Assembly: GCA_963802005.1 (NCBI GenBank)
Contig: CAWDGX010000001.1
Span: forward strand, 254,421-318,420
Source of the DNA: an uncultured Ignavibacteriaceae bacterium
GTDB lineage: Bacteria > Bacteroidota > Ignavibacteria > Ignavibacteriales > Ignavibacteriaceae
Direction of reading: 5' to 3'
Length of the DNA: 64,000 nt
Shown here: one piece after another, positions 1 through 64,000 of the stretch
Layout: every line of letters starts with the position of its first letter
How positions within the stretch are numbered: position 1 is the first letter of the stretch
Program-made: the position numbers and the translations under genes
Notes under the pieces: model-generated
Seen by the model: only the letters and a program-made list of their open reading frames with translations
Told to the model about the DNA's origin: nothing
The model's database searches: none

Positions 1-956
1 GTCGAATAAGCAAGAACTTTTTTAATATCATTTTGAACAAGTCCAATAGTTGCAGCAAAGAATGCAGTGAAGACTCCAATAACAGCAACAACCATCATTG
101 CTGCTGGAGCCGAAGCATAAATAATACTGCAACGTGCGACCATATAAACACCGGCAGTAACCATTGTTGCAGCATGGATGAGTGCTGATACAGGAGTTGG
201 ACCAGCCATTGCATCAGGAAGCCAAACTAATAGCGGAATCTGTGCAGATTTGCCAGTTGCACCAATGAATAAAAAGATTGCAATCAGAACGAAAATATGT
301 TCCGGCACATTGAATGAAACTGCACGGGAAAATACATCAGTGAAAATAAGTGTTCCGAAAGTCGAATAAATTAAAAACATTCCGAGAAGAAATCCAAAGT
401 CACCAATTCTATTAACGACAAAAGCTTTTAAGCCAGCACCAGAAGTTGTACTCTTTTCAAATTTTCTATCATACCAAAATCCAATGAGCAAGTATGAACA
501 CAAACCAACACCTTCCCAACCAAGGAAGAGTAGAAGAAAATTATCAGCAAGCACAAGATTCATCATTGCAAAGATGAAGAGATTGAGATAAGTGAAAAAT
601 CTCCAGAAGCTTTTATCACCATGCATATAACCGATTGAGTAAACATGGATTAAAAATCCGACTCCGGTTACAATTAATGACATTACAAGAGATAACTGAT
701 CAACTTGATAGGAAAAACTTATATTCAACCCTGCAACATCGATCCATTGAAATAGGGTTACAATAGTTAGTCTGTGATCTGCCGGAAGCGCAAGTGTCTC
801 AAAGAAGGCTCCGACAGCTACAATGAATGATAATCCGATAGTACTGCTTCCAATAATTCCTATCAGTTTTTCATTTTTTATTTTCGGACCAAGTAATCCA
901 TTAAAAAGAAAACCGAGCAACGGAAAAAGTACTGTGAGATAAATTAAATTAATCAT
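1..956 (-). CDS. nuoL: NADH-quinone oxidoreductase subunit L, N-terminal part (gene runs off the window at position 1)
   Basis: Absent from the ORF track because the window edge truncates it. Manual minus-strand translation from the ATG at 956-954 gives MINLIYLTVLFPLLGF...GWEGVGLCSYLLIGFWY...GKSAQIPLLVWLPDAMAGPTPVSALIHAATMVTAGVYM...DIKKVLAYST, the conserved NuoL/ND5 core. It lies directly downstream of nuoJ-nuoK. Confidence 0.85.
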   Translation of the reverse strand, partial: MINLIYLTVLFPLLGFLFNGLLGPKIKNEKLIGIIGSSTIGLSFIVAVGAFFETLALPADHRLTIVTLFQWIDVAGLNISFSYQVDQLSLVMSLIVTGVGFLIHVYSIGYMHGDKSFWRFFTYLNLFIFAMMNLVLADNFLLLFLGWEGVGLCSYLLIGFWYDRKFEKSTTSGAGLKAFVVNRIGDFGFLLGMFLIYSTFGTLIFTDVFSRAVSFNVPEHIFVLIAIFLFIGATGKSAQIPLLVWLPDAMAGPTPVSALIHAATMVTAGVYMVARCSIIYASAPAAMMVVAVIGVFTAFFAATIGLVQNDIKKVLAYS

Positions 957-966
957 CGTAATAGGA

Positions 967-1272
967 TTACCACTTTAGAATATTTATTTCGTCAATATTA
1001 ACTGTTAGCTTATTTCTGAATATGGCTATAATTATTGCCAATCCAACGGCTGCTTCTGCTGCGGCTACTGCCATCACAAAGAATACAAATAGCTGACCTG
1101 CAACATCACCTAAGTAGGATGAATATGTAATTAAAGTAAGATTTGCTGAGTTTAGCATCAATTCAATACACATAAAAACCACGATAGCGTTTCTGCGAGT
1201 TAGAACACCGACTATTCCAACAGAAAACATAAATGCACTTAAAATCAGGTAATATTCAATTGGTATCTGCAT
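967..1272 (-). CDS. nuoK: NADH-quinone oxidoreductase subunit K
   Basis: 101-aa, three-TM ORF ([45 protein letters not shown]...), typical of NuoK/ND4L. It sits between nuoJ and nuoL with gaps of 3 and 10 bp. Confidence 0.9.
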
Positions 1273-1275
1273 AAC

Positions 1276-1791
1276 TCATTCAAATTTCTTTTTTGCCATA
1301 ACCATCGCACCAATTGTTGCTGCAAGCAAAAGATAACCTGCAGCTTCAAATGGTAAGATGTAATTTGTAAACATTTCCCTTCCAATATTTTCAATTGTTC
1401 CGGTTTGAATACTTCTGCTAACTTCTGATGTAATTGAGTCGGATGGATTAGAAAGAAAAATCATATAAACAATCTGCACGAGAACTAACGCAACAATCGA
1501 AATTATAAAAATTCGGAGCTTCCTTTTTTCTTCAAAAAATCTTTTTTCTTTTTCTGGATTTAACAGCATTATTACAAATAGGAAAAAGACCATTATCGCA
1601 CCAGCATAAACGATCACCTGTGCAACAGCAATAAACTGTGCATTAAGGGTTAAATACAAACCTGCCAGCGACGCAAAATTAAGAACAAGGAATAAAGCAG
1701 AGATCACAGGATTGGGACGAGTAATCATCAGCACTGCAGAAACTGCACAGATAGTAGCGAAAAGTGTAAAGAGAACTAATTCTAAGGTCAT
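1276..1791 (-). CDS. nuoJ: NADH-quinone oxidoreductase subunit J
   Basis: 171-aa hydrophobic ORF with a NuoJ/ND6-like core (LNAQFIAVAQVIVYAGAIMVFFLFVIMLL), in the expected J-K-L order. Confidence 0.85.
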   Translation of the reverse strand: MTLELVLFTLFATICAVSAVLMITRPNPVISALFLVLNFASLAGLYLTLNAQFIAVAQVIVYAGAIMVFFLFVIMLLNPEKEKRFFEEKRKLRIFIISIVALVLVQIVYMIFLSNPSDSITSEVSRSIQTGTIENIGREMFTNYILPFEAAGYLLLAATIGAMVMAKKKFE

Positions 1792-1849
1792 TGTCCCTTC
1801 AATGGAAGATGGTTGATGTATGAAGGAAGATGTTATTTAACATTTTCAG

Positions 1850-2227
1850 TCAATTCTGCTTATTTAAATTTTGTTGTGCTGTTAATTTAATCGAAGTAAA
1901 AATCTTTTTAAAGTCAAAACTCTCTTTTAATAAAGATTTAAAATCTGAATTCTTAAATTCATCTTTCAAAATTGCATCAAGGACTCTTAACCAGTAATTA
2001 CTTTCTCGTGACTCTTTCAGAACGATTCCAATCTTATGAATGAAATCTTTCGATGATTCCGCCCCCTGAGCTTCTTCATAGTTAGAACCGATCGAAGTTG
2101 ATGCTTTAGCTAATTGAAAAGTTATTACAGCATTTACTTTAGTTTTAGGCAAAGATTCAAGAAACAACAAACAACTTACTCCAAATTCAAAAGTTCTATT
2201 TAATAACTCTTCAGTCTTCGGATTCAT
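1850..2227 (-). CDS. four-helix-bundle protein (TIGR02436, 23S rRNA intervening-sequence protein family)
   Basis: 125-aa ORF with the family hallmarks ...QLAKASTSIGSNYEEAQGAESSKDFIHKIGIVLKESRESNYWLRVL... It is flanked by purine/pyrimidine-rich inverted repeats (see findings). Confidence 0.8.
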   Translation of the reverse strand: MNPKTEELLNRTFEFGVSCLLFLESLPKTKVNAVITFQLAKASTSIGSNYEEAQGAESSKDFIHKIGIVLKESRESNYWLRVLDAILKDEFKNSDFKSLLKESFDFKKIFTSIKLTAQQNLNKQN

Positions 2228-2315
2228 CTTTGCAAATATAAAATTTTAAAAATAACACTATCCGTATTCCATTTTCCATCATCCCTCTTCCCTCATCCAT
2301 CATCCATCATCCATC

Positions 2316-3611
2316 CTAAGGAGTATTTCTATAAATCATTCTTGGAAACGGAATTGCTTCTCTTAAATGATCGAGTCCACAAATCCAACTGACGGTTCTT
2401 TCTAATCCAATACCAAATCCAGCGTGAGGAACAGTTCCATATCTTCTTAAATCAAGATACCACTCAAATACTTCCTGCGGAAGATTGTGTTCTTTTATTC
2501 TGCTGAGCAATTCATCGATACTATCTTCTCTTTGACTTCCACCGATTATTTCACCATAACCCTCTGGTGCAAGTACATCAACCGCTAAAGCTACTTTTGG
2601 ATTTTCAGGATCGCGTTTCATATAAAACGCTTTTACTTCAGATGGATAACGATGAACCATAACTGGTTTATCAAATTGCTCAACTATAATCTTTTCATCC
2701 GGTGCACCGAAATCATTTCCCCATTCGAAGTTGACTCCATTCTTTTTCAAAATTTCAACTGCTTCATCATAACTAATTCTTGGAAACGGTCGAATAACTT
2801 TTTCTAATTTTGAAGTATCGCGTTCTAGTATTTTCAGTTCCTCTGCTCTCTCCTTCAAAACTGTTTGAACAATATACTCAAGCATTTCTTCAGCAAGATT
2901 CATATCATCATTCAAATCAGCAAAAGCAACTTCAGGCTCGCACATCCAGAATTCTGTGAGATGTCTTTTCGTTTTTGATTTTTCCGCTCTGAAAGTTGGT
3001 CCAAAAGTATAAACTTTTCCGTGAGCCATTGCACCGGCTTCTGCGTAAAGCTGCCCTGATTGAGTTAAATACGCATTGCCCAAATCAAAGTACGGAGTTT
3101 CAAATAAAGTTGATGTTCCTTCAACAGCATTTGGAGTTAAAATTGGTGGATCCATTAAAACAAAATCACGTTCATCAAAAAAATCTCTGATTGCTTTAAT
3201 TATTCGATGGCGAATTCTGAGTATTGCAACTTGTTTTTTTGAGCGAAGCCAAAGATGTCTGTGGTCTAATAAAAACTCAATGCCATGTTCCTTTGGCGAA
3301 ATCGGGTAATCCTGAGCGTTCTGAATAACTTTCAAACCGGTTGCATCAATTTCAAATCCGCCAACTTGTCTGGGATCTTCTTTTACTTTACCGGTAACTT
3401 CAATCGATGATTCCTGACCAATTTTATCTGCTAATTCAAATTGCTCTTCAGAAAGATTTCCTTTGAAGAAAACACACTGCACATATCCGGTTCCATCTCT
3501 TAAGATTAAAAACCTGATTTTACCACTTGAACGTTTATTGAAGAGCCAACCGCGAAGTGTTACTTCTTTCCCTACGTGCTCTTTTAATTTATTAATAAAG
3601 ATATTCTGCAT
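2316..3611 (-). CDS. asnS: asparagine--tRNA ligase (short, Thermus/archaeal-type class IIb)
   Basis: 431-aa ORF. The class II motifs [24 protein letters not shown] and [27 protein letters not shown] match AsnRS better than AspRS. Confidence 0.88.
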
Positions 3612-3789
3612 TCGCTGATATTTTTCTTGTAAAAATTGAAGCCAAATATAAATATTTTTTTTGATTTGAGAGCTAAATGCACACTTTAATTTAATGTTGA
3701 TGTGAACAACTATTTTTGACTTCCCTTTCTCGACATTCTCATTTTAATTTTTTATGTTTCAGCTAAGTTTAATTTTAACGGGGTAAAAA

Positions 3790-5328
3790 ATGCGAACCCT
3801 TAAAATATCTCTCTTCGTTTTTATTCTTTCTATAACTATATCCGCGCAATGGTATCAACAAAATAGCGGAACCGGAACTAGTTTATATACTGTTTCGTTT
3901 TCTGATGAAGATCATGGATGGGCTGGTGGTAACTCTAATACAATTCTTAGGACAACAAATGGTGGAACGAACTGGATTGTTCAAACTAGTTCAATGTATT
4001 TAGAATTTATTTCAGATATTCAATCACTGAATGTTAATGTTGGAAAAGCTGTTGTTTGTGGTGATGTTAGCAGTAACGTAGTGGGAACAACAGACGGTGG
4101 TATTAATTGGTGGCAACTGTCATCTTTTAATAATTGGCAATTTAGTTTGTTTTTTGTTAATCCAAATATTGGATGGACCGTTGGAGATTACGGTACCATA
4201 TACAAGACTACAAATGGTGGTTTTAATTGGGTTAGTCAGAATAGTAATAGCAGTGCAACATTTAGAGATGTTTTTTTTATTGACGAAAATATCGGGATTG
4301 CAGTTGGCCAGAGTGGAACAATTCGAAGGACAACAGATGGTGGACAGAATTGGACTACACAAATAAGCGGAACAATCTCCTATCTCTTAAGTGTTTCTTT
4401 TATTGATGCAAATAGCGGCTGGATCGCTACGATTGATGGAACTATACTTAGAACTACAAATGGAGGTATTGATTGGACTTTACAATCAATTGGATCGACT
4501 GTTTCTCTTCGTAGCATATGTTTTAAGGATTTGAATAATGGAACGGTAGTTGGACTATATGGAAAAATATTTAAGACCACAAATGGTGGGGTAAACTGGT
4601 TCGAGCAGTCTAGTGGAACAACATCGAATTTGCAGTGTGTTTCATTTCTTGATTCTTTAGTCGGTACCACTGTTGGTGATAATGGAATTATCCTTCATAC
4701 AATGAACGGTGGGACGCCTGTTGAATTAACTTCCTTCACAGCGGCATTTTTAGAAAACGAAAATTCCGTAGAATTAAAATGGTCCACTGCAACAGAGACC
4801 AACAACTCCGGATTTGAGATTCTTCGTTTCACTCAGAATGACGAAGGATGGAATAAAATAGGATTTGTCCCTGGTCTCGGAACAACAGCAGAAACACAGC
4901 ATTACTCACTTACGGATAATGATGTTATGTTGGGAAAATTTCAATACAAATTAAAACAAATAGATTATGACGGCACGTTTGAGTATTCTCAAATAGTTGA
5001 AGTAGAAGTTCCATTCGTTAATGAGTTTTCACTCTACCAAAACTACCCCAACCCGTTTAACCCAACAACAAAAATAAAATACAGCATTCCAACTGTCGCT
5101 CTTCGACCTGCCTTGCCGGCAGGCAGGCAAGCTCAGAGTGACATCAAAGCCACATTAAAAGTTTACGATTTGCTTGGAAGAGAAGTTGCAACACTCGTTA
5201 ACGAAGAAAAACCAGCCGGAGAATATGAAGTTGAATTTGTCGCTTCTTCACTTGCTTCCGGGATGTATTTGTATAAACTGCAAGCAGGTAGTTTCGTTCA
5301 AACTAAGAAAATGATCCTCCTCCGATAA
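3790..5328 (+). CDS. secreted BNR/Ycf48-like beta-propeller repeat protein with T9SS C-terminal sorting domain
   Basis: 512-aa ORF with a signal peptide and about 7 repeats of the motif (R/K)TT(N/D)GGxNW. The C-terminus reads ...YQNYPNPFNPTTKIKYSIP...LKVYDLLGREVATLVNEEK...TKKMILLR (TIGR04183-type). Confidence 0.8.
   Translation: MRTLKISLFVFILSITISAQWYQQNSGTGTSLYTVSFSDEDHGWAGGNSNTILRTTNGGTNWIVQTSSMYLEFISDIQSLNVNVGKAVVCGDVSSNVVGTTDGGINWWQLSSFNNWQFSLFFVNPNIGWTVGDYGTIYKTTNGGFNWVSQNSNSSATFRDVFFIDENIGIAVGQSGTIRRTTDGGQNWTTQISGTISYLLSVSFIDANSGWIATIDGTILRTTNGGIDWTLQSIGSTVSLRSICFKDLNNGTVVGLYGKIFKTTNGGVNWFEQSSGTTSNLQCVSFLDSLVGTTVGDNGIILHTMNGGTPVELTSFTAAFLENENSVELKWSTATETNNSGFEILRFTQNDEGWNKIGFVPGLGTTAETQHYSLTDNDVMLGKFQYKLKQIDYDGTFEYSQIVEVEVPFVNEFSLYQNYPNPFNPTTKIKYSIPTVALRPALPAGRQAQSDIKATLKVYDLLGREVATLVNEEKPAGEYEVEFVASSLASGMYLYKLQAGSFVQTKKMILLR
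5095..5142. repeat. 48-bp palindromic REP/MITE-like element inserted in frame inside the T9SS sorting domain
   Basis: Sequence is GTCGCTCTTCGAC-[CTGCCTTGCCGGCAGGCAGGC]-AAGCTCAGAGTGAC. The outer arms match the elements at 5386-5412 and 5425-5453, and the centre is a nested GC-rich palindrome. It adds the peptide VALRPALPAGRQAQSD, which the other CTDs in this window lack. Confidence 0.7.
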
Positions 5329-5360
5329 TCCCGCCAAAGTCGGGATTGGAGGACAGGTTT
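5318..5360 (+). terminator. stem-loop overlapping the stop codon; possible intrinsic terminator
   Basis: TCCTCC-gat-AATCCCG-ccaaagt-CGGGATT-GGAGGA, followed by cagg and only a short TTTT run. Confidence 0.4.
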
Positions 5361-5385
5361 TGATGAAGTGATGTGTTTGATAACT

Positions 5386-5412
5386 GTCACACTGAGTTTA
5401 TCGAAGTGTGAC
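5386..5412. repeat. 27-bp palindromic REP-like element (copy A)
   Basis: GTCACACTGAGTTTATCGAAGTGTGAC: 7-bp arms GTCACAC/GTGTGAC around a 13-nt loop. Confidence 0.7.
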
Positions 5413-5424
5413 GAAAGAATAAAA

Positions 5425-5453
5425 TGTCAGTCTTCGACAAGCTCAGACTGACA
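5425..5453. repeat. 29-bp palindromic REP-like element (copy B, opposite orientation to copy A)
   Basis: TGTCAGTCTTCGACAAGCTCAGACTGACA. Its reverse complement, GTCAGTCTGAGCTTGTCGAAGACTGAC, aligns with copy A. It is followed by CTTGTCGGCAGG, which resembles the nested palindrome at 5107-5127. Confidence 0.7.
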
Positions 5454-5545
5454 GATGCTTGTCGGCAGGATTTTTCATAATTCGCTTCAACATTTTTATA
5501 TTTCCAACAATGATTATCAACACAATTAAATCTAAGGATTAAAAT

Positions 5546-7152
5546 ATGTTCAGAATATTTTTACCGATTGCTCTAATCTTTATTTATATAACTGCTTATG
5601 CGCAAAACCCACAAACTAGTAATAACAACAAACCCGATTGGGAAGGCGGTTACCCCGATGGCTGTACAACTGTTGCAGTTGGTAAGCTGGCAACTTTTGA
5701 TGGTTCATCAATGACTTCACATACGGATGACAGTCACCGAACCAGAAGCAACCTTGATATTGTTCCTCCAATGCAGCACGAAAATAATGAGCAAGTAACT
5801 CTTTACAAAAGAGAGAACGATGACACACAAAAAATGCCTGCATATAAAAAAGTCCCCACAGGAAAAATTCCTCAGATTGAATATACTAATGGTTATATCA
5901 ATACAGCCTATCCTTGCATCAACGATCAACAAGTTGCAATCGGTGAAACAACATTCGGGGGAAGAGAAGAATTAAAATCAGATGCAGGATTAATTGATTG
6001 CCAGCGTTTGTGTATGCTAATGCTTGAAAGAGGAAAAACAGCGCGGGAAGCAATAGAAATTGCAGGGGAACTATTAGAAGAATATGGATGGATTGATTAT
6101 GGTGAAATGCTGACTATCGCTGATCCGAACGAAGTCTGGGTGATTGAAATTCTTGGCGCCGGAAAAGATAAAATTGGAGCAGTCTGGGCAGCACAGAGAG
6201 TTCCTGATGAGCATATTTTTGTTGGAGCTAATGGAAGTCGCATCAGACAAATTGATACCGAAAATCCAGATTACTTTATGTTTTCAAAAAATGTTTTTGA
6301 TGTAGCTAAAGAGAACGGTTGGTGGAAACCTGAAGATGGTCCGTTTGAATTTTGTTATGCTTACGCTAATAGAAATTCTTTTTCAACAAGGAGAAGAGAA
6401 TGGCGTGTGTTCGATTTAGTTGCTCCTTCATTAAAATTAAATCCGAATTCGGAAAATTTTCCATTCTCAGTTAAACCTGACAAAAAAATAACATTAGAAA
6501 AGATGGTGGAAATTTTCTCAGATTATTATGAAGGAACAGATTTCAATTTTGTAAAAGATTTAACTGTAACAAATGACAGTGGAATGACTGTTCTCTCCCC
6601 TCTTGCAAATCCTTTTATGCCTTATGATATGAACAAGCTTTTTAAAATAAACGGTGGCTGGGGATGGCGCGGCGAAAGAACAATTGCACGCTGGTATACA
6701 ATGTATGCTACAATAATTCAGTGCAGGAGCTGGCTCCCAAATGAAATTGGCGGACTTGTTTGGTTAGCCTGGGATAATGTTGCAACTTCAATCTATGCTC
6801 CTTTTTATGCTGGTATAACAACAGTGCACAGTAACTTCTTCAACTGATGGAAGAGTAACCGGCTTCTCCAAAAACTCAGCATGGTGGGCATTTAATCGAT
6901 TAAGTACTCTCGCTGCACAACGATGGGGAGATATGAGACACGATGTTAGAGATGTGTGGGATCCCTGGCAGGCTAGATTGTTTGCAAATCAAAAGGAGAT
7001 TGAAGCAGAAGCTATGGAGCTTTGGAAAAATAACAGAGAAAAAGCGAAGGAATTATTAACAGTATACTGTTTGGATATTACAAGCGGAGATTGTTGAGCA
7101 AGCCTGGGGATTAAGTGAATTACTATGGACAAAGTACGATGAACAGTTTTAG
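5546..7152 (+). CDS. C69-family dipeptidase, split over three frames by two apparent +1 shifts (~6840 and ~7093)
   Basis: ORF 5546..6847 has a signal peptide and the N-terminal nucleophile context GCTTVAVGKLATFDGSSMTSHTDD. The conserved C-terminus continues in frame +1 (STDGRVTGFSKNSAWWAFNRLSTLAAQRWGDMRHDVRDVWDPWQ...) up to the TGA at 7095-7097. It then continues in the next frame (VEQAWGLSELLWTKYDEQF*), ending at 7152. Confidence 0.75.
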
Positions 7153-7173
7153 CTGACACCTGAAAAATAATTT

Positions 7174-9861
7174 TTAGACTAAAACTGGTGTTGGTAATAT
7201 TCCAACTCTGATTAATAATTTTGATAGTGCAAGACCATCTAGCATGGTTACATTTTCTCGAAGTTTGTCTACACTTATATTCGGGAAACTCTCTCTTGTA
7301 ATAATAAAAACTTTGTCTTGCGTCGAGCCGGATGACTCTGATAAAATATTTTCTATTGTTTTTTTATCGATCTTACTCTCAACAAAAACCCGGGCATTGA
7401 GGAAAAAGGATCTATTATTTCTTTGTGATTTACCTACAATATTAAATGAGTTTGAATTAGGCAATTCTAGAATATCAACTTCAGAAAATCCGAGTACAGC
7501 AAAAAGCCGGGAAAGAATTTTTCTAAAAGCATCAATAGTTATCTTTTTCAAAATTGCTTGAACAGCTTCAGGAGTTTGCTCATTTTTAGATTCGGTGCTA
7601 ACTGGCATTTCGAATACCCGTAGCCATTCATCTACTAAAATTAAATCTTCATATAACTTTGGCTGCATCAATTCAAAAACATTTTTATTCAAAAGATCAG
7701 TTTGCAGTAGAAGTTCCCTGATCCTTTGATCCAAAATTCCACTTGAATAATAATTACATAGATTTATGCTCTCCTTCTGCGGACTCCCTTCTTCATTAAC
7801 AAAAATATCTTCAATCTCCCAATTTGGTATCGGGCTCCACCATTGATCAAACTTTATCACGTAAGGTATATTGAAATCTGAGAATTTCAACTTGGAAATT
7901 TTAGCATCAGAAACAAATGCAACAATATCAGTCTGCGATTGGAACATTGAAATAGCTTTTTGCATATCCTCAGCAGAGAGTGATTTCGGAGCAAGAATAT
8001 GTTTTATCCCATAATTATTAAGTAATTCAGCAATTTTTTTGATGCCGAGTTTTTCATATTGTGATAGAACAAGAACTTTTTTGCCATTTTCTTTTATCAT
8101 CGATAATTGACGAATTAGTAAATCTGACTTAGGGCTTTTTGATTTTCCTGAAGCGAAGTTTGCTATCTGATTGAGCTTGTGATAGATTGTAAAAATATTC
8201 GCGTAAAATCTTAAAGGATTACCAGACTCAAGAACCCTTCTCAAATCTTTTTTACATTCAACCAGAGCAGTTTTGAATTCTGCAAGTTGATATTCATCAG
8301 TGTCACACCAAAATTCATTAAATAGAATTTTGGGTAGAGATTCTGCAATCGTTTGTTTGCTTCGTAACTGTAGCTTTTCAATTTTAACAGAAGAATTGAG
8401 TAAGGAATTTAATTCCTGATAGAGATTTCTGTCCAAAATATTCGAAGTAGCCCATAGAATTTTTGGATGAATTGCAGATAAAAATTCTTCTCTTATTTCA
8501 TTCTTTAGTAGAAGTTTATCTACTGAATCAAGGATAATACAATCAAACTTAACCAGGTTTTTATCTTCAAGTATTTTCAATCGGTAGTCATCTAATGCAG
8601 TATCAATATTTGCAATTACAATTGGTTTAGACTTATTCCACAATTCAGCCCTTTCATCATTATTCCCCTGAATAATGTGCAGTGAGAGTTCCGGACAATA
8701 CTTCTTAATCTTATCGCTCCAGCCTATTTCAATGTTTAGATGTTTTGCAAACTTCGGATTTCCTATACTCGTATCATCAGTTATAATCAACGCTGATTTG
8801 ACAACCCTGTTAGTAAATAACAATTTCAAAGCTGCAATTGCTTCTTTCTGAACATCTATTCCAAATTCATCTTGCAATAATGCAAAGTTATTCTCAACTA
8901 AAAACTTTGCACTCGCCTCCTCATACGGTTTTAATTTAGTTATATATTTGCCTGATTTTTCCCAATCAACTCTTCTTAGGTTGCTAAGTATATATCCCAA
9001 TTGCTCGCGTATGTATGAAGGGACATTTGGATCTTCTGATTTTTGTTTTGTTCCGGGTGAGCGGTAAAATAAAATGGAATCTGGTTTTGAAATGTTAAAG
9101 TTAGCGTACCACGTTTTAACCTTTGTAAGTTGGAATATTGAACTTTCAGAAACTGTTGGCTGAGTAAAAGGTGATAACGAAATCCTTTGTTCATTAAGTT
9201 TAAACACGCCAATTGACGGAACTTTTATTCGGAATATTTTTTTCGGCTCAGGCAAGACCGGTAAACTATTCTTTTCAACTTTCGTCTTTCTAAATTTATC
9301 TAATCCTATATTTTGTACTTTTACTTTCTTGGAAGAAGAAACCAAATCTTCAAAGTCCAACAGGTCTATATTAAAAATTTCCGGAACTAAATTACTCAGG
9401 TAATTAAATGTTGTGGGCACCTCAATTTTACAATCATAATTTAGCGGGGGTTTAATATTGAATTGTACTTTCCCCTTTTTTATAGCTGGATTATTAAGTA
9501 AAAATCTAACCTTTTTACTGGAGAAGCTTTTTGGTTTAAGTTCAACTTCTGAATAAATAACTCCTCTTTCAGTAGGAAGAGCAATCATAAAAAATACGGC
9601 ATTGCTCCTGATTTTTTTGAATTCACAATTCTTTAGTTCATCTGTGACATCCGGTTCTATCAGATCGAATTTGTACTCAAAAAATTCCGGGGGGACAAAT
9701 TCAAGCTGGACTTCTTCCAGATTTGCCAGGTAAGAAGTTATTTGTTCAATAGGATGGTGGTGCTGAGCCGGCTTTTTTAACCAGTTAGAAAAGTTAAAAT
9801 CTTCTGCCTCCTTAATCTTCGAAATTTTTGAGGCAACTTTGCTACGAACATTTTGAATCAT
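7174..9861 (-). CDS. SNF2-fold helicase-like protein with degenerate ATPase motifs and a C-terminal Mrr-like (restriction endonuclease fold) domain
   Basis: 895-aa intact ORF. By eye, the central region follows SNF2 N-lobe/C-lobe order: LQDEFGIDVQKEAIAAL, CIILDSVDKLL, ILWATSN, KVLVLSQYEK, YVIKFDQWWSP. The C-terminus (FRKILSRLFAVLGFSEVD...VFIITRESF...VTMLDGLALSKLLIRVGI) follows the Mrr_cat layout. The N-terminal ~300 aa have no recognisable domain. Confidence 0.6.
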   Translation of the reverse strand: MIQNVRSKVASKISKIKEAEDFNFSNWLKKPAQHHHPIEQITSYLANLEEVQLEFVPPEFFEYKFDLIEPDVTDELKNCEFKKIRSNAVFFMIALPTERGVIYSEVELKPKSFSSKKVRFLLNNPAIKKGKVQFNIKPPLNYDCKIEVPTTFNYLSNLVPEIFNIDLLDFEDLVSSSKKVKVQNIGLDKFRKTKVEKNSLPVLPEPKKIFRIKVPSIGVFKLNEQRISLSPFTQPTVSESSIFQLTKVKTWYANFNISKPDSILFYRSPGTKQKSEDPNVPSYIREQLGYILSNLRRVDWEKSGKYITKLKPYEEASAKFLVENNFALLQDEFGIDVQKEAIAALKLLFTNRVVKSALIITDDTSIGNPKFAKHLNIEIGWSDKIKKYCPELSLHIIQGNNDERAELWNKSKPIVIANIDTALDDYRLKILEDKNLVKFDCIILDSVDKLLLKNEIREEFLSAIHPKILWATSNILDRNLYQELNSLLNSSVKIEKLQLRSKQTIAESLPKILFNEFWCDTDEYQLAEFKTALVECKKDLRRVLESGNPLRFYANIFTIYHKLNQIANFASGKSKSPKSDLLIRQLSMIKENGKKVLVLSQYEKLGIKKIAELLNNYGIKHILAPKSLSAEDMQKAISMFQSQTDIVAFVSDAKISKLKFSDFNIPYVIKFDQWWSPIPNWEIEDIFVNEEGSPQKESINLCNYYSSGILDQRIRELLLQTDLLNKNVFELMQPKLYEDLILVDEWLRVFEMPVSTESKNEQTPEAVQAILKKITIDAFRKILSRLFAVLGFSEVDILELPNSNSFNIVGKSQRNNRSFFLNARVFVESKIDKKTIENILSESSGSTQDKVFIITRESFPNISVDKLRENVTMLDGLALSKLLIRVGILPTPVLV

Positions 9862-9866
9862 TTATT

Positions 9867-10400
9867 TTAGTCAGTTGACTTTTGTTGCTGCACCTGCTCG
9901 CACGCAAGTTTCAATCTTTCAAATGGTTCAAGCAGATTTCTATGTTCAGCTAATTTGTTTAGTTGATCTTTGATCGGAGCCAATTCAGTCTCGAATTTTT
10001 TAGAAGTTTCAATCATCATTTTTCCTCCGCCTGCTGTCGGGAATGCTATTGCTTCGGCTTTCGTACTTGCACGAGATTTTCCATCAGCTTCATTAAAAAC
10101 TCTGACTACTCTTATACCCTGTTTGTTGTTAGCTCCAAGAAAGAACGGATCTTTAACAATTATTAAATCTATATGTTCATTTATAGCAGCTAAAAGCGGA
10201 ACAGAAATTAATTCGACTAATATATGCTCAAGCAGGACATCTCCGTAAAGTGTTTTTTGAAATCCTGTCGGCTTAATAGGAGAAGTTACCCTAAACTCAA
10301 GTGGTTTAGTTTCTTCATCAGTCACGAGAATAGCACCGATTATTCCACCACTTTCTTCTGATGTATAAGTTTCCAAAAATGCAATCTTTGCAATTTCCAT
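9867..10400 (-). CDS. hypothetical protein, operon partner of the SNF2/Mrr-like gene
   Basis: 177-aa ORF with GGAG 7 nt upstream of the ATG. Its stop lies 5 bp before the start of the 895-aa gene. It has a strand-rich N-terminal part (GGIIGAILVTDEETKPLEFRVTSPIKP) and a helical C-terminal tail. I recognise no family. Confidence 0.6.
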   Translation of the reverse strand: MEIAKIAFLETYTSEESGGIIGAILVTDEETKPLEFRVTSPIKPTGFQKTLYGDVLLEHILVELISVPLLAAINEHIDLIIVKDPFFLGANNKQGIRVVRVFNEADGKSRASTKAEAIAFPTAGGGKMMIETSKKFETELAPIKDQLNKLAEHRNLLEPFERLKLACEQVQQQKSTD

Positions 10401-10784
10401 TATTAAACTCCAAAATGATTAGTAAATGAACTCAACCGGCCTTATTTAACATATTCAGTGCCACTTTTGACGGCAAAATCCAAACAATTGCTCTTAAGAA
10501 CTTACTGCATTATATGAGTTAAAATCACTGAATTATTTGAAGTGGAATATCAAAAAATGATTAGAAAAATGAGTTTTAAGAAAGGCAGATATTAAATTGA
10601 GTAAGATATATGTAGCATCTACTTAAAATTTTCGAATTTACATAGGTTTGATGAAGTAAAAATTCAAAATTTCCATGTAAATCTTTTACATATAAATTGG
10701 GAGAATATTGGTAAAATTTACCTTAATCGTAATAAATAAATTCAATACAAATTGATTATGATAGTCATGAAATTTGAATTTTGT

Positions 10785-12429
10785 CTATGATAATTTCATG
10801 CCCGGGAAAGTAACAACAACAGTAGTTCCTTGTCCATCAAAACTGATAACTTCAAACTTCCCTTTGTTGAGATCTATATACTTTTTTGTTAGCAAAAATC
10901 CCAAACCAGAACCTGGTTCCCTATCAGTCCCCTGCGTAGAAAACATAACTTCAGATTTAATTAAAACCTGATTCTCATCAGAAATTCCAGTTCCTTCATC
11001 AGTCACACTTATCTGAATTGCAGGAGCATTGGTTCTACTATCAATTGATTCTTCAGCAAGAATGTTGATTGTGCTTTGAGGTTCTGAAAATTTTAAGGCG
11101 TTTGAAATTATATTTCTGAATATAGTGACCAACATATCATCATCGGCAACAAGGTAATAATTTTGCTTCAAATCAACTCTGATTGAAATATTTTTTTTGT
11201 TGATTCTATACTTTAGTGAATCAATTGCTTCGTTTATTACTTCATTGATTAATATTTTTTTTGGAATGTAATCGTATTTATTCAGTTGCAGCTTGGAATA
11301 GTGAAGCAGATTGTTTGTCATTTCAAAAAGTGTATTGGACGAATCATTAATAACATTGATATATTCTTTAATATCTCTGTGGGTCAAATTTTCAAAATCG
11401 GTTCTTAAAATTTCAGCAAATCCAAGCAATGAATTAAAAGGAGATCTCAGGTCGTGTGATATTAATGAAAACAATCTGTCTTTAGATGTGTTCATCTCTT
11501 TCAGTTTGACAATCATCTCTTTACGTTCTTCTTCAACAATTTTTCGTTCTATTGCTCTTGAAATAGGGTATGATATTACATCGAGTATTTGTTGATGAGC
11601 AGGTGTATATGTGCTCGGATCTTCATAATCCTGAACAACCAAAACACCGATAGTTTTTTCTTTTATTTTTAAAGGTACACCAAGCCAAATTGGTGATTGT
11701 GGCCCAATCAATTCAATTTCACCTTTTTTTCTAAGGTCCTCGTCTTTCAGTAAGTCAACCAAAGCAGATTTACCAGTTCTCAAGTACATACTCAGTGAGC
11801 CCTTTGCCGAGTTTCTTTGATGATGAATCATGATCAACTTCATCTACAAAATATGGAAAAGTAAGCAAATCAGAGTCCCGCTTATAATAAGCAACATAGA
11901 AATTATCTGCCTTCATCAATTTTTTTATGCAGGTGTGGATAAACCGAAATAACTCACTTAAATTTTTCTCGGAGTTAGCAGCTTCCAGAATGTCTAAAAT
12001 TATTTGTTTTAATTTTCCCTCACGTAATATTTCACCAACATCGCGAAGCAAACCCATTCTTTTAGTCTTTAAATTATTCGTATCAAACAAAGTGATAGAA
12101 TTATCCTCGATCCATTTATGCTCACCATTTTTAGTTTCAATTTGGTAAACTGTTAATTTTTCTTCGATCTGAGGACCATCAGTTTTTCCATTCAAAGGAT
12201 ATTTTGTTTTGTACTCTTCGTGTTGGCTAATAATTAATTTTTCAAATTTTAACTCATTTAATTCATTGATGTTATAGCCGAACAATTTGCTAACACTTGG
12301 AGTAATGAACTTATAGTTCTGAGTATTACAATCGAAATCATAAAATACTTGATCAGAATTTGCCTGAGGCATAATTGCAGCTACTGTATTGGTGTTATCT
12401 ACCGAAATTTTTGTTTCTATCTCGTTCAA
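10785..12429 (-). CDS. sensor histidine kinase (PAS-GAF-HisKA-HATPase_c), frame broken at ~11781
   Basis: ORFs 11770..12429 (PAS plus the start of GAF) and 10785..11843 (rest of GAF, H-box FSLISHDLRSPFNSL, ATPase G-boxes DEGTGI/GSGLGF) join as ...GLTEYVL|RTGKSALV... if one base near 11781 is removed. Confidence 0.8.
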
Positions 12430-12564
12430 TGTGTAATTATTCTTATTATGAAATTAGAGTGCGAAAAGTTCAATTTTTATGCCGATAACTAAAGTTTTAA
12501 TCAACTGTAGAATCTAATACGAGATTTTCTTCAGTGTAATTTTACATTAAGTTGAATTAAGTTA

Positions 12565-12593
12565 TTGACATTCAAGTGAACCATAGCTATTTT
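12565..12593 (+). promoter_or_regulatory. candidate sigma70-like promoter upstream of feoA
   Basis: TTGACA (12565-12570), 17 nt, then TATTTT (12588-12593), about 43 bp upstream of the feoA ATG. This is a pattern match only. Confidence 0.3.
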
Positions 12594-12635
12594 TATGTAG
12601 ATTAAATCTTAATAATTTGTAAAGTGACAAGATAA

Positions 12636-12857
12636 ATGAGAACTGCTGCAGAATTAAAGTTTAAAGAAAGTGGAATTATCTCAGAAATAGATGTTTCTCA
12701 CCCTTCAAGCAAAAGAATTATTGAACATGGTTTTACTCCCGGTCAGATTGTCGAGTTAGTTAGTCAGTCACTTTTTAATGATCCAATTGCAGTATCAATC
12801 AGGGGAACTATTATAGCATTAAGGAAAAGTGAAGCTGTTTGCATTAAGCTGAAATGA
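12636..12857 (+). CDS. feoA: ferrous iron transport protein A
   Basis: 73-aa ORF with a FeoA/SH3-like domain (GFTPGQIVELV...PIAVSIRGTIIALRKSEA). It overlaps the feoB start by 4 bp. Confidence 0.85.
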   Translation: MRTAAELKFKESGIISEIDVSHPSSKRIIEHGFTPGQIVELVSQSLFNDPIAVSIRGTIIALRKSEAVCIKLK

Positions 12858-14890
12858 GAACTGACACATCTCTAAAGGTCCCTCTCATAACTTTGGTTGG
12901 ACCTCCCAACTCAGGAAAAACTACCTTATTTAATACCTTAAGCGGAAAAAATTACAAGACTGCCAACTACCCTGGTTCAACAGTAGAATACTATACAAGT
13001 CGATTCCTTTCTAAATATAATCTTTCTGCGGAGTTATTAGATTCTCCAGGAATAGTTAGCCTTTTGCCTGAATCAATTGACGAAAAAATATCAGTTGAAT
13101 CATTGTATTCCCATCCAAGTTTAGGCACTCCCGATTTACTCATTAGTACCGTCGATTCATGTCAGCTATCAAGACACCTGCTACTTCCGAAACAATTAAT
13201 TAATTCCGGATTTAATGTCATACTCGTTGTAACAATGAATGATATTCTTGCCAAGCGTGGGTTAAAGGTTTCTGAGAGTAAATTAAGCAAAGAACTTAAC
13301 TGCGATGTTGTAGTTATAAATGGAAGAACAAAACAAGGTATTGAAAAATTAATAGAAGCAATAAACTTAAACCTTTCAAGGATCAATGAGGCTGGTAAAA
13401 AAAGTATTGTCCCCTACTCTTATCTCCATGATAAAAAAGATTTGGTAAACACATTCAAAGAGATTGAAGAGATTGTAAATGATGTATATGAACCATTGGC
13501 CAGCAAAGAAAAGATTAATTTAAGCACGGCGAATAATGAATTAAAAATTCTTGAGACAGAGATTTCTAATAATGGGTTTTCTTCCGATGAAATTACTTTA
13601 AAGATTGATAGCGTTCTGCTTCATAGATTTTGGGGATTTCTGATTTTTCTTATTGTAATGGGAATCACTTTCACAAGTATTTTCTGGCTGGCTCAACCAC
13701 TGATGAATATTGTTGATAATTTATTCGCAAATCTTAATTCACTTGTTATTAATAATTTTGATCCCGGATGGTTCACTTTTTTAGTTTCAGATGGAATTAT
13801 TTCGGGCACAGGCTCCGTTCTCGTTTTTGTTCCACAAATACTAATATTGTTTCTTATACTTGGCTTGTTGGAAGACTCAGGTTACCTTGCACGTGGAGCA
13901 ATGTTGATTGATAAACCTTTATCAAAAATAGGATTAAATGGCAGATCTTTCGTACCTATGCTATCAGGATTTGCCTGTGCAATTCCTGCAATGATTGCAG
14001 CACGGACAATTCCTAATCGAAGAGAAAGATTATTTACTATTTTCATCATTCCACTGATGAGTTGTAGTGCAAGGCTTCCTGTCTATGCACTCTTGATTGC
14101 ATATTTAATTCCGCATGAAAAAGCGTGGATGGGCGGAATAATATTGGGGGGAATTTATTTGTTTAGCATGATAAGTTCAATTGTTATAGCAGGAGTAATG
14201 AATAAATTCACAAAAAAATTGTTCAAGGCAGATGACTCTTCAACATTTATTCTTGAATTACCATCCTATAGAATTCCAAAATTAAGTTCAGTAATAACTA
14301 ACACTTACAATAATTCTAAACAATATATTTTAAGAGCAGGTCCAATCATCCTGGGATTTTCGCTTATACTTTGGTTCTTAACTTTTTTCCCAAATACTAA
14401 TCCTGAAATTGAGAAAGCCGGGTTGACGACTGAACAAACTCAAAATCTTGAACGTGCAGAAAGACTCGAACATTCCTATGCTTCTGATCTGGGAAAAATA
14501 ATTCAGCCACTAATGTCACCTATTGGAATGGATTGGAGAATTGGTGTCTCTCTTATTTCGGCATTTGCAGCACGTGAGGTATTTGTTTCTTCCCTGGCTT
14601 TAACATTTAAAGTCACCTCAGAAGATGGTGAAGACCAAAGTACGTTGCTTAACTCGCTCAGAAATGCCAGGATTGAATCTACCGGAGAAAAGCTTTTTAC
14701 TGTCGCCACATCGGTGGGTCTCATTGTTTTCTTTATGTTTGCACTCCAATGTCTTTCAACAGTTGCAGTTTCAAAAAAAGAAACCGGAGGATGGAAAATT
14801 CCAATATTACAGGTATTAATATTCACCTCATTAGCCTATGTAATGACTTTTATAACAGTGAACGGACTTAGATTTTTAGGGATACAATGA
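12854..14890 (+). CDS. feoB: ferrous iron transport protein B
   Basis: 678-aa ORF with an N-terminal G-domain (LVGPPNSGKTTLFNTLSG, DSPG, TMND) followed by a polytopic membrane domain. Confidence 0.92.
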   Translation: MRTDTSLKVPLITLVGPPNSGKTTLFNTLSGKNYKTANYPGSTVEYYTSRFLSKYNLSAELLDSPGIVSLLPESIDEKISVESLYSHPSLGTPDLLISTVDSCQLSRHLLLPKQLINSGFNVILVVTMNDILAKRGLKVSESKLSKELNCDVVVINGRTKQGIEKLIEAINLNLSRINEAGKKSIVPYSYLHDKKDLVNTFKEIEEIVNDVYEPLASKEKINLSTANNELKILETEISNNGFSSDEITLKIDSVLLHRFWGFLIFLIVMGITFTSIFWLAQPLMNIVDNLFANLNSLVINNFDPGWFTFLVSDGIISGTGSVLVFVPQILILFLILGLLEDSGYLARGAMLIDKPLSKIGLNGRSFVPMLSGFACAIPAMIAARTIPNRRERLFTIFIIPLMSCSARLPVYALLIAYLIPHEKAWMGGIILGGIYLFSMISSIVIAGVMNKFTKKLFKADDSSTFILELPSYRIPKLSSVITNTYNNSKQYILRAGPIILGFSLILWFLTFFPNTNPEIEKAGLTTEQTQNLERAERLEHSYASDLGKIIQPLMSPIGMDWRIGVSLISAFAAREVFVSSLALTFKVTSEDGEDQSTLLNSLRNARIESTGEKLFTVATSVGLIVFFMFALQCLSTVAVSKKETGGWKIPILQVLIFTSLAYVMTFITVNGLRFLGIQ

Positions 14891-14978
14891 AATATTTAAT
14901 TACTTAGTAAAAATCTTTATTTTGTTATCGAACAGATTACTATCATATTTAATATAAGATTATAAGATTCATATAAAA

Positions 14979-15434
14979 GTGAAAAACAAACAAGCCGAAG
15001 AAATATTCAGAAGTTTTCTTAAATCAGGTAAGAACAGAATTACTCCCGAAAGATTTGAAGTGTTGGAAGCAGCACTCGATTATGATGGTCACTTTAATGC
15101 TGATGATCTTTATGTTTTAATGAAAAATTCCAATTCGAGAGTATCCAGAGCTACAGTTTATAAAACGCTGGAACTCCTCGCACAATGTGATTTACTATCA
15201 AAAAGAAATTTTGGTGACAACACCAATCGTTTTGAAAGCAGCTTTAAAAAACAGGTTCACGATCATCTCATTTGTGTTGATTGCGGTAAGATCATTGAAT
15301 TTGCGGATCCAAGAATCAAGCAGCTCCCTGAAAAAATAAGTGAAGATTTAGGATTTAATTTTGAAAGCTATTCATTCAATATTTTTGGGCGATGTAAAGA
15401 TCCTAAAAAGTGTAAACATTCCAGAGAAAAATGA
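14979..15434 (+). CDS. fur: Fur-family transcriptional regulator (GTG start)
   Basis: 151-aa ORF with a winged-helix region (RITPERFEVLEAAL...SRATVYKTLELL) and metal-site motifs HDHLICVDCGKIIEF. Confidence 0.85.
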   Translation: MKNKQAEEIFRSFLKSGKNRITPERFEVLEAALDYDGHFNADDLYVLMKNSNSRVSRATVYKTLELLAQCDLLSKRNFGDNTNRFESSFKKQVHDHLICVDCGKIIEFADPRIKQLPEKISEDLGFNFESYSFNIFGRCKDPKKCKHSREK

Positions 15435-16141
15435 CAGAACATAAATACCCGTTACATTGGAAGAAAAAAGATTTTTCAATAAAAATTTTCTGTTCTATTC
15501 CTAACATTGCAACCGGAATATTACTGAAGGCAGGAAATTCATATTTCATTATTGATCCTGGTGATGGAATACTAAGAGATCTAAACAAAGAGATTGGAGT
15601 AAAAAATCTCCTGGAAATCTCTGACGTTTTCGTAACTCATGGTCATCACGATCACGTTGGAGGTGTTTGGTCACTACTTACTTATCTGCGAGTAATGCTA
15701 AAAAAATCTCCGCTTACAATTCATTACCCGGAAGGTTGTGTTGAGATTGAAAGTATTTATAATGCATTCAAGAAAGTTTACTCACGTACTATTACTTATA
15801 AGATTAATTTGAAAGTCATTAAAAAGACAAGTAGTTTTTCTTCAGGTAATATTACCGTCAAACCATTTCCTGTTATTCATAAAGAAAATTTATCAACAGG
15901 TATAACACGAAGGGTGCCGGCATTGGGATATAATTTTGTGTATAACGGTAAAACGATTTGTTATGGCGGCGACACGGCATATTGTGAAGAGTTAGTTAAT
16001 CATGCTCGAAATGCTGATTTGGCAATTCTCGAAGCAGGACATGATGAGGAAACTCCGGATGAAATGCATATGACAATGAAGGAAGCTATTACTATAGGAA
16101 AATCAGCAAAAAAATATTTTCTAGTTCACGTTCCCGAATAA
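15431..16141 (+). CDS. MBL-fold metallo-hydrolase
   Basis: 236-aa ORF with the motif THGHHDHVGG. Its start overlaps the fur stop (ATGA). Confidence 0.8.
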   Translation: MTEHKYPLHWKKKDFSIKIFCSIPNIATGILLKAGNSYFIIDPGDGILRDLNKEIGVKNLLEISDVFVTHGHHDHVGGVWSLLTYLRVMLKKSPLTIHYPEGCVEIESIYNAFKKVYSRTITYKINLKVIKKTSSFSSGNITVKPFPVIHKENLSTGITRRVPALGYNFVYNGKTICYGGDTAYCEELVNHARNADLAILEAGHDEETPDEMHMTMKEAITIGKSAKKYFLVHVPE

Positions 16142-16155
16142 AAAATTGGATTCAA

Positions 16156-17205
16156 ATGAATAAAACTATCATATCTCTAAACCTAATCGCAATTTTAACT
16201 TTGTTATCAAATTCATCTTTCCCTCAAAAAGATGACTATAAATTTGAAGGAGAAAATCATTTAATCAATATCAGAATGCTTACCGAAGGAGGCGAAAATG
16301 CAGAAGCATATCTTTCTTTTGATGAGAAAGAATTAATTTATCAGGCAACCTTTGGTGAACTAAAGTGCGACCAGATATTCACAATGAATATTGATGGAAG
16401 TGATAAGAAATTAGTATCTACCGGGAATGGAAGAACAACTTGTGCATATTTTTTACCCGGTGATGAAAAAATTATTTATTCATCAACTCACCTGGCTGAC
16501 GTAGATTGCCCTGCTCCTCCAGACAGAGCCAAAGGATATGTCTGGCAACTTTATGATTCATTCAATATTTTCTCTGCAAATGCTGACGGTACTGATGTAA
16601 CTCAACTAACTTTTTCAGAGAAGTATGATGCTGAAGCAACAGTTTCTCCTCAAGGAAATAAAATAGTTTTCACTTCTACAAGAGATGGTGATCCTGAAAT
16701 TTATGTAATGGATATAGATGGCTCAAATCAAACACGATTAACATTTCAAAAAGGTTATGACGGTGGTGCATTCTTCTCACAGGACGGAAAGAAAATAGTT
16801 TTTCGAGCAAGCAGACCTAAAACAGAAGAAGAATTAGCTGATTACGAGGAGTTGGCAAATAATGGATTATTCCGACCTTCAATTCTGGAAATTTATACGA
16901 TGAACTCAGATGGATCGGATATCAAACAAATTACAAATTTTGGTAAGGCAAGCTTCGCTCCGTTTTTTCATCCAGATGGAAAGAAAATTATTTTTTCATC
17001 AAACGTGAATAGCGAGAACGGTAGAAACTTTGATCTCTACTTGATAAATGTTGATGGAACCGGTTTTGAGCAAGTTACTTTTAATGAAACGTTTGATGGT
17101 TTTCCAATGTTTACAAAAGACGGCAAACAACTTGTCTTCTGCTCGAACAGATTCAATAAGACAAAAGGTGATACCAACGTTTTCATTGCGGATTGGACTG
17201 ATTGA
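16156..17205 (+). CDS. secreted PD40/TolB-like beta-propeller repeat protein
   Basis: 349-aa ORF with a signal peptide and repeated WD40-like 'PD40' units (SPQGNKIVFTSTRDGDPEIYVMDIDGSNQTRLT, FSQDGKKIVF, FHPDGKKIIFSSN, FTKDGKQLVFCSNR). Confidence 0.75.
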   Translation: MNKTIISLNLIAILTLLSNSSFPQKDDYKFEGENHLINIRMLTEGGENAEAYLSFDEKELIYQATFGELKCDQIFTMNIDGSDKKLVSTGNGRTTCAYFLPGDEKIIYSSTHLADVDCPAPPDRAKGYVWQLYDSFNIFSANADGTDVTQLTFSEKYDAEATVSPQGNKIVFTSTRDGDPEIYVMDIDGSNQTRLTFQKGYDGGAFFSQDGKKIVFRASRPKTEEELADYEELANNGLFRPSILEIYTMNSDGSDIKQITNFGKASFAPFFHPDGKKIIFSSNVNSENGRNFDLYLINVDGTGFEQVTFNETFDGFPMFTKDGKQLVFCSNRFNKTKGDTNVFIADWTD

Positions 17206-17294
17206 TAAAATATCATAAGAATAATTCCAGATACTGGATTATTAATGAAGGCATTAATTTTTTAGAATAATTCACTCAAAGGGAGAAACAAAAG

Positions 17295-19101
17295 ATGGCA
17301 AATCAAAAATTCAGACTATTCAATTTTTCATTATTAATTCTTCTCTTTTCCATTTCATCTTATGCTCAAAATGTTTCTAATCCGGAAATAACTGCGGAAG
17401 AAATTAATATACATATCACTTATTTCGCATCTGATGAATTAAAAGGAAGGGATAGTGGCACTGACGAGATATTAGAAGCTGCTGAGTACATTGCAGATGA
17501 ATTTACTGAATATGGATTAAAGCCTGCTTTTGAAGGTAATTACTTTCAGGAATTTCCATTTATAAAAACAATCGAGCTAACCGGTAATAATTCTTTGACT
17601 TTTAATGCAAATGGAAAAGAGATTAGCCCAAAGCTTTGGGAAGATTACATTACAGTTCCCTTTTCAGGAAACGCAGATGTAAATGCTGAATTAGTTTTTG
17701 CAGGTTTTGGAATTTCAGCAGCCGATCTCGAATACGATGATTATGAAGGAATTGATGTTAAAGACAAAATCGTAATCGTTTTCAGGAATACACCCGAACC
17801 AAAGGTTCCTCACTCTGAATTTGACAAATATTCTCCGTTAAGAAAAAAAGCTTCTGTTGCAAGAGATAAAGGCGCAGCAGCAATCATCTTCATTAATCCT
17901 TATGATGAAAATAAAACATTGGATGACCTCGTTGAATTTAATTTTGACAGAGGCGGTTCAATTACTGATTTCTCGGTCGTAAGTATTAAACGGAATATTG
18001 TTGAAGGCATTTTCAAAGATGAAGGAATCAATCTTAAAGATGTTTATGACAAAATTATTGAAACTAAAAAACCATCTTCAACTGAACTAAAAAATTCATC
18101 AGCAAATATTTCTACTGAAGTAAAGGAAGTTGAAGCAACAAGCTGGAATGTAGGCGGAATTCTTGAAGGAAATGATCCTAAGCTAAAAAATGAATGGATC
18201 ATCATCGGTGCACATTTTGACCATCTCGGAATGGGTGGAGAAGGCTCATTGTATCGTGGTGATGAACCTCAAATCCATAATGGCGCAGATGATAATGCAT
18301 CCGGGACAACAGGAGTTTTGGAACTTGCCGAGAAATTTGCTTCGGTTAAAGATCAATTAAAAAGAAGTGTGGCATTCTTCACTTTTTCAGGTGAAGAACT
18401 TGGACTGCTCGGTTCAAATTATCTTGCTAACAATCTTCCCTTCCCTGTTGAAGACGCAATTGCAATGATTAATATGGATATGATTGGAAGACTGAAAGAC
18501 AGTTCTTTAATCGTATATGGAACAGGCACGTCTTCAAACTGGAAAGATATTTTGAATGAAAACAACGATTACGGTTTCAAATTGACATTCAACGATGAAG
18601 GATACGGTCCAAGTGATCATTCATCTTTTTATGGAAAGAAAATTCCAGTTTTGTTTTTCTTCACTGGTACCCACGAAGATTATCACAAGCCATCTGATGA
18701 TGCAGAAAAAATTAATTTAGACGGAGAGAAAATTGTTTTAGACTATGTTTATGAGATTGCTATGAATATTGATAATGATCCTGAGAGACCTGACTACTTG
18801 TTGGTGGAGAAAAAAGAAGGTGGTCAAATGTTTGTAAGAAAAGTGTATGTCGGCACAATTCCCGATTTTGCAGGCAACGTTGATGGCTATAAAATAAGCG
18901 GAGTTTCGGAAGGAGGTCCAGCACAGCTTGCAGGATTACAGGGTGGAGATATTATTATATGAATTTGGTGGTAAAAAAATATCGAACATTTACGATTTCA
19001 CATACGCACTCGGTGATTTTGTCCCGGGAGACGTAGTTGATGTAATAGTTAAGCGCGGTGATGAAGAGATTACATTTAAAGTAAAGTTGGCTACAAAGTA
19101 A
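17295..19101 (+). CDS. M28-family aminopeptidase with PA domain and C-terminal PDZ domain, frame broken at ~18958
   Basis: ORF 17295..18962 contains zinc-site motifs (GAHFDHLG, ADDNASGT, FSGEELGLLGS, DMIG, DYHKPSD). The PDZ domain continues in frame +1 (..LQGGDIII|EFGGKKISNIYDFTYALGDFVPGDVVDVIVKRGDEEITFKVKLATK*), ending at 19101. Confidence 0.8.
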
Positions 19102-19124
19102 TACGGTTTTTAAAATAAAATTTT

Positions 19125-19152
19125 AGGCGAATCAATTGATTCGCCTTTTTTG
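19125..19152 (+). terminator. rho-independent terminator after the M28 peptidase gene
   Basis: Perfect palindrome AGGCGAATCAATTGATTCGCCT followed by TTTTTT. Confidence 0.75.
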
Positions 19153-19201
19153 CTTTAAAGGTTTAATTTTATCTTCACAAAGAAAAAAACTGAGTAAAGA
19201 G

Positions 19202-19621
19202 TTGAGAAAGAAGAAAAAGAAATACGCTAACCTTATTATGCTGCTCCTTATTCTTTTTGTTCTGTTCTTTATCGTTATCCAGAATAATAATATTACTGTA
19301 AGTTCTGAAGAGCTGGTAAGCAGCTATACCACGGATATCGCAAAAGCTGATAAAAAATTATTAAATCAAGAGCTTATAGTAACAGGTAAAGCGAAATCAT
19401 TCATTCAATTTGAAGGTGAAAAAAGTTTACTTGAACTGGAATCCGGTAGCGATGTTCTCAATATATATTGTATAATTATGAACAAAGAAACAGAAGATAA
19501 AGCAGCATCACTAACAACAGGGACAATGATTAAGGTTTACGGTAAGTGTTTAGGTCTTAATCCTTTATTGTCAGATAAATTTACTGACGGTATTTTTATT
19601 GAGGCTGAGCAAATAAAATGA
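19202..19621 (+). CDS. hypothetical membrane-anchored protein (start uncertain: TTG 19202 or ATG 19238)
   Basis: The track ORF starts at 19136, inside the upstream terminator hairpin, so it is trimmed here. A lysine-rich N-terminus is followed by one TM helix (LLLILFVLFFIVI) and a ~100-aa soluble domain. Confidence 0.5.
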   Translation: MRKKKKKYANLIMLLLILFVLFFIVIQNNNITVSSEELVSSYTTDIAKADKKLLNQELIVTGKAKSFIQFEGEKSLLELESGSDVLNIYCIIMNKETEDKAASLTTGTMIKVYGKCLGLNPLLSDKFTDGIFIEAEQIK

Positions 19622-20049
19622 ACTGGTATCAAAAAGAAATATCATTGCGAGCAAGATCAAGAGGTTTTCATTTAATTACTGATGAAATTCTCAATCAATT
19701 GACTGATCTAAAAAAGATCAAAACAGGTCTGATGCATATTTTAATCAAACACACATCCGCATCAATTACGCTTAATGAAAATTATGACCCTGATGTTCGC
19801 TCTGATATGGAAAAATATTTCAGCCGAACTGTTAAAGAAAATGAACCGTGGTATGAGCATAACTCGGAAGGTTCAGATGATATGCCAGCACATATTAAAT
19901 CGACAGTGATTGGTAGTTCCTTAACAATTCCGATAACAAACGGGAGACTAAATCTGGGCACATGGCAAGGAATTTATCTTTGTGAACATCGCAATCATGC
20001 AAGCAGTCGTAAATTAGTGGTGACTATTTCCGGAGAAGAAAAAATTTAA
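19618..20049 (+). CDS. yjbQ: YjbQ/UPF0047 family protein (secondary thiamine-phosphate synthase type)
   Basis: 143-aa ORF; SRGFHLITDEI...HTSASITLNENYDPDVRSDME...DDMPAHIKSTVIGSSLTIPI..GRLNLGTWQGIYLCEHR is the family signature. Confidence 0.85.
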   Translation: MNWYQKEISLRARSRGFHLITDEILNQLTDLKKIKTGLMHILIKHTSASITLNENYDPDVRSDMEKYFSRTVKENEPWYEHNSEGSDDMPAHIKSTVIGSSLTIPITNGRLNLGTWQGIYLCEHRNHASSRKLVVTISGEEKI

Positions 20050-20550
20050 TGAAGAAAAAAATTTTATTCGTATGTATGGGCAACATCTGCAGATCTCCCG
20101 CAGCTGAAGGCATTGCAAAAACACTTATCGAGAAAAAAGGATTAAACGATTCGATAGAAATTGATTCAGCAGGAACACTTGGTTATCACGAAGGAGAAAA
20201 GCCAGATGCAAGAATGATTAAACACGCTTCTAAACGAGGATATATTTTAGATAGTCAGGCAAGACAAATTTAATCCAAAAAAAGATTTTGTTTACTTTGA
20301 CTACATTGTAACAATGGATGATGATAACTATAGTGAAATTATTTCTCTTGATGGGAAGAATGAATTCAGAAATAAAGTTTTTAAGATGGTAAGTTTTGGA
20401 AAAAATATAAATGTCAATGAAGTCCCTGATCCATATTACAGCGGTAGTCAGGGATTTGAAATTGTGCTTGATATTCTGGAAGATTCAGTTGAAGGATTAT
20501 TTAACAAAGTCGAAGATGATATCAGAAGAGAAAATAAAAGCGAGAATTGA
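20049..20550 (+). CDS. low-molecular-weight protein-tyrosine phosphatase, frame broken at ~20266-20268
   Basis: ORF 20049..20273 has the P-loop VCMGNICRSP. The rest (..FNPKKDFVYFDYIVTMDDDNY...VPDPYYSG) is in frame +1 (ORF 20314..20550). An extra A in the run CAAATTT explains the shift. Confidence 0.8.
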
Positions 20551-21388
20551 AGAAAAGCTAGGCAGGAAAATTAATAACCTCGCTTCACTTTCAGGAGGAT
20601 GCATAAGTAACGCTTACAAAGTTACAACTATAGATGGTTCAAACTACTTTCTAAAATATAATCCATCTATTTCAAAAGATATGTTCATTAAAGAAGCAAA
20701 TGGATTAAAGGAACTTGTTAAAGCTGATGCAATCAGAATTCCCGAGGTTTTAAGTTTTGAAGCCGATTACATTTTACTTGAATACATTCCAACTGGCAAT
20801 AAAAAGAAAAACTTTTTTGATGAATTCGGAAAGAGTTTTGCCGAAATGCACAAATTCACTTCTGAAAATTTTGGATTTTATGAGGATAACTATATTGGCT
20901 CAAATCCACAGATAAATATTCCCGAACTTAAAGAGAAATCGAGCTGGGTTGATTTCTATTTCGATAAAAGGATTTTATTCCAGTTTGAGTTAGCTGAAAA
21001 GCTTGGTAATTCAACCGAGGAATTAAGAAAAGGAATATCAAAACTAGAAAATAAAATTCAAGAAATAATTGGTGAGTCAAACGAAAAACCCTCACTATTG
21101 CACGGCGATCTTTGGGGTGGAAATTATATGGTTGATGAAAATGGTTCCCCGGTTTTAATTGATCCAGCAGTTTATTATGGTCATCGTGAGGCCGATCTTG
21201 GAATGACAAAACTTTTCGGCGGTTTCAGTTCAGAATTTTATAAAACCTACAACGAAGTGTTTCCTTTGGAAGATGGCTACGAATACAGAGAAAATATTTA
21301 TAAGCTTTATCACGTCCTCAACCATTTAAACCTTTTTGGCGGAGGTTACTATTCGCAGGCTTTGAGCCTTATAAAGTTTTATATTTGA
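20516..21388 (+). CDS. fructosamine/ketosamine-3-kinase family protein
   Basis: Trimmed to the ATG at 20516 (MISEEKIKARIEEKLG...), because the track ORF start at 20411 lies inside the phosphatase gene. Motifs: GGCISNAYKV, LLHGDLWGGNYM, DPAVYYGHREADLGM. Confidence 0.88.
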   Translation: MISEEKIKARIEEKLGRKINNLASLSGGCISNAYKVTTIDGSNYFLKYNPSISKDMFIKEANGLKELVKADAIRIPEVLSFEADYILLEYIPTGNKKKNFFDEFGKSFAEMHKFTSENFGFYEDNYIGSNPQINIPELKEKSSWVDFYFDKRILFQFELAEKLGNSTEELRKGISKLENKIQEIIGESNEKPSLLHGDLWGGNYMVDENGSPVLIDPAVYYGHREADLGMTKLFGGFSSEFYKTYNEVFPLEDGYEYRENIYKLYHVLNHLNLFGGGYYSQALSLIKFYI

Positions 21389-21414
21389 GTCGTTCAATAT
21401 CAAAGAATATTCAG

Positions 21415-22158
21415 ATGAATAAAATTTCCGTAATAGTTATCACCAAAAATGAAGAGAATAATATTTCTGACTGCCTGAAAAGTGTTGAATGGGCTGATGA
21501 AATAATTGTAGTTGATTCTGAAAGTACGGACAAGACAATCGAATTAGCAAAAGCTTTTACAGATAATATCTTCATCAGAAAATGGAAAGGCTATGTTCCT
21601 CAGAAAAAATACGCATTAAGTCTGGCCAAAAATGAATGGATTTTGAGTTTAGACGCAGATGAAAGAATTACACCGGAATTAAAGGATGAGATAACAAATC
21701 TTTCGCCCGGTAATTTTTCAGGTTTTAGAATCAGGAGAAAAAACTTTCTCCTCAAAAAAGAAATAACAAGCTGCGGTTGGGAAAAAGATTATCAACTACG
21801 GTTGCTAAAAAAAGACAAAACCGGCTTAAGCGATAGATTAGTCCACGAGAAATTTATTGTTGATGGACAAGTAAACACGCTTAAGAATTCAATGCTTCAC
21901 TTTACATTTGCATCGTTTACCGACTATTTAAATAAAATTAATTATTACACCAGCCTAAAAGCTCAGGAGCTTTTTGGAAAGAAGAAACGAGTTGGTGCAT
22001 GGACAATTTTATCCCACACGGTTTCAGCTTTTTTTGCTTTCTTTTTTATTAAAAGGGGATTTAAAGATGGTGTTTACGGATTGATAATTTCATCCCTGCA
22101 TTCCGTGAGCACAATGATGAATTACATAAAGTTGTGGGAATTGCAAAATAAGAAGTGA
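21415..22158 (+). CDS. family 2 glycosyltransferase
   Basis: The GT-A N-terminus ISVIVITKNEENNISDCLKSVEWADEIIVVDSESTDKT and the DADE motif are present. Start set at ATG 21415; the track's alternative start at 21385 remains possible. Confidence 0.8.
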   Translation: MNKISVIVITKNEENNISDCLKSVEWADEIIVVDSESTDKTIELAKAFTDNIFIRKWKGYVPQKKYALSLAKNEWILSLDADERITPELKDEITNLSPGNFSGFRIRRKNFLLKKEITSCGWEKDYQLRLLKKDKTGLSDRLVHEKFIVDGQVNTLKNSMLHFTFASFTDYLNKINYYTSLKAQELFGKKKRVGAWTILSHTVSAFFAFFFIKRGFKDGVYGLIISSLHSVSTMMNYIKLWELQNKK

Positions 22159-22179
22159 TCTTAACAGCTTCTAATCATC

Positions 22180-22234
22180 CATACAAACATACACCCATGC
22201 AAAAGTTAAGATTGCATGAATGCATGATTGTATG
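22180..22234. terminator. imperfect long hairpin between convergent genes (possible bidirectional terminator)
   Basis: Inner stem CATGCAA (22196-22202) pairs with TTGCATG (22212-22218). Outer stem CATACAA (22180-22186) pairs with TTGTATG (22228-22234). It sits between the GT2 stop (22158) and the FKBP stop (22260). Confidence 0.45.
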
Positions 22235-22259
22235 AAACGAATCTTAATAAAATTATAGC

Positions 22260-23096
22260 CTATTGTATATCAACAATCTCTGTATCAAAAATTAGAGTTG
22301 AGTTTGCAGGAATTTTTTCAAGCTGCGTTTCGCCATATCCCAGTTGCGGCGGGATTATAAATCTTGCCTTATCTCCTTTTTTCAGAAGAAGCATTCCTTC
22401 ATCCCAGCCGGGAATAACCTGACCCTGACCAACAACAAATTGAATAGGTTCATCTCGTTCAATTGAGCTATCGAACAATGTTCCATCTTCAAGGTAGCCA
22501 GAATAATTAACCGTGATCACTTTACCTGCCTCCACAGCGGGTCCTTCTCCTTCACTGATAATAGCGTAATTCAATCCGCTTGCGGTAGTTTTAAATAATG
22601 TTGTATCGACCTGCCACATTTCCGCTACTACCTTATCCTTTACTTCTAAAAGTTCTACTACAACTTTTAAATCAGTGCTCGGTGGTATAAAACCAATTCC
22701 GGCTTCACCGTATGCAAGACTATCTGGAATTATTATTGTTCTAATTCCACCGGTTTTCATTCCAATAATACCTTCATCTGAACCTTTAATGAATGAACTT
22801 GAATTCAGTACAAATTTTAATGGTTGATTTCTCGTCTTTGAATCACCAAGTGAAAGCATATTTCTAGTTTCATCAGTCGACCAGTCAGAGAACAATTCAC
22901 CTGTGCTATCTTTCGGAATCATCCACCCTCTGAAATGAATTGAAACCAGGTCACCAGCTTTTGCTTCTCTGCCAGTGCCGAGAGAATCATCCAGATACTT
23001 CAATCCAGATTCAAGTGTTACAATGTCGGGACCTTTGTTGCAACCGAAAAATACCGCAGTTACAATTACAATAAATACCAGCAATACTTTTTTCAT
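22260..23096 (-). CDS. FKBP-type peptidyl-prolyl cis-trans isomerase lipoprotein (two FKBP domains)
   Basis: 278-aa ORF with a lipoprotein signal (..AVFFGC) and two FKBP modules (GDLVSIHFRGW...LAYGEAG and GKVITVNYSGYLEDGTLFDSS...VIPGWDEGMLLLKKGDKARFIIPPQLGYG). Confidence 0.9.
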   Translation of the reverse strand: MKKVLLVFIVIVTAVFFGCNKGPDIVTLESGLKYLDDSLGTGREAKAGDLVSIHFRGWMIPKDSTGELFSDWSTDETRNMLSLGDSKTRNQPLKFVLNSSSFIKGSDEGIIGMKTGGIRTIIIPDSLAYGEAGIGFIPPSTDLKVVVELLEVKDKVVAEMWQVDTTLFKTTASGLNYAIISEGEGPAVEAGKVITVNYSGYLEDGTLFDSSIERDEPIQFVVGQGQVIPGWDEGMLLLKKGDKARFIIPPQLGYGETQLEKIPANSTLIFDTEIVDIQ

Positions 23097-23247
23097 TTTT
23101 ATCCTTTTTTATTTTTTTGACGGGCAAATATATCCATAAAAATTAACATCTTTAAAAGGAGCAATAATTTTTTCCTATGATTTTAATGATTGTAATTTTA
23201 CTTTTATCACCAATTATTAGTCAAATTCAAGATAATATTTCAATCAA

Positions 23248-23892
23248 ATGTTTAAATTCAGAACCAGATTACCTGTCTCTTTGTTTGCTATAATTTTCTC
23301 AATTACAATATTTACGAGCAATAATATCCAAAGCTTAAGTGAAGAATCAGAATACATAATTGATTCAGAGGTAAATTTTGAAGAAGCTATCTCAGGGAAG
23401 AATATTCCTGAAAGCATTATAGTAAATGTTCGGCTTGTAGATGTTTATTATTATGGATTTGATGAAAAGCTACACAAAGGTCAGTTGGTTGTTCATAAAG
23501 AAGTTGTTCTTGATATTATTGAAATTTTTGAGTTTATGAGAGAGACACACTTTCCAATCAGCAAGGTAGTGCCAATTAACAAATACGACTGGTCGGATGA
23601 AAAATCGATGCAGGATAACAACACTTCGGCATTTAACTACAGATATATTTCCGGAACAAGAGTTATTTCCAATCACGCATCAGGACTAGCAATTGATATT
23701 AATCCAATGTTAAATCCTTATATAAAAAATGGCAACAGTTTACCTGCAAATTGTGTTTATGACACAACAAAAGCTGGGACAATATTAGCAGAATCGGATC
23801 TTGTTAAAGAATTTAAAAACAAAGGCTGGCAATGGGGCGGTGACTGGATAAGTCTTAAAGATTACCAGCATTTTGAGAAAAATTTAAAGTAG
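23248..23892 (+). CDS. M15-family D-Ala-D-Ala carboxypeptidase/dipeptidase-like metallopeptidase
   Basis: 214-aa ORF with a signal peptide and zinc-site motifs HASGLAIDINP and WQWGGDW...DYQHFE. Confidence 0.75.
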   Translation: MFKFRTRLPVSLFAIIFSITIFTSNNIQSLSEESEYIIDSEVNFEEAISGKNIPESIIVNVRLVDVYYYGFDEKLHKGQLVVHKEVVLDIIEIFEFMRETHFPISKVVPINKYDWSDEKSMQDNNTSAFNYRYISGTRVISNHASGLAIDINPMLNPYIKNGNSLPANCVYDTTKAGTILAESDLVKEFKNKGWQWGGDWISLKDYQHFEKNLK

Positions 23893-25043
23893 GCTTCTTC
23901 CCTTCTCTGTTCCGAATATAAAAATTAATGCACGCCAGATACTTTTTGCCCAATCTCTCTCCCCATGCTGTGAATTTTTTCTTTTAAAGAAATAAAAATC
24001 TTTTCCTTGAATATATCCTTGCTTGACTAGTTCACTTATCATTTCATCTACACCGGGTTGTAATTGAGAATCGAGTTCATTGTCACCATTGTTGATATAT
24101 ATTTTAATGTTTTTCTTCTTACCATCATATGCTATGACATTATCCACAAAATCATACTTCTCAATTTTAAAGGCAGGTGAAAAGCAAATAGCTTTGGAAA
24201 AAACTTCTGAAAATTCCCACATCATAATAAAAGAAATTAATCCCCCTAAAGAAGAACCACCATTAGCTGTATTTTCACTCCCCGTTAATGTTCTGTAATT
24301 ACTATCGATAAACGGTTTAAGCGAGTCGATAATAAAATTCATATAAGCAAAACCAAGCGGTTCATCAGAATACTCTTCGTTTCTGTCTGAAGTATTATAG
24401 ATACCAACTATGATTATTGGCTCAATCAGTCCTTGCGGATAAGACTATCTGCATTTTCATCAATCTGCCAATCAACATGAAATGCTGATGTGTTTGGATC
24501 AACAATATTTTGTCCATCATGCATATAAAGTACAGGGTAATTTTTATTTGTTTCAGAATAGTAACCTGGTGGAAGCCAAACAATTATATCCCTCGGTTTA
24601 ATTCCTTTTCCTTGAAAATTTCTATGATACTTTACTGTTCCAGTAATTTGGCCTCTGATTTTTTTTTCAACCTGATCTGCCCAAAGATCAACTCTAATTT
24701 CGATAGTAGAATCATTTGATACATTGACTACATAATTCGGTGGAGTGGAACCATCAATGTCAATCGCTTCATTGTCCCAGCTTCCCCGTGTAATTTTGAA
24801 TTCTAATTTCTTCCCTCTTTCGAATGAAAAACTTTTTATCCACTTTCCTTCTTCATTCTTTTCAAGTTGAACCATACCTGGTTGCCAGTTTCCAAGTTGT
24901 TCGTTATTGCCTGAGATGTAAATTTCCGATCCCTCAGGTAAATTATCTGCAGTTACTTCGATATCAAGATTTGCATTGTTTTTTGAACAGAAATTGAATG
25001 AAATTAATGGAAGGATGACAAAAAGGAGTAAATATTTTTTCAT
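23884..25043 (-). CDS. secreted esterase (PF00756-like alpha/beta hydrolase) with N-terminal carbohydrate-binding-like domain, frame broken at ~24428
   Basis: ORF 24426..25043 (signal peptide, GNWQPGMV...KITRGSWDNEA, YPVLYMHDGQN) and ORF 23884..24342 (GGSSLGGL nucleophile elbow) join as ..ADSLIRK|GLIEPIIIVGIYNTSDRNEEY.. if one G is restored in AAGGAC. Confidence 0.75.
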
Positions 25044-25116
25044 ATTGAATTTATATATTTAACTGGATATTTACGTTTGTAAAAAATTTTAATTTGTTCG
25101 TGAATCAATAATTATT

Positions 25117-26076
25117 ATGAAATCTATTTTCACAAAAATACTAATTATCATATTGCTTTCAGTAGCAGGATGTTCTGACAGATCTCTTTCGACAGATCCC
25201 AATGATCCCGGATTAGGAGGAGCCTTTACTACACTAAATGGTGAGCTTTCGGGAACACTATCAAAAAGCAAATCTCCATATTATGTTTCAGAAAATATTG
25301 TAGTACCGGCAGGAAATAATTTATCAATTGAACCTGGCACATTAATTTTCTTCAAACTAAATACAGGATTCTATATTTCCGGAGGACTCAATGCAGTAGG
25401 CACAAAAGAACAGCCAATAGTTTTCCAGGGATTTGGGAATGCATGGGAAGGAATTCACTCAGATAATGCTACTGATAGCTTAGTATTTATTTTTTGTAAT
25501 ATATTAGAAGTTTATCTTCCGATTGGAAGCGATATTGATTACGGTGGTGTGGAAATTACAAATGCAAACCTGGTTATTAAGAATTGCTATTTTAATTTTA
25601 ACTATACCAAGAATGGAGGAGCGTTAGCAATTTCTTTTTGTAATTCAGAAATCTTGAACAACATTTTTTATGATAACGAGTGTCTCGATTACGGAGGTGC
25701 AATACTTTCACAAAACTCTTCCAATAAAATCATTAACAACACATTTTATAAAAATTTCTGCCTGAATTTCGGTGGCGCAATCACAATAGTTGATCCCGTT
25801 TATGAGGAAATTCAAAACAATATATTTTATAATAATTTTTCTTATCAAGGCAATTCTACTATTCATCTTGTTTCTGGTGACAGCACAAACATCTTTGAGC
25901 AATATAATTATTTAGATCCTGACAGTTTGAATCCATTATTCATTACATCAACTGATTTACATCTACTGCCAAATTCTCCTTGCAAAGATGCCGGTAATCC
26001 TGCACCTGAATTTGATAATACAGATGGCTCCAGAAATGACCAGGGTGCTTACGGCGGACCGGGTGGGAATTGGTAA
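25117..26076 (+). CDS. lipoprotein with right-handed parallel beta-helix repeats
   Basis: 319-aa ORF with a lipobox (LLSVAGC) and a periodic N-x-F/I-Y-x-N ... GGA(I/L) repeat (NNIFYDNECLDYGGAI, NNTFYKNFCLNFGGAI, NNIFYNN). Confidence 0.6.
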   Translation: MKSIFTKILIIILLSVAGCSDRSLSTDPNDPGLGGAFTTLNGELSGTLSKSKSPYYVSENIVVPAGNNLSIEPGTLIFFKLNTGFYISGGLNAVGTKEQPIVFQGFGNAWEGIHSDNATDSLVFIFCNILEVYLPIGSDIDYGGVEITNANLVIKNCYFNFNYTKNGGALAISFCNSEILNNIFYDNECLDYGGAILSQNSSNKIINNTFYKNFCLNFGGAITIVDPVYEEIQNNIFYNNFSYQGNSTIHLVSGDSTNIFEQYNYLDPDSLNPLFITSTDLHLLPNSPCKDAGNPAPEFDNTDGSRNDQGAYGGPGGNW

Positions 26077-26172
26077 GATTATTCCTCCTTTAATTTTTTC
26101 TTACTTTTGCAATATCAATATTTCACATTAGTGATTATTTTTTACTACATACATAAAATTTATAGTTAATGA

Positions 26173-27616
26173 ATGAATAAGGTAATTAGTCAAATAAAGA
26201 GACTTTATGAAAGCTGGGCAAAAGAAGAAGCAATACAAATTATTCCATTAGCTCAATCAGGTTCATACAGAAAATATTTCAGGATAACAGGTAAAGAAAA
26301 AACTGCAATCGGTGTTTTCAATCCTGATAAAAAAGAAAACGCAGCTTTCATTTCTTTCACAAAACATTTTGTCAAAAAAGGATTGAATGTTCCCCATCTT
26401 TACTCACATCAGTTAAAAGATAATATTTATTTGATCGAAGACCTCGGTGATACAACTCTTTACTCATTAGTCGAAAAGGAAAAAAGAAGACAAATATCAG
26501 AAAAGACTTTAAGCTATTATGAAGATGCATTGAGTCATCTAGTTCGGTTCCAGATTAGATGGTGGAAAAGGATTGGATTATTCTGTCTGTTATCCACGAA
26601 ATAAATTTGATAAGCAATCAATAATGTGGGATTTAAATTACTTCAAATACTATTTCCTCAAGTTGGCTAAAATTCCATTTGATGAACAGAAGTTGGAAGA
26701 TGATTTCAATTCATTTTCTAAACTGCTACTGGAAGCAGATACAAAATATTTTATGTACCGAGACTTTCAGTCAAGAAACATTTTAATCAATAACGATCAG
26801 CTTTACTTTGTTGATTACCAGGGAGGAAGAAAAGGTGCACTTCAGTACGATGTGGCTTCTTTACTTTTTCAGGCAAAAGTTAATTTATCTCCTGAAATTA
26901 GAAACAGCCTACTCGAATTTTATTTGAAAGAACTTCGTCAAACATCAAACGTCAAACGTCAAATATTTCTAAAACATTATTATAGTTATGTGCTGATAAG
27001 ACTTATTGCAGACACTTGGGGCTTATGGATTCAGAGGATATTTCGAAAATAAATCACACTTTTTGCTAAGCATTCCTTACGCGTTAAAAAATCTTCAGTG
27101 GCTTTTAGAGGATAATCATTTGCCCAAAAAACTTCCCGAATTGAATCGTGTAATTGTTTCCATTCTGGAAAATGAAGAATTTAAAAAACTTGAATTGAAA
27201 CAAATAAGGAAAAAATTAAAAGTTACCATCAACAGCTTCTCTTACAAGGAAGGAATTCCGAAAGATTTATTCAGGTAATGGTGGAGGATTTGTTTTCGAT
27301 TGCAGATCACTTGAAAATCCTGGCAGATATCCCGAATATGTAAACAACACCGGACTTGGATGAAAATGTAATTCGATTCTTAAATGAACGGCATGATGTA
27401 AAAGAATTTCTTAAATTCAGTTTATTCAATAGTTGATAAATCAGTCAAAAAATATCTACAAAGAGATTTCAAAAATTTAATGATAAACTTTGGTTGCACA
27501 GGCGGACAGCATCGCTCAGTTTATTGTGCAGAAAATCTTGCAAAACATTTAAAAGAAAATTTGATATTTCGGTAGTAGTCAATCATACACAGCTTAGTAA
27601 AAAGGATATTCATATA
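26173..27616 (+). pseudogene. aminoglycoside-phosphotransferase-fold sugar kinase (AmgK-like) with RapZ-C-terminal-like domain; at least 6 frame breaks
   Basis: The kinase fold spans ORFs 26173..26604, 26573..27052 and 27006..27278 (..[30 protein letters not shown]..). Downstream pieces in shifting frames read [22 protein letters not shown] / [18 protein letters not shown] / VDKSVKKYLQRDFKNLMINFGCTGGQHRSVYCAENLAKHLKE / KFDISVVVNHTQL. The last group matches the RapZ C-terminal signature GCTGGxHRSV. Confidence 0.6.
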
Positions 27617-28363
27617 ATGCGTGCTATGATTCTTGCTGCTGGTTTGGGGACAAGGCTTAAACCACTCACTGATTCAACTCCCAAAGCGTTAATCAAAATT
27701 AAAAATCATACTCTGCTCGAACTCCAGATAAAAAAACTTAAATCTGAGGGGTTTAATGAGATAATAATAAATGTGCATCATTTTGCTGATCATGATCAAA
27801 AGATAATCTCAAACAAAATAATTTTTTCGATTGTTCAATTGAAATATCTGATGAGAGTAAAAAACTTCTCGATACCGCCGGAGGTTTGAAGAAAGCTGCT
27901 CATTATTTTTCTGATGGAAGACCATTTCTTGTTTATAATGTTGATATTCTTTCAAACATCAATCTGAAAAAATTAGTGGAAGTTCATCTTTCGTCTTCAC
28001 CAATTGCAACACTTGCGGTTCAGGATAGAAAATCTTCACGAAAATTTTTGTTTGATAAAGATAATACTTTATGCGGTTGGATGAATGAAAAAACAGGTGA
28101 ACAAATTATTTCAAAGGGTAAAGAATCTGAATTAAGTTCTTACGCATTCAGTGGAATTCAAATAATTGACACCAAAAATATTCAAACACTTTCCTGACAA
28201 AGATGTTTTTTCATTAGTTGAACTATATTTATCTGCCGCAAAACAGGAGAAGATAAACGGTTACATCCACAATGAAGATGAATGGATGGATTTGGGAAAG
28301 ATTGAAAATTTAAATAAAGCGGAAAAACAATTTGAAAGATTCAAGAATACCTATCAAGTCTGA
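27617..28363 (+). CDS. sugar-1-phosphate nucleotidyltransferase (MurU-like), two frame breaks (~27795 and ~28185)
   Basis: The N-terminus MRAMILAAGLGTRLKPLTDSTPKALIKI is the NTP-transferase G-loop. It continues as ..IKDNLKQNNFFDCSIEISDESKKLLDTAGGLKKAAHYF.. (frame of ORF 27886..28197) and then ..KIFKHFPDKDVFSLVELYL...WMDLGKIENL (ORF 28166..28363). Confidence 0.7.
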
Positions 28364-29084
28364 ACTTCTCACCGAGATAAAGTTTTTTAACTTCCTCATC
28401 ATTTGCCAGATCATCGGCACTACCTTGCTTGAATATAACTCCATCAATTAAAATGTAGCCTTTATCAACTATGCTCAATGTTTCGTGAACGTTGTGATCC
28501 GTTATAAGAATTCCAATTCCCCTATTCTTAAGGTTTGCCACAATGTTCATAATATCTTCGACCGCAATCGGATCAATTCCGGCAAAAGGTTCATCCAATA
28601 AAATAAAACTTGGATCAGTTGCAAGTGCCCGGGCAATTTCTGTTCTTCTTCTCTCTCCGCCGCTTAACTGAAAACCCTTGCTTTTTCTAATGTTAGCGAT
28701 TGATAATTCATCCAGAAGAGATTCACATTTTTTAAATCGCGCTTCTTTATCAAGGTTTGTCATTTCAAGAACTGCAAGAATATTTTCCTCAACAGTCAGT
28801 CTTCTGAAAATTGATGCTTCTTGGGGTAAATAACCAATTCCCATTCTTGCACGTTTGTACATCGGTATTTTTGTTATTTCTTCTTCATCAAGAAATACTT
28901 TACCGGCATCTGGTTTTATCATCCCTGTAATCATATAAAATGTAGTAGTTTTACCTGCACCATTTGGTCCAAGCAATCCGACAATCTCCCCTTTTGAAAC
29001 CTGCACTGAAGCCTTGTTCACAACTTTTCTTTTTTTGTAGATTTTAACGAGAGATTCGCTTCTTAAAGTATTACTCATTTTCAA
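28341..29084 (-). CDS. lptB: LPS export ABC transporter ATP-binding protein
   Basis: 247-aa ORF with Walker A GPNGAGKTT, signature LSGGERRR and Walker B ILLDEPF, plus the LptB-typical ...YLPQEASIFRRLTVEENI. It is adjacent to lptC and the lptA-like gene. Confidence 0.9.
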   Translation of the reverse strand: MKMSNTLRSESLVKIYKKRKVVNKASVQVSKGEIVGLLGPNGAGKTTTFYMITGMIKPDAGKVFLDEEEITKIPMYKRARMGIGYLPQEASIFRRLTVEENILAVLEMTNLDKEARFKKCESLLDELSIANIRKSKGFQLSGGERRRTEIARALATDPSFILLDEPFAGIDPIAVEDIMNIVANLKNRGIGILITDHNVHETLSIVDKGYILIDGVIFKQGSADDLANDEEVKKLYLGEKFRLDRYS

Positions 29085-30468
29085 CTTCGAGGTTCATTAT
29101 AAAATCATTTTTTTGTGGTCGATTTTCTTTCAAAACAAATTTAGGCAAAGTAAATGTTCTTTCTAAACCTTCCACTTTTACTTCGGGGTAATATTCACTT
29201 GTCGGAGAGCCGTACAATCTTACCTGATCAATTTCATTTTCTTTGAAGACTATAACGGCTGTATGTGCTGTCGATTTAGTTAATCCGTTCGGCTCATCAT
29301 CATCCAATAAAAAATAAATTGATTGAACCTTTCCTGCAAACTCAGCCCGCTGCAATCTGTTTTCCAAAAAATAAAGATGAACGCTGTCAGAAGATGTTTG
29401 GTCAAACCTTAGCTTGAATGTTTTGTTCTGAGAAAGCATAAAAGAATTATAATCGACTGTTAAATTTTTTATTTGACCTTCTTCGAGAAATATTGTGATT
29501 GAATCTCCCATCAACTGTGAATTTTCATACCACAAGACTGGTCTGGAAGCATCTTCGTTAATTTTAGCTGTAATTATTTTTTCCTGATCACGATAGTATG
29601 TCGTAAGATCGTTTACTGAAGCAAAACCACCTCTCAATATTTTCACGGAGTCAGTCGCTTTGAAGACATTCGTTCCACTACGAAAACTTTCCATCACTTC
29701 ACTTTTAATCATAAGAGTATCAATGGATATACTGGTTTGCAAAGAATCATCTTTGGTAAAGGTTGTATCTACCTGCAAAAGTATAGGGTTTTTATCGATT
29801 AGAGTATATTTCAACTCTCCGTCATCTTCGAGATGATTACCAAAAATAGTCAGGTTATCTCTTAAATTTCTAATGCTAACTGAACCGTCCGCTATACTAA
29901 ACTTTTTATTACGAAAGTGAGTAAGAGTATCTGAAATAATTATATTTGATAGGTCACTTATATTAACATTTCCAGTAGCAATCGATTTGTCTTCCTCTCT
30001 ATAGTAAGTTAACTCGTCGGCAATAAGTGTGGTTAATGAATCTACAAGTTTTACATTTGTTTGAAAGTAAGCTTTTGCTTGGTCGAAGAAATACTCACCG
30101 CTATCTGCAGAAAGCACAACTTTTGTATCATCCAGAATAATTCCTGAAGTACTTTTCGTCTTTTTCAAATTGCCAAAGTAGTACCCTATTTCAGTTTGCA
30201 GTGTAAGGCTATCTTGTTTGGCGATTACATTTCCAATCAACTCAGCTTCATTCCGAGCGATATACTGAATAGCTCTGTTACAGGTTATGGTTACGTTTCC
30301 CTGGTTCAATCGTACATTTCCAACAACTTCACGAACAGATTCACCATTGACTACTTTTCCAACAAGGCTATCACCAATTACAGTAATTCTCTCATCTTCA
30401 TTTTGGGGAAAAAGTGATATGCTGCTGATGACAAGGAAAAATAGAAGAAATGAAAATTTGATCATCAT
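29071..30468 (-). CDS. OstA/LptA-like periplasmic protein (unusually long, 465 aa)
   Basis: Signal peptide and an OstA_N-like beta-jellyroll N-terminus (VIGDSLVGKVVNGESVREVVGNVRLNQGNVTITCNRAIQY..NEAELIGNV). It sits between lptC and lptB with overlapping stop/start codons. Confidence 0.65.
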   Translation of the reverse strand: MMIKFSFLLFFLVISSISLFPQNEDERITVIGDSLVGKVVNGESVREVVGNVRLNQGNVTITCNRAIQYIARNEAELIGNVIAKQDSLTLQTEIGYYFGNLKKTKSTSGIILDDTKVVLSADSGEYFFDQAKAYFQTNVKLVDSLTTLIADELTYYREEDKSIATGNVNISDLSNIIISDTLTHFRNKKFSIADGSVSIRNLRDNLTIFGNHLEDDGELKYTLIDKNPILLQVDTTFTKDDSLQTSISIDTLMIKSEVMESFRSGTNVFKATDSVKILRGGFASVNDLTTYYRDQEKIITAKINEDASRPVLWYENSQLMGDSITIFLEEGQIKNLTVDYNSFMLSQNKTFKLRFDQTSSDSVHLYFLENRLQRAEFAGKVQSIYFLLDDDEPNGLTKSTAHTAVIVFKENEIDQVRLYGSPTSEYYPEVKVEGLERTFTLPKFVLKENRPQKNDFIMNLEVENE

Positions 30469-31001
30469 TCTTTTTTGGCGTTAGTAATATAAGTGATATT
30501 ATAGATTACATAATTTCTGAGGTGTTGATCAGATTCAAAACCGTATCCTTCAATATGTTCATCAGGAGAGTCGATGGTTACAAATTTGTCTGAAACAATT
30601 TTTCTATCCTTATCCCTCCATTTCAATTCATCGGTTTTTACAACAATTCCACTATCATTAACTGCCACAACACTGTCAATTGCATAAAGGTCATTAGTTT
30701 TCTCATCAACTCTACCTCGTTTGGATGTAAGTGTTGTAGTTTTTACCTCTAGCGAATTAAAAAATTCAACTTTAACTCCATCTTCCAGAATTGTTTCCTT
30801 ACTATTGCTAAATACCTGCAAATGACCTGTGTAAAGTATTGCTCTCGTTTTACCTGAGTCAGTAAAAAATATTTTTGAGTTCCAACTTTCCTGTGCCGGT
30901 AATTCTTCAACTACAAATGAGGAATCAACCTTTGGTTTTACATCCTTGCCAGTGCAGTTTACAATTATTAGTAAAATGAAGATTGAAAAGAGAAATTTCA
31001 T
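30465..31001 (-). CDS. lptC: LPS export system protein LptC
   Basis: 178-aa lipoprotein-like ORF. Size, position (kdsD-lptC-lptA-lptB) and beta-rich composition fit LptC. Sequence similarity was judged only by eye. Confidence 0.65.
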   Translation of the reverse strand: MKFLFSIFILLIIVNCTGKDVKPKVDSSFVVEELPAQESWNSKIFFTDSGKTRAILYTGHLQVFSNSKETILEDGVKVEFFNSLEVKTTTLTSKRGRVDEKTNDLYAIDSVVAVNDSGIVVKTDELKWRDKDRKIVSDKFVTIDSPDEHIEGYGFESDQHLRNYVIYNITYITNAKKE

Positions 31002-31975
31002 CTTCTTTGAAGTCCAAGCTTTAGAAGATCATGTAAGTGAACAATACCGATTGGTTTCTTCTCGTGGTCAGCAACAATCAGCGAAGTGATTTTGTGGCTT
31101 TCCATTATTTGAAGTGCAAAGGAAGCAAGGTAATCTTTATCTGTCACTTTTGGATTTTTGGACATTATATCTGTGGCAACAAGATTTTTTACATCCATAG
31201 TTTTCTCAAGAAGTCTTCTCAAATCTCCATCTGTAATAACCCCAGATAATTTTCCATCTTTATTTACTACACAAGTCGTTCCCAATCTTTTACTTGTCAT
31301 TTCAAGAATGATATCTTTCATTGATGAATTTTCTTTGACGATGGGAACGCTATCTCCTTTAGTCATTATCTCTTCAATCTTAAGTGAGAGACGTTTGCCA
31401 AGACTACCGCCGGGATGAAGAAGTGCAAAATCTTCAGCAGTAAAACCTCTCTTTTGAAGTAACGCAACTGAAAGTGCATCTCCCATCACTGCTGTGGCTG
31501 TTGTTGATGAAGTTGGAGCAAGATCGTGCGGACAGGCTTCTTCTTTAACACTGATGTTCAGAAAAATATCGCTTTCCTTTACAAGTTGTGAGTCAGGGTT
31601 TCCCGACATAGCAATTAATTTCACTCCCAATCTTTTGAACATTGGAAGGAGTTTGGAAATTTCATCTGTCGAACCACTTTTGGAAATAATAATAACAACA
31701 TCTTCCTTCCTGACCATACCAAGATCGCCATGCAGACCATCTGTGGGATGCATATAAATTGCTGCAGTGCCAGTTGAGTTTAATGTAGCAACCACTTTAC
31801 GCGCGACTAATCCTGACTTACCCATTCCGGTTAACACTACTCTGCCTTTTGCTTTATAAATTGTCTCAACTGCTTTTACAAAATCTTGGTTAATACTCTC
31901 TTCAAGATGTGCAACTGCATCGGCTTCAATTCGAATTACATTTTTTCCCGTTTTTATTATTTCATTATCTGTCAA
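30998..31975 (-). CDS. kdsD: arabinose-5-phosphate isomerase (KpsF/GutQ family; SIS + 2 CBS domains)
   Basis: 325-aa ORF; GRVVLTGMGKSGLVARKVVATLNSTGT (SIS domain) and two C-terminal CBS repeats. Confidence 0.9.
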   Translation of the reverse strand: MTDNEIIKTGKNVIRIEADAVAHLEESINQDFVKAVETIYKAKGRVVLTGMGKSGLVARKVVATLNSTGTAAIYMHPTDGLHGDLGMVRKEDVVIIISKSGSTDEISKLLPMFKRLGVKLIAMSGNPDSQLVKESDIFLNISVKEEACPHDLAPTSSTTATAVMGDALSVALLQKRGFTAEDFALLHPGGSLGKRLSLKIEEIMTKGDSVPIVKENSSMKDIILEMTSKRLGTTCVVNKDGKLSGVITDGDLRRLLEKTMDVKNLVATDIMSKNPKVTDKDYLASFALQIMESHKITSLIVADHEKKPIGIVHLHDLLKLGLQRR

Positions 31976-32016
31976 AATTTTTCCTCATCAAAATTTTTAA
32001 ACACTTAATCTTTTTA

Positions 32017-32781
32017 CTACAACTTTTTAACAAGAGTATCGATCTGCTGAATTTCTGTTAGTAACTTTTCTAACTCACTTAAAGGCAATTGACTTTCTGC
32101 ATCACTTAGAGCATTTGACGGATCAGGATGAACTTCCAGAAATAGAGCATCGATACCAACAGCTGCTGCAGCTTTTGCAAGTGGTTTTATAAATTTTGGT
32201 TGCCCTCCTGTTTTACCACCGCTACCGGGCATCTGAACCGAATGAGTTGCATCCATAACAACCGGATAACCTAACTCTTTCATAATTACCAGTGATCGCA
32301 TATCAACAACAAGATTGTGATAACCAAAAGTGGTGCCTCGTTCAGTAAGTAATATTTTTTTATTTCCGGTTGATTCAATTTTTTCAATTGCGTATTTCAT
32401 ATCTTCAGGAGAAAGGAACTGACCTTTCTTTACATTTACTGCTTTTCCTGTCTGACCTGCAGCAACTAACAATTCAGTTTGCCGACATAAAAATGCTGGT
32501 ATTTGCAAGACATCAGCTGTGTCTGAAACCAGAGATATTTCTTCTATTGAATGAACATCTGTCAACAGCGGAACATCAAATTCTCTTTTAACTTTTTCAA
32601 GAATTTTAATTGCATCCGAATCTCCGATACCACTAAATGATTTTAAACTTGTTCGGTTTGCCTTTTTATAACTTGATTTGAAAATAAACTGAATACCCAG
32701 TTTAGAAGTTATCTTTTGAATTTGTTCAGCGGTAGTGAAAGTAATTTTTTCGTTTTCAACTACACAAGGTCCGGCTATCAA
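32017..32781 (-). CDS. kdsA: 3-deoxy-8-phosphooctulonate synthase (TTG start, or short N-terminal frame problem)
   Basis: 254-aa ORF; IAGPCVVENE...FKSSYKKANRTS...DVHS...LQIPAFLCRQT...KKGQF...TERG...DATHSVQ are KdsA motifs. An upstream ATG at 32815-32817 is out of frame. Confidence 0.9.
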   Translation of the reverse strand: MIAGPCVVENEKITFTTAEQIQKITSKLGIQFIFKSSYKKANRTSLKSFSGIGDSDAIKILEKVKREFDVPLLTDVHSIEEISLVSDTADVLQIPAFLCRQTELLVAAGQTGKAVNVKKGQFLSPEDMKYAIEKIESTGNKKILLTERGTTFGYHNLVVDMRSLVIMKELGYPVVMDATHSVQMPGSGGKTGGQPKFIKPLAKAAAAVGIDALFLEVHPDPSNALSDAESQLPLSELEKLLTEIQQIDTLVKKL

Positions 32782-32996
32782 ACGAGCGGAAGATTTGACC
32801 CAATCTTAACATTTTTTATCTCGATCATAACTCAATCTAATAAATTACTGTAATAATGTGTAAATATAAGAAATTATGTGATTTTTTTGCTTTCGAATTG
32901 TTATCTTAAATTGCCTCTGAAAAATTTTTACATTGGTTTATCTTTAAGAATACAATATCTACATTACCATTAATTAACTCAACAAAAGACTTTTTT

Positions 32997-35475
32997 ATGA
33001 TTAAACGAATTCTGCTTTTTCAACTAATTATCTCATCAGTAATTTTCAGCCAGCCTGCTGAATCACTTAATTCATCCGAAATAAAAATTGCATTACAAAG
33101 ATTAAATACTCTTGGGACGGTGCTTTATATTGCCGCCCACCCGGATGATGAAAACACGGCATTCCTTGCTTATTGTAATTATGCTGAACATTTACGAACA
33201 GGTTATCTTGCACTCACAAGAGGTGATGGCGGACAAAATTTAATCGGTGATGAGCAAGGTGATCTTCTTAGCGTAATTCGAACACAGGAGCTTCTACAGG
33301 CAAGAAATATTGATGGTGCCGAACAATTTTTTTCAAGAGCAGTTGATTTTGGATATTCAAAAACACCAGAGGAAACTCTGGAAAAATGGGGTAAAGAAAA
33401 CATCCTCTCCGATGTAGTTTGGGTTATTCGGAAATTCAAACCAGATGTAATAGTAACCAGATTCCCTCCTAGTGGGCTTGGTAGACATGGTCATCACACT
33501 GCTTCTGCCTTGCTTGCAATCGAAGCATTTAATTTATCCAATGATCCAAATGCATTTCCTGAACAACTTAAATATGTTCAGCCTTGGCAGGCGAAAAGAA
33601 TTTTCTGGAATGCATGGACACCCGCACTAAATTCTATGGGAATTAATCCTGATACTTTAATCAAAATTAATTTGGGAGACTACAACAAGCTTTTGGGAAG
33701 ATCCTACACAGAAATATCTGCAGAAAGCAGATCAATGCACAAAAGTCAGGGTTTTGGTGCATCAGGAATAAGAGAAAATTTATTACAATTATTTTCTTCA
33801 GTTAGAAGGTAAACCAGCAAAGGAAAATTTATTTGAAGATATCGATTTAAGCTGGAACCGTGTAGAAGGTAGTCAGAAAGTTTCAATGCTATTGAAATCT
33901 GCAGAAGAGCAATTTGATTTTGAAAATCCTTCTAAGATTATTCCACTTTTGACAGATGCATATTTCGAACTTCAGAAACTGGATGATAAATATTGGGTTG
34001 AAATTAAAATCAACATGAACTATTGAATGTAATAAAATCCTGTGCAGGAATTTGGGCGGAGGCAGTTACCGATGAAGATCTTATTTCTCCGGGAAGTGAA
34101 TTAAAGGTTAGCACTGGATTTGTGGTCCGGTCAGATATTCCAGTAACTTTAAAATCTATTCAGATTGACTATCAGAAAAGTGATTCAACTCTGAATTCAG
34201 AAATGGTTCAAGGAGAAATGATTTCAGTTGAAAGGACAATTTTAATCCCTGAAGATGCAAAATACAGTCAGCCATATTGGCTAGCTGAAGGGAATCACAA
34301 AGACATTTACATCGTCGAAGATCAAAATCTTATTGGTCAGCCAAAAACTGATTATCCACTTTATGCAAAGTTTGTTACAGATATAAATGGTGTAGAGATA
34401 GACTTTGAGATTCCAGTATTTTACAGGGAGAATGATCGTGTAAAGGGAGAAGTTTACAAGAGAGTTGAAATTGTTCCCGAGGCAGTAATCAATTTTGAAA
34501 AAAGATTATACCTTGATAAAAAATAATGATGAGAAAGAAATAAATGTTTTTGTAAGAAGTATAAAAGGAAATTTGAGTGGTTCAGTGAAACTCTTAACAG
34601 AAGAAGGATGGAATATTTCTCCGGCAGAGTATAATTTCAGTTTTTCAGATAAAGGACAGGAGCAGGAATTTAAATTCAGGATCAATTCAACTAACAGTAA
34701 TCCTTCTGCAATAATTAAAGCTGAGCTTAATATTGATGGAAAGAAATTAAATAAAAGCCTTGTCACAATTGACTATCCTCACATTCAACCACAAACAGTT
34801 TTATTTGATGCTGAAGCAAAGATTCTTAAGCTGGATTTTCAAAAAAAGACTGTGAATAAAATTGCTTATATAATCGGCTCTGGAGATAAAATTCCAGAAT
34901 TATTAAGTGACTTAGGATTTTCAGTTGATGTTTACACAGACGAATCTTTGTCCACTGAACTTCTTCAAAATTATGATGTAGTAATCACCGGTATCCGTGC
35001 TTACAATACTAATCAACGGCTTGCTACTGATCAAAAAAATCTTCTAAACTATGTTGGGAATGGTGGGACTTTAATTGTGCAATACAACACTTTGGGAGAA
35101 TTAGTTGCAGATCCTTCTCCATATCCTCTCAAAATTTCAAGAGACCGCGTGACTCAGGAAAATTCACCTGTTACTATACTTAATCCAAATCATTCGGTTA
35201 TGAATTATCCTAATCAAATTACTTTGGAGGATTTCGATGGATGGATTCAGGAACGTGGGTTGTATTTTCCGAATGAATGGGATGAAAAATTTTTTCCTTT
35301 GCTGGAGATGAATGATTTTGGCGAGTCACCTAAAAATGGATCTTTGCTGATTGCAAACTATGGTGAGGGAGTATTTATTTACACAGGTATTTCATTCTTC
35401 CGACAATTGCCAGCCGGAATCGAAGGCGCTTACAGACTTTTCATAAATTTATTATCTGCCGGCATAAATGAATAA
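32997..35475 (+). CDS. large secreted PIG-L/LmbE-family deacetylase, three frame breaks (~33795, ~34018, ~34500)
   Basis: ORF 32997..33812 has the PIG-L motif AHPDDEN plus HGHH. Reading continues as LEGKPAKENLFEDIDLSWNRVEG... (frame +1) and then into ORFs 34023..34526 and 34495..35475. The last ORF shows a class-I glutamine-amidotransferase-like tail (VVITGIRAYN...GGTLIVQYN). Confidence 0.7.
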
Positions 35476-35614
35476 AGATGTTGATAAAAATAATTTAACC
35501 GAAGATGATATCCCTCCAATCTTCAATAGCTGGAATAAATTGTATGGATTTGTTTTTTTCACGCTGGTAGTGCTAGTATTTCTGTTCTATTTATTCACGA
35601 AGGCATTTGAATGA
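35468..35614 (+). CDS. small (48-aa) single-TM protein translationally coupled to the symporter
   Basis: Below the ORF-track size cutoff. MNKDVDKNNLTEDDIPPIFNSWNKLYGFVFFTLVVLVFLFYLFTKAFE*. The start overlaps the PIG-L gene stop, and the stop overlaps the symporter ATG (ATGA). Confidence 0.45.
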   Translation: MNKDVDKNNLTEDDIPPIFNSWNKLYGFVFFTLVVLVFLFYLFTKAFE

Positions 35615-37288
35615 GTAGTCTTGATTGGATTGTTATGTGCGGCTTCATCGGTTTTGTAGTGATGTATGGAACTTGGAAATCGAGAAATGCACGCGATGTT
35701 GATACATACCTTCGTGCAGGAAGAACTTCTAAATGGTGGCTGGTCGCTTTGTCAATTATGGCTACGCAGGCGAGTGCAATTACTTTCCTTTCGACTCCAG
35801 GCCAAGCTTATGTGGACGGAATGCGATTCATTCAGTTTTATCTTGGCTTACCCATTGCAATGATTATTCTTTCCATTACAGCCGTTCCGATTTATAATAA
35901 ATTAAATGTTTACACCGCTTATGAATATCTTAGAAAAACGTTTCGACTTAAAAAACAGAATGCTTGGCAGCGCATTATTTCTTACTCAAAGAGGATTAGC
36001 AGCCGGTTTTACAATTTATGCACCCTCTTTAATCCTGTCTGTTATTCTTGGTTGGGAAATGAACATAACCATTATCATTGTTGGTGTAATGGTAATCATC
36101 TATACAACTATTGGAGGTACCGTTGCTGTAAACAAAACCCATTTTCTTCAAATGATAATAATTACTGTCGGAATGTTTTCTGCTTTTTTTATTCTAATGT
36201 CTTTTCTACCGGAGGATGTTTCATTAATTGATGCCGCATACATCGCTGGAAAGATGGGAAAACTTAATGCCATTGATTTTACTTTTGATTTAAATAACCG
36301 TTATACTTTTTGGTCGGGAATAATCGGTGGAACTTTTTTAATGCTTTCTTATTTCGGAACTGATCAATCCCAGGTTCAGAGATATCTTGCAGGTAGCTCC
36401 GTAAAGCAAATAAAGATGGCACTGCTCACAAATGGATTGGTTAAAATCCCGATGCAGTTTATTATTTTATTTATAGGGGCAATGGTATTTGTTTTCTTCC
36501 AGTTTGTTACTCCACCACTGTTTTTTAATCCTGTTGAAGAAGCAAACGTGAAATCAGGCAGTTATTCTTCAGAGTATCAAATGGTTGAAAATCAATATTC
36601 TGAAATTCATCAAGAGAAACAGCAAGAATTAAAAAAACTTATCTCTTCTCTTGACAGTGATGATAAAGCATCCATTGAAAGTCAAACTCAGATCATTGTT
36701 GACAAACAAAGAGAAGCCGATGAGCTTAAGAACAGTGCCGTTGAGATTATAAAAAAATCAGACCCGAATGCTGATTCCAATGATACTAATTATATTTTTC
36801 TCACTTTCATTATTAACTTTTTACCAATCGGTTTTGTGGGATTACTTATCGCTGCAATACTTTCAGCTTCGATGTCTTCAACTTCCGCTGAATTAAATGC
36901 GCTTGCATCAACAACCGTTATTGATTTTTATAAACGATTAATAAAAAGCGATGCGGAGGATGAACGATACCTTAAAGTTTCAAAGATTGCAACTGTCTTT
37001 TGGGGGATGTACGCAATCTTTTTTGCACTATTGGCAAAGGAACTTGGGTCATTAATTGAGGCAGTAAATATACTGGGTTCATTAGTTTACGGAACAATCC
37101 TTGGAATTTTTCTTACTGCTTTCTATTTGAAAAAAGTTTCCGGGACACCAACTTTTCTTGCTGCATTATTGGCTGAGCTACTGGTTCTGTATTGCTACTT
37201 ATTTACAGAAATTTCCTTTCTTTGGTACAATGTTGTCGGCTGTCTTACAGTAGTTGTCGGTGCATTTATAATAAATAATATTTATTAA
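35611..37288 (+). CDS. sodium:solute symporter family (SSF) transporter, frame broken at ~35928
   Basis: ORFs 35611..36231 and 35906..37288 join as ...VYTAYEYL|EKRFDLKNRMLGSALF..., a conserved SSF motif. The protein is polytopic throughout. Confidence 0.8.
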
Positions 37289-37374
37289 ACCTGCAACGGT
37301 GTGATTTGCATTGGTTGAATATTTGTTCGGATTTTATATATTTCATTTGAACATATAAAAAATATTCAGGTTTA

Positions 37375-37581
37375 ATGATGAAGAAAAATGAATCAAATTT
37401 TCTTGTCTCAGGTCTCATCATCGGGGGAATCCTTGGTGCAGGACTCTTCATTTATTTAAGTTCGAGATTTATCAGCAAAACGAATAAAAACAGGCGGGAA
37501 CGAAAAAATAAATTTTATGAAGGTATTGATGATATATTCGATGAAAGCGCTAAAGCCACTCCCAACGAATACACGTATTGA
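37375..37581 (+). CDS. hypothetical small membrane protein
   Basis: 68-aa ORF with one TM helix (FLVSGLIIGGILGAGLFIYL) and a charged tail. No family recognised. Confidence 0.4.
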   Translation: MMKKNESNFLVSGLIIGGILGAGLFIYLSSRFISKTNKNRRERKNKFYEGIDDIFDESAKATPNEYTY

Positions 37582-37641
37582 TAAGGAAACAGAAGACGGT
37601 ATAATCGACGAACTATTCTCTCGAACTAATTAAAATTTATT

Positions 37642-38217
37642 TTGGCTAAACAAAGACAAGAAGAGATTATTCGCGCTGCATCCAAGCGGTTCAGCAGGCA
37701 TGGGTTTAGTAAAACTACCCTTGAAGAAATAGCACGGGATGTCAGAATTGGCAAACCGACCATCTATCACTACTTTAATTCAAAAGACGATTTATTTTAC
37801 AGTTCAATTACTTTTCAATCCACCCAATTTATTGAAGATATTAAAGCAATTTTTAATAATCAGGATTTACCTGTTGGTGCAAGATTATTGGAGTATTTCG
37901 CTTTTAAAGAAACCATAAATCATCGTTATAAATTACTGTACGATCTTTTGCTGGCGTTATTTGAAGATGAATCTCTGGAAAAAGAAAAACAAATTCTTCA
38001 AAACTTATTGCAAAAAGAATCCGAAGTTGTTGGACTAATTTTAAATTCAATTTATACTGGTCGAATTGAAAGTATGAACATAGCACTTCCCTACTACATT
38101 GTGCATTTAAGCTGGGGATTGTTGTTCAGCAATATCATAAAAGAATTTAACTCGGAAGACAAAGCTGTTAATATGAAAGAATTATTGTTCAAAAGTCTTG
38201 AATCAATTTTATCTTGA
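37642..38217 (+). CDS. TetR/AcrR-family transcriptional regulator
   Basis: 191-aa ORF with an N-terminal HTH: IIRAASKRFSRHGFSKTTLEEIARDVRIGKPTIYHYFNSKDDLF. Confidence 0.88.
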   Translation: MAKQRQEEIIRAASKRFSRHGFSKTTLEEIARDVRIGKPTIYHYFNSKDDLFYSSITFQSTQFIEDIKAIFNNQDLPVGARLLEYFAFKETINHRYKLLYDLLLALFEDESLEKEKQILQNLLQKESEVVGLILNSIYTGRIESMNIALPYYIVHLSWGLLFSNIIKEFNSEDKAVNMKELLFKSLESILS

Positions 38218-38333
38218 TTAATTTCAAATTGTTTCCAATAAAAAGTTTATCTTTAATTAATTTGAATCTTTAACCCTCCATAGCTAACTTTCTTCAGAAA
38301 ATTCCTCAATTTTTAAATGTTATTTTTTGATAA

Positions 38334-38546
38334 ATGATTTCATTTTTTAATAGCTGGTTTCCATTTATCTACCTCTACGGGGTTGGAGGTATATTCTTCT
38401 TTTTCGGTTTATTTATTATTAAAAAAAGTGGTGCAATAGACCTGACAAAGAAACAACATAAATTTTGGATGAAAGTAATGATTTTTGGTTTCTTTTACTT
38501 TGTAGCCCTTCACTTCTTTTTAATAATTGCAGCTCTCTACTTCTAA
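38334..38546 (+). CDS. small (70-aa) two-TM membrane protein preceding the second symporter
   Basis: ORF-track entry. Its stop at 38544-38546 lies 1 bp before the symporter ATG at 38548. Confidence 0.45.
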   Translation: MISFFNSWFPFIYLYGVGGIFFFFGLFIIKKSGAIDLTKKQHKFWMKVMIFGFFYFVALHFFLIIAALYF

Positions 38547-38547
38547 T

Positions 38548-40681
38548 ATGGGTCAGCAATCATTTCATAGTATAGGTTCTTCTACAGACTGGATTGTAAT
38601 GGTAGTTTACTTTCTGGTGATCATGCTCTTCGGCAGTTACTTTGGTAAATACAACCGCAGTACAAAAGATTTTTTCTTCGGTGGTAGAAGATTTGCCTGG
38701 TGGCTAATTGCTTTTTCCATTGTTGCAACCGGTGTAGGGAGTCACAGCTTTGTTAAATATGCAGCCAAAGGTTTTGAGCATGGAATTTCCTCAACTATGA
38801 CTTACATAAATGATTGGTTTTTTATTCCTTTCTTTTTCTTTGGATGGTTGCCAATTATTGTCTATTCCAAAATAAGATCCATACCAGAATATTTTGAAAA
38901 ACGTTTTAGTCCATCAGCACGGTTTCTTGCAACTCTTTTACTTCTGTTTTATATGATCGGATACATTGGAATTGGATTTTTAACACTTGGTAAAGCTGCT
39001 TTACCTTTGCTTCCTGAAAGCTTTGAACTTTTTGGAATGCAATTTCAGAATACACTTATGGGAGTGATAATTGTAATTGCAATTATTACAGGAATCTACA
39101 TTACTTTTGGTGGGCAAACTGCTGTAATCTTCACTGATCTTATGCAAGGATTTATTCTTCTATTTGCAGGTTTACTTCTTTTCTTTCTCGGATTAAGTTA
39201 TGTCGGTGGATTCGACATTTTCTGGAATTTGTTACCCACAGCATGGAAATTACCCTTAGCTCAATTTAACGAACCATCGAGTTTTAACTTTGTTGGAATA
39301 TTCTGGCAGGATGGTGTTGCAGGTTCTATTGGATTCCTGTTTCTTAACATGGGATTAATAATGCGCTTCATGGCAACAAAAAGTGTTGATGAGGGAAGAA
39401 AGGCTGCAGCATTTAACGTTTTGTTCATGCTTCCTATTTCAGCAATTGTGGTTGGAAATGCTGGATGGATAGGCAAGGCGATTTCAATTATTCAACCGGA
39501 TGTAGTTCCACCTAATACCAATCCTGATCAGATTTTTGTTGTTGTTGCAAATATAGTCTCATTACCAGGTGTTTTCGGATTTATTATGGCGGCGCTCACT
39601 GCTGCATTAATGTCAACTGTAGATACATTAATTAATGCAACAGCTGCAATTTATATTAATGATGTTCACCGACCTATAAAAGTATGGCTTAAAAAATACG
39701 ATGAAGATGCACGTAGTGAGGACAGACATGAATTGGTTGCTGCAAGATTTTCTTCAGTTGCAATTACGATTCTAGGTGTTTTAGCAGTTCTGGTTTTCAG
39801 AGATTTTCCAACAGTGTATGAAGCACATGGATTCTTTCATTCAACACTCACACCTCCACTTGTTGTGGCCGTTTTCCTTGGAATTTTTTGGCGAAAATTT
39901 ACACCAGCAGCAGTCATCACTTCATTTCTGGGTGGAGTTATATTAATGATTCTGGGAGCCAACTATCCGGGGATTTTAATTGCTCCGTTTGATCATGGAA
40001 TTCAGATGGACCCAAATCATCCTTACTCTTATATAAGAGCCTTATATAATCTTGTTGTTTGTTCGGGTGTTGCAGTGATTGCTGTATTTACTACTGGATT
40101 ACAGAAAAAAATCGTAAGTACCATTAAAGCACAAGCGAATGCTAAGTTCATCATGTATTTTTTAATTTCACTTGCTGCTGTCATATTTGTAGGACTTGTT
40201 TTCAGTTCTTCTATTATTAACACTTCATTCAGAGTCTCTCCCCGAAATAGCATTGATGCTCTGCTTAGCAATGATTATGTCAGGTATAGTCGCCATTTCA
40301 ACCACTTACTATGGTAAATATGATGAGGCGACTCAAACTAATGGTTTAACAGCCTGGTCAATTGCACAAGCAAAAGAAATGTTCAAGGGCAAAAAAATAA
40401 ATGATGCTGAAGGAGATAAGGTAACAGTCAATTGGAAATTAAAAGAAGGTGATGAAGATACGGTTAACTTTTCTACGGCAGATATGGCAAAAATGAAAGC
40501 TAATATTGGCGACCTTGTTTACCTATGCGATAAGCGAAAGTGGCTTGGTGGTTTGAAATCAATTCATTCAGTCTTTGGTAATACTCATAATGAGGATGGC
40601 ATAGTATATGTGACCAAAGATCACATCGATCAAGGACAATTTGTTACTGGTAAATTACTTTTAGCCGAAAAAGAAATGTAG
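38548..40681 (+). CDS. sodium:solute symporter family transporter with soluble C-terminal extension, frame broken at ~40.2 kb
   Basis: ATG at 38548 (MGQQSFHSIGSSTDWIVMVVYF...); the track start at 38527 overlaps the upstream ORF. The polytopic SSF core occupies ORF 38527..40317. ORF 40196..40681 supplies a last TM helix and a ~120-aa soluble tail in frame +1. Confidence 0.75.
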
Positions 40682-41065
40682 TTTCTTATTTCTTACATAG
40701 CCCAACTATTTTCTACTACAAAGCAAACTAAAAAAAATCCTTTAACGATTGGCCATTAACAATTTTCCAATTATAGTTGGAAATTGTTGTTAAAAAACAA
40801 GCTAATTTGACATTACATTTTAATTTCTGCATATTACATTAAGAGTTATAGTAGTTTTTATAGAATTAACTTTTAATAAGAGCGATAAGATATTATTTAA
40901 TCTAGGATTGAAATGATTTTGGAGCGCCAAACAAAACTATTGGAGAAATTGCAATTTCAATAATTTTATACTGGTATATCGCAAACTAATCCCAGACATT
41001 TCGAAATTTCGATTAAAATGCCCTTTATACACATTATTCATTCACTAACTTTAAGGAGCTAACAT

Positions 41066-42961
41066 ATGAAACAAATCATACTCTCGTTTGTTTTCTTTTC
41101 ATTCTTTTTTTTCCTAATAGCACAGAGTGGCTTTGCTCAGGAAGAAACAGGCATTTTTAAAACAAATGTACAATACAAAGGTAACAACACACTCGATCCA
41201 GAAGATGTTTCAGGATTACCAGATAAAATGGAAATAACTGCCGAAGAAAAACAGTTAATTAATGAAATTCAGCAGCTTAGACAAGCAGATGACAGGAGCA
41301 AACTCAATCAAATTCTTCAACTAGAAGATCAACTAGAATCTTTAAATCCAAATTCAATTTCGAAACCAGCCGAGTATTATGGTGGTAGTGTTGCACCTGG
41401 TGGCAATGAAATACATACATTTATACCAGAAGCTATAGGCAATGTAGAAATCTTTAATTCTGGATCTTCATTTATATCATCAATGGCAACTGCAACAGAG
41501 CAGATCGGCGCAACAGCTGGAAGAATTTGGGTTGCATTTTCCATACAAAAATCTGGTGCGGCCGATTCATTGAGAGTATATTATTCTGATAATAATGGGC
41601 TTGACTGGGTTTGGTATGCTCAGGCAAAACTTGGAGGAACTGACCGGATTAACTGGGATGAAATGGACATGGAAATAATAGAAAACTCCTCTGGCGAAAA
41701 ATATATTTGGATTGTTTATGGATACAGAAATGATACTGGTACAGGCCAGTGGCGAACTGGTGGCTTAATTATGCAGAGCCCAACTTTTGGTGGCAATTTT
41801 TATGCACTTTCCTGGCCTGGAGATGATGCTACTAAAAGATATTATGGACTGAGAATTACTTCAGACAATGCAACTTATTCAAGTGCAGCATATGTTTATA
41901 TGGTTGCTTCATTTGACTCTCTTACTGGATCTGGGAATCATCTAAATACCCAAAAAACCTTAAGATGCACTAATCCTTATACTGTTACTCCTACGTTTTC
42001 ATATAAGGCAGATAAATTCTGGTGGTACTCATCTACTGATGGTAACCAGCGAGATTTACATTCTGATATTGCTTTTTTTGATAATGGTCCCGATTCTATA
42101 ATTGTGTCTTTTTCAAATGTCCCAGATTCAACAAAATTATGGTTTGCTAAAAGCAATGCATCAAACGGCCCAGGTACAGCTGATGGAGCAGGTGGTTCAA
42201 TTGGTGGAACTCAAAACACAGATCATAAACAATTTGCGAGACTTTCGTCTAATGGAAATGATAATGGAAGTGTTATCTGTGTCTTTAGACAAAATACCAA
42301 CTCAGTATGGCGTATTAAATATTTCCGAACAACAAACTTCGGAAATTTTAATGCTATGAATCAATCCACACTTCAGGGAAGTGTAACAAGTCATTCTTAC
42401 CAGCCTGAGATTGTTGGCGTGAGAAACCAAAATAAACATTATTTTGCATGGAGACTTGATGGCTCCACGGATTCTTTACGGTATATCGGTGTAACCAGAC
42501 AGGGTAGCTGGCCACAAAATGTTGGTATGATGAATGGTCAAAGTTCAATTTCAGGATTAGTTGGGGTTCAACCCGGATTCAGATACGCAAATAATGATAG
42601 CTGTTTTGTAATTTATACAGTTTTTGGTCCTTATGATGTTCTGGCAGCTTATGGTTGCGATGGGCCAGTTTCTGTTGATGAGGATGAAGTAGTTGCGGAA
42701 ATTTATACCTTGTCACAGAACTATCCCAATCCGTTTAATCCGTCGACAACGATTAAGTATTCTGTCCCACAATCATCTTTTGTTAAGATAAGAGTATTTA
42801 ACACTATAGGGCAGGAAATGGCTGTGCTTGTAAACCAAGAAATGCAAATAGGAAACTACGAAGTAACTTTTAACGCAATTAACCTTCCTTCAGGAATTTA
42901 TTTCTATCGTATTGAAGCCGGCAACTTTGTTGAAACTAAGAAAATGATTTTATTAAAATAA
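41066..42961 (+). CDS. secreted hypothetical protein with T9SS C-terminal sorting domain
   Basis: 631-aa ORF with AAGGAG upstream and a signal peptide. It has one Asp-box-like motif (YYSDNNGLDW) and the C-terminus ...SQNYPNPFNPSTTIKYSVPQSSFVKIRVFNTIGQEMAVLVN...TKKMILLK. Confidence 0.75.
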   Translation: MKQIILSFVFFSFFFFLIAQSGFAQEETGIFKTNVQYKGNNTLDPEDVSGLPDKMEITAEEKQLINEIQQLRQADDRSKLNQILQLEDQLESLNPNSISKPAEYYGGSVAPGGNEIHTFIPEAIGNVEIFNSGSSFISSMATATEQIGATAGRIWVAFSIQKSGAADSLRVYYSDNNGLDWVWYAQAKLGGTDRINWDEMDMEIIENSSGEKYIWIVYGYRNDTGTGQWRTGGLIMQSPTFGGNFYALSWPGDDATKRYYGLRITSDNATYSSAAYVYMVASFDSLTGSGNHLNTQKTLRCTNPYTVTPTFSYKADKFWWYSSTDGNQRDLHSDIAFFDNGPDSIIVSFSNVPDSTKLWFAKSNASNGPGTADGAGGSIGGTQNTDHKQFARLSSNGNDNGSVICVFRQNTNSVWRIKYFRTTNFGNFNAMNQSTLQGSVTSHSYQPEIVGVRNQNKHYFAWRLDGSTDSLRYIGVTRQGSWPQNVGMMNGQSSISGLVGVQPGFRYANNDSCFVIYTVFGPYDVLAAYGCDGPVSVDEDEVVAEIYTLSQNYPNPFNPSTTIKYSVPQSSFVKIRVFNTIGQEMAVLVNQEMQIGNYEVTFNAINLPSGIYFYRIEAGNFVETKKMILLK

Positions 42962-43044
42962 ATCAGGGTAACAAACCCTGAAATTGAATGTAGGGTATTT
43001 AAACCCGCATAAATTATTATATTTATTCATTTAAGGAGAACAAA

Positions 43045-43905
43045 ATGAAAACTCTATTCACATTTCTGATTTTAACTTTCTTTTTAACAACTGCTCAGGC
43101 GCAGGATATTGATGCAACCCTTGGGGGCAATACTACAACTGAAGGATTTTCTGTTAAGGATAATGGGGGCAATAATCTCTTTAGAGTTGGAGGAGATGGC
43201 TATGTTGGAGTAGGAACAACAAGCCCGGGAGCAGGCTTAGAGTTAAACTTCGCAGCAGGATATGGCTCCGCGCTTAGTCTTAACAACACAGGTGGCGGCA
43301 CTGAATGGCGTATTACATCCTGGACCGATGGAAACTTGAGATTCGTAAAAATTCCTGGTTCTACTTTTACCGCTATGCAGATTGAGCCAATGAATGGATG
43401 GGTTGGAATAGGTACAGCTCCCAGTATGAATTTGCATCTTTTACACGATCAGTTTACTGACGGCGGATTTCTATTGGAAAACACCTTCAATAATGCTGCA
43501 TGGCAATTATATACCTCACAATCTTCGAGTGATTTGCGCTTATTTTTTAACGGTGCTGCAAGAGGTGCCTTTGATGATGTTACTGGAAACTATACACCAG
43601 TATCCGATGAAAGACTAAAGAAAAACATTGAACCAGTTGAAAGTGTACTTGATAAAATAAACTCGCTTCAACCAAAAAAATATAATATGAAGGAGGAAGT
43701 GAACACAGCGGAAAAACACTATGGTTTTATTGCTCAAGATTTAGAAAATATTTTTCCAGAACTTGTATCTGTTACACCAAATGATGGAGATGGTATTGAA
43801 GATTTGCGCATGATATCTTATACCGAACTAATTCCTATTTTAGTAAAAGCAATACAAGAACAACAAAAACAGATAGAAGAACTTCAGAGAGCAGTAAATA
43901 AATAG
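43045..43905 (+). CDS. tail-fiber-domain protein with C-terminal peptidase S74 (intramolecular chaperone) domain
   Basis: 286-aa ORF with a signal peptide and motifs GGDGYVGVGTTSPGAGLEL and NGWVGIGTAPSMNLHL. The C-terminus SDERLKKNIEPVESVLDKINSLQPKKYNMK...HYGFIAQDLENIFPELV...ISYTELIPILVKAIQEQQKQIEEL is the endosialidase-chaperone signature. Confidence 0.75.
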   Translation: MKTLFTFLILTFFLTTAQAQDIDATLGGNTTTEGFSVKDNGGNNLFRVGGDGYVGVGTTSPGAGLELNFAAGYGSALSLNNTGGGTEWRITSWTDGNLRFVKIPGSTFTAMQIEPMNGWVGIGTAPSMNLHLLHDQFTDGGFLLENTFNNAAWQLYTSQSSSDLRLFFNGAARGAFDDVTGNYTPVSDERLKKNIEPVESVLDKINSLQPKKYNMKEEVNTAEKHYGFIAQDLENIFPELVSVTPNDGDGIEDLRMISYTELIPILVKAIQEQQKQIEELQRAVNK

Positions 43906-43914
43906 AAGGAGGTA

Positions 43915-44424
43915 ATGAAAATGAAAAAAATATATTTTATAATAATAGCAACTATAGTCATTGTGCCATTAACTTCTTCATTGGCACAAACATCAACCTT
44001 ATTAATTACCAATGGGACTTCAGTATTTGTCCCAAATGGAGCAGAAATTTGTGCAAATTTCATTACTGTTGAATTTGGTGGGAGTCTTGTAGCGGATCCA
44101 AGCGGAATTTGTGCAGGTGGTACTGTAACTGGAGATATTGAAGAAGAAGAAACAATCCCTACTGAATTTGCTCTATATCAGAACTATCCAAATCCATTTA
44201 ATCCGAGCACTTTAATAAAATACCAGGTACCCGAAAAATCATTTGTGTTAATAAGAGTATATGATTTGCTTGGAAAGGAATTAGCTACTTTAGTTAATGA
44301 GGAAAAATCTGCAGGTAGTTATGATGTGAATTTTGATGCGGGTCAACTCTCCAGCGGATTTTACATCTATACAATTAAGGCAGGTGACTTTACCTCTACA
44401 AAGAAGATGATATTAATGAAATAG
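43915..44424 (+). CDS. small secreted protein with T9SS C-terminal sorting domain
   Basis: 169-aa ORF with a signal peptide, a ~70-aa N-domain and the CTD ...YQNYPNPFNPSTLIKYQVPEKSFVLIRVYDLLGKELATLVN...TKKMILMK. Confidence 0.75.
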   Translation: MKMKKIYFIIIATIVIVPLTSSLAQTSTLLITNGTSVFVPNGAEICANFITVEFGGSLVADPSGICAGGTVTGDIEEEETIPTEFALYQNYPNPFNPSTLIKYQVPEKSFVLIRVYDLLGKELATLVNEEKSAGSYDVNFDAGQLSSGFYIYTIKAGDFTSTKKMILMK

Positions 44425-44448
44425 TTATTAGTTATTATTGATTTCTCT

Positions 44449-44476
44449 AAAGACCACCCTCGAGGTGGTCTTTTTA
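44449..44476 (+). terminator. rho-independent terminator closing the 41066-44424 gene set
   Basis: AAAGACCACC-ctcga-GGTGGTCTTT followed by a T-run. Confidence 0.75.
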
Positions 44477-44526
44477 TTTATACTTGTTACAGAAGTATAA
44501 TAATCCTTATTTTATATATTAATAAT

Positions 44527-45021
44527 ATGAAAAAACACTTTCGCAAAGGCGCCATCGGTACATTAATGGATGAGTATGAACGTGCGTCACTTGATTTGAA
44601 AAATCTCATCGGACAGATTCCTGAAACTGATTTTGTTAAAATCGTTGATTCTGATACTAAAGATGAAGACTGCCGTTCTGTTCAAACTATCATTTCGCAC
44701 GTAACCAATTCAGGTTATGGATATGCAAATTATATTAGGGATTGGTATTCAGTTCCAAAAAGTTCACCTGAACGAAGATTAATTTTTCAAAATGATTTTT
44801 TTATCGAGTTCGATAAAATGCTTGCTTATACGTCAGAAACTCTTGAAGGCAAGTGGGAATATTCTGATGAAGAAATTATGAAAGTAAAAATGATAGTTCG
44901 TTGGGGTCCTCAATACGATCTTGAACAATTACTTGAACATGCAGTAGTACATATTTTACGACACAGAAGACAAATCGAAAAGTTTGCGTCCAACGGGAAG
45001 ATTTTATTACTTAGTAATTAA
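44527..45021 (+). CDS. DinB-superfamily protein
   Basis: 164-aa ORF. The four-helix DinB-like layout has conserved histidines (..IISHV.. and ..LLEHAVVHILRHRRQI). This is an assignment by eye. Confidence 0.5.
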   Translation: MKKHFRKGAIGTLMDEYERASLDLKNLIGQIPETDFVKIVDSDTKDEDCRSVQTIISHVTNSGYGYANYIRDWYSVPKSSPERRLIFQNDFFIEFDKMLAYTSETLEGKWEYSDEEIMKVKMIVRWGPQYDLEQLLEHAVVHILRHRRQIEKFASNGKILLLSN

Positions 45022-45033
45022 AGGATTATTTTA

Positions 45034-45702
45034 ATGCTAATGTTAAAAGAAAAAAACATTCTACTGGTTGGAATATTTGCAATCGCAATGGCATACCTCG
45101 AATCTGCTGTAGTAGTTTATTTGCGAGTTATGTACGGAATCGAAGATCTGCTTAGAGATATTAATCTCACTCCAGATGTTTATACTTATATTGAGATAGG
45201 ACGAGAAGCTGCCACAATTGTAATGCTGGTATTTGTTGCTTTGTTAGCCGGAAGCAACTGGCAAAAAAAGATTGGATACTTTTTTATCTCATTCGGTTTA
45301 TGGGATATTTTCTATTACATCTGGCTTTATATATTTATTCAATGGCCAACATCACTTTTAGAATGGGATATACTATTTTTGATTCCATTACCTTGGTGGG
45401 GACCCGTGATTGCACCTGTTCTGATTTCAGTCTTACTAATTTCAATTGGAGTTCTACTTATAAGTGATTTTAAGTTTAAAGTTAAAATGATGGATTGGAT
45501 GTTATTTGCTATTTCAATAATTATGATTTTATACTCATTCGTGGAAGATAGTATCCGGATTATATTCAGCGGAGAAGGAAACTTTTATGAATTCAGACCT
45601 ACTTCTTATAGCTGGATATTATTCATAATTCCTTTCCTGCTTTGGGTGATAATCTCAATTAAAGTCTTCTTTCCACTCCGGAAAAATAATAATGAAAGCT
45701 AA
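45034..45702 (+). CDS. hypothetical polytopic membrane protein
   Basis: 222-aa ORF with about 6 predicted TM helices. No family recognised. Confidence 0.55.
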   Translation: MLMLKEKNILLVGIFAIAMAYLESAVVVYLRVMYGIEDLLRDINLTPDVYTYIEIGREAATIVMLVFVALLAGSNWQKKIGYFFISFGLWDIFYYIWLYIFIQWPTSLLEWDILFLIPLPWWGPVIAPVLISVLLISIGVLLISDFKFKVKMMDWMLFAISIIMILYSFVEDSIRIIFSGEGNFYEFRPTSYSWILFIIPFLLWVIISIKVFFPLRKNNNES

Positions 45703-45852
45703 TTATCAACCAATTAACCTGAATTTCACTGGATAATCCATTCTATCAACAGAAAAAGTAGATTTCTTCCAAGTTAAGATTGAATGTTAGCCCTTTGAAA
45801 AGTATTATTGTACAGTAATTATTTTAAATACTAAAACTCTGGAGAGAATTTA

Positions 45853-46578
45853 ATGGGAAGAGGCGATAAAAAATCACAAAAAGGAAAAAGATTTCAACAT
45901 TCATTTGGTAAAACCAGATTACGAAAAAAGGGTCTGACAATAAGTTCACGCAAGAAAGTCGAGGAGAAATCAAAACCGGTAGAACAAAAAAAGCAAGTCA
46001 AAGCAGAACCGCAAATTGTAAAGCCAGCAGCAGTTTTTGAACCAAAAGTAGAAGAAGTTAAAATAAAAGAGCCCGAAGTAACTGAGATAAAAGAAGAAGT
46101 AAAACTTCCGGAAGTAAAAGAAGAAGCAGTTTCTGAAATTCCGGAAATTGCAAAAGAAGTGATTAAAGAAGAACCAAAAATTAAAGAGCCTGTAGTAACT
46201 GAAATTAAAGAAGAAGCAAAACTTCCGGAAGTGAAAGAAGAAACAGTTTCTGAAGTTCCGGAAATTGCAAAAGAGCAGGTTAAAGAAGAACCAGTATCTG
46301 AGATTCCAGAAATTGCTAAAGAACCCATAAAAGAGGAACCTAAACCAGAAAAAGTGGAAGAGAAAGTTGCTGAAAAGGAATTAAAGCCTCAAGTAGAAAA
46401 AGAAGTTGCCGAAAAGAAATCAGAGCCTAAAGAAAAGAAGGACGAAACTAAAAAAGAATCAAAATCTAAAACAGTAAAAGCTGAGAAAAAAGCTCCGAAG
46501 AAAAAATCGACAAAAGAGGAGCCGGAAAAGAAAACTCCAAAAAAACGTGGAAGACCAAGAAAGAAAAAGGAAGAATAA
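45853..46578 (+). CDS. 30S ribosomal protein bTHX fused to a repetitive Glu/Lys/Pro/Val-rich tail with a C-terminal AT-hook
   Basis: 241-aa ORF with GGAGAG upstream. The N-terminus MGRGDKKSQKGKRFQHSFGKTRLRKKG parallels Thermus Thx ([26 protein letters not shown], recalled from memory). The rest is low-complexity with 39-aa tandem units and ends ...KKTPKKRGRPRKKKEE. Confidence 0.7.
   Translation: MGRGDKKSQKGKRFQHSFGKTRLRKKGLTISSRKKVEEKSKPVEQKKQVKAEPQIVKPAAVFEPKVEEVKIKEPEVTEIKEEVKLPEVKEEAVSEIPEIAKEVIKEEPKIKEPVVTEIKEEAKLPEVKEETVSEVPEIAKEQVKEEPVSEIPEIAKEPIKEEPKPEKVEEKVAEKELKPQVEKEVAEKKSEPKEKKDETKKESKSKTVKAEKKAPKKKSTKEEPEKKTPKKRGRPRKKKEE
46066..46344 (+). repeat. 117-bp (39-aa) tandem coding repeat, about 2.4 copies
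   Basis: Unit 1 (46066-46182) is KEPEVTEIKEEVKLPEVKEEAVSEIPEIAKEVIKEEPKI. Unit 2 (46183-46299) is KEPVVTEIKEEAKLPEVKEETVSEVPEIAKEQVKEEP.., followed by a partial third copy VSEIPEIAKEPIKEEPK. Confidence 0.85.
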
Positions 46579-46595
46579 TTTAACCTAAAAAGTAA

Positions 46596-48551
46596 TTAGT
46601 GTACTAAATAATAGTTATTCTCACGATTTGAATCCGGTATTGTTAAATCACCAAGCCGGATTTCATTTAAAATGTCTGATAGTTCGATTTCAATTACAAA
46701 AAATTCATCCCCTTCCTTCCAGACATCTGCAGAATAATAAATTTCTTCATCCGTTTCATTTTCATAATAAATAGTAAGCTTAACAGGAGTGGGAACATTT
46801 CCTACTTTCCTGATGGAAATATTTGCTTTATTGTTTTCCACTTCAACATTTTCTATTGCCAGATCGGGGTAACCGAATTCAAAAAACCACGGTTTCCAAT
46901 ACCAGGTTAAATCTTGCCCGGTAACATCATTAAAAGTAAAGAAGAAATCGTATGGTGTTGGATGTTTGCCATTCCATCTATAGATATATTCCTGCAAAGT
47001 TTCAAGAAAAAGTTCATCTCCAAGCATATCACGTAATATCTCATATGCAATTGAAGGACGATTGTAAGCCGAATTCCTGTATGAAATATAACTTTGTGAA
47101 AATGCTGTAATCATCGGAGGAATATCATCTTCAGTTCCGGCAAGGTATTCATAATTGCTGACAGTACTTATCAGCCTAGTATTTATACCGGCAAATTCTT
47201 CCATATATTTGAATGGCAATAGAACTGCCCAAGCTTCATCCATGAAAGCATATTTTTTTTCATTCGTACCAACAAAAAAAGGGAAATATTGGTGAGCCAT
47301 TTCATGGGCTGTTAAACCAACTGTGCTCTCCAGAGCATTTGGTGAACCATCATTAATCATCATCGGGAATTCCATTCCACCTCCGCTTCTACCATTATTA
47401 AAAGCAACGAGTGAAGGAACGGGAAATTTTATTCCGGGCATCTCCAAAGAAAAATAATTTACGAGCTCCCCACAAATTTCTGCAACTTCTTTAAAATCAG
47501 GTGATTCAGCAGGATAAATTGATTGGATGAAAATCTTTTTATTATTTACACTGTCAACCACGATTCCCAATCCATCCCATAAATAATGGTCGCTTAACGC
47601 AAATGCAAAATCAGTGACGTTACTTGCTTTATATACCCAGGTATTTAGTTTTTGATCATTTTTATAAATATCAGAAGAATTCAAATCTTCCAAAGTTAAT
47701 ATTCTTACAACCTCAGCTGATTCCTTTGCGGCAGTGTATTTTTCCAGAATTCTTTGATCAAATACTTCCGCAGGGTTTTGAAGTTCACCTGTTGCCCAGA
47801 CACCAAAGTTGTTGGGAATAGTTATACTAATTTCGAAATTAGAAAAATCATTATAAAACTCCACCTGACCACCGTAATTATTATAGTCCCAACCATCTAT
47901 ATCATCATAAACCGAAATTTGCGGATACCAGTATCCGACAAAAATCGAACTAGAATCATAAACACCCATTCTCAATGTAACTTTATCTGATATTTTAAAG
48001 TTCCAATCAATCGATAGTTTTGATTCAGAATCAGGCGGAATAGGTTTTTTCAAATATATAATAGCTAACGTATTTCTCACTGAAAAAATGCTATGGTTTT
48101 CTATATCAATTGAATCACCATTAATAATTAAATTCTTAATAATTACTCCGTCATTCACAGCCTCAGGAATAAATGAATAATCTCTGGCACTTCCCCCCTT
48201 GAAAATGTTAGGATATAATCTCAGGACAATTCTTTTTAATGTGTCAGGACTATTATTGTAATAAATAATTTCTTCACTTCCATCAATTTGATAAGTGGTT
48301 GGATCAACTTCGACTTCAATTTTATAATCAGCGGAGTTCTGCCAGTACTCTGCGCCTGGTCTTCCATCAAGAGAACGTGTCCCCTTTTCATATGCGGCTT
48401 TAATATTTCTTGGGATGAATAGTTCTTGCTGACTGAATAGGTTTGGAACTAATAAAATCACGAGCAATGTAATTGCGACAATATTGATTTTCTTTTGCAA
48501 GATCACCTCGAAATATTTATTAACAGGTAGGTAATTAAAATTACAAATCAT
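46596..48551 (-). CDS. M1-family (aminopeptidase N-like) zinc metallopeptidase
   Basis: 651-aa ORF containing the gluzincin motif HEMAHQYF with a downstream glutamate in ..FMDEAWAV... A signal-anchor lies near the N-terminus. The start overlaps the ruvB stop by 4 bp, and the true start may be slightly downstream. Confidence 0.8.
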
Positions 48552-49580
48552 TCAAAAAGTGACTTAGTGTCGCCAAGATTAAGTTTATTTTTGCCAAATC
48601 TTTTATAGGCAAGTGCTGTGGCTTCTCTTCCTCTTGCAGTTCTTTGTATAAATCCTTGCTGAATCAGAAAAGGCTCATAAACTTCTTCAATTGTGCCAGG
48701 ATCTTCATTAACAGCTACAGATAAAGTATTCAACCCTACAGGTCCACCATTATATTTTTCAATGATGGCAAGAATTATTTCCTTATCCATTTCATCAAGT
48801 CCGGAGTCATCAACTTCAAGAGCAATTAATGCTTTTTTTGCTACTTCGATATCTACTTTTTTCTTACTATCAAAATCCGCAAAATCTCTCGTTCTTCTCA
48901 AAAGCCTGTTTGCAATTCTCGGAGTTCCGCGCGAACGTTTAGCAATTTCGTACGATGCATCTTCATCAACATTTACATTTAATAATTCCGGAAGTACGTA
49001 AAATTATTTTTTGAATACTCTCTGCTTCATAATAATCCAGCCTGAACTTTATCCCGAACCTATCTCTTAATGGTGATGTTAACATACCAGCTCTGGTAGT
49101 TGCACCAACAAGTGTGTATTTAGGAAGACTTAGTTGAATTGATCTTGCATTCGGTCCACTATCAATCATAATATCCAGTTTATAATCTTCCATTGCGGAG
49201 TATAGATATTCTTCAACAACAGGACTCAAACGATGTATTTCATCAATAAATAAAACTGATTTTTCTTCAAGGTTTGTGAGTAATCCAGCAAGATCGCCAG
49301 GTTTCTCTAACACAGGACCGGAAGTTACTTTAAGTTTCACTCCCATTTCATTGGCAATAATGTATGCGAGAGTCGTCTTTCCCAAACCAGGAGGTCCGGT
49401 AAGCAAACAATGATCGAGCGCTTCATCTCTTTTTTTTGCAGCAGAAATAAACACGTTTAGATTATCTGTGATCTTTTTCTGTCCGCCAAAATCGTTTATG
49501 TTTATTGGGCGAAGAGATTGCTCAAAGTTTTTTTCTTCTGCAGAAATATCTGGATCAGTCGATTTGGATTTTCGCATCAA
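48548..49580 (-). CDS. ruvB: Holliday junction branch migration DNA helicase RuvB, frame broken at ~48983
   Basis: ORF 48966..49580 has Walker [10 protein letters not shown], Walker [10 protein letters not shown] and sensor [16 protein letters not shown]. The protein continues as ..ILRTSGI|[35 protein letters not shown].. into ORF 48548..48901 after removing one base. Confidence 0.9.
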
Positions 49581-49659
49581 ATGAAATAATAAATATTAAT
49601 TTTTTCACACTGAAATGTATTAAAAAGATTGTTAATCCTTTTAGATTAATTCATCAACA

Positions 49660-50754
49660 TTAAGTAACTAGCTCTTTGTTATGGATTTTAAATTTGTGTA
49701 TTAACATAACCATTAATGTCATCAAAGTAATCATAATTAATGCGGCGATAAATGATTGCCAGCCAGAGAAACTATAACCCCAAAGCATATTAATTCCCGG
49801 AGTCCATGCGCTTCCATAAAGAATAATCAGATGAACAATATATATCAGTAAAGTATTTCTTCCGGCAAGGATGATTATTTGAGGTATTTTGTCTACTCTT
49901 AAAGATATATATGATACTAATGCAGTAAGCAGAAGTACAAAACCAATCCTATAAAAAATTGTGTTAGGTTCAGCCTGAGGATCAATTATTTGCACTTGCA
50001 AAGCCTTCAGTATAGTTTCACTAAGTATGGCAACTAAGGTAAATGCACCACCGAATATTGCAAGAAGCTTACTGAATCGTGAAGTCTTAAACACTAATGG
50101 ATTTTGAGCAAGATAGCTTCCTAAAACTCCTCCCGCAATTACATAACCAGACCAGGGAAACAACGGGAATAATGAACCTGATCCGCTGTAGAAATATGCA
50201 GCTATCGGTGCAGGAAAAATTGATATCCAGTTGATTGCTTCAATAAAGGGTGAGGCAATAAAAATAAAAGTCGAAATTACGATGAATGTGGCAGTATAGT
50301 TTAATTTAAATTTTTCAACGAAGAACAGAATCATTAACAAGATTAAAAGACTAAATCCAATCAATTGTAAAACATCCACCGAAATAAATAATTGCCACTT
50401 GTCCGGTGTAACATCTGAAAAATCGAATATTTTCCAGGTTGGATATCTGAGTAAATAACCAAGAAATATTAAAAGGAATGCTCTTCGAATTCCCTTTTTA
50501 ACCCTATAATTTTTTGCAAAAGGTTTTTTAACTGATTTAAAAAGATATGTAAATACTGTACCGGCAGTGAACATAAATATTGGTGCAGTCATTCCCCGAA
50601 GGAAATACCAAATGGCAAATACCGGTGATTCTGTAGTTCTTAAATCTGGTGCAAGTAAAACATCAATTGTATGTCCCTGCACCATCTGAAGCACAGCAAT
50701 TGCCCTTAATAGGTCTATAAATATTACTCTATGTGCCTGATCAGTAGTATGCAT
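49660..50754 (-). CDS. membrane acyltransferase-like protein (DUF1624 / heparan-alpha-glucosaminide N-acetyltransferase-like)
   Basis: 364-aa polytopic ORF. The N-terminal RVIFIDLLRAIAVLQMVQGH is typical of this family. Confidence 0.55.
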   Translation of the reverse strand: MHTTDQAHRVIFIDLLRAIAVLQMVQGHTIDVLLAPDLRTTESPVFAIWYFLRGMTAPIFMFTAGTVFTYLFKSVKKPFAKNYRVKKGIRRAFLLIFLGYLLRYPTWKIFDFSDVTPDKWQLFISVDVLQLIGFSLLILLMILFFVEKFKLNYTATFIVISTFIFIASPFIEAINWISIFPAPIAAYFYSGSGSLFPLFPWSGYVIAGGVLGSYLAQNPLVFKTSRFSKLLAIFGGAFTLVAILSETILKALQVQIIDPQAEPNTIFYRIGFVLLLTALVSYISLRVDKIPQIIILAGRNTLLIYIVHLIILYGSAWTPGINMLWGYSFSGWQSFIAALIMITLMTLMVMLIHKFKIHNKELVT

Positions 50755-50970
50755 TCAGATTTTTATAAATAATGATGAAATTTAACAATAATAATTGAAT
50801 AGTTAAATAAAAATTAATTCGAGATGCTAAACGAGTAAAAGTTGAAAGAAAAACATCGAAGAATTGTATCTGATTATTTTAAAACATTAGTAAAACTAAA
50901 ATCCAGCAGTTGATATAATCTCTTTCATCCGATTATAAGTCAGATAACAATAATATACCCCTACCAACCT

Positions 50971-50988
50971 GCCTACCGGCAGGTAGGC
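50971..50988. repeat. GC-rich hairpin (GCCTACC-ggca-GGTAGGC) just downstream of the giant gene
   Basis: 7-bp stem with a 4-nt loop, a GC-rich island in AT-rich spacer. It shares the CCGGCAGG core with 5115-5127, 5463-5472 and 58288-58299. There is no T-run. Confidence 0.5.
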
Positions 50989-51029
50989 TTTCATTGATGG
51001 GGGCTTAAATAAGAATATATATCTTTAGC

Positions 51030-54000
51030 CTACTTCATCAAAATCATCTTCTTAACTGAAACAAACTTATCGGTTCTCAATTCATAGATATACATTCCTG
51101 TGGCTACATTATTTGCATTCCATTGATATTGATATTTACCTGCTACCAATGATGTGTTAACTAACTCTGCTACTTTCTCTCCCAATGCATTGTATATCGA
51201 AAGTTTTACATTGTTTACATCTTCTGGCAATGAGAACTCAATCGTTGTACTTGGGTTAAACGGATTTGGATAGTTCTGCTCTAATGCATATACTGCTGGT
51301 ATTAATTCTCCGGTTACCATCAGCTTCTGTATTGTTGCATCACTGATCACTATATCTTCTCCTGATTTCAGATTCACATTTATCTGTCTTTCCTGTCTCA
51401 TCCATCAATCTCATATCCATTTCCTCTACTCTTACTGTTAATGGATATGTTATTCCTCTCATATCTATCGTTTGAATTGAACTGTTTATATCTTCTGCTA
51501 TCCTTCCACTGCTGAACCTGATATCAAACGTTCCTGCTGGTGGCAATGGTGGTAGTTCATACTTGTCAAGATTTACTTCACCTTTTACTGCATACAGTGT
51601 ATAGCTTATTCCTGCTGCATCTGTTATTATTATCTTACCCCAGTCTTCTTTGAAGTATTCTACTGGCTCCGTTCCCTTTGCTAATGGAGGCGCATAATCT
51701 ATAGTTCCTGCTGCATCCATTTTTACCCAGTATCCATATCCAGGTACTATATTAGTTGCTGCGTAATATCCACCTGAATATTCATAGACTGGTGATAATA
51801 ATAGTCCTGGTGGTGTTGTAGTCAGGCTAGCTGTTGGTACTGTAATTTCATAACCACCTATCATATTCCATCCTGATGCTGCATTGATATGCATTGTGTG
51901 TTACTATCTCTATTGCAGGATAGCTGTATACTTGAGCTCCTGTATTTTTCATCCAGTAGCCTTCTGTTGGTGTTGTGGTTGTTACTGCTACATAACCACC
52001 AGCGAATTTGAATACACCGGACTGCTGGGTCCTAGATTTGACCACCAGTCGATCTAGTCCCATTCCAGCAGGATTTGTTCCTGGTACTGATACCATATTC
52101 CAGCCGTCACCTATGGCTACTGATAGAGCGAAGGTGGTTGTTCCGGTTGAGATAGTATCCTCCGGTGCAAAGTTAGAGCCTGCAAAACAATTATCTAATG
52201 CCTGAACACTCCAGTAATATGTTTGTCCTTAATCCAGACCTTTAATTGTCCAGCTATTATTGTGATTTGTATTTCCAAGGTTTATCACTCTCCTGTAGCC
52301 TGTATTTCTATCTGACATTGGTGAAAAAATATTTACTGCACCTGGTGTTGTGCCAATTACTAAATTATATCTTAAGCCATTCTGCGGTGGTTTCGTTATC
52401 TGTACTTTTATCCCAGCTTAAAGTAACACTGTCTGCGGTTACTATTGATGATAAGTTTGAGGGAGCTGAGGGTAATGTGTTTGAGGTAATATTATTATTG
52501 CGGTATATTTTGGATATATAGCCAGTGCCTGTATATCCAGTTAGCAAAATGTCAAGATCACCATCATTATCATAATCTCCCCACGCTGATGAACTATTCC
52601 GAACACCAGTTACTGCAATTGATGTTTGTTCTGTGAATGTATTATCACCGTTGTTGCGGTATATTTTGGATATTCGACTACTGCCTGTCTATATCCAGAT
52701 CAGCAAAATGTCAAGATCACCATCATTATCATAATCTCCCCACGCTACTGAACTACTAATAAACACCAGTTAATGCAATTGATGTTTGTTCTGTGAATGT
52801 GTTATCACCGTTGTTACGGTATATTTTAAGATATTGACTACTGCCTGTATTCCAGTTAAGCAAAATGTCAAGATCTCCATCATTATCATAATCTCCCCAC
52901 GCTGCTGAACTAAAATACAACACCAGTTAATGCAATTGATGTTTGTTCTGTGAATATGTTATCACCGTTGTTGCGGTATATTTTAGATATACGACCAGTG
53001 TACTGTACACTCCAGTCAGCAAAATGTCAAGATCACCATCATTATCATAATCTCCCCACGCTGCTGAACTACCACCAACACCAGTTAATGCAATTGATGT
53101 TTGTTCTGTGAATGTGTTATCACCATTATTGCGGTATATTTTGGATATATTACCAGTACTCTGTTGATCCAGTCAGCACAATGTCAAGATCACCATCATT
53201 ATCATAATCTCCCCACGCTACTGAACCACTACTAACACCGGTTAATGCAATTGTTGTTTGTTCTGTAAATGTGTTATCCCCGTTGTTGCGGTATATTTTG
53301 AGATATACTGCTGGTGCCTGTACATCCAGTCAGCAAAATGTCAAGATCACCATCATTATCATAATCTCCCCACGCTACTGAACTACAACCAACACCAGTT
53401 AATGCAATTGATGTTTGTTCTGTGAATGTGTTATCCCCGTTGTTGCGGTATATTTTGGATATACTACCAGTGTTTGAACCTCCAGTCAAGCAAAATGTCA
53501 AGATCACCGTCATTATCATAATCTCCCCACGCTACTGAACCATAAGAAACACCAGTTAATGCAATTGATGTTTGTTCTGTGAATTGAATATATAATGCTA
53601 CGTTCTGTTTGAGCAAAGTTAGAACCTTCAAAACAATTATCTAATGCCTGTACACTCCAGTAATATGTTTGTGCTGAATCCAGACCCTTAATTGTCCAGC
53701 TATTGTTGTGATTTGTATTGCCAAGGTTAATTACTCTCCTGTATCCTGTATTTCTATCTGACATTGGTGAGAGTGTATTTACTGCACCTGGTGTTGTGCC
53801 AATTACTAAATTATATCTTAAGCCATTCTGTGGGGTTTCGTTATCTGTAACCTTTATCCCAGCTTAAAGTAACTTCCTGCGCACTAACCACTGATGACAA
53901 GTTTGAGGGAGAAGCGGGTAATGTATTTGAGGTAATATTATTGTTGCGGTATATTTTGGATATAGGGTCAGTGTCTGTATATCCAGTAAAGCAAAATGTC

Positions 54001-57000
54001 AAGATCTCCATCATTATCATAATCTCCCCACGCTACTGAACCAACTGAAACACCAGTTAATGCAATTGATGTTTGTTCTGTGAATGTGTTATCCCCGTTG
54101 TTGCGGTATATTTTGGATACTCGACTACCGCCTGTCCATCCAGTCAGCAAAATGTCAAGATCACCATCATTATCATAATCTCCCCACGCTGCTGAACTAT
54201 ATTAAACATCAGTTAATGCAATTGATGTTTGTTCTGTGAATGTGTTATCCCCGTTATTGCGGTATATTTTAGATATACCACCAGTGTATGAACCTCCAGT
54301 CAGCAAAATGTCAAGATCTCCATCATTATCATAATCTCCCCACGCTACTGAACTATAAAAAACATCAGTTAAATCAATTGATGTTTGTTCTGTGAATGTG
54401 TTATCACCGTTGTTGCTGGTAATATTTTGGATGTATACTCTATAGGAAAGTTGTTTAGATATCCGGTCAGCAAAATGTCAAGATCACCATCATTATCATA
54501 ATCTCCCCACGCTACTGAACTACGTTGGACACCAGATAAACTAGCTATTTGTGAGAATGTGTTATCCCCGTTATTGCGGTATATTTTGGATATATGTAGA
54601 GGGTTGCCAAGAAAGTCTTCGCCTTTTTTTCCAGTCAGCAAAATGTCAAGATCACCATCATTATCATAATCTCCCCACGCTACTGAACCACTACTAACAC
54701 CGGTTAATGCAATTGTTGTTTGTTCTGTGAATGTGTTATTCCCGTTGTTGCGGTATATTTTGGATACCCGACTACTGCCTGTATATCCAGTCAGCAAAAT
54801 GTCAAGATCACCATCATTATCATAATCCCCCCAAGCTACTGAGCTATAATTAACATCAGTTAATGCAATTGATGTTTGTTCTGTGAATGTGTTATCACCG
54901 TTGTTGCGGTATATTTTGGATACTCGAATACTGCCTGTACCATCCAGTCAGCAAAATGTCAAGATCACCATCATTATCATAATCTCCCCACGCTACTGAA
55001 CTCCGATAAACACCAGCTAATGCAATTGATGTTTGTTCTGTAAATTGATCTATTATTGTAAAGTTCTGTTCCTGAGAAAATTCAGAACCCGCAAATGCAT
55101 TATCCAATGTTTGTACACTCCAGTAATATGTTTGATCTGATGCCAGCCCCTTAATTGTCCAGCTATTGTTGTGATTTGTATTGCCAAGGTTTATTACTCT
55201 CCTGTATCCTGTATTTCTGTCCGACATTGGTGAGAGTGTATTTACTGCACCTGGTGTTGTGCCAATTACTAAATTATATCTTAAACCATTCTGTGGGGTT
55301 TCGTTATCTGGACTTTTATCCCAGCTTAAAGTAACTTCCTGTCCACTAACCACTAATGACAAGTTTGAGGGAGCAGAGGGTAATGTATTTGAGGTAATAT
55401 TATCGTTGCGGTATATTTTGGATATAGGGTCAGTGTCTGTATATCCAGTCAGCAAAATGTCAAGATCTCCATCATTATCATAATCTCCCCACTTTGCCGA
55501 ACCAGAATAAACACCAGTTAAAGCAATTGATGTTTGTTCTGTGAATGTGTTATCACCGTTGTTACGGTATATTTTGGATATTCCACCAGTACTTGTTGAT
55601 CCAGTCAGCAAAATGTCAAGATCACCATCATTATCATAATCTCCCCACGCTATTGAAGCATCTAAAACACCAGTTAATGCAATTGATGTTTGTTCTGTGA
55701 ATGTGTTATCCCCGTTGTTACGGTATATTTTAGATACTCGACCACTGTTTGAAAATCCAGTCAGCAAAATGTCAAGATCTCCATCATTATCATAATCTCC
55801 CCACTTTGCCGAACCAGAATAAACACCAGTTAATGCAATTGATGTTTGTTCTGTGAATGTGTTATCACCGTTGTTACGGTATATTTTGGATATTCCACCA
55901 GTACTTGTTGATCCAGTCAGCAAAATGTCAAGATCTCCATCATTATCATAATCTCCCCACTTTGCCGAACCAGAATAAACACCAGTTAATGCAATTGATG
56001 TTTGTTCTGTGAATGTGTTATCACCGTTGTTACGGTATATTTTGGATATTCCACCAGTAATTGTTGATCCAGTCAGCAAAATGTCAAGATCTCCATCATT
56101 ATCATAATCTCCCCACGCTATTGAAGCATCTGAAACACCAGTTAATGCAATTGATGTTTGTTCTGTGAATGTGTTATCACCGTTGTTACGGTATATTTTG
56201 GATATTCCACCAGTACTTGTTGATCCAGTCAGCAAAATGTCAAGATCACCATCATTATCATAATCTCCCCACTTTGCCGAACCAGAATAAACACCAGTTA
56301 ATGAAATTGATGTTTGTTCTGTGAATGTGTTATCACCGTTGTTGCGGTATATTTTGGATAGAGGGTTAGTGTCTGAATCTCCAGTAAGCAAAATGTCAAG
56401 ATCACCATCATTATCATAATCTCCCCACGCTACTGAACTCCAATAAACACCAGCTAATGCAATTGATGTTTGTTCTGTAAATTGATCTATTATTGTAAAG
56501 TTCTGTTCCTGAGAAAATTCAGAACCCGCAAATGCATTATCCAATGTTTGTACACTCCAGTAATATGTTTGAGCTCAACCCAGACCCTTTATTGTCCAGC
56601 TATTGTTGTGGTTTGTATTGCCAAGATTTATTACTCTCCTGTATCCTGTATTTCTGTCTGACATTGGTGAGAGTGTATTTACTGCACCTGGTGTTGTGCC
56701 AATTACTAAATTATATCTTAAGCCATTCTGTGGGGTTTCGTTATCTGTACTTTTATCCCAGCTTAATGTAACACTGCCTGTGGTGACTATTGATGACAAG
56801 TTTGAGGGAGCAGAGGGTAAAGTGTTTGGGGTAATATTATTGTTGCGGTATATTTTGGATATACGGCTGGTGCCTGTATCCCCAGTCAACAAAATGTCAA
56901 GATCACCATCATTATCATAATCTCCCCACTTTGCTGAACTCCAATAAACACCAGTTAATGCAATTGATGTTTGTTCTGTGAATGTATTATCACCGTTGTT

Positions 57001-57987
57001 ACAGTATATTTTTGATGTAGAGCCAGTGCCTGTATATCCAGTCAGCAAAATGTCAAGATCTCCATCATTATCATAATCTCCCCACTTTGCCGAACCAGAA
57101 TAAACACCAGTTAATGCAATTGATGTTTGTTCTGTGAATGTGTTATCACCGTTGTTACGGTATATTTTGGATATTCCACCAGTACTTGTTGATCCAGTCA
57201 GCAAAATGTCAAGATCTCCATCATTATCATAATCTCCCCACGCTATTGAAGCATCTGAAACACCAGTTAATGCAATTGATGTTTGTTCTGTGAATGTGTT
57301 ATCACCGTTGTTCTGGTATATTTTGGATATAATGCTAGTGCCTCCTGTATATCCAGAAAGCAAAATGTCAAGATCTCCATCATTATCATAATCTCCCCAC
57401 GCTACTGAACCATAATTGACACCAGTTAAAGCAATTGATGTTTGTTCTGTGAATGTGTTATCACCGTTGTTCCAGTATATTTGAGATATACGGCTGACGC
57501 CAGTCCATCCAGTCAGCAAAATGTCAAGATCACCATCATTATCATAATCTCCCCACGCTGCTGAACATCGAATAACGCCAGTTAATGCAATTGATGTTTG
57601 TTCTGTGAATGTGTTATCCCCGTTGTTCCTGTATATTTTGGATATAGGGTCAGTGTCTGAATCTCCAGTCAGCAAAATGTCAAGATCACCATCATTATCA
57701 TAATCTCCCCACGCTACTGAACTACTACCAACACCAGTTAATGCAATTGATGTTTGTTCTGTAAATGTGCTATCCCCGTTGTTGCGGTATATTTTGGATA
57801 TAGGGTCAGTGTCTGAATCTCCAGTAAGCAAAATGTCAAGATCTCCATCATTATCATAATCTCCCCACGCTACTGAACTCCAATAAACACCAGTTAAAGC
57901 AATTGATGTTTGTTCTGTAAATTGATCCTGCGGGAGTATCTGTGCAATAAATAAAAAAGATGTGAGTATTATAATTATTTTTTTCAT
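51030..57987 (-). CDS. giant (~2300 codon) T9SS-sorted FG-GAP/VCBS repeat protein: 4 x (7 FG-GAP blades + FN3-like domain) + C-terminal domains + sorting domain; reading frame interrupted many times
   Basis: The ATG at 57987-57985 gives MKKIIIILTSFLFIAQILP (signal peptide). ORFs 56575..57999 and 54895..56544 share one frame, separated only by a TGA at 56575-56577. Fragments at 54369..54797, 53968..54150, 53516..53764, 53274..53519 and 52365..52547 carry the same WGDYDNDGDLDILLTG...SKIYRNNGDNTFTEQTSIALTGV blades. ORFs 51848..52096, 51340..51894 and 51030..51401 supply the GWNM...GYW domains and the CTD ..EQNYPNPFNPSTTIEFSLP...VKKMILMK. Confidence 0.75.
52500..57935 (-). repeat. 28 tandem 156-bp FG-GAP coding repeats in four 1437-bp super-repeats
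   Basis: The landmark GTCAAGATC recurs at 57835, 57679, 57523, 57367, 57208, 57052, 56896 | 56395...55459 (exactly 156-bp steps) | 54958...53998 | 53497...52551. A 501-bp step spans each FN3-like segment. Many units are nearly identical at DNA level. Confidence 0.9.
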
Positions 57988-58736
57988 TTGTGCCCCCAAA
58001 TAAAATATTTTAAATAGCAGTTAATTATTTGCCTCAATAAAGAGACAGTAAAAAAATAATCTTATGTTCAACTTTATTGCACTGTCGGGTTGTTTCTCCC
58101 TATACGGCGCTGGAGTTTGTTTTTAAATAACAAACAGCTTAAGTCTAAGTTCTCATCGATGAAATTAAAAGAAGATAAAGTATTACGTATTGGTAAGGAG
58201 TATTGCCAAAGCCGCTGTGCAAAACATAATTGCTTTATTAGCAGAAGAAAATCAGAATTCGATTCAATGATTTTCAAATAAAGCCAGCCTTGCCGGCAGA
58301 CATCTGGGTATTTATCCCATCACACATAATGTGCCCTTATTGATAGAAAAAAAATGTGTTAATTATTTCAACTTCGGGATATTAATAGGTATGTTATCTA
58401 TGGTAAGTCATCGGGATCAAATTATCACAATATAATGAGTATCAATATTCCCGCAGTAGAAATTATATTCAAGATATATTACATTAAATATTTGATATAG
58501 ACAACTATTCTTGGTGTTTAGCTATAGTTGGTAATTGGCAATTAATTTATGTGATACATTTTTTTATAAGTATAGGAATGTAAATAAGTTATACCTTTCA
58601 ATGTCCAAAGAAAATAAAGTAGCCCAACCAAATGCACTCTCTGGTTATAAATTTGCTATTTGTTACTCATTAGTTACTGCAATATTGTTAAATAATTAGA
58701 ATAAATAGGTTTACAGCTATAAAATTATAAAGCAAC

Positions 58737-58762
58737 AAAAAAAAGCCCGCTAAAAAGCGGGC
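58737..58762 (-). terminator. rho-independent terminator of the dnaK-hsp20-orf64 transcription unit
   Basis: The plus strand reads AAAAAAAA-GCCCGC-taaaaa-GCGGGC. On the minus strand this is a GC stem followed by T8, 26 bp after the stop of the 64-aa ORF. Confidence 0.75.
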
Positions 58763-58788
58763 TTGTAAAATTAATTATTAGTACGATC

Positions 58789-58983
58789 TCAAGTATCCTT
58801 TTCTTCAATTTGCTCAACTATATACTTTGCCTTTAATTCCTGTATAACTTTTTCAGTCCATTTAGGTGGGACGCACCAGGTTCCCATCAAAACCAATGAA
58901 AGCAATAAAAAGAAAACAATATACTGCCTAAGTCTTTTAGCAAGCTTTTTAATTTTGAGCAAATTTTTGGGAATATAATTCAT
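58789..58983 (-). CDS. hypothetical small membrane protein
   Basis: 64-aa ORF with a basic N-terminus, one TM helix (IVFFLLLSLVLMG) and an acidic tail. It lies downstream of hsp20 and upstream of a strong terminator. Confidence 0.4.
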   Translation of the reverse strand: MNYIPKNLLKIKKLAKRLRQYIVFFLLLSLVLMGTWCVPPKWTEKVIQELKAKYIVEQIEEKDT

Positions 58984-59063
58984 CCTGAATTAAGCTTATT
59001 TAATTCATAAATAAAAAAGGCTGTCTTTAACAACAGACAGCCACAATAATCATTAATCGATGT

Positions 59064-59462
59064 TTATAATATATCTATCTTTTTCGGTTTCACTTTTTCG
59101 TGCTTTGGAAGAGTTACAATCAACTGACCATTATCATATTTTGCACTGATCTTTGTTTCATCAATCGAGTCTGATATTTTGAATTTTCTAAAATAATTAC
59201 CTACTTCATTTTCATTCAGAATATAATTCCTGTTCACAGCTTCATCATAATTAATTTTTCCAAAAACAATCAGCGAATCATTAATTACTTTTACCTGGAC
59301 TTTGCTGCGTGGTACTCCAGCCATATTTGCTATTAGCATAAACTCATCAGGATTTTCATAAATATCAGTTGAGGGTGAAACACTGTTTTGTTTGCTTAGT
59401 ATTTCTTCAATTGAATGATTATTTAGATTTCTAATTGCTATAATTTCTTTATTCTGTGACAT
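59064..59462 (-). CDS. Hsp20/alpha-crystallin family small heat-shock protein
   Basis: 132-aa ORF with an alpha-crystallin domain (PSTDIYENPDEFMLIANMAGV...VKVINDSLIVFGK...F.RKFKISD.ID..KISAKYDNGQLIVTLPK). Confidence 0.88.
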   Translation of the reverse strand: MSQNKEIIAIRNLNNHSIEEILSKQNSVSPSTDIYENPDEFMLIANMAGVPRSKVQVKVINDSLIVFGKINYDEAVNRNYILNENEVGNYFRKFKISDSIDETKISAKYDNGQLIVTLPKHEKVKPKKIDIL

Positions 59463-59496
59463 TTTGCAATTCCCTTTATATTATAATCGTTTCACT

Positions 59497-59534
59497 AAAA
59501 AATTAAAGAGGGATCAAATGTTATTTTGATCCCT
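59497..59534 (-). terminator. stem-loop with T-run between dnaK and hsp20 (possible partial terminator)
   Basis: 10-bp stem AGGGATCAAA/TTTGATCCCT with a 6-nt loop. On the minus strand it is followed by CTTTAATTTTTT. Confidence 0.5.
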
Positions 59535-59543
59535 TTAGAATAT

Positions 59544-61481
59544 CTATTCCTTGTCTTTATTTTCTTTGTTATCGTTATCGTCAACAACTTCATAGGATGC
59601 ATCCTGAACATTATCCTTCTCTTCCTTAGGCTGTTCTGCACTACCGCCAGTTTGCTGTTCTCCACCTGGCTGCTGCTGACTTGCCTGCTGATAAAGCTTT
59701 GATGCAACTTCATTCCAGACTTTATTTAGCGATTCTGTTGCAGTTTTCATCTGTTCTGAATTATTTGTAGCGATAGCATCTTCAACTTTCTTGATTTCTA
59801 CCTCAAGTTTTGATTTATCATCAGCCGCAAGTTTGTCCTTCATTTCTTCCATCTGTTTCTTTGTTTGGAATACAAGACTATCAGCCTGGTTACGTATATC
59901 AACGCTTTCCTTCTTCGTTTTGTCTTCTGCTGCATGTTCTTTTGCATCATGTTTCATCTTTTCAATTTCTTCATTGCTTAATCCGCTTGAAGAAGTTATC
60001 CTTATGCTCTGCTCTTTATTTGTTGCTTTATCTTTAGCGTTGACATGAAGAATACCATTAGCATCAATATCAAATGTAACTTCAACCTGAGGGACACCTC
60101 TTGGTGCTGGTGGAATTCCATCTAAATGAAATCTTCCAAGCGTTCTGTTATCATTCGCCATTGGTCTTTCACCCTGTAAAACATTAATTTCTACAGATGG
60201 CTGATTATCTGATGCAGTCGAGAAAACTTCACTCTTCTTAGTTGGAATTGTTGTGTTTGCATCAATCAATTTTGTCATTACTCCGCCAAGAGTTTCAATT
60301 CCAAGTGATAATGGAGTCACATCAAGAAGAAGAACATCTTTTACATCACCGGCTAATACTCCACCCTGAATTGCTGCACCAACTGCAACAACTTCATCAG
60401 GATTAACGCCTTTGTGTGGATCTCTTCCAAACAAATCTTTTACAAGCTGCTGAACCATTGGTATCCTGGTTGAACCACCAACAAGAATTACTTCGTGTAT
60501 TTCTGAGGGCGAAACGCCTGCATCTTTTATTGCTTGCTGACACGGAACTTTTGTTCTATCAACCAGATCGTGAATTAATTGCTCAAATTTTGAGCGTGAT
60601 AAATTTATATTTAAATGTTTAGGTCCATCCTGAGTTGCAGTTATAAACGGAAGATTTACATCAGTTGAATTTGAAGATGATAATTCAATTTTTGCTTTCT
60701 CAGAGGCTTCTTTCAATCTCTGCAAAGCCATCGGATCTTTTTTGAGATCAATGCCTTCAGCTTTTTTGAATTCATCTGCCAGGTAGTCAATTAATCTCTG
60801 ATCAAAATCATCGCCGCCAAGATGTGTATCACCATTTGTAGATTTAACTTCGAATACACCATCCCCCAATTGCAGGATGGATACATCAAAAGTTCCACCA
60901 CCTAAATCATAAATAGCCACAGTATGATCTCTTTTCGTTTTATCCAAACCATAAGAAAGTGCTGCTGCAGTTGGTTCGTTTATAATTCGTTTCACCTGCA
61001 AGCCGGCTATTTCACCTGCATCTTTCGTTGCTTGTCTCTGCGAATCATTAAAGTAAGCCGGTACCGTAATAACTGCTTCGGTCACAGGTTGCCCAAGATA
61101 ATCTTCTGCAGTCTTTTTCATTTTCTGAAGAATCATTGCACTTATTTCAGGTGGTGAGTAAATCCGATCATCAATTTTAACTCTTGCAGAATCGCTTTCA
61201 CCAGGAATAACCTCATAAGGAACTTCACCTTTTTCGGTTCCGACTTCATTGATGAATCTGCCCATAAATCTTTTTATAGAAAAGACTGTGTTTTTTGGAT
61301 TCGTAATTGCCTGACGTTTTGCAGGTTGCCCGACAAGTCTTTCACCCGACTTGGTAAACGCAACCACGGATGGAGTTGTTCTTCCACCTTCCGAATTTGG
61401 TATTACCACCGGCTCATTTCCTTCCATAACCGCAACGCACGAATTTGTAGTCCCTAAATCAATTCCTATTATTTTTCCCAT
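59544..61481 (-). CDS. dnaK: molecular chaperone DnaK (Hsp70)
   Basis: 645-aa ORF; [21 protein letters not shown]..., [26 protein letters not shown] and an acidic C-terminal tail. Confidence 0.97.
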
Positions 61482-61896
61482 TTTACCACTCCTTATATTT
61501 AAGATTTACTATTAATTTTTATTCTTTTTCAATATCTTTAATTACTGAACTGTGCTAATATCCAATATGAGTGCCATTTATTTGTTTGTCCATAAGTGAT
61601 TTATTTATAATGAGTTAAGTCGATTTGTTGTTCAGAAATAAACTAACTCATAAGACAGACATCTTGACATAATGACAGTTTTAATTGATAAAAGTCAATA
61701 TTGCTGACAAACAGGCTAGATCAACTAAATTCAATTAATCAGAGTTTTACCTATTCAGGATTTCACATAAAATAAAAGTCAGGCAAAATAAATCAATTTA
61801 GAATTAATAGATTCAATAGTAAAAATTAACTTCGGTTGCAGATGAGAAAAGTTCAGTTTCAATTGAGTAATTTTGTTTAAATCAATCGGAGAGAAA

Positions 61897-62670
61897 ATGT
61901 TCAACCTGGAAATTTTTGATATAAAACTTGAGACAGAACTACTCGGAAGAAATTTCATTTATTGTGATGAGATTGAATCAACAAACTCAGAACTACTTGA
62001 TGGTAAGCAGCAATACAAAAAAAACGGAACTGTCTTTCTTGCTGAGAAACAACTTGCTGGCAAAGGTAGAAAAGACCGAACCTGGTTAAGTGCAAAAGGA
62101 TTGAACCTTACTTTCTCAATTCTTTTAACCAATGAAACAGTAGCTGAACTAAATATAAATCATATAAATTTGATTGCATCGTTAGCAGTTTCAATGGCAA
62201 TTGAAAATCTTTATCAGTTAAGAACCGAACTTAAATGGCCAAATGATGTATTAATTGATAAGAAAAAAGTTGCGGGTATATTAATTGAAACATCCATCAA
62301 AGGAAAGAATGTTGAAAGAGTTGTGTTAGGGATGGGAATTAATTTAAATCAGATTGCTTTTCACGGTGAGTTTAACTTTCCACCAACATCATTAAAGCTT
62401 GAACTAGGAACAGATATAGACAGAGAAAATTTTCTCGCTGAAATACTAAATCTGTTTGAAGAACTATTATTAGAGCTTGGGAGCAATCCTGGCAATATCC
62501 TTAATGACTGGCGAAGTAAGTGTGAAATGATCGGTGATAAAATTACAATTACGGAAAACGATAAAGTAAAGACAGGAATTTTTCATGATATTGATGAAAA
62601 CGGATATCTTCTTCTGAAAAAGAATGATGCAATCGAAAAAATACATTTCGGTGATGTGAGTTTTGTCTGA
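61897..62670 (+). CDS. birA: biotin--[acetyl-CoA-carboxylase] ligase (class I, no HTH domain)
   Basis: ATG at 61897 preceded by GGAG (MFNLEIFDIKLETELLGRNF...). Motifs GKGRKDRTW and KWPNDVLIDKKKVAGILIE are present. The track's alternative start is at 61873. Confidence 0.88.
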   Translation: MFNLEIFDIKLETELLGRNFIYCDEIESTNSELLDGKQQYKKNGTVFLAEKQLAGKGRKDRTWLSAKGLNLTFSILLTNETVAELNINHINLIASLAVSMAIENLYQLRTELKWPNDVLIDKKKVAGILIETSIKGKNVERVVLGMGINLNQIAFHGEFNFPPTSLKLELGTDIDRENFLAEILNLFEELLLELGSNPGNILNDWRSKCEMIGDKITITENDKVKTGIFHDIDENGYLLLKKNDAIEKIHFGDVSFV

Positions 62671-63417
62671 TGTTTCTTGCTCTTGATATCGGTAATACAA
62701 ATATCAAATCAGCCTTATTTGCTGGCAATCAATTGGTGGATTTAACTACTCATTCCAGCACAGATGAAGCGGTTGAATTATATTAATAAAACTAGTTTCA
62801 ACGAAGCAGCTATCTGTTCAGTTAATCCTGCTGTACAAAAAATAATTTCAAGCAAAATATCTGCAAAGGGTGTTTCAATATTTGAAGCAAATATTCAACA
62901 AAAATTTAACCTGACTATCAAATATGAAACCCCTTCTACATTAGGAATGGACCGGGTATGCTCGGCTGTAGGTGCTTTGGAACTTGCGACAAATCAAAAA
63001 ATAATTTCAGAGAATCAATTTCTTATTACAATTGATTTTGGAACAGCCACTACAATAAATATAGTTTCTCCAAATAGAGAATTTATTGGCGGATTAATTG
63101 CTCCAGGTGTAAATACAATGCTTAATTCTTTGAATGAAAAAACTGCACAGCTTCCTCTGCCAAATCTGGAATCTTATCAAGGATTAATCGGTAATTCTAC
63201 AAACTCATCACTAATCAGTGGAGTTTTAACTGCAACCATTGGAATGATCAAGGAGACCGTGCGTCAATTAAAAGACGACTCAAATCAAAAGCCGCCTGTA
63301 ATATTTGTCACGGGAGGAAATTCAAAGTTCGTTCTGGCTCAACTTAATTATAAAGTTATTTTTGAGGAGGCTTTGGTACTTAAAGGTTTAAAGATTATTT
63401 ATGATTTGAATAATTGA
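62670..63417 (+). CDS. coaX: type III pantothenate kinase, frame broken at ~62770-62785
   Basis: The ATG at 62670 overlaps the birA stop and gives MFLALDIGNTNIKSALFAGNQLV... (the CoaX phosphate-1 motif), which stops at 62784-62786. ORF 62764..63417 continues in frame +1 (..INKTSFNEAAICSVNP...GMDRV...IDFGTATTINIV...GLIAPG). Confidence 0.85.
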
Positions 63418-63430
63418 AGAGTGGAGATGA

Positions 63431-64000
63431 TTAAATAGTAATAAGCATATTATCAATCAACCTCGTTTTACCTATCTTACTAGCAACCAGTATATAATAA
63501 TCTTTTCCTTCGATCAACTCATCAACAATTTCAAAAGTATCTGCTTCAACAATCTTTATGTAATCAAGATTAGCTGATGGAACTTTGGAAAAAAGTTCAT
63601 TCATATCCGATAGTATTATACTTACTCTTCTTTCACCGGTGGTAATATTTTTTTTTGCCAATTCAAGTGATTGATAAAGTACAAGCGCATCCTTTCTTTC
63701 TGAAGGAGACAGATAAACATTCCTGGAACTCAATGCTAAACCATCCGGTTCGCGGCAAATCGGACACGAAATAATTTTTACATCCAAATTTAAATCCATA
63801 GCCATCTGTTTTATTACTGCAAGTTGCTGAGCATCCTTCTGACCAAAAAAAACATAATCAGGTTGAACAGAATTCAATAATATCAGGACAACAGTTGCAA
63901 CACCACGAAAATGTGTTGGACGAAGTTCACCTTCCATTTTTTTTGTTACATATTCCACATTAACAAATGTCTGGAAATTTTTTGGGTAGATTTCTTCCGT
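63431..64000 (-). CDS. panC: pantoate--beta-alanine ligase, C-terminal part (5' end beyond the window)
   Basis: The frame stays open to the window edge (..TEEIYPKNFQTFVNVEYVTKKMEGELRPTHFRGVATVVLILLN.VQPDYVFFGQKDAQQLAVIKQM..DL...VKIISCPICREPDGLALSSRN), which is the PanC core. Confidence 0.88.
   Translation of the reverse strand, partial: TEEIYPKNFQTFVNVEYVTKKMEGELRPTHFRGVATVVLILLNSVQPDYVFFGQKDAQQLAVIKQMAMDLNLDVKIISCPICREPDGLALSSRNVYLSPSERKDALVLYQSLELAKKNITTGERRVSIILSDMNELFSKVPSANLDYIKIVEADTFEIVDELIEGKDYYILVASKIGKTRLIDNMLITI

Follow-up and report, generated by a model that had tools for sequence, protein, structure and literature searches.

The window, a 64,000-nucleotide stretch of a contig from an uncultured Ignavibacteriaceae bacterium, carries a two-gene operon that is conserved across Ignavibacteria. 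The operon encodes a small protein whose model shows an RNase H-like fold of the Endonuclease V (EndoV)/PIWI type, followed by a large SNF2-Mrr protein in which alignments show all ATP-binding and ATP-hydrolysis residues to be replaced in the window's lineage. The Ignavibacteria pair forms a monophyletic, derived branch of a wider module, apparently passed on by vertical inheritance, and we cautiously favor its interpretation as an exapted, ATP-independent nucleic-acid-binding complex that arose from an ancestral defense-type translocase-nuclease.

The gene pair and its upstream elements

A reading of the window from its sequence alone had described two ORFs separated by 5 bp, the larger one intact although neighboring genes are frame-broken. 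Both ORFs exist exactly at the coordinates and lengths given there (Table 1), with 5 nt between the stop codon of the small gene and the ATG of the large gene, and frameshifts are present in the genes for a peptidase C69 (two, at ~6830 and ~7078) and a histidine kinase (one, at ~11795). The flanking genes are intact in loci L001–L003, which indicates that the frameshifts are local to the window; they may be assembly errors. Among 80 loci from GTDB species representatives of Ignavibacteria, the two genes are adjacent in every testable case with a gap of 0–17 nt, a positive outcome for the proposed test of whether orthologues co-occur as neighbors. The gene order FeoAB-(HK)-pair-peptidase C69 is common to loci with a large-protein identity of 48–70%, and no defense genes were found around the pair in the shared-synteny Ignavibacteria loci compared. 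In all, 184 species representatives, among them Ignavibacterium album, were confirmed to have the small protein, which is 57–100% identical across the class; core-gene status rests on these representatives together with synteny common to part of the class.

Purifying selection, which the sequence-only reading had proposed for a pseudo-enzyme, is confirmed for both genes by dN/dS estimates of 0.02–0.13 against five to eight relatives (0.02–0.05 for the small gene and 0.07–0.13 for the large gene). By part of the large gene, the values are 0.11–0.22 for the N-terminal region, 0.06–0.12 for SNF2 lobe 1 and 0.05–0.14 for the Mrr-like domain, and they stay below 0.27 in every domain wherever dS is estimable. 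Neither the window nor any complete locus from about 70 species shows an interruption of the 2.7-kb large ORF, over 100 columns of its product stay invariant at identities as low as 38%, and the two genes are correlated in their pairwise identities (Spearman 0.78–0.82).

Table 1 Features of the locus (positions in the window).
Feature	Position (nt)	Strand	Remark
Small gene, 177 aa	9867-10400	-	Intact ORF, first of pair
Large gene, 895 aa	7174-9861	-	Intact ORF, second of pair
N-terminal region (aa 1-305)	8947..9861	-	No fold assigned; AF2 pLDDT <45 for aa 1-297
SNF2 lobe 1 (aa ~310-500)	8362..8934	-	Degenerate motifs I, II, III
Motif I DEFGIDVQ (aa 331-338)	8848-8871	-	Walker A replaced
Motif II ILDSVD (aa 443-448)	8518-8535	-	D-S-V-D opposite DEAQ/DEAH (alignment to 1z63 and 5jxr)
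Motif III LWATS (W-A-T-S), lobe 1		-	Degenerate
SNF2 helical insertion and lobe 2 (aa ~501-760)	7582..8361	-	Profile alignment to 1z63/1z5z
Motif IV VLVLSQY, lobe 2		-	Kept
Motif V, KISKLKF opposite GGFGINL, lobe 2		-	Glycines lost
FDQWWSP, lobe 2		-	Kept
Motif VI WEIEDIFVNE (aa 681-690)	7792-7821	-	Both arginine fingers lost
Mrr_cat-like domain (aa 772-883)	7213..7548	-	Pfam Mrr_cat match; catalytic positions substituted
Sigma-54-type -24/-12 promoter element TGGCAC-TGAAT-ATGT	10449..10463	-	Consensus match
Conserved block CGGTTGAGT	10430..10438	-	Just 3' of -12 element, near predicted transcription start
Shine-Dalgarno-like GGAG	10408..10411	-	8-11 nt before small gene's ATG; read from sequence

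Upstream of the small gene lies a sigma-54-type promoter element, with the T of TGGCA 63 nt before the ATG in the window. The pattern TGGCAY-N5-[AT]TG occurs 60–86 nt upstream in 70 of 77 Ignavibacteria loci, with one case at 116 nt, against a background rate of 0.011 per 200 nt, and it is retained although the DNA around it differs between clades. Its -12 part mostly reads TG[T/A], against TGC in the canonical site; one locus, L004, has the perfect consensus TGGCAC-N5-TTGCT. From this element we infer RpoN dependence of the pair. The sequence and literature covered yielded nothing on RpoN or an activator. Closer to the gene, the block CGGTTGAGT is kept in the clade of the window and its close relatives (L006–L019, L028, L029) and is replaced by GGTGGTA in a neighboring clade, and the GGAG is conserved at the same position across the upstream regions compared.

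Folds and motifs of the two proteins

The SNF2 fold proposed for the large protein is supported by a Foldseek match of its model to SNF2 remodelers (E ~1e-13) and by matches of the family profile to SsoRad54, the Sulfolobus SNF2/Rad54 core 1z63 (E 3.5e-10), and to 1z5z (1.6e-9); the Pfam Helicase_C match is weak. Motif readings were checked by residue-level profile alignment to 1z63 and in a 71-sequence family alignment, and these agree with the sequence-only reading that motifs I, II, III, V and VI are degenerate while motif IV and FDQWWSP are kept. At motif VI, for example, E-I-E-D-I-F stands opposite QATDRVYRIGQ of 1z63. The substitutions are themselves conserved in relatives, which keep LLQDEFGID, FDCIILD and NWELED, and the large protein has neither an intact Walker A/B nor arginine fingers at any other place. 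The sole regex match for a relocated Walker A, ANFASGKS at 567–574, is located in the helix-loop-helix linker before lobe 2 and is matched by 6 of 71 family members, and for this reason it is regarded as a chance match.

The isolated C-terminal domain matches Pfam Mrr_cat at 25.3 bits (cutoff 21; E 1.8e-5; model positions 2–115 of 115) and the full-length protein at 20.8 bits. Mrr_cat is also matched by 12 of 16 diverse family members (best 4.6e-7), and the large-protein family contains one NA-iREase1 match. By the domain layout, the catalytic D reads N (SFNIVG) and QxK reads N-A-R, as had been described, where canonical relatives have DGGIDI...VQCK at the aligned positions. The AlphaFold, Foldseek and Pfam/HMMER runs thus all support a degenerate SNF2-Mrr protein. 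The N-terminal region is lineage-specific: it opens with a family-invariant motif of ~30 aa (V5, R6, K8, A10, S14, D21, F22, W27, L28, P31) and gives no significant match when profiles are compared with the N-termini of canonical relatives. With its 300 aa, this region makes up a third of the large protein and could carry an unrecognized activity.

The small protein yields an AF2 model with a pLDDT of 85.6 and a pTM of 0.84. Its best 14 Foldseek matches in the PDB are all Endonuclease V (E 3e-6 to 3e-5; probability 1.0 at 3e-6), with near-full-length coverage and a TMq of up to 0.69 (3goc), followed by the PIWI domains of long and short pAgo, including SPARTA, and then NurA; EndoV is again the best match in a viral structure library. 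In the model, strands span residues 6–13, 20–27, 33–38, 79–82 and 97–103, with a long helix (46–72) between the third and fourth, and a helical hairpin (134–176) forms the C-terminus. The sequence-only reading had considered this partner unassignable, which holds for sequence families (no matches in Pfam, NCBIfam, PADLOC or PHROGs) but not for the fold. Comparison to EndoV by hhalign is non-significant (probability 0.1%), and none of the motifs that mark EndoV (PYIPG, FRE and DG.G..HPR) is present.

The small-protein family instead has its own signature, comprising G22, L25, T27-D28, P33, E35-F36-R37, T39, P44, Q48, L51-Y52-G53 and E158-P-F-x-R162. On strand 1, position 10 is E in all 119 Ignavibacteria-type proteins and S/A/D/G/T/C elsewhere in the family; E58, H59, E63, D78 and D84 are also fixed in Ignavibacteria, with D84 replaced by N in 3 of the 119. 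Four of these (E10, E58, E63 and D84) are acidic and occupy positions that are canonical for RNase H, and their fixation suggests that the complex may not be wholly non-catalytic. However, the RNase H-type strand-1 residue is not conserved across the wider family, which argues for an ancestral small subunit that bound or sensed rather than cleaved.

The wider module and its likeness to known systems

The sequence-only reading had found that a pseudo-enzyme paired with a small protein matches no known system. The pair is, however, no orphan but a degenerate branch of a widespread module. The small-protein family comprises 1,143 clusters at 50% identity, nearly all 165–200 aa long with end-to-end matches, from hosts that include Cyanobacteria, Armatimonadota and unassigned metagenomic lineages. 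In the lineages just named, the small gene directly precedes a fully canonical SNF2 ATPase (DEMGTGKT, DEAQ, SGTP, GGVGLTL and QAEDRVHRPGQ, with DGGIDI...VQCK at the Mrr positions) with swappable effectors: a fused Mrr, a fused PNP_UDP_1 phosphorylase, none, or a separate Mrr/HNH. Canonical copies often lie among known defense genes; their neighbors include McrBC, a BrxC/PglY-like protein and GIY-YIG (L092), Mrr_N-Mrr_cat, HNH and a transposase (L091), ParE-like and SocA toxin-antitoxin domains (L089 and L093) and a PDC-S15 candidate (L087). A rooted tree with motif states shows that decay within Ignavibacteria was stepwise. Basal clades keep GTGKT or GLGKK, all non-basal clades combine a broken P-loop with a sigma-54-type element ~65 nt upstream, an element that every P-loop-degenerate lineage has, and Walker B decay (DE to DD to DS) is a later step seen only in the window's sub-clade.

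PADLOC returned no matches for either protein of the pair beyond a marginal DpdE match of the large protein (E 0.003), in keeping with the sequence-only reading, and a search of viral contigs found no copies of the pair. Type I Zorya ZorD has the same domain order as the large protein (N-terminal region, SNF2 core, Mrr-type nuclease) and gives canonical relatives their best PADLOC match (E 2e-76 and 5e-61, in the helicase core). However, a canonical relative scores 168 bits against NCBIfam ZorD, where the cutoff is 1500, and the window protein has no ZorD match and, judging from its motifs, is catalytically dead. ZorA, ZorB and ZorC are all missing near the pair, and a small EndoV-fold partner is not among the listed Zorya components (ZorA-D). 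The SNF2 core is likewise common to DISARM DrmD, Dpd DpdE, RapA/HepA and other bacterial SNF2 proteins; canonical relatives match DpdE and DrmD, and L087 gives a weak RapA match, yet all these scores are far below the family cutoffs and none of DrmABC or DpdA-K is present with the pair.

EndoV is twice the size of the small protein and without detectable sequence similarity to it. The most conserved loop of the small protein follows strand 3, the site of the EndoV lesion-recognition wedge, whereas the catalytic Asp of EndoV on strand 1 is unconserved across the family, which has in its place TD..KP.EFR.T.P..P...Q..LYG, EPFxR and the C-terminal hairpin. SPARTA/SPARDA, which are weaker structural matches than EndoV, resemble the pair in that an inactive RNase H-fold protein partners an effector-bearing protein with swappable effectors; the pair, however, has no MID or APAZ domain and no sign of guide binding, and its partner is a SNF2 ATPase rather than a TIR or nuclease-APAZ protein. 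PIWI-RE systems consist of three genes (PIWI-RE, a helicase and an REase-fold nuclease) and offer a lead, in that they may follow the same logic as the pair by bringing together a PIWI-like protein of the RNase H fold, a helicase and a nuclease of the restriction-endonuclease fold. The PIWI-RE helicase belongs to the DinG type, and PIWI-RE itself is large and has many domains.

Possible roles of the Ignavibacteria pair

A fundamental question is what such a complex would do. One hypothesis is that it still acts against phages, such that the dead SNF2 and Mrr domains only sense or scaffold invader DNA and the N-terminal 300 aa or the small subunit delivers a toxic or abortive output. The module's relatives adjoin known defense genes and swap effectors, the canonical large protein has its closest catalogued relatives in ZorD, DpdE and DrmD, and inactive PIWI/REase domains serve as sensors in known systems (compare the short pAgo matches and the NA-iREase1 match). 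Nevertheless, we consider this unlikely. Defense genes normally turn over and diversify, whereas the Ignavibacteria branch is monophyletic, co-evolving and syntenic among housekeeping genes, with a small protein conserved class-wide against more than 1,000 clusters for the rest of the family. The marginal PADLOC result and the viral contigs without copies also argue against defense, as does the sigma-54-type promoter control, a dedicated feature that is not known from described defense systems.

Somewhat less probable still is a catalytic small subunit, which in Ignavibacteria would have become, or stayed, an active metal-dependent nuclease (E10, E58/E63, D84) that the dead SNF2-Mrr protein would target or regulate in sigma-54-induced repair or RNA-DNA-hybrid processing. 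The EndoV fold match of the model over almost the whole length, the enzyme-like dN/dS and the fixed residues, with E10 falling at catalytic D35 of E. coli EndoV in an uncomputed placement by eye, would favor such an enzyme; the missing EndoV motifs and sequence similarity and the replacement of D84 in three proteins speak against it, and a protein-protein interface explains the fixed residues equally well. It is far harder to view the large gene as a remnant on its way to becoming a pseudogene, carried by a functional small gene in an eroding region. The three frameshifts in two flanking genes and the loss of all catalytic motifs would suggest this, but the intact ORFs, low dN/dS and invariant columns effectively refute it, and both the conserved replacement motifs and the intact flanking genes of L001–L003 are at odds with it.

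The fold, motif, neighbor and selection evidence supports the overall sequence-only reading of a degenerate SNF2-Mrr protein with a conserved partner, and we give slightly better than even chances to an exapted, ATP-independent nucleic-acid-binding complex. In this model, the ancestral translocase-nuclease would no longer burn ATP or cut DNA. The small subunit would provide an EndoV-like binding face, made up of the beginning of helix 1 and the conserved loop that follows strand 3, at the place of the PYIPG wedge in EndoV. DNA-gripping surfaces would come from the dead SNF2 lobes and Mrr domain, and an enhancer-binding protein would gate expression through sigma-54. The nucleoid or remodeling factor raised earlier as an alternative fits the Ignavibacteria branch better than defense does, although the dead motifs exclude classic ATP-driven remodeling. 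We hypothesize that the role of the complex in Ignavibacteria is probably chromosomal, in marking, occluding or regulating a structure made of DNA or RNA-DNA, with immunity less likely.

An inactivated SNF2-Mrr protein and its small partner

The sequence-only reading described a two-gene operon, and both ORFs, which lie on the minus strand, are indeed intact, with 5 nt in the window sequence separating the stop codon of the small gene from the ATG of the large gene. Its description of the neighbours as frame-broken also holds, as the genes for peptidase C69 and for a histidine kinase are both split when their intact orthologues from a related locus (L001) are used as queries. Because both orthologues are unbroken in three related genomes (L001-L003), the breaks are local, and they may be real pseudogenes or assembly indels. 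The pair is also neighboured by FeoAB in the window. A Rfam scan of positions 6500-11500 gave chance snoRNA-like matches only, and therefore no known RNA element is found there; sigma-70 and terminator scans gave signal at shuffle level. At lower window coordinates lies a gene for a 512-aa secreted protein whose Por/T9SS-type sorting tail fits a Bacteroidota/Ignavibacteria origin of the window.

Features of the window and of related loci
Feature	Position	Strand	Remarks
512-aa secreted protein	3790-5328	+	BNR/Sortilin-like repeats, C-terminal Por/T9SS-type sorting tail; by eye, translation only
Peptidase C69 gene	5546-7149	+	split into three frames, broken at about 6826-6834 and 7078
Large gene	7174-9861	-	895 aa
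NYLSNLVPEIF	~9375-9410	-	aa ~151-163; compare SDNLLLIYPEIF and SENLLPVFPSVF in L089, L090 N-termini
N-terminal ~30-aa motif VRSKVASKISKI.EA.DFNFSNWLKKP	9772-9861	-	aa 1-30 of large protein
Small gene	9867-10400	-	177 aa
Block CGGTTGAGT	10430-10438	-	directly downstream of -12 element
-24/-12-type element TGGCAC-TGAAT-ATGT (TGGCACTGAATATGT)	10449-10463	-	~65 nt upstream of small gene
GAF-HisKA-HATPase_c histidine kinase gene	10785-12429	-	over two frames; break near 11782-11807
Second sigma-54-like match TGGCATAGTATATGT	40597-40611	+	inside 161-aa ORF
Metallo-beta-lactamase-fold gene	L001:1725-2441; L002:1747-2460; L003:2972-3688		Pfam match Anti-Pycsar_Apyc1
184-aa gene	L089:11425-11979 (7.9-Mb genome); L093:11393-11947 (Nostoc sp. 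S4)		no Pfam match; after SNF2-PNP_UDP_1 gene
Module and defence neighbours	L092:1-7715

Single-sequence searches with the large protein are weak but agree in direction: full-length Pfam matches to Mrr_cat (E 4e-4, 20.8 bits, just under the cutoff), Helicase_C (E 0.015) and SNF2-rel_dom (E 0.14) are all sub-threshold and PADLOC and NCBIfam return no meaningful match. However, a family profile (A1) built from 26 sequences of the large protein finds 1z63, the Sulfolobus SNF2/Rad54 core, at E 3.5e-10, followed by ISWI, INO80 and Fun30 (E 2e-9 to 1e-5). In the AlphaFold model, which is confident for residues ~310-890 and not for 1-297, the best 50 Foldseek matches by E-value (9e-14 to 1e-10) are without exception SNF2 remodellers or SsoRad54. 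Agreement between the profile and structure searches settles the fold as SNF2, with two RecA-like lobes and the SNF2-specific helical insertions.

Residue-level HMM alignment to SNF2 structures bears out the motif assignments that had been made by eye. Walker A and Walker B are absent, and both arginine fingers are missing because motif VI aligns to E-I-E-D-I-F-V-N; no DR..R or R.GQ pattern occurs anywhere in the large protein. The search for a Walker A elsewhere in the protein yielded nothing genuine. Its one regex match, ANFASGKS at residues 567-574, was considered as a relocated P-loop and rejected as a chance match, since it lies in the helix-loop-helix linker before lobe 2 and the pattern is present there in no more than 6 of 71 relatives.

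SNF2 motifs of the large protein
Motif	Canonical	Window	Basis
I (Walker A)	GxGK[ST]	DEFGIDVQ
II (Walker B)	DEAQ / DEAH	D-S-V-D	HMM alignment
V	GGFGINL	K-I-S-K-L-K-F	HMM alignment
FDxWWNP block	FDRWWNP	FDQWWSP	HMM alignment
VI	QATDRVYRIGQ	E-I-E-D-I-F-V-N	HMM alignment

The isolated C-terminal domain matches Pfam Mrr_cat (PF04471) at 25.3 bits, above the gathering score of 21, over model positions 2-115 of 115, and the same model picks up 12 of 16 diverse family members. A profile of this domain searched against PDB sequences found designed proteins only, and for this reason the Mrr assignment rests on Pfam. Catalytic residues were mapped from the family alignment and the domain layout (SFN-IVG and N-A-R against GGID-I and Q-C-K), and where canonical relatives, the module members outside Ignavibacteria that keep all SNF2 catalytic motifs, read DGGIDI...VQCK, the window reads NSNSFNIVG...FLNARV, such that the catalytic Asp and the (E/Q)xK are replaced. 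The motif alignment together with an Mrr_cat match that has lost its catalytic residues supports the description of the protein as a doubly inactivated helicase-nuclease. Annotation pipelines would name it a helicase or a restriction endonuclease, and caution is warranted as it is very likely neither.

The N-terminal ~30-aa motif is kept in all Ignavibacteria clades, those retaining Walker A included, is unrecognisable in canonical relatives, and is a candidate docking peptide. A profile of the N-terminal 305 residues gives no significant match to canonical relatives; a weak D[NY]L...PE[IV]F motif, seen by eye and not statistically significant, is common to the window and the N-termini of cyanobacterial relatives.

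How, then, should the 177-aa partner be classified? It had been called unassignable, and it has no match in Pfam, NCBIfam, PADLOC or PHROGs, nor does its profile match any PDB sequence. However, its AlphaFold model (pLDDT 85.6, pTM 0.84), in which a three-stranded meander is followed by a long helix, two strand-helix units and a C-terminal helical hairpin, retrieves Endonuclease V (EndoV) from the PDB at Foldseek ranks 1-14 (E 3e-6 to 3e-5, probability 1.0) and again at ranks 16-17, including 3goc (TMq 0.69, rmsd 4.4 over 206 columns). Later ranks are mostly PIWI of long and short Argonautes, and NurA, and the top match in a viral structure library is again EndoV. As modelled, the small protein is assignable at the fold level to the EndoV/PIWI branch of RNase H-like proteins. 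An hhalign comparison with the E. coli EndoV sequence (100% identical to 4xpu) is non-significant (probability 0.1%) and, as the PDB profile search is null as well, the link to EndoV is one of fold similarity. Membership of the EndoV sequence family (PF04493) was rejected on the hhalign result and the lack of a Pfam or NCBIfam match, and the small protein does not show the set of EndoV catalytic D/E/D(H) residues with the PYIPG wedge.

A residue comparison of 119 Ignavibacteria-type small proteins with 224 other family members identified as universal G22, L25, T27-D28, P33, E35-F36-R37, T39, P44, Q48, L51-Y52-G53 and E158-P-F-x-R162. At the strand-1 position, equated by eye with the EndoV catalytic Asp, E occurs only in Ignavibacteria, and the 224 others carry S/A/D/G/T/C, with D in 14%. 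This variation indicates that a canonical RNase H-type site is not ancestral. By secondary-structure order rather than superposition, a conserved loop after strand 3 sits where EndoV has its wedge, a position that suggests a face for binding nucleic acid or a partner. The Ignavibacteria proteins carry E10, E58, H59, E63 and D78 without exception (119/119) and D84 almost always (116/119), and this lineage may thus have gained a metal site of its own.

Conservation, stepwise motif loss and a sigma-54-type element in Ignavibacteria

The large protein has 62 close homologues, mostly full-length and 38-98% identical, the few with a source name being Ignavibacteria-type MAGs. The small protein has 482, the best 120 of which are 66-99% identical, and a pattern scan found the small gene in 184 GTDB species representatives. 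The 80 of these that are listed are Ignavibacteria, including Ignavibacterium album, bar a few Bacteroidetes or 'bacterium' contigs and one short contig labelled Gammaproteobacteria. That contig (L020, JAHIYS010000144.1, 3.4 kb) carries an Ignavibacteria-type small gene (81% identical) and is binned as 'Gammaproteobacteria bacterium', most likely a binning error. The sequence-only reading asked whether the two genes co-occur as neighbours in relatives, and they are adjacent in every listed locus that extends far enough downstream. There the small gene is succeeded, at a gap of 0-17 nt, by an ORF of ~870-927 aa, the exceptions being four loci with shorter ORFs, one of them at a 28-nt gap; in I. 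album-type loci the large ORF has 807 aa after start trimming.

The order FeoAB-(HK)-pair-peptidase C69 is common to relatives at 48-70% large-protein identity (L001-L003), and the pair occupies other housekeeping contexts in two more distant lineages. Within the conserved Fur-FeoAB neighbourhood also sits the metallo-beta-lactamase-fold gene matching Anti-Pycsar_Apyc1, which is probably a housekeeping MBL hydrolase and not an anti-defence gene. Purifying selection on the pseudo-enzyme, which the earlier reading had raised, is evident from dN/dS ratios of 0.07-0.13 for the large gene and 0.02-0.05 for the small gene, with values <0.27 in every domain with estimable dS, the dead ATPase lobes and dead Mrr domain included. 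Pairwise identities within Ignavibacteria span 57-100% for the small and 21-100% for the large protein, and the two correlate (Spearman 0.78-0.82).

A motif table of 71 sequences and a neighbour-joining tree, for which both proteins were concatenated and five canonical relatives served as the root, resolve the order in which the motifs decayed (L005 and L071, both GMGKS, are in the motif table and absent from the tree). Ignavibacteria form one clade, whose basal clades keep G[TLM]GK[TSK] as canonical relatives do. The first-branching clade has GTGKT in L080, L081 and L083 and GLGKK in L079, L082 and L084, and one motif-VI arginine survives in L081 (WQAEERI). The P-loop is broken in all other lineages, typically as G-[YSI]-[DE]-K-[FQK], and in the window's clade the lysine is also gone (GIDVQ). 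Walker B reads DE in most clades, DD in I. album and the near-window clades L012/L014 and L016/L017, and DS is confined to the window's sub-clade. No Ignavibacteria clade has a canonical Mrr catalytic pair, and the remnants of the pair differ, with a D in SFDI[ST]G and a QxK in I. album's LQAKG.

Upstream of the small gene, the element at 10449-10463 resembles a sigma-54 promoter in sequence and agrees exactly with its -24/-12 spacing, the consensus being TGGCAC-N5-TTGC with GG at -24 and G(C) at -12. The pattern TGGCAY-N5-[AT]TG recurs in 70 of 77 loci, 60-86 nt upstream of the small gene (116 nt in one case), and its background rate is 0.011 per 200 nt; the flanking DNA differs between clades. 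At -12, T or A often stands in place of C across loci, and the consensus is perfect in one locus (L004, TGGCAC-N5-TTGCT). The seven loci without the element are exactly the Walker-A-retaining lineages, and three of them have a weaker CGGCAT-N5-TTGT further upstream. For this reason, the element can be said to arise together with P-loop loss in the tree. Its match to the consensus suggests RpoN dependence; a regex search of ~0.75 Mb of sequence found no RpoN box or GAFTGA/ESELFGH activator signature, and we found no literature on sigma-54/RpoN in Ignavibacteria. The block CGGTTGAGT is shared by the window's clade and its neighbours, another clade having GGTGGTA instead, and it may belong to the transcription start or the 5' UTR. 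The match at 40597-40611 is uninformative because it lies inside an ORF and 455 nt upstream of the next gene, which encodes 631 aa, and it is probably due to chance.

An active sister module with interchangeable effectors

An exhaustive profile search places the small protein in a large family, counting 1,143 clusters (50% identity) at E<=1e-3, of which 355 reach E<=1e-10. Almost all are 165-200 aa long and matched end to end, and the named members come from Cyanobacteria (Microcoleus, Nostoc, Komarekiella) and Armatimonadota. In 7/7 readable contexts the gene is directly followed by one for an SNF2 protein with strongly scoring domains. The SNF2 protein is fused to Mrr_cat in L086 and L087/L088 and to PNP_UDP_1 in L089 and L093; it stands alone in L090 and L092, and in L091 it is accompanied by a divergently encoded Mrr_N-Mrr_cat and by an HNH gene. 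All motifs of the L087 protein are canonical (DEMGTGKT, DEAQ, SGTP, GGVGLTL, QAEDRVHRPGQ, DGGIDI...VQCK), motifs I, II and VI are retained in L089 and L091, and motifs I and II in L090, the C-terminus of which is QNAEDRAHRIGQ. In L089 and L093 a 184-aa gene, which may be a third component of the PNP_UDP_1 subtype, comes next, with alanyl-tRNA synthetase nearby.

The distribution of these canonical relatives outside Ignavibacteria is patchy and island-associated, with rapid turnover. Their neighbours include a transposase, ParE-like and SocA_Panacea toxin-antitoxin domains and the PADLOC candidate PDC-S15, and the L092 copy adjoins McrB (EVE-AAA_5), McrC, a BrxC/PglY-like DUF6079 protein and GIY-YIG in a textbook defence island. 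Swapped effectors and defence-gene neighbours would, by association, make the canonical module a plausible and apparently undescribed defence system. The closest catalogued relatives of its large protein are ZorD, DpdE and DrmD, with matches confined to the helicase core and far under the NCBIfam equivalog cutoffs; for Zorya type I, the ZorD score of a canonical relative is 168 bits against a cutoff of 1500. The window protein has no ZorD match in PADLOC or NCBIfam, and no ZorA, ZorB or ZorC is found among its neighbours. Scores and context thus rule out membership of ZorD, DrmD, DpdE or RapA. Searches of viral contigs with the Ignavibacteria profile and one canonical small protein found no relatives, and we found no literature describing an EndoV-fold/SNF2 module, an SNF2-Mrr-EndoV anti-phage system or an Ignavibacteria SNF2 protein.

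Proposed exaptation and its rivals

We infer that the Ignavibacteria branch was exapted from the module, and that in the cell the pair would now bind nucleic acids as an ATP-independent complex controlled through sigma-54. Given the replaced motifs, the large gene might be read as a decaying pseudogene or relic, yet dN/dS and ORF integrity oppose this so strongly that it is effectively refuted. One alternative is that the pair still serves defence with another output. SNF2-nuclease fusions are typical of defence, and the sister module has defence-gene neighbours. However, the patchy, island-linked distribution and fast turnover that mark defence genes are not seen in the Ignavibacteria branch, whose two genes form a single clade, co-evolve and keep their synteny among housekeeping genes, and we consider continued defence unlikely.

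It is a little less probable still that catalysis has moved to the small subunit, for which the invariant acidic residues would be the candidates and against which stands the absence of the EndoV signature motifs. A fuller and equally doubtful scenario is that the Ignavibacteria ancestor captured, a single time, a widespread and uncatalogued defence-type module of EndoV-fold sensor, SNF2 motor and swappable effector, which was rewired to a housekeeping function under sigma-54, after which motor and nuclease were switched off stepwise while the small subunit acquired an acidic site (E10, E58/E63, D84), such that catalysis migrated within the complex. The components are of known kinds (SNF2, Mrr, RNase H fold), whereas the small-protein family, its obligate SNF2 pairing and the conserved Ignavibacteria branch, sigma-54-associated and inactivated in steps, appear undescribed in the libraries and literature searched.

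Taken as a whole, the sequence-only reading is supported, and the follow-up supplements it with where the pair comes from, how it evolved and a handle on its regulation. The small protein represents a large family that lacks a Pfam, NCBIfam, PADLOC or PHROGs model and is the obligate neighbour of SNF2 ATPases with interchangeable effectors, which makes the canonical module a tangible candidate anti-phage system of a new kind. One bacterial class offers a clean natural series of probable exaptation, in which the successive losses can be ordered, Walker A going first and Walker B, the arginine fingers and the nuclease residues after it, with strong purifying selection persisting through motif loss and a sigma-54-type motif marking the P-loop-degenerate lineages. 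Since Ignavibacterium album, which has both genes, can be cultured, the role of a dead SNF2 motor in bacteria is directly addressable.

What the first reader, a model, noticed from the sequence alone, without database searches (positions are those of the whole stretch)
45853..46578. Ribosomal protein bTHX fused to a 215-aa repetitive acidic/lysine tail ending in an AT-hook
The first ~26 residues (MGRGDKKSQKGKRFQHSFGKTRLRKK) match the whole length of Thermus Thx almost position for position in charge pattern (G-D, GK, GK.R.RKK). In described ribosomes, bTHX is a 26-60-aa peptide buried at the top of the 30S head.

Here it continues into a low-complexity E/K/P/V-rich region with 39-aa tandem repeats (KEPEVTEIKEEVKLPEVKEEAVSEIPEIAKEVIKEEPKI x2 plus a partial copy). 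It then has a lysine-rich histone-H1-like stretch and a canonical AT-hook core (KKRGRPRKKK). A ribosome-anchored disordered tail with a DNA minor-groove hook would be unusual, and might link ribosome and nucleoid. The ORF has a good RBS (GGAGAG) and is uninterrupted.
Basis: partly seen in the sequence, partly recalled or inferred. Interest (0 to 1): 0.6.

Follow-up and report, generated by a model that had tools for sequence, protein, structure and literature searches.

The report
Ribosomal protein bTHX with AT-hook tail
In a small group of uncultured sediment bacteria (Ignavibacteriaceae), the tiny ribosomal protein bTHX has a long floppy tail that carries a strictly conserved DNA-gripping "AT-hook" at or near its end, which suggests, but does not prove, that their ribosomes can latch onto DNA or structured RNA.

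Summary
Window 45853-46578 (+) is an intact 241-aa ORF. Residues 1-26 match the curated bTHX model TIGR04560 over its full length and above cutoff, and it is the only bTHX gene in the genome.

The other 215 residues form a predicted-disordered tri-block tail:
- a basic linker (+15)
- an acidic Pro/Glu/Val/Lys repeat spacer (−17)
- a Lys-rich end (+14) finishing in PKKRGRPRKKKEE

This is not an assembly artefact. All 18 genomes of the same genus that have a bTHX gene (of 21 searched), and 4 of a second genus at the same locus, carry a 130-241-aa bTHX with the same hook. The hook's amino acids are invariant while its codons vary, dN/dS is below 1 in every segment where it could be estimated, and population indels are in frame.

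Other genera of the family have 36-45-aa forms, or long tails with no hook. So long tails on bTHX recur, and the new element is the hook on an acidic spacer. It is the only such motif in this 35%-GC genome.

Best reading (inferred, untested): a 30S-head protein whose tail holds a minor-groove hook away from the ribosome, where it can bind AT-rich DNA or, as the main rival, RNA. I class it as a new variant of a known kind, of moderate interest.

The parts
45780..45822 (+). Two overlapping sigma-70-like promoter matches (TTGAAT-17-TATTAT and TTGAAA-16-AATTAT) in the 150-nt intergenic region upstream
   Evidence: These are consensus matches only (9 of 12 positions), and the promoter type used by this lineage is not known.
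45841..45846 (+). Shine-Dalgarno-like GGAGAG, 6 nt upstream of the ATG
   Evidence: Read directly from the sequence.
45853..46578 (+). Complete long-form bTHX gene (241 codons plus TAA)
   Evidence: Orthologues occupy the same locus in 18 genomes of genus g1 and 4 of g242.
45853..45930 (+). bTHX core, residues 1-26 (binds 16S rRNA h41/h42 in solved homologues)
   Evidence: TIGR04560 scores 36.1 bits against a cutoff of 26. PDB matches to spinach bTHXc and to Thermus Thx. Invariant residues are M1 G2 G4 D5 K6 S8 G11 K12 F14 S17 G19 R22. dN/dS is 0.00-0.09.
45931..46038 (+). Basic linker, residues 27-62. Block 1-62 carries net charge +15. Moderately conserved, with K41 and K47 invariant
   Evidence: Local pLDDT bump at residues 41-60. 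dN/dS is 0.04-0.22.
46039..46380 (+). Acidic Pro/Glu/Val/Lys-rich spacer, residues 63-176 (net charge −17). It contains the 39-aa x2 repeat and the 16-aa x2.2 repeat, and is variable in length between species
   Evidence: In-frame +33-nt and −48-nt variants occur in sediment populations. dN/dS is 0.13-0.39. pLDDT is below 50.
46381..46575 (+). Lys-rich basic block, residues 177-241 (net charge +14)
46537..46572 (+). AT-hook, residues 229-240 (PKKRGRPRKKKE). K231 R232 G233 R234 P235 K237 K239 are invariant in 30 sequences
   Evidence: Synonymous codon variation under invariant amino acids. dN/dS is 0.00-0.11 in six of the seven pairs that gave a value. It is the only basic-flanked RGRP in the whole genome.
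46596..48551 (-). Convergent Peptidase_M1 gene. It is a conserved neighbour that marks positional orthology of the long-bTHX locus, and is not part of the function
   Evidence: Pfam PF01433 scores 41.1 bits. Synteny is shown.

Best explanation
This gene is the organism's only bTHX, a structural protein of the 30S head. Its N-terminal 26 residues should sit in the rRNA pocket between 16S helices h41 and h42, as in Thermus and chloroplast ribosomes. The C-terminus leaves the pocket at the head surface, as the chloroplast C-terminal extension does. From there a disordered tail of about 215 residues projects outward. A short basic linker lies on or near the rRNA. An acidic, proline-punctuated spacer of variable length follows, and should be repelled by the rRNA surface and act as a flexible stalk. 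A Lys-rich end carries one canonical AT-hook. The hook inserts into a narrow minor groove, most likely that of AT-rich chromosomal DNA in this 35%-GC genome. One hook binds weakly, so a single ribosome would attach only transiently, while polysomes, which carry many hooks, would attach with avidity. The result would be to keep 30S subunits or translating ribosomes close to the nucleoid. Shown: the bTHX homology, the single copy, the conservation and purifying selection on the core and hook, the variable spacer, the lack of any confidently predicted fold, and the charge blocks. Inferred: that the long form is incorporated into ribosomes, that the tail projects outward, that the hook binds DNA, and any physiological consequence.
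For: - TIGR04560 matches above its cutoff and over its full length.
- There is one bTHX locus in the genome. A closed genome of the same genus has only the long form, and its apparent second copy is a 98.6%-identical contig-end duplicate.
- The bTHX fold binds h41/h42, and the chloroplast C-terminal extension emerges to touch uS13c or uS7c (PMC5737520; bioRxiv 10.64898/2026.07.03.736309).
- All 18 g1 genomes with a bTHX match (21 searched), and all 4 g242 genomes with one, carry the hook. In one of them it is visible only in a shifted frame after an A-run indel.
- RGRP and its flanking lysines are invariant in 30 sequences, while the middle is full of indels.
- Hook codons vary synonymously, with dN/dS of 0.00-0.11 in six of the seven pairs that gave a value.
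- The oldest g1 branches have unrelated middle sequences but keep the hook, and two have duplicated it.
- AlphaFold gives mean pLDDT 54 and pTM 0.13, and DSSP assigned no secondary structure.
- The charge blocks are +15, −17 and +14.
- The motif fits the published consensus TPKRPRGRPKK (PMC11354804) and the definition of a GRP core with basic residues 1-5 positions away (PMC4615771).
- It is the only such motif in the genome, which is 35.2% GC.
- Bacterial precedents exist for AT-hooks that tether a gene-expression machine to DNA: CarD and WhiB7.
Against: - There is no experimental evidence of any kind, and no cultured member of these genera is known to me.
- The Pfam AT_hook score is below the gathering threshold here and in all 8 relatives tested, at 9.5-15.8 bits against 17.4.
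- The nearest polyanion to the tail is the ribosome's own rRNA, so cis binding to RNA is physically plausible.
- Canonical AT-hooks of HMGA1 and Tip5 are reported to bind RNA (PMC4615771).
- A single AT-hook binds DNA weakly (established knowledge of HMGA peptides).
- bTHX was not found in about half of the genera of this family, including genomes that are 99-100% complete. It is therefore dispensable there, and its job in g1 could have changed.
- The HU/IHF gene complement does not differ between hook-bearing and hook-less genera.
Confidence: 0.45

Rival explanations
1. The tail is on the ribosome, but the hook and Lys-rich block bind RNA, not DNA. The target could be the ribosome's own rRNA surface, the mRNA near the head, or a neighbouring ribosome (for example in polysome packing or hibernation-type pairing).
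For: Canonical AT-hooks of HMGA1 and Tip5 bind structured RNA, and extended AT-hooks prefer RNA about tenfold (PMC4615771). The local rRNA concentration around a head-anchored tail is very high (inference). Many Bacteroidota bTHX proteins carry plain K/A-rich tails, which are generic polyanion binders.
Against: If only electrostatic RNA binding were needed, K/R-rich sequence would be enough, as in the other lineages. Here the exact R-G-R-P core is invariant across two genera, which points to a shape-specific groove contact. An acidic spacer of net −17 between anchor and hook should hold the tip away from the rRNA surface (inference). The extended AT-hook pattern, with basic patches 6-20 residues away on both sides, is not met, because only six residues follow GRP.
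Confidence: 0.25
2. The tail is mainly a physical appendage with no specific target. The acidic block could neutralise and chaperone the extremely basic bTHX core before assembly. Alternatively it could act as an entropic bristle that alters the ribosome's surface charge, solubility or crowding behaviour. On this view the basic end merely balances charge.
For: The near-neutral tri-block layout of +15, −17 and +14. The spacer varies greatly in length and sequence (130-241 aa). Hook-less long tails in genus g39 show that a tail can persist without a hook.
Against: This does not explain why RGRP with its flanking lysines is invariant at the amino-acid level, with synonymous codon turnover, across 22 genomes, nor why it has been duplicated in two of them.
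Confidence: 0.12
3. The protein has been repurposed as a free nucleoid-associated protein. Its two basic ends (the bTHX-like N-terminus and the hook-bearing C-terminus) would bridge or coat DNA, and it would no longer be a stoichiometric ribosomal component.
For: bTHX was not found in about half the genera of the family, so it is dispensable. The basic-acidic-basic layout resembles bridging proteins. CarD shows that HMGA-like and H1-like tails are interchangeable DNA binders in bacteria (PMC2919716).
Against: The residues that define the rRNA-bound bTHX fold remain invariant and show the lowest dN/dS of the protein, 0.00-0.09. No separate short bTHX exists to serve the ribosome. The HU complement is unchanged.
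Confidence: 0.1
4. Artefact: the true gene is a short bTHX, and the long frame results from a missed stop, an assembly error, or non-coding low-complexity read-through.
For: A-rich low-complexity DNA is prone to indel errors, and one relative (L014) does have such a frameshift.
Against: The long frame is open in 22 independently assembled genomes and about 55 metagenomic proteins. The hook is in frame with the core in all but one. dN/dS is below 1 in every segment where it could be estimated. Indels in independent sediment contigs are multiples of three. RNA-library contigs from two studies cover tail sequence.
Confidence: 0.02

Closest known systems
Thermus thermophilus ribosomal protein Thx / bTHX (TIGR04560, PF17070; many PDB entries)
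   Same: The N-terminal 26 residues align end to end, with the same conserved G-D, GK and G..R positions.
   Different: Thermus Thx is the 26-27-aa core alone. Here 215 further residues follow. The sequence match to the Thermus chain itself is weak (13.7 bits).
Plant organellar bTHXc/PSRP4 and bTHXm (Pfam RPS31, PDB 5x8p, 6eri, 5mmj, 6xyw)
   Same: These are the best PDB sequence matches (23.8 bits). They share the KRF.HSFG core and have a C-terminal extension that leaves the rRNA pocket and contacts head proteins.
   Different: The plant extension is about 20 aa and binds uS13c or uS7c. It has no acidic spacer and no AT-hook. The plant proteins also carry transit peptides.
Long-tailed bTHX of other Bacteroidota (K/A/P 'histone-H1-like' or K/E/T tails)
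   Same: The same idea of a low-complexity, charged C-terminal tail on bTHX. I saw 50-63-aa tails in the phylum sample and 81-192-aa tails in genus g39 of the same family, probably at the same locus. Earlier unchecked scan notes report more.
   Different: None of those I read contains an RGRP hook or a net-acidic spacer block. The hook form is confined to genera g1 and g242 in what I searched.
Eukaryotic HMGA proteins / the AT-hook motif (PF02178)
   Same: An R-G-R-P core flanked by Lys/Arg and preceded by Pro-Lys, close to the consensus TPKRPRGRPKK. It sits in a disordered protein with an adjacent acidic region.
   Different: There is one hook (two in two species) where HMGA has three. The Pfam score is below threshold. 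The context is bacterial and ribosomal. DNA binding is untested.
Myxococcus xanthus CarD (an RNA polymerase-binding domain, an acidic region and four AT-hooks) and mycobacterial WhiB7 (AT-hook)
   Same: These are bacterial precedents for an AT-hook that tethers a protein bound to the gene-expression machinery onto AT-rich DNA. CarD also places an acidic stretch next to its hooks (PMC2919716; PMC11354804).
   Different: Those proteins anchor to RNA polymerase or sigma factor and act at promoters. Here the anchor is a ribosomal peptide. There is no sequence homology outside the hook.

Membership tests
bTHX (TIGR04560 ribo_THX) | Profile match above the curated cutoff over the whole 26-position model | tested here: met
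   36.1 bits against a cutoff of 26, positions 1-26 of 26. In the genome scan it scores 40.4 bits.
bTHX (TIGR04560 ribo_THX) | Sole or orthologous bTHX gene of the genome, with no separate short copy | tested here: met
   One match in G000, which is 89.7% complete. The closed genome G004 has only the long form, and its second hit is a 98.6%-identical contig-end duplicate.
bTHX (TIGR04560 ribo_THX) | Physical presence in the 30S head, bound to 16S h41/h42 | not testable with these tools
   Inferred from homology to solved structures.
bTHX (TIGR04560 ribo_THX) | Small size (26-60 aa peptide) | tested here: not met
   241 aa. Size is typical of the family but not strictly defining: sources already label the 140-165-aa relatives as bTHX.
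AT-hook motif (PF02178; definition in PMC4615771) | G-R-P core flanked by basic residues within 1-5 positions | tested here: met
   PKKRGRPRKKK at residues 229-239.
AT-hook motif (PF02178; definition in PMC4615771) | Pfam score at or above the gathering threshold | tested here: not met
   14.9 bits against 17.4. Eight relatives score 9.5-15.8 bits. The model has only 13 positions, so single copies rarely pass.
AT-hook motif (PF02178; definition in PMC4615771) | [quoted passage not shown] | not testable with these tools
   Needs a binding assay.
HMGA-like domain (as in HMGA1a and CarD) | Multiple AT-hooks plus a flanking highly acidic region | tested here: not met
   An acidic block is present (net −17). 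However, there is only one hook here and at most two in relatives.
Extended AT-hook (eAT-hook, PMC4615771) | (K/R)>3 patches 6-20 residues away on both sides of GRP | tested here: not met
   The basic residues abut the core, and only six residues follow GRP.

The most novel reading that the evidence does not exclude
In these Ignavibacteriaceae, ribosomes are physically tethered to the chromosome. Every 30S head carries a flexible stalk of roughly 100-200 residues tipped with a minor-groove AT-hook, so polysomes bind AT-rich DNA multivalently. That would be a protein-encoded ribosome-nucleoid link, able to promote transcription-translation proximity or to park idle ribosomes on DNA. No such link has been described for any bacterium.
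Probability: 0.3. Interest if true: 0.8.

Novelty: new variant of a known kind. Interest (0 to 1): 0.5.

Why it matters
How ribosomes are positioned relative to the nucleoid, and how closely translation is tied to transcription, are live questions in bacterial cell biology. The accepted explanations rest on excluded volume and on RNA polymerase-ribosome contacts through NusG and NusA. A ribosomal protein with a selected, DNA-type hook on a long flexible stalk would be a different and simple solution. The motif is short enough to test with peptides. The case also shows how a 26-residue ribosomal peptide can acquire modular disordered appendages, and it offers a natural series within one bacterial family for comparison: short forms, long forms without a hook, long forms with one hook, and long forms with two. 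If the hook binds RNA instead, it would be a new kind of rRNA or mRNA contact made from the 30S head.

Tried and rejected
- **Exhaustive representative search** with residues 1-40. It found only 11 hits, because a 40-aa query has too little power against 1.8 billion proteins. It gave no usable length distribution.
- **Search for longer homologues**. It found nothing, which the tool itself describes as weak evidence.
- **Core-only search among 132-422-aa proteins**. It returned only g1-type sequences because the index needs shared exact words. So I could not test the earlier scan notes of 150-200-aa tails in other Bacteroidota.
- **The search for related loci in genome contigs**. It gave two loci, useful only for the name "uncultured Ignavibacteriaceae".
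- **Donor or paralogue of the tail in the own genome** (tblastn without filters). It found only compositional matches to E/K-rich linkers and poly-A tracts.
- **HU/IHF complement in hook-bearing versus hook-less genera**. There was no difference.
- **Intrinsic terminator scan**. None was found.
- **Metatranscriptome cover**. RNA-library contigs from two studies cover 45922-46171, 46310-46552 and 46417-46638. These are contigs, DNA carry-over cannot be excluded, and the parts without cover mean nothing.
- **Pfam, whole tail and middle block**. No family matched.
- **PDB hits to designed helical repeat proteins**. I rejected these as compositional, because AlphaFold predicts no helices.
- **Complex prediction** was not used, because it cannot model DNA or RNA.
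- **Apparent second bTHX copy in G004.** I rejected it as a contig-end duplicate.
- **Apparent hook-less g1 member L014.** I rejected it as a one-base indel in an A-run.

Full report
**1. The observation**

The ORF at window 45853-46578 (+) is exactly as described: 241 codons, ATG start, TAA stop. GGAGAG lies 6 nt upstream of the start.

The curated NCBIfam model TIGR04560 (ribo_THX, 26 positions) aligns to residues 1-26 over its full length. It scores 36.1 bits against a cutoff of 26, and the N-terminal piece alone scores 41.8 bits. Pfam RPS31 (the plant organellar bTHX family) and Pfam Thx also hit the same residues, below their thresholds. The best matches among solved structures are spinach chloroplast bTHXc and plant mitochondrial bTHXm, and Thermus Thx matches more weakly.

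Tandem Repeats Finder confirms a 117-nt (39-aa) unit present twice at 46060-46293, with 88% matches. An overlapping 48-nt unit is present 2.2 times at 46234-46340.

The C-terminus reads PKKRGRPRKKKEE. The 13-position Pfam AT_hook model aligns there over positions 1-12, but at 14.9 bits against a gathering score of 17.4.

**2. The long frame is real**

The window's genome is 3.64 Mb in 26 contigs, 89.7% complete and 35.2% GC. It holds a single bTHX match.

In a survey of 60 relatives, 18 of the 21 genomes of the window's own genus (g1) had a bTHX match. Each encodes a 130-241-aa protein, while the sister genera sampled encode 36-45-aa forms.

Two apparent exceptions dissolve on inspection:
- A "second, truncated copy" in the one-contig genome G004 is a 98.6%-identical duplicate at the other end of the contig.
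- The one g1 protein that seemed to lack a hook (L014) has a one-base indel in an A-run, and the hook is intact in the shifted frame.

About 55 further metagenomic proteins of 139-190 aa share the architecture, and JGI already labels many of them "ribosomal small subunit protein bTHX".

Sediment metagenome contigs from other studies carry the gene with length changes only in the repeat region, and those changes are in frame (+33 nt, −48 nt). Contigs from two metatranscriptome libraries cover tail sequence, including the hook and the stop codon. That is weak evidence of transcription, because DNA carry-over cannot be excluded.

Nei-Gojobori estimates of dN/dS on eight closely related pairs (dS was saturated in three pair-segments, which gave no value) are:

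| Segment | dN/dS |
|---|---|
| Core (1-26) | 0.00-0.09 |
| Linker (27-62) | 0.04-0.22 |
| Variable middle | 0.13-0.39 |
| Hook (last 14 residues) | 0.00-0.11 in six pairs, 0.27 in a seventh |

**3. Anatomy**

A 30-sequence alignment (A1) shows two islands of invariance:
- the bTHX core: M1 G2 G4 D5 K6 S8 G11 K12 F14 S17 G19 R22
- the hook: K231 R232 G233 R234 P235 K237 K239

A moderately conserved basic linker lies after the core (K41 and K47 invariant). The middle is full of indels.

The charge is arranged in blocks: residues 1-62 carry net +15, residues 63-176 net −17, and residues 177-241 net +14. In the tail, 53% of residues are charged and 10% are proline, with a single aromatic residue and no cysteine. 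It falls on the disordered side of the charge-hydropathy boundary.

AlphaFold2, run with the family alignment, gives mean pLDDT 54 and pTM 0.13, and DSSP assigned no secondary structure. Small confidence bumps appear only at residues 41-60 and 231-240.

Across species, the hook's arginine, glycine and proline codons vary synonymously while the amino acids stay fixed. The deepest g1 branches (L003, L005, L006) have middle regions that are barely alignable with the window's, yet they keep the hook. Two of them carry two hooks.

**4. Distribution**

The nearest named relative is an uncultured Ignavibacteriaceae MAG. The DNA occurs in marine, salt-marsh and other sediment metagenomes from 13 studies.

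In a 251-genome sample of the family, bTHX was found in 27 of 56 genera. It was not found in many genomes that are 99-100% complete, so it is dispensable in this family. Long forms occur in three genera:

| Genus | Genomes with bTHX | Length | Hook |
|---|---|---|---|
| g1 | 18 | 130-241 aa | Yes, at the C-terminus |
| g242 | 4 of 4 | 170-188 aa | Yes (PKKRGRPPKKK or PKRRGRPPKKK), followed by a further K/E stretch |
| g39 | several | 81-192 aa | No; K/E/T/V repeat tails |

The g1 and g242 loci share the convergent Peptidase_M1 gene downstream, and g39 matches it weakly. The short-form genera I examined do not share these neighbours. This fits a single origin of the tailed locus in a common ancestor, though I did not build a tree.

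In a 400-genome sample of the phylum, 77 other genomes had bTHX. For the loci I fetched and read, the protein measured from the start codon nearest the bTHX motif was 33-90 aa. Several have K/A/P or K/E tails, and none has RGRP.

A strict KKRGRPKKKK DNA pattern search across 151 genomes of the order hit only g1 bTHX genes and one unrelated CheA linker.

In the window's genome, the bTHX hook is the only RGRP with basic flanks in any open frame (stop to stop) of at least 40 aa. No paralogue or donor of the tail exists there.

**5. Mechanism**

Published structures place the bTHX fold against 16S helices h41 and h42 at the top of the 30S head. They show the chloroplast protein's C-terminal extension emerging to touch head proteins: uS13c in PMC5737520 and uS7c in bioRxiv 10.64898/2026.07.03.736309. 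A C-terminal tail can therefore leave the pocket.

I infer that the basic linker stays near the rRNA, that the acidic spacer is repelled from it and acts as a flexible stalk, and that the Lys-rich tip presents the hook. The AT-hook is defined as a G-R-P core with basic residues 1-5 positions away (PMC4615771). [quoted passage not shown]

If generic polyanion binding were enough, a K/A-rich tail like those of other Bacteroidota would do the job. The strict invariance of RGRP instead argues for a shape-specific groove contact, and in a 35%-GC genome such sites are abundant. I therefore favour DNA as the target (confidence about 0.45 for the whole chain of inference).

The main rival is RNA binding, in cis or in trans (0.25). 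Canonical hooks can bind structured RNA (PMC4615771), and the ribosome's own rRNA is the nearest polyanion.

The lesser rivals are:
- a purely physical or chaperoning appendage (0.12), which leaves the invariance of the hook unexplained
- a repurposed free nucleoid protein (0.10), which the very low dN/dS of the rRNA-binding core argues against
- an artefact (0.02)

The HU/IHF complement does not differ between hook-bearing and hook-less genera, so there is no sign of compensation.

**6. Comparison with what is known, and novelty**

The protein passes the sequence tests for bTHX membership, and sources already annotate its shorter relatives as bTHX.

The hook meets the pattern definition of an AT-hook but not the Pfam threshold. 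It does not qualify as an HMGA-like domain, because it has one hook and not several. It does not qualify as an extended AT-hook either.

The functional analogues are Myxococcus CarD (an RNA polymerase-binding domain, an acidic region and AT-hooks; PMC2919716) and WhiB7.

Four full-text searches found no paper that pairs bTHX, or any bacterial ribosomal protein, with an AT-hook.

Earlier notes of this scan are unchecked AI leads. They report long-tailed bTHX in other Bacteroidota, and RGRP-tipped lysine-rich extensions on other ribosomal proteins, RpoA and FtsZ of small-genome bacteria. My own data confirm only that tails on bTHX recur.

I therefore class this as a new variant of a known kind. 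The long-tailed bTHX theme is not new. The acidic spacer plus a conserved AT-hook, confined to two genera in what I searched, appears to be undescribed.

**7. Verdict**

This is a real, conserved and selected gene. Interest is moderate at 0.5. The idea is unusual and can be tested with simple peptide assays, but the organisms are uncultured and the function is inferred entirely from sequence.

Noticed in passing
L034:1015-2901 (+) (genome G174, another family of the same order): A 628-aa CheA-type histidine kinase carries KKKRGRPKKKK inside the K/E-rich linker after its N-terminal Hpt domain. This is the only other exact hit to the hook pattern in 151 genomes of the order.
   Followed up: partly
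Own genome, contig C23 near 98.8 kb, 415.0-415.5 kb and 417.8-418.4 kb (outside the window): Six-frame translation gives poly-Lys frames 160-240 aa long in all three frames of one strand. That means poly-A/T tracts several hundred bases long, which are probably assembly artefacts.
   Followed up: no
L026 and L029 (G004:C1 near 30.8 kb and 3,855 kb): The two ends of this one-contig genome hold 98.6%-identical copies of the same 2.9-kb bTHX region, with indels. This looks like an untrimmed circular overlap, and it produces a false truncated bTHX paralogue.
   Followed up: yes
L014:1860-2020: A one-base indel in an A-run moves the AT-hook out of frame in this MAG. The hook is intact in the +2 frame. 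Homopolymer error is likely.
   Followed up: yes
window 45853-45930, compared with PDB 5x8p, 6eri and 5mmj: The g1 core (KRFQHSFGKTR) resembles plant chloroplast and mitochondrial bTHX (KRFNHSFGNAR) more than Thermus Thx or the sister genera (GKIWRGTHGK, GKIFKGSYGK). Deep g1 members have the ordinary Bacteroidota type, so this is probably convergence. It may still be relevant to the unresolved origin of plant bTHX.
   Followed up: partly
window 45853-46578 compared with L015:1501-2163: Synonymous divergence from the closest species is very uneven: dS is about 0.9-1.9 in the first 62 codons but 0.14 in the repeat-bearing middle. This hints at recent recombination or gene conversion across the tail.
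   Followed up: no
window 46119-46309: Sediment populations carry in-frame length variants of the repeat region (+33 nt at 46119-46151, and −48 nt across 46260-46309). The spacer length is therefore polymorphic in nature.
   Followed up: partly
P0054 (379 aa, from a 1914-nt ENA contig): A glycosyl-transferase-family-3-type protein (PF00591, PF02885) continues into about 50 residues that are 88% identical to the bTHX tail. This is most likely a chimeric short contig and not a real fusion.
   Followed up: no
window 44527-45702 (+): The two conserved upstream neighbours have no Pfam match. They are a 164-aa protein and a 222-aa protein whose sequence looks like a multi-pass membrane protein. They travel with the long bTHX gene throughout genus g1.
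   Followed up: partly
Family-wide survey: bTHX was found in only 27 of 56 genera of this family, and was not found in many genomes that are 99-100% complete. It has therefore been lost repeatedly or is hard to detect, so it is not a universal Bacteroidota ribosomal protein in this lineage.
   Followed up: partly
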